This document shows, one piece after another, positions 1-17,800 of a stretch of DNA of 17,800 bases; position 1 is the first letter of the stretch; each line of letters begins with the position of its first letter. The DNA lies in NCBI GenBank assembly GCA_031425655.1, contig JANPJS010000228.1:1-17800 (forward strand). The letters run 5' to 3'. Origin of the DNA: Abditibacteriaceae bacterium (GTDB lineage: Bacteria > Armatimonadota > Abditibacteriia > Abditibacteriales > Abditibacteriaceae). The translations under genes were made by a program, and so were the position numbers. The notes below the pieces were generated by a model, which saw only the letters and a program-made list of their open reading frames with translations, was not told the origin of the DNA and did not search any database.

Positions 1-57
1 GGCTTGCCTTGTCGGTAAATCGTGTTGCACATACGACAAGCCAAGCCTTGACGCTAC
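1..57. repeat. Partial GTAG-type REP hairpin (left end outside the window)
   Basis: GGCTTGCCTTGTCG (1-14) pairs with CGACAAGCCAAGCC (34-47) with one mismatch; the element ends in TTGACGCTAC (CTAC 54-57 = GTAG tag on the minus strand). Confidence 0.6.
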
Positions 58-75
58 GGATGGCAGATTAGAATC

Positions 76-2010
76 ATGGCTTTTGACGAAACAACCGAAG
101 AAATCCGGCGCCGCGTAGATATTGTCGAGGTGATCGAGCAATACGTTTCGCTGCGACCGGCGGGTAATGGCCGTTTCAAGGCGTGCTGCCCGTTCCACGA
201 CGAGAAAACGCCGTCGTTCTACGTCTCGCGTGACAAAGGCTTCTATAAATGTTTTGGTTGTTCCGAGTCAGGTGATTCCTTCAAATTCCTTCAAAAGATC
301 GAAAACCTGACCTTTATCGAGGCCAAGAAGCAGTTGGCCGAAAAATACGGCGTCACGGTTTACAATCAGCGCGAAATGACGCCCGAACAGCAGGCGCAAT
401 GGGCCGAGCGTGACCGTTTATACAAAGTCATGGCGAGCGCGGCGGCCTTTTTCCGCGAACAACTGAGCGGCAACGCCGGACTCGCGGGGCGAGATTACGC
501 CCGGCGTCGCGGTTTATCGAATGGCACGATTGAAAAGTTCGGCGTCGGCTACGCGCCCGATGCGTGGGAGGGTCTGCGCCAGCATCTGGTCAATAAATAC
601 GGCTTTTCGGATGCCGACGGACTGGCGACCGGCCTTTTTATCGAACGCGAAGACGACACGGGCCGCAAACGCTACTACGACCGCTATCGCCATCGCCTGA
701 TGTTTCCGATTTGGGACGCGCAAGGCCGCGTCATCGCGTTCGGCGGGCGCGCGTTGGAAGGCGGCAAAACCGGCAACCCGGACGCGAAATACATCAACTC
801 GCCCGAAGGCGTGCTTTTCAAGAAAAGCAAGACGCTTTACGCGTGGCACATCGCGCGCAGCGAGGTCGCCAAGCGCGAATCTGTGATCCTGACCGAGGGT
901 TACATGGATACTATCGCGCTGCACGAGGCCGGCATCACGCACGCGATTGCCACATTGGGCACCGCTTTAACCGTTAACCACGCGGTTATGCTGGCGCGCC
1001 TTGCTCCGAAGATCGTTTACCTGTGCTACGACGGCGATTCGGCGGGAATGCAGGCCGCGCTGCGCGCCGCGCCGCTGTTTTTGCAGCACAACTTGGACGT
1101 GCGCGTTGTCACTTTGCCCGGCGGCGACGATCCCGACACCTTTGTTCGCAAACAAGGCCCGGTCGGCTTCAACAACGCCCTGCGCGAGGCGCGTTTGCTG
1201 ACGCAATATCAAGTCGAAATGGCCGTCGCGCCGTTTGATTTCGCGGTCGTGGTCGAGCGCACGCAAGCGATTAAAGCCGCCGCCGACATCATCTCGCACG
1301 CGCCGCAGGGCAGCGAGCGCGACGGCTTTATCATGTGGCTTTCCGAGCGCTGGGCACGCGCCGAAGGCATCACCACGCCCGACCGCCTGCAAATGGTGCA
1401 AACCGCTGTGCGCCGCGAAATCGAAGGCGCGTCCAAGCGCCAGTGGAAAGAAGAGCGCGTCCGCAACGGCGGCATCGAGCCGCCAACGCCACAGGAGCCG
1501 TCGGAAAACGAAGTAGTGTCGGAAATGGTTTCGGGTTCAGCGGGCGGCCAAACGTCGGGCGTCCTCAAAGCCGAACGCGCTTTAATCGCCTCGCTGCTCA
1601 ACGCCCCGACGTGGCGCGGACGCATCTTGGAAAAGCTGCCGCTTGAGCAATGGACAAATGAAACACACGGCGAAATCGTGGCCTTGCTGCGTAAAATTCC
1701 CTCGAACGAAGTGATAAACCTGACGGACTTTTTAGAAAAACTGTCGCCGGAGGCTGCAGGCATCATCAGCGAAGTCATGCTGTCGGACGAAGGCGAAGCG
1801 CCGCCCGACTTAAAAGTGGTGGACGACTGGGTTTACGTCGTCCACAAACACTGGGCGCGCCAAACCGAGCGCGAATGGCTCGAAGCGATTCGCCTCAAAC
1901 TCGACCGGGGCGAACCCGTCACGCCCGACGACAAAGAAGCCTTAGAACGCGCTCTCATCGGCACCAAACGCAAAACAGGCCGCCCACCGGGCCAGACCAA
2001 GCCCGCGTAG
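76..2010 (+). CDS. dnaG: DNA primase
   Basis: N-terminal CHC2 zinc finger (CPFHDEKTPSF...CFGC), RLMFPI..GRVIAFGGR, KYINSPE, TOPRIM motifs EGYMD and YDGDSAG, DPD motif; 644 aa. Confidence 0.97.
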   Translation: MAFDETTEEIRRRVDIVEVIEQYVSLRPAGNGRFKACCPFHDEKTPSFYVSRDKGFYKCFGCSESGDSFKFLQKIENLTFIEAKKQLAEKYGVTVYNQREMTPEQQAQWAERDRLYKVMASAAAFFREQLSGNAGLAGRDYARRRGLSNGTIEKFGVGYAPDAWEGLRQHLVNKYGFSDADGLATGLFIEREDDTGRKRYYDRYRHRLMFPIWDAQGRVIAFGGRALEGGKTGNPDAKYINSPEGVLFKKSKTLYAWHIARSEVAKRESVILTEGYMDTIALHEAGITHAIATLGTALTVNHAVMLARLAPKIVYLCYDGDSAGMQAALRAAPLFLQHNLDVRVVTLPGGDDPDTFVRKQGPVGFNNALREARLLTQYQVEMAVAPFDFAVVVERTQAIKAAADIISHAPQGSERDGFIMWLSERWARAEGITTPDRLQMVQTAVRREIEGASKRQWKEERVRNGGIEPPTPQEPSENEVVSEMVSGSAGGQTSGVLKAERALIASLLNAPTWRGRILEKLPLEQWTNETHGEIVALLRKIPSNEVINLTDFLEKLSPEAAGIISEVMLSDEGEAPPDLKVVDDWVYVVHKHWARQTEREWLEAIRLKLDRGEPVTPDDKEALERALIGTKRKTGRPPGQTKPA

Positions 2011-2012
2011 AA

Positions 2013-2486
2013 ATGAACACTCAATTTCAAGATTCGCCTCCAGCGAAGCCATCACATATCGAATGGCGCGCTTTAATCGTCAGCATCGGCGTCGGAATTG
2101 TGCTGACTGTCCTTCAGAGAATGTCTTTCGTTGCTCTCGTGCGTTATGTCGTCCCTCGACAGGCGTTGACGAACGGAAATTATTGGTTGCTGACGGCTTT
2201 CAGCATCGGTTTCACGCTGGCAGCGGCAACTGTCGTGGGTTTTGTTGCTGCTCACTCTGCCCGCAACCGTCCTTACTTTCATGCGATTGCAGCCACGCTT
2301 TGCTTGAGACTGCTCAATTTCCTCTGGCGCATTGTCGCATTAGACTTACCACATGGCTTCGCTGTTGCCTTCACTGGGCACCTTTTAGACATGATGTTCT
2401 ACACAGTCATCTCTTTATTCGCCGCGCTTTATGGCGCTTACATGGCGCAATCGTTTAAACGCAATCGCGGCGTGAAGATTGACTGA
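2013..2486 (+). CDS. Hypothetical integral membrane protein (~4 TM helices)
   Basis: ATG 2 nt after the dnaG stop (internal Met of the 1875 ORF, MNTQFQ...); four hydrophobic stretches; stop overlaps the next start; lower GC than its neighbours. Confidence 0.7.
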   Translation: MNTQFQDSPPAKPSHIEWRALIVSIGVGIVLTVLQRMSFVALVRYVVPRQALTNGNYWLLTAFSIGFTLAAATVVGFVAAHSARNRPYFHAIAATLCLRLLNFLWRIVALDLPHGFAVAFTGHLLDMMFYTVISLFAALYGAYMAQSFKRNRGVKID

Positions 2487-3408
2487 TTTCATGCTCCCTT
2501 TCTGGAAAACGCTGTCGTTTCTCGGCTCGGAAGAGTTCTATTTGCTGATCATGCCGGCGCTGATCTGGTGCGGCGATGCGGCGCTGGGTTTGCGCGTCGG
2601 CGTGCTGTTTTTGCTGAGCGCGAATCTCAACGGCGCGGCGAAATTGTTCTTTCACGCGCCGCGCCCGGCGTGGTTGGACAGCAAAATCATCGCGCTGGCG
2701 ACGGAGCACTCGTTCGGCTTTCCATCGGGCCACGCGCAAAACGCCCTCGCAGTTTGGGGCGTGTTAGCCGCCCAAGCGAAATCGCGCATCGCGTGGGCCA
2801 TCGCGCTGACGCTGATCGCGCTCATCGGCGTGTCGCGTCTGGCGTTGCGCGTTCACTTCGTCGGTGACGTAATCGGCGGCTGGATTATCGGCGCGCTTTT
2901 GCTCGTCACGTTCTTGAAGATTGAGAAGCCTGTCGGCGCGTGGCTGAAGCAGCGGGATTTCATTTCGCAGGTGGCGCTTTGCGGCGCGCTGTCGCTGGCG
3001 ATGGTTGGAGTGACCTTGTGGATAGGGTTTCAAACGGCCAGTAGCTTTGTTTTTGGCAAGTGGATATGGACACCTCATTATGCGAGCATGGCAGGATTAG
3101 CGGGTTTAGGAGAAAGCTTTGCCGTCCTTCCACAAATGAAAGCGCCCGGCGCGCTTTTCGGTTTGCTCATCGGCGCGTGCTGGATGCTAAAAAACGGCGG
3201 CTACGAAATCGGCGGAAACAAAATTGTGCGCTATTTTATCGGATTAATCGGCGTGTTGGTTTTCTGGTTCGGACTGGGAAAGCTGCTGCCGCGCGGCGAA
3301 GATTTGCTTTCGCTTGTCGCTGCTTACGTTCGCTACGCGCTCGTCGGATTTTGGATTTCGGCGGGTGCGCCGCTGGTTTTTCGGTGCGTGGAAAGAACGC
3401 GGATGTAG
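2479..3408 (+). CDS. PAP2-family membrane phosphatase
   Basis: PAP2 motifs K-x6-RP (KLFFHAPRP), PSGH (FPSGHAQ) and SR-x5-H-x3-D (SRLALRVHFVGD); multiple TM segments. Start is TTG 2479 or ATG 2491. Confidence 0.9.
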   Translation: MTDFMLPFWKTLSFLGSEEFYLLIMPALIWCGDAALGLRVGVLFLLSANLNGAAKLFFHAPRPAWLDSKIIALATEHSFGFPSGHAQNALAVWGVLAAQAKSRIAWAIALTLIALIGVSRLALRVHFVGDVIGGWIIGALLLVTFLKIEKPVGAWLKQRDFISQVALCGALSLAMVGVTLWIGFQTASSFVFGKWIWTPHYASMAGLAGLGESFAVLPQMKAPGALFGLLIGACWMLKNGGYEIGGNKIVRYFIGLIGVLVFWFGLGKLLPRGEDLLSLVAAYVRYALVGFWISAGAPLVFRCVERTRM

Positions 3409-3685
3409 GGGCGCAACCTGTTGCGCCCAATTTGCGGCCCCGCGCATTATTTCGAGGGCGTGACAGGGGCGCAACAGGTTGCGCCCCATACGTATCAACT
3501 TAAGAATTTTTTCCCGTGACACCCCATTAAAATGGGGCGCTACTGTTACAAAGTCCGCCTTCGCGGACTCGAAATTTAGTCCGCGAAGGCGGACTTCGTA
3601 ACCATAGAACCCGATTTTAATCGGGGTTGCGAGCGGATGATGCCTTAAGTTGATGTGTATGGGGCGCAACAGGTTGCGCCCCTAC
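3405..3685. repeat. GTAG-type REP doublet between convergent genes, interrupted by a MITE-like element
   Basis: GTAGGGGCGCAACCTGTTGCGCCC (3405-3428), GGGCGCAACAGGTTGCGCCC (3467-3486) and GGGCGCAACAGGTTGCGCCCCTAC (3662-3685). The terminal GTAG/CTAC tags contain the TAG stops of both flanking genes. Confidence 0.85.
3487..3661. mobile_element. 175-bp MITE-like element, copy 1 (18-bp terminal inverted repeats, internal REP-like hairpins)
   Basis: TIRs CATACGTATCAACTTAAG (3487-3504) and CTTAAGTTGATGTGTATG (3644-3661); central 56-bp hairpin 3546-3601; second copy of the same length at 5007-5181. Confidence 0.8.
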
Positions 3686-4854
3686 GAGCGAATCGCGTTC
3701 GCCAACTCGTCTAAATCCGCCTCACAATTCATGAAATGCGGGGAAACGCGCAGCCAGTCGAGGCCATCGCGGTCGGCGCGCAGCGAAAGCGTGAAGCGCG
3801 ATTCCAGTTTCGCAAACAACGTCGCGGCGTCGCCGCGCGGCGGCTGAAAGCTGACGATGCCCGAAGGCTTGGCCGCATCGGGGCGCCACAAAAGTTGGCA
3901 TCCGGCAGCTTCTAGTTGCTGCGCGGCGTAATCGCGCAAATGCGTCACGCGCGCGGCGATAGCTTCGCTGTCGAAGTCTTGCAACACGCTCAGCGATGCC
4001 TCAAAACCGACGATGCCGAGATAATTGCGCGCTCCCGGCTCGAAGCGTTCGGCGCTGTCAATCGGCGTGGTGTCGTAAGCAAACCAGTTGTCGCGGTTTT
4101 GGATGGACAGCCAACCAAGTATTTGCGGACGCATTTTTTGCATCGCTTCGCGGCGCGTCCACAAAACCGCGATTCCATTGGGGCCAAGCAGCCATTTGTG
4201 CGCGTCGGCGCAGACGAAATCAACGTGCGTCGCGTCGAAGCGCATCGCGCCAAGCGTTTGAATCGCATCCACGCAAAACAAAACCCCGCGCTGGTGCAGC
4301 CACGCGCCGATGGCGTTCACATCAAGCGCATAACCGCTGAGAAAGTTCGCCGAAGCCAGACTGACGATGCGCGTGCGTTCGTCCACAAACGGCGCGATGT
4401 CATCCAGCGTTAAATCCATCGCGGCGCGGTGCGGAATCAGGCGCACTTCCACGCCGCGCGTGATTTGCAGGTTCTTCCACGTCACGACGTTGGCGGGAAA
4501 GTCTCCGTCGGCCACGACGCAGTTATCGCCGGGCTGCCAGTCGAGGCTGGTGGCGACAAGGCCAAGCGCGTGCGAAGTCGAGCCGGCAAAAGCGATTTCA
4601 TCCGGCTGGGCTGGCGCGCCGATCAGTGCCGCGAGACGTTCTTTGCAGCGCGTATAAATCGCCGTGTCCTGCTCGAAATCGCCTTGTCCTTCGCGCGAAA
4701 TGCGCTGCGCGTAGGCGATAACCGCCTCGCTGGAGCGGGCCGGCAGCGGCGAAACCGAAGCGTGCGTCAGGAAAATGCTGCGCGCAAAAACGGGAAATTC
4801 GCGCTCGCGCCACGAGTTGAACAGGGCATTTTGTGACGGAATTTTCAAGCTCAT
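3682..4854 (-). CDS. Class V PLP-dependent aminotransferase / cysteine desulfurase-like protein
   Basis: FLTHASVSP, VDAIQTLG, PLP-lysine motif DAHKWLLGP, RFEPG, LRVSPHFMN. Start placed at ATG 4854 because the longer ORF runs into a REP. Confidence 0.9.
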   Translation of the reverse strand: MSLKIPSQNALFNSWREREFPVFARSIFLTHASVSPLPARSSEAVIAYAQRISREGQGDFEQDTAIYTRCKERLAALIGAPAQPDEIAFAGSTSHALGLVATSLDWQPGDNCVVADGDFPANVVTWKNLQITRGVEVRLIPHRAAMDLTLDDIAPFVDERTRIVSLASANFLSGYALDVNAIGAWLHQRGVLFCVDAIQTLGAMRFDATHVDFVCADAHKWLLGPNGIAVLWTRREAMQKMRPQILGWLSIQNRDNWFAYDTTPIDSAERFEPGARNYLGIVGFEASLSVLQDFDSEAIAARVTHLRDYAAQQLEAAGCQLLWRPDAAKPSGIVSFQPPRGDAATLFAKLESRFTLSLRADRDGLDWLRVSPHFMNCEADLDELANAIRS

Positions 4855-4888
4855 AAAATTGTTGTAGGACGCCGGGGGCTTAAGGTTC

Positions 4889-4946
4889 GTAGTCGCGCCG
4901 TGAGGCGCGTCGTTCCTCAAAATAACGCGACTCACGGCGCGACTAC
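4889..4946. repeat. GTAG-type REP doublet hairpin
   Basis: GTAGTCGCGCCGTGAG (4889-4904) is a perfect inverted repeat of CTCACGGCGCGACTAC (4931-4946); pairing continues inward imperfectly. Confidence 0.8.
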
Positions 4947-4970
4947 GACCAAAATCCGCTCTCTGCCGGG

Positions 4971-4988
4971 CTTAAGTTGATGCCTATG
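4971..4988. repeat. Orphan copy of the MITE terminal repeat
   Basis: CTTAAGTTGATGCCTATG, the exact reverse complement of the TIR at 5007-5024; only a CTTAAG remnant at 4879-4884 is available as a possible partner. Confidence 0.7.
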
Positions 4989-5006
4989 ACACGCCATAGC
5001 GTGTTC

Positions 5007-5181
5007 CATAGGCATCAACTTAAGGCATCGCGCGGCATCGCCCCGATTGAAATCGGGGTCTACGATTACAAAGTCCGCCTTCGCGGACTCGAAATTTAGT
5101 CCGCGCAGGCGGACTTTGTAAGAATAGCGCCCCATTTTAATGGGGTGAGCACAGGCGAAATTCCTTAAGTTGATGCGTATG
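5007..5181. mobile_element. 175-bp MITE-like element, copy 2
   Basis: TIRs CATAGGCATCAACTTAAG (5007-5024) and CTTAAGTTGATGCGTATG (5164-5181); central hairpin 5066-5121 nearly identical to copy 1; flanked on both sides by a GACACGC...GCGTGT REP-like hairpin. Confidence 0.8.
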
Positions 5182-5252
5182 GGACACGCTATGGCGTGTC
5201 CCTATAAAGGCTCACCGAGACATTAAGCGTTATGCCCATTTCGAGTCCATAT

Positions 5253-6029
5253 TTAGAAATAAACGCGGCCTTCGCGCCCTTCGACTTCATCGCGCGCCCG
5301 CAGCTTTTCGGGAGTTTGAAGCGCGCGTTGCACGCAGACGGCGGCTAAAACAGCATCCAAAGCATCGCCTTCGCAGTCATTCAAGGCCAAATTTTCGATT
5401 TCGACCGAAGCCGCAAACGGAGCGCGTTCGCGCATTGCGTTCCAAATCAGTTCTCGATTCGTTCGCTGCGCCGCGCTTTTGCCTTTGTAACTGAGATACA
5501 GCTTTTCGCGCTTGAGCAGCGAGGCTGGGCAGATTTCGAGCAGCCACATCGCGCCGTGCGCCGCTTCCTGCATCGGCAAAACTTGCGCGCCGCGTTGAAC
5601 CAGAGGCCACAAAACGTCGCGCAAGCCGTGAAATGTCTGGCGATAAAGGCGCAGATTGAGCGGCGAAAACGGCGTTTTGGCTTGCACGTCGCAGCGCCGC
5701 CGCACATCGGTAAACTTCGCTCGAAAAGCGTCGGCGTCGGCACACGGCGCGACTTCGTTTTGCAGCCAACGCAGCCAAGTGTCGCCGATGGCGTCGTGCG
5801 TCAAAGAAAAAGGAAAATCGAAACCGCAAACCGGCGCCGCAAAGCCGCAAATAGACTCGACTAAGGCCGGCATCGCTTTTTCACGCGCGGGGCCGGAGTT
5901 GGGCAAATCGGCGGCGCGCTGCAACTCGTGAACGCGCAAAACGCCGTCTTCGACAGTGGCGCGAGCGATCCATATTTTGAGTCCGGCCAAAGCCGCGCCG
6001 GAAAAATCAACGCCTAAGATGGTTTGCAT
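5253..6029 (-). CDS. DUF429-like (predicted RNase H-like fold nuclease) protein
   Basis: N-terminal ILGVDFSGA, GFDFPFS, LEICPA and C-terminal DALDAVLAA motifs, recognised as the DUF429 pattern. Confidence 0.75.
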   Translation of the reverse strand: MQTILGVDFSGAALAGLKIWIARATVEDGVLRVHELQRAADLPNSGPAREKAMPALVESICGFAAPVCGFDFPFSLTHDAIGDTWLRWLQNEVAPCADADAFRAKFTDVRRRCDVQAKTPFSPLNLRLYRQTFHGLRDVLWPLVQRGAQVLPMQEAAHGAMWLLEICPASLLKREKLYLSYKGKSAAQRTNRELIWNAMRERAPFAASVEIENLALNDCEGDALDAVLAAVCVQRALQTPEKLRARDEVEGREGRVYF

Positions 6030-6936
6030 GAACGATGTTTTCGCAGGCCGCGCGCCAATCGGCGAAGTGAAACGCGAAACCGGATTCCAGCAGTTTGCCG
6101 GGCACGACGCGGCGGCTTTTGAGCATGAGTTCGGTTTCGGTTTTCATAAAAAACGCGCCGATTTCCAACATCCAGCGCGCGGCGGGCAAGCCAAACGGCA
6201 CGCGGCACACTTCGCGCAAAACGCGCATGAATTCGCGGTTGGGAATTGGATTCGGCGCCGCGCAATTGATGGCTCCGCTCAGTTCGTCGTGTTCGATAAT
6301 CCACTGCACGCTGCGCGCGAAATCATCGGCGTGAATCCAACTGACGAACTCGTTTCCCTTGCCCAATGCGCCGCCCAAGCCGCGTCGTGTGATGGTTGCA
6401 AACGCGTCCATTACGCCGCCGGGTTGCGGGCCGAAAACCATCGCGGTGCGTAAGGCGATTTTGCGCGTTCGCGGTGTGTTCGCGGCGTTCAACTCGGCTT
6501 CCCATTTTCGGCAGACGTCTACGGAAAAGCCGCTGCCGATTTCGCCGCTTGCTTCGTCCATCGCGCGGTCTTCGGCGTGGCGATAAATCGTCGCCGAACT
6601 CGAATTAATCCAAACCGGCGGCGCTTTTTGGCACTGCGCGATGGCTTGGCCGATAACTTTCGTGGATTTTAAGCGCGAATCGTAAATCTCTTGCTTATTG
6701 GCCGCATTGTAGCGGCAATTCACCGAGCGCCCGGCCAAGTTGACAACAGCGTCGGCGCCTTCAAATTCCTGCGTCCAATCGCCGAGCGCGGCACCGTCCC
6801 AGCGCACCAATCGCGCGCCGTTTGTCGCCGAATCGCCACGCGAAAGCACGACAACATCCCAGCCCTGTGGCACGAAATGTTCAGTGAGAACGCGGCCTAA
6901 AAAGCCGTTGCCGCCGGGCAGGATGAGTTTGGGCAT
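6007..6936 (-). CDS. TIGR01777/YfcH-like NAD-dependent epimerase (DUF1731 C-terminus)
   Basis: GGNGFLG Rossmann motif, DAVVNLAGRS, SSSATIY, LRTAMV, SWIH.DD, S.RVVP.KL..SGF.F. Confidence 0.9.
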   Translation of the reverse strand: MPKLILPGGNGFLGRVLTEHFVPQGWDVVVLSRGDSATNGARLVRWDGAALGDWTQEFEGADAVVNLAGRSVNCRYNAANKQEIYDSRLKSTKVIGQAIAQCQKAPPVWINSSSATIYRHAEDRAMDEASGEIGSGFSVDVCRKWEAELNAANTPRTRKIALRTAMVFGPQPGGVMDAFATITRRGLGGALGKGNEFVSWIHADDFARSVQWIIEHDELSGAINCAAPNPIPNREFMRVLREVCRVPFGLPAARWMLEIGAFFMKTETELMLKSRRVVPGKLLESGFAFHFADWRAACENIVHANHLRR

Positions 6937-6946
6937 GAAACTAAAG

Positions 6947-7816
6947 TCAATTTTTCGGCGCTAAAACATCGTTCAATTTGCCGCGACGATAGCCTTCCAT
7001 GTCGAGCAGAATTTTGGTGTAGCCGATTTCGCGCAGCGTCGCGGCGATGTTTTGATAATTCTCGAAAACGAGCGGCATTTCGCGTGGGTCAACTTCCAAA
7101 CGCGCGGTTGGCTTCTCGTCTTCGACGAAATGGCGCACACGCAATTGGCGCAGGCCGAGTCCGCGCAAATGCGCTTCGGCGCGGCCAATTAAACGCAAGG
7201 CTTCGGGCGTGACCGGCGTGCCATAAGGAATGCGCGAACTGAGGCAGGGCATGGCCGGTTTGTCCCAAGTCGGCAGGCCGAGTTCTTTGCTCAAAGCGCG
7301 GATTTCGGCTTTTGCCAGCCCGACTTCGCGCAGCGGCGAGCGAATCGCGCGCTCTTGTCCGGCCTGCGCGCCGGGACGCCATTCGCTCATGTCGTCTTCG
7401 TTGGTGCCGTCGCAAACGGCGTCAAAACCTTCGTTTTCGGCGATGCGCGTTAAGACGGTGAAAAGCTCGCTTTTGCAATAATAGCAGCGGTTGGAGGGGT
7501 TCGCGGCGTAATTCGGGTCTTCGATTTCGTGCGTATCTACGGTTCGCAGCGGGATTTGCAGTTTCGCGGCGAGTTGGGCGGCTTCCTGATGCTCTTCGGG
7601 CATCAAAGAGGGCGACACGCCGATGATCGCTTGTGCGCTTGCGCCGATTTCCTCGTGCGCCACTTTGAGCAAATACGCCGAATCCACGCCGCCCGAATAA
7701 GCGATAATTACGCGGCCCAGATCGCGCAGCGTTGCGCGCAAAGCAAGCTCTTTAGCGCGCGTTTGGTCAGTAATTTTCGTCGCCGGCAGTGCCAGCGTAA
7801 TCAGTTGAGTCATCAT
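6947..7816 (-). CDS. larE: ATP-dependent sacrificial sulfur transferase LarE-like (PP-loop)
   Basis: PP-loop AYSGGVDS, NRCYYCK, DGTN.DD..RPG, WDKPAMPCLSSRIPYG, QLRVRH, LDMEGYRRGKLN. Start is ATG 7816 or 7813. Confidence 0.9.
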   Translation of the reverse strand: MMTQLITLALPATKITDQTRAKELALRATLRDLGRVIIAYSGGVDSAYLLKVAHEEIGASAQAIIGVSPSLMPEEHQEAAQLAAKLQIPLRTVDTHEIEDPNYAANPSNRCYYCKSELFTVLTRIAENEGFDAVCDGTNEDDMSEWRPGAQAGQERAIRSPLREVGLAKAEIRALSKELGLPTWDKPAMPCLSSRIPYGTPVTPEALRLIGRAEAHLRGLGLRQLRVRHFVEDEKPTARLEVDPREMPLVFENYQNIAATLREIGYTKILLDMEGYRRGKLNDVLAPKN

Positions 7817-7915
7817 AAAAGAGTATAGCGAGCAGGGCAATGTAGGCGCCGACGCCTCGAAAATGTGAACTTGCGAATCGCGCGAAGCGTTGTCTTGTCG
7901 AATTGTGAACACACC

Positions 7916-9409
7916 ATGAAAAAAATAGTTTTCGTTTTAGGTTTTGCCGGTTTTGTTGGTTACGCCACGTTGGGCGGCCAATCGCCGAGCGTAATGCAGG
8001 CGGTTGTGGCCGATCAGCCGGCGACTTACAGCAAGGACATCGCGCCGATTTTGTTTGAAAATTGTGCGTCGTGCCATCGTCCCGGCGAAGCTGCGCCGTT
8101 TTCGCTGCTGAATTACGAGGACACCAAAAAACGCGCGCGATTAATCGCCGATGTCACCGCGCAGCGCATCATGCCGCCGTGGCACGCCGACGAAGGCAAA
8201 GAAAAATTCCGCGACGCGCATTTGCTCTCCGACGCGCAAATCGCCGTTATCAAGCGTTGGGCCGAATCGGGAGCGCCGCAGGGCGATCCCAAAGATTTGC
8301 CGCCGCAGCCGAAATTCGTCGAAGGCTGGCAGCACGGTGAGCCGGATTACATCGCCGATCCCGGCGAAGATTACAACCTCGACGCCGAAGGCCGCGACGT
8401 GTATCGCTGCTTCGTGGTGAAAACCAACTTCCCTGAAGATCGTTACGTTTCGGCGGTCGAAGTGCGCCCCGGCAACCGTAAAGTCGTGCATCATCTGCTG
8501 GCGTTTCTCGATACGTCGGGTAAGGCGCGGCAGTTGGACGAAAAAGAACCCGGCCCCGGCTATCTGTCGTTCGGCGGGCCGGGCTTTACGCCGTCGGGCA
8601 CGTTGGGCGGCTGGGCGCCGGGCAACACCACGCATCCTGCTGCCGAGGGCACCGGCTGGCTTTTGCCCAAAGGCGCCGACATCGTTTTGCAGGTGCATTA
8701 CAACAAGTCGGGCAAGCCGGAAACCGACCGCACGAAAGTCGGCCTGTATTTCGTGAAAGGGCCAGTGGAAAAGCGCGTGCGCTGGCTGACGATTGTCAAT
8801 CCGCTGTTTCGCCTGCCCGCCGGGGCCAAAGATCATACGGTGCGCGCCGTGCAAATTGTGCCGGTTGACATCACGGCGCACGGCATCATGCCGCATATGC
8901 ACTTGCTGGGAAAAACCGCCGACGTGACCGCGACACTGCCCGACGGCACCACGAAAAAGCTGGTCAGCGTGCCGCGTTGGGATTTCAACTGGCAGCAAAG
9001 CTACGCTTTCAAAGAACCGATAAAACTGCCCAAAGGCACGCGCATTGACCATGTCGCGCATTACGACAACTCGGCGGAGAATCCGCGCAACCCGGCCAAC
9101 CCACCGCGCGACGTGCGCTGGGGCGAGCAAACCACCGACGAAATGTGCCTCGCCTTTTTGCTTTACACGCCCGACGATGAGCGCTTGACCAAAGGCGAAA
9201 GCGTCGGCGCTTTGCCCGGCGATTTCGGCGGCGGAGCGCGCGGCAACCGGGGCGGCGGTGGTTTAGGCGGCGGCGGTTTGGGCGGCGGCGAAATCCTGAA
9301 GATGGCGCTGACGATGTTCGACAAAAACAAAAACGGCCAACTCGACCCCGACGAACGCGAAGAAGCCATCAAATACGCCCTCCAACTCTTCGGCACCGCC
9401 GGACAATAG
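7916..9409 (+). CDS. Secreted heme c / copper type II ascorbate-dependent monooxygenase-like protein with C-terminal EF-hand
   Basis: Signal-like N-terminus MKKIVFVLGF; CASCH heme motif and MPPW; VVHH, HY, PHMH and DEMC copper-ligand pattern; Gly-rich linker; EF-hand DKNKNGQLDPDE. Confidence 0.85.
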   Translation: MKKIVFVLGFAGFVGYATLGGQSPSVMQAVVADQPATYSKDIAPILFENCASCHRPGEAAPFSLLNYEDTKKRARLIADVTAQRIMPPWHADEGKEKFRDAHLLSDAQIAVIKRWAESGAPQGDPKDLPPQPKFVEGWQHGEPDYIADPGEDYNLDAEGRDVYRCFVVKTNFPEDRYVSAVEVRPGNRKVVHHLLAFLDTSGKARQLDEKEPGPGYLSFGGPGFTPSGTLGGWAPGNTTHPAAEGTGWLLPKGADIVLQVHYNKSGKPETDRTKVGLYFVKGPVEKRVRWLTIVNPLFRLPAGAKDHTVRAVQIVPVDITAHGIMPHMHLLGKTADVTATLPDGTTKKLVSVPRWDFNWQQSYAFKEPIKLPKGTRIDHVAHYDNSAENPRNPANPPRDVRWGEQTTDEMCLAFLLYTPDDERLTKGESVGALPGDFGGGARGNRGGGGLGGGGLGGGEILKMALTMFDKNKNGQLDPDEREEAIKYALQLFGTAGQ

Positions 9410-9410
9410 G

Positions 9411-9539
9411 ATTAAACACAAAGGCACAAAGACACAAAGCAAGCACAAAGATTTTTGAGAAAACTCTGAGCGTTAGACTTTCAGTTATCTCAATCTTTTC
9501 TTTGTGCTTGCTTTGTGTCTTTGTGCCTTTGTGTTTAAT
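9411..9539. repeat. Long intergenic hairpin, CACAAAG-unit family
   Basis: Perfect 41-bp inverted repeat ATTAAACACAAAGGCACAAAGACACAAAGCAAGCACAAAGA (9411-9451 / 9499-9539), with further imperfect pairing inside. Confidence 0.95.
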
Positions 9540-9555
9540 TCCTAAACTAACACCG

Positions 9556-10578
9556 ATGAAGATTGCAGATTTTGTTGTTGAGCCGAATTTGGTTTTAGCG
9601 CCGATGGCGGGCGTGACCAGCGCGCCGTTCCGTTTGCTGTGCCGTCGCTACGGCGCCGGGATGTCGTTCAGCGAGTTGGTGTCGTCGAGCGCGCTGATTA
9701 TGGGCGGCGAAAAGTCGAAAATCAAGTCGAATCAACTGGCGTGGTTTTCCGAAGAAGAACGCCCGGTCGCCGTCCAGATTTTCGGCGGCGACCCGGCCAT
9801 TATGCGCGACGCAGCGGCGCTTGTCGCGGCCACAAAGCCGAATGCCATTGACATCAATATGGGTTGTTCCGTGCCGAAAATCGCACGCTGCGGCGCCGGA
9901 TGTCTGCTGCTCAAAACGCCCGCACAAGCGCAGGCCGTGATTGCCGCGACGGTCGAAGGCGCGGCGCGATTTGGCGTGCCCGTGACGGTCAAAATGCGCG
10001 CCGGTTGGGACAGCGATAACATTACTGCGCCCGAAGTGGCCAAGCGTGCCCAAGATGTCGGCGCCGTTGCGATTTCGGTTCATCCGCGCACCGCAAAGCA
10101 GGCGTTCACGGGTCTGTCCGATTGGTCGGTCATTCGTCGCGTCAAGGAAAGCGTGAGCCTTCCCGTTATCGGTTGCGGCGACGTGCATAGTGGCCCCGAC
10201 GCCAAACGAATGCTTGATGAAACCGGCTGCGATGCCGTGATGATTGGCCGCGCCGCAATGGGCAATCCGTTTCTCTTCGCGCAAATCGCCCAATACCTGC
10301 GCGACGGCAGCGATGCGCCCGAACCAACTTCCGACGAGAAAATCGAAACCGCTTTATGGCACGGACGCGAATTAACAGCGCTGCGCGGCGAACACACCGC
10401 GATGAACGAAATGCGTCGCCACGCCGCGTGGTATACAAAGGGAATGCCCGAATCCTCGCGCCTGCGCGACCGCCTTTGCCGCGTTTCCACAATGACCGAA
10501 CTCGAAGACATTCTTGATGAGGCGCTTCACATCGCGCACCAATACGAAGCCCGTGACCTTGCCGGTGTTTGGAACTGA
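9556..10578 (+). CDS. dusB: tRNA dihydrouridine synthase DusB
   Basis: LAPMAGVT, VQIFG, IDINMGC, PVTVKMRAGWD, H.RT, GCGDV, DAVMIGRAAMGNP, R.H..WY.KG. The real start is most likely ATG 9556; the ORF-track extension lies in the hairpin. Confidence 0.95.
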   Translation: MKIADFVVEPNLVLAPMAGVTSAPFRLLCRRYGAGMSFSELVSSSALIMGGEKSKIKSNQLAWFSEEERPVAVQIFGGDPAIMRDAAALVAATKPNAIDINMGCSVPKIARCGAGCLLLKTPAQAQAVIAATVEGAARFGVPVTVKMRAGWDSDNITAPEVAKRAQDVGAVAISVHPRTAKQAFTGLSDWSVIRRVKESVSLPVIGCGDVHSGPDAKRMLDETGCDAVMIGRAAMGNPFLFAQIAQYLRDGSDAPEPTSDEKIETALWHGRELTALRGEHTAMNEMRRHAAWYTKGMPESSRLRDRLCRVSTMTELEDILDEALHIAHQYEARDLAGVWN

Positions 10579-10585
10579 AACTTTG

Positions 10586-11086
10586 AATAGAACGCGGAGC
10601 TTCGCTGCGCGGATTTCATGCGCGGATTTTCGCTGTCAGGAGAAAGTTGTGTTTAAACATGGTGAACTAACCGGACAGATTATCGAGACGTTTTATGCGG
10701 TTTATGGCCGATTGGGGCATGGCTTTTTGGAAAAGGTTTATGAAAACGCGCTGGCGCTGGAACTGCGTGAACGCGGGTTTCGTGTTCAGCAGCAATCACC
10801 GATTAGCGTTTTCTACAATGGCGTTCTGGTCGGCGAATATTTCGCAGATTTGCTTGTGGAAGGCTGCGTCATTGTAGAAGTCAAGGCCGTCGAGAAACTC
10901 TGTGAAGAACACTCTGCCCAGTTATTGAACTATCTTAAAGCGACCGAAATCGAGGTTGGCCTGTTGCTTAATTTTGGCCCAAAGCCCGAAACCAAACGCA
11001 AAGTTTTTGAAACCGCACGCCACAAAATCAACTGAAAACCGCGAAAATCCGCGCATGAAATCCGCGTGCAAAGCCCGCGTTCTATT
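10586..11086. mobile_element. Putative GxxExxY cassette bounded by ~50-bp inverted repeats
   Basis: Left IR 10586-10635 AATAGAACGCGGAGCTTCGCTGCGCGGATTTCATGCGCGGATTTTCGCTG; right IR 11039-11086 (reverse complement AATAGAACGCGGGCTTTGCACGCGGATTTCATGCGCGGATTTTCGCGG). The IRs are directly seen; mobility is inferred. Confidence 0.65.
10649..11035 (+). CDS. GxxExxY protein (PD-(D/E)XK-like nuclease fold)
   Basis: GTG start after AGGAG (10638-10642); GFLEKVY = GxxExxY motif; ADLLVE..VIVEVK = D...ExK; H.AQLLNYLKAT...GLLLNFG; 128 aa. Confidence 0.93.
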   Translation: MFKHGELTGQIIETFYAVYGRLGHGFLEKVYENALALELRERGFRVQQQSPISVFYNGVLVGEYFADLLVEGCVIVEVKAVEKLCEEHSAQLLNYLKATEIEVGLLLNFGPKPETKRKVFETARHKIN

Positions 11087-11095
11087 TCTCCCATT

Positions 11096-12127
11096 ATGAA
11101 AGCCTTAGTGAAAAGCCGAAGTGAGCCGGGGTTATGGCTCGAAGACGTGCCGGAGCCGGAAATCGGCATCAACGATGTGCTGATTCGCGTGGACAGAACC
11201 GGCATCTGCGGGACGGATTTGCACATCTATAATTGGGATGCGTGGGCGCAGAAAACGATTCCGGTTCCGATGGTTGTCGGGCACGAGTTCGTCGGCGAGA
11301 TTGTCGAAGTCGGCTCGAATGTGCCCGATTTTGCGCCCGGCGATGTGGTCAGCGCCGAAGGCCACGTTGTTTGCGGGCACTGCCGCAACTGTCTGGCGGG
11401 GCGGCGGCATTTGTGCGCGCATACCAAAGGCATCGGCGTCAATCGGCCCGGCGCGTTCGCCGAATATATCGCGGTGCCGCAAAGCAATGTCTGGCATCAT
11501 GCACCTGATATTGACCGCGACGTAGCCTCGATTTTCGATCCGTTCGGCAACGCGGTTCACACCGTGCTTTCGTTCAACGTGCTGGGCGAAGATGTGCTGA
11601 TTACCGGCGCCGGGCCGATTGGCTGCATGGCGGCGGCGATTGCGCGTCATGCCGGCGCGCGTTACGTGGTTGTCACCGATGTTAACGAATATCGCCTCGA
11701 TTTGGCTCGCAAAATGGGCGCGACCGTCGCGCTGAATGTGAAAACCGGCAACTTGCGCGACGCGCAGGCCGCTCTCGGCATGAAAGAAGGCTTCGATGTC
11801 GGCCTTGAGATGTCCGGCAATCCGCAGGCGCTTCACGATATGGTGGACAATTTGTGTCACGGCGGCAAAATCGCCATGCTCGGCATTCCGCCGACGCAGT
11901 TCGCCATTGATTGGAACAAAGTCGTCTTCAATATGCTGACGATTAAGGGCATTTATGGCCGCGAAATGTATGAAACCTGGTATAAAATGACGGTCATGCT
12001 GCAAGGCGGGCTGGACATCAAGCCTATCATCACGCACCGCTTCGCTTACACCGAATTTGAACAAGGCTTCGCCGCGATGAACAGCGGCCAATCGGGCAAA
12101 GTGATTCTCAATTGGAAGGCTGAATAG
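11096..12127 (+). CDS. tdh: L-threonine 3-dehydrogenase
   Basis: [30 protein letters not shown], structural Zn CGHCRNC...[21 protein letters not shown]; adjacent to kbl. Confidence 0.97.
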
Positions 12128-12257
12128 AACACGGATTTCGCGGAAACGGCCACGGATTCACGCGGATTCTCTTCCAATTATGGGTTGATGACTCAGTAAA
12201 ACCGGAATCTAAATCTGTGAAAATCCGTGGCCGTTTCCGCGAAATCCGTGTTCCATT
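12123..12257. repeat. Gene-less 135-bp hairpin related to the GxxExxY inverted repeats
   Basis: Arms 12123-12168 / 12212-12257; the outer 36 bp (AATAGAACACGGATTTCGCGGAAACGGCCACGGATT) are 35/36 complementary; begins within the tdh TAG stop. Confidence 0.9.
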
Positions 12258-12264
12258 AAAAGTC

Positions 12265-13449
12265 ATGAATCTTCAATTTCAAACTCATCTTCAGCAACAA
12301 CTCGACGCGATTCGCGCGGCGGGCACTTACAAAAGCGAGCGCGTTATTACCACGCCGCAGGACGCGCATATTAAAGTGGTGGGCGGGCGCGAAGTTTTGA
12401 ATATGTGCGCCAATAATTACCTCGGTTTGGCCGAGCATCCCGAAGTTGTCGCGGCGGCGCATCGCGCTTTGGACGAGTGGGGCTATGGTTTGTCGTCAGT
12501 GCGCTTCATTTGCGGCACGCAGAGTTTGCACAAGCAGCTCGAAGCCAAGATCAGCGAGTTCTTGGGCACCGACGACACGATTCTTTATTCGTCGTGCTTC
12601 GACGCTAACGGCGGCTTGTTTGAAACGCTGCTCGGACAGGAAGACGCCGTTATCTCCGACGAATTGAACCACGCCAGCATCATTGACGGCGTGCGCTTGT
12701 GCAAAGCGGCGCGCTTTCGCTATCGCAACAGCGACATGAGCGACTTGGAAACGCAACTGCAAGCGTCGCAAAACGCACGCTTTCGACTCATCGCCACCGA
12801 CGGTGTGTTTTCGATGGACGGCACGATTGCGAATTTAAAAGCGATTTGCGATCTAGCCGATAAATACCATGCGCTGGTGATGGTAGACGACTCGCACGCC
12901 GTCGGCTTTTTAGGCGCACGCGGACGCGGCACGCACGAGCTTTGCGGCGTGATGAATCGCGTGGATATTCTCACCGGCACGCTGGGCAAAGCTTTAGGCG
13001 GCGCCAGCGGCGGCTACACCAGCGGGCGCCGCGAAATTATCGAACTGCTGCGCCAACGCTCGCGGCCTTACTTGTTTTCCAACACGCTTGCGCCGCCGAT
13101 AGCCGGCGCATCGCTGCGCGTTTTGGAACTGCTTTCGGCTTCGACCGAACTGCGCGACAAACTCGAAGCCAACGCCAAATTCTTCCGCGCAGGCATGACG
13201 CGATTGGGCTTCAACATCGTGCCCGGCACGCATCCGATTGTGCCCGTCATGCTCGGCGATGCGGCTTTGGCCACCAAAATGGCCGACGCGCTGCTCGAAA
13301 AAGGCGTTTACGTCATCGGATTTTCGTTTCCCGTCGTTCCGCAGGGCAAAGCGCGCATTCGCGTGCAAGTTTCCGCCGCGCATTCGCACGCCGATTTGGA
13401 ATTTGCCTTGCGCGCGTTCGGTGAAGTTAAAAGTGAGATGAAACTATGA
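12265..13449 (+). CDS. kbl: Glycine C-acetyltransferase (2-amino-3-ketobutyrate CoA ligase)
   Basis: [56 protein letters not shown] lysine [19 protein letters not shown]. Confidence 0.97.
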
Positions 13450-13588
13450 AACACAAAGACGCAAAGACACAAAGCCAAACACGCGGGCATGAGACGGAAA
13501 GACAAGGAAATTTTGCGCCTTCTTTGCTCCGTGTCTCTTTATCTCCCCCTCTCCGTGTCCGGCTTTGTGTCTTTGCGTCTTTGTGTTT
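13449..13588. repeat. Long intergenic hairpin, CACAAAG-unit family (second copy)
   Basis: Perfect 28-bp inverted repeat AAACACAAAGACGCAAAGACACAAAGCC (13449-13476 / 13561-13588); inner purine-rich left and pyrimidine-rich right segments pair imperfectly. Confidence 0.92.
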
Positions 13589-13598
13589 AACAATCTCT

Positions 13599-14393
13599 AT
13601 GATTCAACCCTCACCAGCCGCGCCGTCGGCTGTTAATCCCAACGCGGCACGTTCGATTCATCTGGGCTATCCGGCGCCCGAAGGCACCTTGTTTTACAAC
13701 GAGGCGACCGTCGAGGAAACCGTTCCCGGCAGTTATTTCATGGCGTGCGGTTTTCACCGTGGCTACTTCGGCATTCAGGAATTGGGCGACGGCAAAAAAG
13801 TGGTCATCTTTTCGGTTTGGGATCCAACCGTCGGCGATAATCCCAACGCCGTCGCGCCGCAGCAGCAAGTGGAAGTTCTGAGTCAGGGCGAGGGCGTAGA
13901 CGTGTCGCGCTTTGGCGGCGAGGGCACAGGCGGCAAAAGTATGTGGCGCTACGATTGGAAAATCGGCAATACCTACAAATTCCTCGTCGCGGCGACCGTT
14001 GACGGCGATAAAACCACCTTCGCGGGCTACTTTTTCGTGCCCGAACAGCATCGCTGGCAACAAATGGCGACGTTTCGCACGAAAACAGGCGGCGCTCCGC
14101 TGAGAGGCTATTATTCGTTCGTCGAGGACTTCCGGCGCGACGGCAAAAGCGCCGAACAAATTCGTCGTGCGCGTTTCGGCAACGGCTGGATCAAGACTCT
14201 CACCGGCGATTGGATCGCTTTGCGCCGTGCGCGCTTCACCGCCGACGGCAACACGCAAATGCACATCAACGCCGGCGCCACCGGCGACAGTTTTTTCCTG
14301 CAAACCGGAGGCACCACGAAAAACACGCTGCCGCTGCTGTCTATTATTGAACGCCCGTTGTCCGGCCTCGATTTGCCTGAAATCACCAAATAA
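13599..14393 (+). CDS. DUF3472/DUF5077-like beta-rich protein
   Basis: ARSIHLGY, FYNE, SYFMACGF..GYFGIQE, IFSVWD, FGGEGTGG, YSFVEDF, RARFGNGW, recognised as the DUF3472 pattern; start ATG 13599. Confidence 0.8.
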   Translation: MIQPSPAAPSAVNPNAARSIHLGYPAPEGTLFYNEATVEETVPGSYFMACGFHRGYFGIQELGDGKKVVIFSVWDPTVGDNPNAVAPQQQVEVLSQGEGVDVSRFGGEGTGGKSMWRYDWKIGNTYKFLVAATVDGDKTTFAGYFFVPEQHRWQQMATFRTKTGGAPLRGYYSFVEDFRRDGKSAEQIRRARFGNGWIKTLTGDWIALRRARFTADGNTQMHINAGATGDSFFLQTGGTTKNTLPLLSIIERPLSGLDLPEITK

Positions 14394-14397
14394 AACA

Positions 14398-14721
14398 TAG
14401 GAATTACGGACTCACCTTACGCAGTGGAGTGTGATAGGCAGGTCAACCAACAAGGTGATGAGTCATTCTGAGTCCTGCCCAGAGGGCACCCGGAAGAATC
14501 TCTGCGTAAGAGCTTCCACACTCAGCATGAGCAAAAGCACCGCAGAGGCCGAGATTCTTCCGGGTGCCCTCTGGGCAGGACTCAGAATGACTCATCACCT
14601 TGTTGGTTGACCTGCCTATCACACCCCAATGCGTAAGGTGAGTTACGGAGTTGGACACGCGCCCGCCCAGAGGGCACCCGGCGTGTCCTCAACAAAAGTT
14701 GCTCCAACTCCGTAATTCCTA
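14398..14721. mobile_element. Outer MITE-like element whose left TIR is interrupted
   Basis: Removing 14411-14642 plus one TTACGGA copy restores TAGGAATTACGGAGTTGGA, the perfect reverse complement of TCCAACTCCGTAATTCCTA (14703-14721). Confidence 0.75.
14411..14642. mobile_element. 232-bp fold-back MITE-like element with target-site duplication
   Basis: 92-bp arms (14411-14502 / 14551-14642), 90/92 complementary, 48-nt loop; flanked by the direct repeat TTACGGA (14404-14410 / 14643-14649). Confidence 0.85.
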
Positions 14722-14832
14722 AAAACCAAAGTCAACAATTGCACTTCGCCATGCAAATTTTGACTTTGCGGCACTGTTAGGATACTCGCGCTTTCGGCCA
14801 TAACCGATGCATCTTGCAGGGGAGGGACGCTG

Positions 14833-15117
14833 ATGCATCCGATTGTAATTCTGTTTCTGCTGTTCGCCGCACTGGGCGGAATGGGCTATTTGTGGACGAC
14901 GAAATCTGCGCCGCTACTTGGCCCCTTAGCGGCTTTGCGCGCACGTTTTGGGCTGTCCGATCATCTCGTCGTCACATTTGTAATTGGCGTTGTCGCGCTC
15001 TGGGTTCTTTATCAAATCTATGTGGTCATTCGCACCGCGACCCTCAATCGTCAGGCGAATACGCGACTGCGCGAAAGCAGCAAAACGCAAGACAGCCAAT
15101 ACACCAATCGCCGTTAA
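14833..15117 (+). CDS. Small hypothetical membrane protein (2 TM helices)
   Basis: GGGAGG RBS upstream of the ATG; two hydrophobic helices and a basic C-terminal tail. Confidence 0.6.
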   Translation: MHPIVILFLLFAALGGMGYLWTTKSAPLLGPLAALRARFGLSDHLVVTFVIGVVALWVLYQIYVVIRTATLNRQANTRLRESSKTQDSQYTNRR

Positions 15118-15356
15118 AGCTGGTCGTGCGACTGTTAATCCACTCCAACATAGCTCTTTCCCTGCCGCAATCGTGTTAATTCGATGGGCGAAGGTCTTCC
15201 TCGCCAGCCTCGCTTTATTGATGAAGACTTTCGCCTTTAATTCATCGCTTGCCAAAAATCATAAAGCGGCACATAATGAATGGCGCCGTTTGGTTGGGCA
15301 TTATTCCGTTTGTATGAGCTTTGCTTTTCGCCGCAACCAAACTCAATAGTCGCTCT

Positions 15357-15503
15357 ACAGCTTGCTTTATTCAGCAAACAGCTTGCTTTGCTCAACAAAC
15401 AGCTTGCTCTACGAGGCACTTAGCGTTTCTTTGGCGGCAATTAGTGTGTTTTGAGCAACAAGCATCCTGCTTGAACACGATGTCTCACTGCTCCCGCTTT
15501 CAT
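15357..15503. repeat. Degenerate 21-nt tandem repeat tract
   Basis: ACAGCTTGCTTTATTCAGCAA / ACAGCTTGCTTTGCTCAACAA / ACAGCTTGCTCTACGAGGCAC followed by ~4 decayed units in the same phase. Confidence 0.7.
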
Positions 15504-15579
15504 GCGGAGCAAGCGAATAGCGTTTGCATTTGTTGTTTCTGGCGTGAAACGTAAAAGCAATATTAAGCAGGAGGCTATG

Positions 15580-16275
15580 ATGGGCTTTTTATCGTCGGCC
15601 AACTCGTTATCTGAATTGTCGTTATTTGCCGGTTTACCCGAAACAACGTTGGATTCCATTGGCAAGCGATTGGAACGTCGTTCGTTTCGCAAGGGCACCG
15701 CACTTTTGATGGCCGGTGAAAACTCCGGCATCGTCTTCATTGTGCAGAGCGGTTTGGTGCGTATCGTAACCAGTAATCGTTCCGGGGAGAATGTGCTGCT
15801 GGGCTTGCTGGGGCCGGGCGAGATCATCGGTGAGATCAGCGCTCTGGATAATCTGGCGCACTCCGCCGACGTTGTCGCCGATGAAGACTGTATTTGTTGG
15901 TGTCTGCCTGCGGATGCTTTACACGAATACCTGCGCCTTTTTCCGGAGATGGCGATCAATCTTCTGTGCATGACGGTCAAGAGAGTGCGCAACACCACAG
16001 AGAGAATCACCATGCTCTCGACTCAGGATTGCACGGGCCGCGTTGCACAGCAATTGTTGATCTTCGCGCATCAATGCGGCGTTGATCTTCCGAATGGCGT
16101 TATCGAGATTCCCTTGTCGGTGACGCAAGGGGACATCGCCGCACTCACCGGTGTTTCCCGTCAGAGCGTGAATGCGGCTTTCAAGCAATTGCGCGCGATA
16201 AACGCAGTTTCCTGCAATAAAACGGGCCATTACATGATTCACAAACCCGAACTTTTGGCCCACCGCTGCCGCTGA
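15580..16275 (+). CDS. Crp/Fnr-family transcriptional regulator
   Basis: AGGAGG RBS (15569-15574); cNMP-binding-like domain (LFAGL, GLVRI, LGPGEIIGEISALD..HSADV); HTH TQGDIAALTGVSRQSVNAAFKQL. Confidence 0.92.
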   Translation: MGFLSSANSLSELSLFAGLPETTLDSIGKRLERRSFRKGTALLMAGENSGIVFIVQSGLVRIVTSNRSGENVLLGLLGPGEIIGEISALDNLAHSADVVADEDCICWCLPADALHEYLRLFPEMAINLLCMTVKRVRNTTERITMLSTQDCTGRVAQQLLIFAHQCGVDLPNGVIEIPLSVTQGDIAALTGVSRQSVNAAFKQLRAINAVSCNKTGHYMIHKPELLAHRCR

Positions 16276-16359
16276 TTCTCGTCAATCTTCACTTCATAAA
16301 GAGGCACAACCTCAGAAGCTGTCTGAAAATAGCCATTAGTCCTGAGTTCAGTTGCTTTT

Positions 16360-16494
16360 AATAGAACGCGGAGCTTCGCTATCCGACCCGCAAGCGGGTG
16401 CCCCGATTTCATGCGCGGATTTTCGCTGATTTCTTTCGGTAAAACCGCGAAAATCCGCGCACAACGTCCGCGAAGCGAAGCTCCGCGTCCCATT
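16360..16494. repeat. Gene-less 135-bp derivative of the GxxExxY cassette
   Basis: 16360-16380 = 10586-10606 (21/21), 16405-16428 = 10612-10635 (24/24), 16441-16461 = 11035-11055 (21/21); only 12 nt separate the arms where the gene would be. Confidence 0.9.
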
Positions 16495-16596
16495 GAAAAA
16501 GTCTCTGGTGTTAGTCTGTAACGAATCTCGGACGGTTTCTAACGGTTGTGCCCCTTTCCCCTTTCGCCCTTTGCCATCGTTCCTCTGAGCTTACGC

Positions 16597-16658
16597 TGTC
16601 AAATATTTAACAGCACTTCTGTCAAATATCTGACAGGCAAAGTGTCAGGTATTTGACA
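16597..16658. promoter_or_regulatory. Three phased Crp/Fnr-type palindromic boxes (TGTCA-N6-TGACA)
   Basis: TGTCAAATATTTAACA (16597-16612), TGTCAAATATCTGACA (16620-16635), TGTCAGGTATTTGACA (16643-16658); exact 23-bp spacing; 54 nt upstream of the next start. Confidence 0.75.
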
Positions 16659-16712
16659 GCCAAGCCTTTGTTTATCCAGCAAAATAAAACCATTCGACTT
16701 CATGGAGAGGCT

Positions 16713-17363
16713 ATGCTGACTAATCCAACTCCAGACCCATTCGGCGATTTACTGACCGATTTAAACGACAAATTACAGCAGGACACCAGGAAATACGGCG
16801 TTACGCCAGACGAGCTGACAGCGCTCAACGATTTAACGACGGATTATTTAGCCAAGCGACAAACCAAGCGCGATAAAGCCCGCGAAGCACAGGCGGCGGC
16901 GACGGCTCTGAGCAGCGTAACCAAGACGGCGACCCCGTTTGTCAGCCGCTTGCGCCAGCGCATGGCCCTGCACCCGGAGATGAGCGACGAGGGCCGCCAA
17001 CTTTATAATCTGGTTCAGCGCGGCGGGCCTCGTGTTGCGGTCAGTTTGACGGAAGAAGCGCCCTTGCTGCGTCTCGATTTCGGCACGCGTGGGCGCATGA
17101 CCATTCACGCCGGCCCCAACCCCGGCAACGGACGACGCAACGGCAAACCCAAAGGCGCCGCCGCGCTTCTCGTGGAACACCACGAAGGCGGCGCCCCGAC
17201 CAGCGAAAACGAGTGGAAACACCTCGTTCAAGTCACCAGTTCCCCGGTGACCCACCAGCCCGGCGGAGGCACCCGCACCTTCGCCTACCGCGCCTGCTAC
17301 GTGGACGGCAAAGGCAATCGCAGCCCGTGGAGCGATATGGTAGTTGGCACGATTGCGGGATGA
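16713..17363 (+). CDS. Hypothetical protein (helical N-terminus, predicted beta-sandwich/FN3-like C-terminus)
   Basis: GGAGAGG RBS before ATG 16713; amphipathic helical first half; C-terminal ..YRACYVDGKGNRSPWSD pattern typical of FN3-like ends (fold is an inference). Confidence 0.75.
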   Translation: MLTNPTPDPFGDLLTDLNDKLQQDTRKYGVTPDELTALNDLTTDYLAKRQTKRDKAREAQAAATALSSVTKTATPFVSRLRQRMALHPEMSDEGRQLYNLVQRGGPRVAVSLTEEAPLLRLDFGTRGRMTIHAGPNPGNGRRNGKPKGAAALLVEHHEGGAPTSENEWKHLVQVTSSPVTHQPGGGTRTFAYRACYVDGKGNRSPWSDMVVGTIAG

Positions 17364-17381
17364 TACGACAAGGAGGTTTTT

Positions 17382-17666
17382 ATGTCTGTTGCCAAAATTG
17401 ATTTGGACAACCTCGAATCGCTTTTCAGCGATTTGCAGCGACAAGGTGTGAATTATGGTCTTGGTGCCAAACCCGAAGGTGGCTCGGACCCACGCAACGG
17501 TAGGCGTTGGAATACACGTTCCAATGGGCATCTCAGCACTCGGCCCAGCACCATAGACAATCTTGACTGCTCCGGCTTCATTCGCTACCTGCTTTTCAAA
17601 GCCACCGATGGCGGTCTCGTGATTCCGGATGGCTCACAGATGCAACGAGGCTGGTGTGAAAGGTGA
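17382..17666 (+). pseudogene. NlpC/P60-like peptidase gene truncated by IS insertion
   Basis: AAGGAGG RBS; Y.LG and LDCSGFIRY catalytic-Cys motif; no downstream catalytic His region; the stop TGA (17664-17666) is the first three bases of the IS. Confidence 0.7.
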
Positions 17667-17800
17667 CCTGCACCCCAAAAACTGATCCATTTGAAAGGTT
17701 AGAATCTCAGCCAAAGGAACGACGAGATGAAAACCCGACAGTGGAGCGAGGAACGGATTATCGGCCTGTTACAGCAGGCGGAAAAAGGCGAGACAACCAT
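17664..17800 (+). mobile_element. IS3-family insertion sequence, left end (continues beyond the window)
   Basis: 5'-TG terminus TGACCTGCACCCCAAAAACTGATCCA followed 63 nt later by an OrfA-like start. Confidence 0.85.
17727..17800 (+). CDS. IS3-family transposase OrfA, N-terminal fragment
   Basis: MKTRQWSEERIIGLLQQAEKGETT matches the MK..F/WSEEQII..L..AE.G pattern of IS3-family (IS407-like) OrfA; AAGGA upstream. Confidence 0.82.
   Translation, partial: MKTRQWSEERIIGLLQQAEKGETT

Follow-up and report, generated by a model that had tools for sequence, protein, structure and literature searches.

Pairing of GxxExxY nuclease-fold genes with inverted hairpins across bacterial groups suggests a hitherto undescribed form of mobile DNA, selfish or domesticated

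The PD-(D/E)XK fold serves mobile DNA in homing endonucleases and in TnsA of Tn7, and the cassettes of integrons are promoterless genes bounded by single-strand hairpins. Insertion sequences and MITEs that depend on a DDE transposase have terminal inverted repeats, with one gene-bearing copy and many gene-less ones. In the REPIN/RAYT system, as described in PMC3116915 and 10.1101/2021.07.10.451892, one small enzyme gene is flanked by its own repeat type, the repeats form inverted extragenic doublets of about 100 bp with a variable spacer, and several types coexist in a genome and persist vertically over long periods. The 23S rRNA intervening sequences treated in PMC4990558 have an S23p/four-helix-bundle open reading frame in the loop of a terminal stem, together with short tandem repeats. 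The features listed for these last three systems all have counterparts in the system described here, which centres on a gene of the GxxExxY family, PF13366. This family comprises 17,418 clusters at 50% identity (E up to 0.001) and is entered as of unknown function in PMC3424549. Here we show that GxxExxY genes and the type of inverted hairpin around them go together across bacterial groups, a pairing that is real, widespread and apparently undescribed; a search of the open literature found no description of it.

The window, that is the whole stretch of 17,800 nucleotides that was analysed, comes from the genome of an Abditibacteriaceae bacterium (G000) and contains the following features.

9556 to 10578, plus strand: dusB, the upstream host gene (TIGR00737, above cut-off)
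10586 to 10636, plus strand: left arm, with terminus AATAGAAC and RCRCGGA units at 10592, 10607 and 10620 plus a degenerate fourth
10598 to 10606, minus strand: linker in the left arm, a C[GAA]G mini-hairpin when the minus strand is read
10638 to 10642, plus strand: putative ribosome-binding site AGGAG in the hairpin loop, assigned by position only, 6 nt before the GxxExxY start
10649 to 11035, plus strand: GxxExxY gene of predicted PD-(D/E)XK fold, 128 aa, GTG start, TGA stop, with residues E28, D67, E77, K79, Q91 and Y95
11037 to 11086, minus strand: right arm, an inverted copy of the left arm
11096 to 12127, plus strand: tdh, the downstream host gene (NF003808, above cut-off)
12123 to 12257, no strand assigned: gene-less doublet of the RCRCGGA family at the tdh/kbl junction, whose terminus supplies the tdh stop codon; in a relative the gene is here
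12265 to 13449, plus strand: kbl, a host gene past the second hairpin (NF005394, above cut-off)
16360 to 16494, no strand assigned: second gene-less doublet of the RCRCGGA family, enclosed by a degenerate IS-like outer wrapper beginning at 16315

The genes dusB, GxxExxY, tdh and kbl are all on the plus strand, and the G+C content of the GxxExxY gene is 0.47 compared with 0.60 and 0.57 in its neighbours. An earlier, sequence-only reading of this DNA had described a 128-residue GxxExxY gene between inverted arms of about 50 bp, lying between dusB and tdh with a ribosome-binding site inside the cassette. Our coordinates and profile matches agree with that description (142.8 bits to PF13366, cut-off 22, E 7.8e-42; 141.6 bits to TIGR04256, cut-off 35, E 1.3e-41), the AGGAG being placed by its position. 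The 12 identical terminal bases and the identical inner block of 26 bases that it reported were both exact on recounting (26/26, 10608-11066), and 46 of 52 aligned columns match over the arms as a whole. Inverted repeats of this sort number 1200 in the 5.98-Mb genome and 0 in 0.6 Mb of order-3 Markov sequence, and a chance origin of the arms is excluded. What had been missed is that a phased RCRCGGA unit is repeated along each arm, with mini-hairpin linkers, and that two gene-less copies of the family stand within the window itself.

The focal cassette is flanked by no target duplication, as had been stated, and the same is true of the gene-less family (see below). The further statement that DDE and HUH transposases are absent holds for the 10 open reading frames of the window, besides the GxxExxY gene, that were scanned with Pfam, in which no transposase family was detected, and does not extend to the rest of the genome, which has six Y1 and 10 DDE_Tnp_1 matches. 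The focal protein has PF13366 as its sole Pfam match, with no HUH/Y1 or DDE domain found in it, and no TnsB/C partner, integrase, intron or intein adjoins the gene among the window reading frames scanned with Pfam and NCBIfam. Rfam, searched down to E 1, gave 18 weak matches in the window, and the cassette had none of them. A metagenome scan with the dusB end gave 0 matches; a homologue 77% identical to the focal protein is labelled Abditibacteriaceae. Elsewhere in the window there are clusters of GTAG-type palindromic repeats with a common 104-bp central doublet (3405-3685 and 4887-5204), three 21-base tandem copies (15357-15419) upstream of a Crp-family gene at 15502, and a 236-aa open reading frame with no Pfam or NCBIfam match (16653-17363).

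The PD-(D/E)XK-like fold assigned to the protein in the sequence-only reading is borne out by model, fold matches and intact residues alike. An AlphaFold2 model from a 133-row alignment reached pLDDT 94.5, and its best Foldseek matches are Cas4 SSO0001 (4ic1, E 1e-4), archaeal Hjc (E 1e-3), LHK exonuclease and MGME1, which places Cas4 and Holliday-junction resolvases among the fold neighbours. A wide structure search likewise put restriction-like folds on top (best Z 8.4, rmsd 2.8-3.5, 95-100 aligned), and a sequence search found no solved homologue, its single match, at E 0.011, being unrelated. The modelled fold class is clearly PD-(D/E)XK, without a close solved relative. Across 202 loci E28 and D67 are present in all 202, K79 and Q91 in 201, and E77 and Y95 in 198, the Q/Y pair being that of the QxxxY motif. 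The protein is predicted to be a nuclease, and the single-domain form probably acts as a dimer, judging from the fold class and from five two-domain homologues of 250-269 aa. Tandem two-domain GxxExxY proteins of 250-309 aa are found as P0121-P0125, G019:C886:331-1089 and G022:C357:3689-4447. Five congeneric gene copies differ with pS 0.70-0.87, at or near saturation, and pN 0.12-0.19, and dN/dS is 0.04-0.08 in the 3 of 10 pairs without saturation. The near-saturated pS together with the low pN indicates that these copies are old and under purifying selection.

Inverted arms (score at least 14) occur at 69 of the 105 homologue loci that had full flanks, 5 of 110 having been dropped, as against 3 of 1000 random own-genome places and 0 of 183 shifted places. 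Homologues are thus enriched for flanking arms, a point on which the earlier reading had staked its proposal. The other 36 loci score below 14, and the direct-orientation score is also reached at 31 of the 105, which we attribute to whole doublets adjoining the gene. On a FastTree tree of 202 proteins from 13 named phyla, with 80 loci picked as near relatives, arm similarity drops with protein distance (rho -0.235, permutation minimum -0.04), the same correlation being -0.23 between phyla and -0.35 within genomes (196 pairs). The last base of the unit, G or T, changes 4 times on the tree compared with 46.6 times when shuffled (minimum 40) and 43.4 when shuffled within phyla, a count made on 154 labelled loci (48 of 202, unlabelled or neither G nor T, were left out) that rests on about four events. 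Host phylum changes 62 times on the same tree, compared with 97.5 shuffled. A protein clade has the same terminus whether it occurs in Chloroflexota, Bacteroidota, Planctomycetota, Nitrospirota or elsewhere, and the spacing of units across loci is 8-10 nt with a mode of 9. Arm type therefore follows the protein tree across phyla, as the proposed co-variation of repeat sequence with protein phylogeny would have it. Gene and arms are physically linked, and their concordance on the tree is for that reason evidence of joint travel, not of recognition of the arms by the protein. The tree shows strong horizontal spread of the gene between phyla, and PMC3424549 includes multiple transfers in its listing for PDDEXK_3. 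Among plasmid records 8 of 72,556 have a GxxExxY match, and the phage collection searched has none.

Stronger evidence than the tree concordance comes from type-specific co-occurrence in trans. Three arm patterns, written after the arms had been seen, were counted in 31 genomes. The focal pattern has 154, 49, 29, 19 and 14 matches in the five genomes with a matching gene; of those without one, G015 (89% complete, no such gene found) has 3 and the other 25 have 0. Matches to the CGCGAAG pattern number 25, 40 and 32 in three genomes with a gene so armed and at most 6 elsewhere, and those to the CAGGAT pattern 17 and 13 in the two genomes known to carry such a gene, 2-6 in a further four and 0 in the remaining 25. 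Eight genomes without any GxxExxY gene have 0 matches to the focal pattern, at most 1 to CGCGAAG and 0 to CAGGAT. For these three types in 31 genomes the repeat type thus depends, as a correlation, on the matching gene, with minor exceptions in G015 and G016. Rather than being equally abundant without the gene, gene-less copies of these types abound only where the matching gene is present.

The genome that contains the window has 9 GxxExxY copies, with arms around 8 and none around the ninth, the most divergent; the unit differs for each armed copy, except that two copies both belong to the RCRCGGA family. The terminus of this family, whose end consensus is YTTTCAATRGRACRCGG, has 483 matches in the genome compared with 65 on the reversed genome, and among its 121 paired sites 115 are gene-less doublets of 80-220 bp and 2 carry the gene. 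The ends of the gene-less doublets show no target duplication above shuffles (offsets 0-7, lengths 2-8) bar a 2-bp excess at offset 0 (15/113 compared with 4.8 shuffled), which falls within the conserved end. Own-pair complementarity extends 5-8 bases past the core (0.50 compared with 0.42 shuffled, maximum 0.47), and the first two units are separated by linker steps of 9, 13, 15 or 17 nt. None of the 115 is 95% identical to another (median nearest 0.85): the doublets are mosaics of modules, with no recent burst of identical copies. Another type, ACACAAAG, forms 66 doublets in the genome, and no gene with such arms was found in the 97%-complete assembly. Two of these lie in the window (9411-9539 and 13446-13590), and because the second overlaps the apparent start of the open reading frame at 13446, that annotated start probably lies too far upstream. 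Copies of an 18-base module, C[CT]GCCCA[GA]AGGGC[AG]CC, number 271 in the genome (one at window 14410-14643) and 0 in the reversed control; they sit within arms of several unrelated hairpin families, often at the position of the mini-hairpin linker.

The sequence-only reading had supposed that gene and arms were inserted at dusB-tdh whole, as a packaged unit, and comparison with relatives did not support this. The gene is absent from the junction in all three congeners, although arms are present: in G001 and G003 the junction is occupied by a doublet of the focal family that lacks the gene, and in G002 by the left arm only. The gene has therefore been gained or lost inside an existing hairpin, and at dusB-tdh the hairpin is older than the gene, which corrects the earlier order of events. 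The lack of clonal copies and the near-saturated synonymous sites also tell against insertion of the whole. In G002 (L036, 2690-3165) about 470 bp of unrelated, degenerate tandem repeats of some 20 bases take the place of the right arm. Nor is the gene syntenically fixed, its sites differing between G000, G001-G003 and run X4. On one X4 contig of 7182 bp, which is about 91% identical and was assembled at depth 7.9, the gene stands with an arm on either side between tdh and kbl. The joints are 12135>10608 and 11085>12259, and the depth over the gene equals that of this contig alone; relocation of the gene to the tdh-kbl hairpin is read from that one assembled contig. The X4 joints 10606>11039 and 10613>11035 were considered as excision products and rejected, their sides being shorter than 30 with other letters between, and were taken to be doublets without the gene that belong to other places. 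The nearest homologues in G001, G002 and G003 (74-79% identical) have one other site in common, and this site is cleanly empty in G000, with a stop-start overlap, no arm and no duplication. Both gain or loss of whole cassettes and exchange of loops occur. At C235:9382-10712 and C70:13068-13769 of G000, which are cassette sites of relatives, there are two-gene modules that by eye resemble toxin-antitoxin pairs.

The model that we favour, and to which we give an even chance of being correct, is of a system resembling REPIN/RAYT in which a restriction-fold nuclease would nick extruded hairpins, after which host repair would copy arms or loops. Each GxxExxY clade has a short unit of its own, RCRCGGA in the present case, with 3-4 copies at a phase of about 9 nt in two inverted arms. 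The gene occupies the loop of a single such hairpin, while gene-less hairpins, tens to hundreds in number, fill operon junctions. According to the model, the protein, probably as a dimer, would bind the units once the arms are extruded, whether as a single-strand hairpin or as a cruciform, and would nick near the base of the stem. Host break repair would then copy arms or loops from another hairpin, seeding or overwriting hairpins without duplication and occasionally shifting the gene to another loop. The gene would be expressed by read-through from the host operon, and the nuclease would be the mobiliser.

It is also conceivable, though we think it unlikely, that the host selects for hairpin slots, that ordinary repeat recombination shuffles arms and loop contents, and that the nuclease, with a role in addiction, defence or repair, hitch-hikes. 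Across 218 conserved junction breaks (0.8 Mb, the less biased comparison; G002 contigs were chosen for containing family copies) a hairpin is present in both genomes at 21, in the relative only at 8, in G000 only at 31 and in neither at 158. This is a strong association (odds ratio 13, p 2e-9) that mostly involves different families, the focal family being on both sides at 1 of the 21. At relatives' doublet sites, of which 22 of 52 have two-sided orthology, G000 has a hairpin at 14 (the same family at 7, another at 7) and none at 8; the tdh-kbl junction shows the same swapping of hairpin families across 11 genomes. As a rough background to the 14 of 22, a stricter finder places hairpins at 439 of 2647 co-oriented junctions in the whole genome. 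Doublets lie between co-oriented genes in 73 of 97 cases compared with 465 of 730 in the background. Either a hairpin at junctions is favoured by the host, or the systems overwrite existing hairpins. Other hairpin families box four-helix-bundle, DUF559 and Y1 genes, and at least 5 of the 7 four-helix-bundle genes in the genome lie inside their own heptamer arms, which share junctions with the focal family. The layout of a box of inverted repeats thus recurs with several unrelated small proteins, and this sharing of slots is equally explained by a host-level cause. Boxed four-helix-bundle and DUF559 genes and a cassette of about 500 bp are found in G000 on C74, C92, C54, C262 and C26, on C244, and at C184:14736-15255. 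Two crossovers between neighbouring arms would, moreover, yield the X4 gene order. However, selection of slots by the host leaves unexplained why gene-less types abound only beside the matching gene, and why terminus and protein clade match in phyla as different as those named above.

A system acting at the level of RNA, in the manner of the rRNA intervening sequences, would have stems in the transcript cut by RNase III or by GxxExxY itself and operon mRNA processed as a result. This we regard as improbable. The gene is co-oriented with both neighbours at 74 of 99 resolved loci, the arms of the focal family form a long stem as RNA, tRNA-splicing endonucleases occur among the weak fold matches of the protein, and the layout is that of the Coxiella intervening sequence as presented in PMC4990558. 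When all GxxExxY-type doublets are pooled, G.T exceeds A.C wobbles on the sense strand (100 compared with 67, p 0.013), a signal that comes mostly from one type and stands at 42 compared with 28 when counted by element; for the focal family the same test is flat (34 compared with 28, p 0.53). Furthermore, the linkers are triloops of a DNA type whose placement follows the orientation of the arm and not the transcript strand. In 187 triloop linkers, with several stem variants, GNA is on the complementary strand in 162 and on the arm strand in 0, and 153 belong to the commonest class of the family, that seen at 10598-10606, counts that are not independent events since the GNA linkers belong to this host clade and are shared by descent. 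GCGNAGC hairpins are described in PMC13037366 as unusually stable as DNA and far less so as RNA. Finally, copies would not spread by RNA processing alone.

Distinctly improbable, in our view, is that a DDE or Y1 transposase acting in trans moves the doublets as passengers of a MITE- or REPIN-like kind, with GxxExxY as cargo. Known transposition has moved some copies, as is shown by wrapped copies with 3-bp duplications: 43 outer wrappers could be paired, and 24 of them have identical 3-bp TNA flanks compared with 12.1 shuffled (maximum 24 in 500). These duplications also show that the duplication test is able to detect them. About 28 of the paired wrappers contain the focal family, a broken DDE_Tnp_1 gene ends in the wrapper terminus (wrapper and broken gene being seen at window 16315-16539 and G000 C52:3006-3571), and the six Y1 matches noted above lie in the same genome. 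Nevertheless, the wrapper is on a minority of doublets (about 24 of 115) and also surrounds unrelated hairpins, with at least three families enclosed in all, and the focal cassette is without it. The family ends, over the offsets and lengths given above, lack duplication, the arms are not GTAG-tagged palindromes, and type tracks nuclease clade across phyla. Homing, in which the nuclease would cut alleles that are empty, or hairpins of its type that lack the gene, and gene conversion would fill the break, gene-less doublets being targets or decayed remains, is in keeping with gain or loss of the gene inside existing hairpins, with the lack of duplication and with the spread and transfers between phyla, but is very improbable, as far more filling than 2 of 121 paired family sites would be expected and the gene-bearing copy retains the arms that would be its target.

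A bolder form of the favoured, nuclease-driven model can be stated tentatively, in the belief that it is somewhat more apt to prove wrong than right: GxxExxY proteins would drive miniature mobile DNA of a third bacterial class, alongside DDE/MITE and HUH/REPIN. A 128-residue nuclease, specific for both sequence and structure, would read a phased code of 6-7 bases on extruded hairpins, would overwrite slots, including those of other families, with no target duplication, and would carry its own gene and adjacent host genes from loop to loop. Should the nuclease prove to be the mobiliser, the system would be categorically new. The clade-by-clade pairing with repeats already offers a candidate substrate for PF13366, a very large family, and the sharing of slots is relevant to the question whether such repeats are of use to the host. 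If the model is true, it would account for a large part of the intergenic hairpins of such genomes, and a very small nuclease of naturally varied specificity would be at hand, its thousands of natural clades amounting to a library of matched protein-motif pairs.

Set against the known systems, the focal system differs from insertion sequences and MITEs with a DDE transposase in having no target duplication, DDE domain or clonal copies and in its mosaic arms; the genome does contain a genuine DDE-type MITE, and this one, unlike the focal family, shows 3-bp duplications. Homing endonucleases, Tn7 TnsA and integron cassettes are set apart by the hundreds of gene-less hairpins here and by the lack of an adjoining intron or intein, TnsB/C or integrase. 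From the 23S rRNA intervening sequences of PMC4990558, the focal cassette is distinguished by lying between dusB and tdh and not in rRNA, by an open reading frame with a predicted nuclease fold and conserved catalytic residues, and by the absence of RNA-strand bias in its family. The parallel with RAYT/REP drawn by the sequence-only reading stands for the doublets and for the dependence of type on gene, and gives way at the enzyme, the grammar of the repeat and the fixity of the site. As REPIN/RAYT is portrayed in its two accounts, the enzyme there is HUH/Y1 where here it is PD-(D/E)XK, the arms there are palindromic REPs where here they are phased direct arrays of a 6-7-nt unit with optional triloop linkers, and here, unlike there, the gene lies inside the loop of one doublet. 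RAYT is described as site-fixed and congruent with its host, whereas the GxxExxY gene changes site within a genus and crosses phyla. If the favoured model is true, the REPIN way of life has arisen with unrelated chemistry.

Follow-up and report, generated by a model that had tools for sequence, protein, structure and literature searches.

The hairpin at 16360-16494 is a gene-less member of a repeat family, family A, whose arms elsewhere surround a gene for a small protein called GxxExxY, and it lies inside an IS5-family MITE. Our main reading, to which we give a probability of roughly 0.6, is that the MITE carried this copy, whereas the family's free hairpins owe their spread to the GxxExxY protein. 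The best reading of the sequences is a REPIN/RAYT-like system in which a Cas4/RecB-like nuclease would be the enzyme and an IS5 MITE would have captured one shell. The window, i.e. the whole stretch of DNA analysed, spans 17,800 nucleotides of contig C228 from a 5.98-Mb, 327-contig genome (G000). Its features are collected in Table 1.

Table 1. Positions, strands and supporting remarks for the features of the window
Feature	Position	Strand	Remark
Filled family-A cassette between dusB and tdh	10586-11086	+	
GxxExxY gene, predicted PD-(D/E)XK fold, likely GTG start 10649	10649-11035	+	Profile, model and fold searches
Free empty family-A hairpin in the tdh-kbl interval; its end provides the TAG stop of tdh	12123-12257	.	
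Left arm of 14-bp terminator-like hairpin split by the MITE	16298-16311	+	13/14 complementary to 16544-16557
Left TNA flank TCA, putative target-site duplication; middle base unlike right flank	16312-16314	+	
IS5-family MITE enclosing the hairpin, 225 bp	16315-16539	.	TIR pair and spacers common to 38 composites
Left terminal inverted repeat (TIR) of the MITE	16315-16330	+	Same pattern bounds IS5 transposase in G012 and DDE remnant on G000 C52
Left spacer (L type), conserved among composites	16331-16359	+	
Gene-less GxxExxY-type hairpin, family A, CGCGG subtype, 135 bp	16360-16494	.	
Left terminal word AATRGRACRCGG	16360-16371	+	300 genome copies; tracks protein clade
c-GAA-g DNA mini-hairpin module	16372-16380	-	
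22-nt small hairpin insert, absent from filled cassette	16383-16404	.	11 exact genome copies
12-nt central spacer (cassette: 399 nt)	16429-16440	.	
c-GAA-g DNA mini-hairpin module	16474-16482	+	
Right terminal word	16483-16494	-	
Right spacer (R type), conserved among composites	16495-16523	+	
Right TIR of the MITE; 2 mismatches to search consensus	16524-16539	-	
Right TNA flank TAA	16540-16542	+	
Right arm of interrupted terminator-like hairpin	16544-16557	+	

Results

The focal hairpin was initially described as an empty copy of the filled cassette, on the basis of three shared blocks of 21, 24 and 21 bp and a gene region replaced by 12 nt. Sequence comparison within the window confirms the blocks and the replacement exactly: 10586-10606 is identical to 16360-16380, 10612-10635 to 16405-16428 and 11035-11055 to 16441-16461, the order and strand of the blocks are the same in both copies, and 399 nt of the cassette (10636-11034) correspond to 16429-16440. 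The third block starts at the last base of the cassette gene's TGA stop. The two copies differ by the 22-nt hairpin insert and in their outer right arms. As DNA, the region 16355-16500 folds into a long hairpin on both strands (z=-6.7 and -7.1). The genome has 300 occurrences of the terminal word AATRGRACRCGG and one base-shuffled copy of it has 6; given this excess and the fold, the arm match is not due to chance. A search of Rfam with 16360-16494 gave no match at E<=1.

Joining the nearest termini within 600 bp produced 138 paired family-A elements with a median length of 118 bp, 2 of them filled (C228 and C215) and 136 empty; two longer spans between exact termini, of 689 and 1433 bp, fall outside this filled/empty count. 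No two of the empty copies are identical. These counts bear out the earlier proposal that the arms are copied together and independently of the gene, and that the focal copy is a non-autonomous member of the cassette's arm family. The family divides into 38 hairpins that lie within MITE ends and 100 that are free, and the hairpin at 12123-12257 is the better example of a free empty copy within the window.

The free copies have symmetrical ends, AAACTTTC/AATGG (end profile TTTC/AATGG). Among 96 of them, tested for target duplications of 2-9 nt at seven boundary offsets, no setting exceeded 9/96 except an AA dinucleotide, which lies within the conserved end and equals its permuted value. With crude ORF calls, 73 of 93 hairpin ends that face the 3' end of a gene lie between -10 and +30 nt from the stop, and 77 of 95 elements sit between co-directional genes (background 2867/4135). 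The TAG stop is often supplied by the hairpin terminus. Each arm is a mosaic of modules and consists of 8-9-nt words in an array; the same module occurs in both arms in 50 of 98 cases compared with 15.6 expected. A CTNCG word points inward in 218 of 300 arms and outward in 2. Near the 3' end of each strand there is a c-GNA-g mini-hairpin whose stems covary. Mini-hairpins of this type are very stable and nuclease-resistant as DNA, and GNA triloops are more stable in DNA, according to the accessible part of PMC13037366. We also considered an RNA cUNCGg reading and rejected it, the commonest forms having no C-G closing pair. Since only 3 of 106 cross-phylum arms contain the mini-hairpin, it appears to be a local accessory and no general requirement.

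Five of the seven other GxxExxY arm types in G000 have 11-25 empty pairs and two have 0-1. At 9411-9539 and 13440-13597 the window holds empty hairpins of another GxxExxY-type arm family, characterized by ACACAAAG words. This family has 32 pairs in G000 with no filled copy among the nine GxxExxY genes, and it is filled in G002 and G009.

On both sides of the focal hairpin, about 45 bp of flank reappear next to many other copies and end in 16-bp inverted repeats. The preliminary description had the copy move by its own ends, a claim that is not supported here. It had also named shared flanking sequence among the observations that would speak against it; such sharing was found, in an unforeseen form, the flanks being those of an IS5-family MITE common to 38 copies. 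The composites are about 200-310 bp long and have no transposase inside. A single founder is suggested by their left and right spacers, each of which has a constant type and length. In the genome G012 an intact IS5-family transposase gene (NF033580) lies between the same TIR pattern with TAA flanks on both sides, and in G000 a DDE transposase remnant on C52, 50% identical to the G012 transposase, ends in the same TIR. This remnant is all that a search of the 327-contig G000 assembly for an intact transposase with this TIR returned, and the profile of the IS1182 transposase, PF13751, had no match in G000. We take the outer element to be of the IS1031/IS427 subgroup, presumably with TNA as its target.

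With both ends scored, the 3-bp flanks are identical in 13 of 29 composites, compared with 7.4 in permutations (p=0.009), and unlike in the other 16, which include the focal copy (TCA/TAA); TNA is present on both sides in 22 of 29. For TIR pairs of any content, with 3 long spurious pairs dropped, the flanks are identical in 21 of 41. When the MITE is removed in silico the focal site folds as a hairpin with a 4-nt loop. This target hairpin was also considered as a repeat family of its own, for which no matching copy was found. In G002 the orthologous site has no MITE between crp and the next gene, which are neighbours there; the two genomes are too far apart for the junctions to be compared base by base. 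Given this absence, and a MITE common to 38 copies, the focal hairpin likely arrived as a passenger, and we hold this part of our reading to be highly probable. No clear case of MITE insertion into a gene was seen. A comparison of contigs from four DNA runs, in which rare variants are dropped, with 9300-17800 found no joint, among those listed, that skips the cassette or the MITE.

G000 has 85 matches to the TIR pattern and three congeners have 2, 4 and 7, and nearest-neighbour identity is 0.93 for composites versus 0.86 for free copies, so the composites are a later, lineage-specific burst. The 85 TIR ends lead into family A in 43 cases, two unrelated hairpin families in 23 and 11, and other sequences in 8, one of which is a family-A variant. 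A 22-bp palindromic remnant at C54:18011 in G000 consists of two MITE ends alone. In five other genomes of the family (loci L234, L235, L238, L239 and L241) REP-like hairpins of other types come after the same IS5-type TIR, so that the placing of IS5 ends next to or around hairpins is a recurrent one.

The GxxExxY gene, searched as 10646-11035, matches TIGR04256 (E=1.4e-41, 141.5 bits against a cut-off of 35) and PF13366 (PDDEXK_3; E=8e-42, 142.7 bits against a cut-off of 22). The residues D68, E78-x-K80 and Q92xxxY96 are invariant in 39 sequences, a D..ExK..QxxxY motif set that we take to be Cas4/RecB-like. A structure model of the protein (pLDDT 93.5) has Cas4 SSO0001 as its top Foldseek match (E=8e-5), and the best match in a wide structural search, at Z 8.2, is generic PD-(D/E)XK and within the range that the tool calls common. 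By its modelled fold, which matches Cas4 and other members, and its catalytic D and ExK residues, the protein is a predicted member of the PD-(D/E)XK nuclease family. A sequence search of the PDB returned nothing significant.

GxxExxY genes are found in 23 of 31 genomes around G000 and in 68 of 121 from one sampled phylum. The nine in G000 all have an inverted repeat that scores above shuffles. An Atlas search returned GxxExxY clusters alone, a single-protein query of viral contigs found no GxxExxY relative, and a plasmid search found 8 of 72,556 records. In the literature, a table row of PMC3424549 lists the function of PF13366 as 'Unknown' with multiple transfers, in passages that mention no flanking repeats, and GxxExxY appears as a domain name near Cas4 in the accessible part of PMC8934634. 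A literature search that left subscription journals largely outside found no description of repeat-armed GxxExxY genes, on which the repeat tables of PMC3733652 could bear, and, within the same scope, none of IS5 ends wrapping such hairpins.

An inverted repeat above shuffled controls surrounds the gene at 104 of 135 GxxExxY loci. A quick tree was built from 133 proteins, with 3 short ones dropped and the long-branch C106 left out of the counts. A branch with a support of 96 separates two sides of this tree: the family-A-like terminal word lies beside the gene in 74 of 90 cases on the one and in 2 of 42 on the other, in a set where 80 loci had been picked for likeness to the query and the word was defined after the arms were seen. 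The association spans phyla. In the group of relatives, 5 of 31 genomes have expanded exact termini (300, 96, 49, 41 and 26 copies), each with an armed gene. Further afield, 26 of the 50 distant genomes (out of 80) with a clade gene have at least 10 termini, and the reversed control reaches at most 3.

An even sample of 120 genomes from another phylum, with the centre excluded and a clade-level gene defined by E<=4e-35, gave a similar comparison. At least 10 termini occur in 9 of 18 genomes with a clade gene, in 4 of 49 with other GxxExxY genes only and in 0 of 53 with none (maximum 3). For 9/18 versus 4/102 the Fisher test gives p=2e-6, a statistic that ignores kinship. The remaining 9 of the 18 clade-gene genomes have fewer than 10 termini, and the 4 genomes that carry other-clade genes only have 11-20. 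In G003, the empty copies are mostly of the CACGG type and the filled cassette is of the CGCGG type.

The occupancy of orthologous sites is variable. Between dusB and tdh, G000 has a filled cassette, G001 an empty hairpin and G002 only the left arm. In G002 (locus L046) this lone family-A arm precedes a degenerate TTTTCTGC-rich tandem array of about 600 bp. At the C193 junction, G001, G002 and G003 each have a filled cassette; G000 is bare there and the stop overlaps the next start. The five genes concerned form one clade (support 98/97). Cassette replacement at the C193 site was considered, and is not claimed because a single clade for the three genes that share the site was not rejected by an AU test (p=0.15). 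Out of 34 paired congener hairpins, 16 could be mapped to syntenic G000 sites, 17 were unmapped and 1 was at an edge. The 16 sites hold family A in 4 cases, another long hairpin in 6, a borderline hairpin in 1, and are bare in 5; another long hairpin is thus present at 6 of the 12 sites without family A, versus a 21% baseline (614/2867, p=0.03). The tdh-kbl junction has a hairpin in 8 of 11 resolvable genomes, from several unrelated families. Since varied families occur at the same sites, hairpin junctions are reused, and this keeps an explanation by host function alive. At the LutA-LutB site, lutB lies outside the loci for G001-G003. Two junctions, named by eye as carA-carB-like and leuC-leuD-like, have GxxExxY cassettes in relatives, and in G000 (C235:9400-10708 and C70:13125-13719) they have small gene pairs that by eye are toxin-antitoxin-like.

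The window contains further repeats. Two REPIN-like palindromes (3522-3625 and 5042-5145) match in sequence the flanks of a Y1/RAYT-like gene at C12:4782 of G000, and are flanked by REP-like repeats at 3405-3685 and 4887-5204. At 14410-14643 there is a 96-bp, 97% perfect inverted repeat of a GTCATTCTGAG hairpin family (240 genome arm matches), with a small GCCCAGAGGGC module in both arms. The roughly 19-bp module based on GCCCAGAGGGC, present in the window at 14410-14690, matches the genome 542 times over both strands, which corresponds to about 270 sites, and many unrelated repeat families contain it. Three tandem 21-nt copies lie upstream of the Crp-like gene at 15357-15419. A TGTCA...TGACA palindrome array lies between the Crp-like gene and the next gene at 16595-16660; it is also present in G002 and is shorter in G001. 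These palindromes are possibly regulator binding sites.

Discussion

We propose that the focal hairpin and the free family have different histories. A single CGCGG-type hairpin, together with about 30 bp of its flank to either side, would have come to sit between IS5 ends, and an IS5 transposase acting in trans may then have multiplied this composite at TNA sites. In the present case the MITE would have inserted into the loop of the small terminator-like hairpin. The free hairpins, we lean towards believing, are spread by the GxxExxY nuclease with the help of host repair and gene conversion. The candidate nuclease would recognise the terminal word on a folded single strand or a cruciform and cut there, and host repair would then put the hairpin or the whole cassette beside a stop codon. 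The arm modules would be reshuffled as copies undergo gene conversion with one another, and filling or emptying of a shell may occur in place. This model is based on correlation, no cleavage or movement having been observed. Some of our data speak against it: the clade-gene genomes with few termini, the 4 genomes with 11-20 termini and other-clade genes only, the differing types of empty and filled copies in G003, the two filled arm types with 0-1 empty pairs, the 32-pair type that has no filled copy, and the unrelated hairpin families at the same junctions, which a sequence-specific nuclease alone does not explain. For the MITE, the unlike flanks of the focal copy and of other composites, and a transposase found in G000 as a remnant, are the points against.

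A more ambitious proposal is, for the present, a tentative one that we rate as rather doubtful. GxxExxY cassettes may be a distinct class of mobile element whose sole enzyme would be a 125-residue Cas4/RecB-like nuclease, which reads the clade-specific word, plants hairpins at stops without duplication and refills shells. IS5 ends would then hijack the shells, repeatedly wrapping unrelated hairpin families, and the result would be a two-level parasite.

Two other histories of the focal copy have to be weighed. The preliminary description suggested that the gene was deleted from the cassette at 10586-11086 and that the copy moved 5.3 kb by its own ends, in line with the three exact blocks and the CGCGG subtype of both copies. 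Judged by the similarity ranking this is largely refuted and hardly credible: the neighbouring cassette is only 39th of 137 in similarity to the focal copy, 35 of the 38 closer copies are MITE-borne, the shared blocks are common in the genome (10, 16 and 4 occurrences), and the insert, right arm and flanks are unlike. The cassette's rank and the commonness of the blocks argue that the focal copy is kin of the cassette and not its direct deletion product. The outer repeats may, in another account, be stray IS ends or an assembly collapse of repeats and not one mobile unit. The composites with non-identical flanks fit this account, as do the common right flank of C257 and C327 near a contig end, and the fact that among the listed contig pieces of run X1 none spans the element. 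We nevertheless regard it as very improbable: no two copies are identical, the spacers are fixed, gene order across the site is kept in G002, and the focal flanks are two halves of one hairpin.

For the free family, the GxxExxY protein may be cargo or a co-opted partner, with the terminal word only a binding or regulatory site, and the hairpins moved by a RAYT-like HUH enzyme in trans, a DDE transposase or host recombination. G000 has six Y1-family genes and ten DDE_Tnp_1 matches, IS5 ends enclose 38 of the copies, the c-GNA-g mini-hairpins are compatible with transposition as a single strand, and orphan arm families exist. That said, 0 of the 6 Y1/RAYT-like genes carry family-A termini, the free copies have no target duplication, and expansions occur in none of the 53 genomes without a GxxExxY match, and we consider this alternative unlikely. 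It is less likely still that the host selects the hairpins for a role in mRNA at operon junctions, as stabilisers or processing sites, and that they are swapped in from the DNA of relatives and homogenised by gene conversion rather than transposed. The recurrent hairpins at tdh-kbl and at the syntenic sites without family A fit this idea, but 5 of the 16 syntenic sites are bare in G000, and the idea accounts neither for 138 copies scattered over non-homologous sites, nor for the link with one nuclease clade across phyla, nor for the greater stability of GNA triloops in DNA. Spread by the GxxExxY protein is the reading that we retain.

The closest known systems differ from this one in informative ways. 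As described in the accessible parts of PMC3116915 and bioRxiv 10.1101/2021.07.10.451892, REPINs are also extragenic inverted doublet hairpins of about 100 bp, with hundreds of copies and a slow turnover, and the same repeats flank the rare cognate enzyme gene. That enzyme is an HUH tyrosine transposase encoded by a single-copy gene at a fixed site, whereas here a PD-(D/E)XK nuclease is predicted and the gene occupies two sites in G000 and a third in G001-G003. Furthermore, family A has no terminal GTAG or CGTC tag, its arms are arrays of 8-9-nt words and its copies lie at stop codons inside operons. TIRtrons with TIRYT genes (PMC3733652, accessible part) likewise have a gene between TIRs that also form a dispersed repeat family, but the gene is a tyrosine transposase there and GxxExxY here.

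The outer element resembles the IS5-family MITEs BrickBuilt of Porphyromonas gingivalis (PMC4596501) and Nezha (PMC3184786), which, in the accessible text of these papers, have the TIRs of a full-length IS, no internal transposase, an internal repeat passenger, and filled and empty orthologous sites. BrickBuilt is thus a precedent for an IS5 MITE that holds an internal repeat (PMC4596501). Unlike these, the passenger here is a shell that belongs to a different mobile family, and in G000 at least three hairpin families that are unrelated to each other are enclosed by the same ends. The free inner hairpins, for their part, are unlike a classical TIR element in that 96 copies have no target-site duplication. 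Cas4/RecB-like nucleases (PDB 4ic1, 4r5q) share the predicted fold and the D..ExK..QxxxY motif set, but the GxxExxY protein is only some 125 aa long, its alignment lacks a conserved cysteine cluster, there is no CRISPR match in the vicinity of its gene, and the structural similarity is modest (Z 7.6).

Conclusion

A lesson of this locus is that an 'empty copy' may have travelled on a different element. The clade-specific terminal word is a concrete candidate substrate for the GxxExxY proteins, whose function is listed as unknown. If the protein does spread the hairpins, then REPIN-like populations would have arisen with a second, unrelated enzyme chemistry, and part of the long hairpins at about one fifth of the co-directional gene junctions in G000 would be explained. 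GxxExxY genes would in that case also be a source of very small sequence-directed nucleases, and a widespread, unstudied protein family would gain a testable job.
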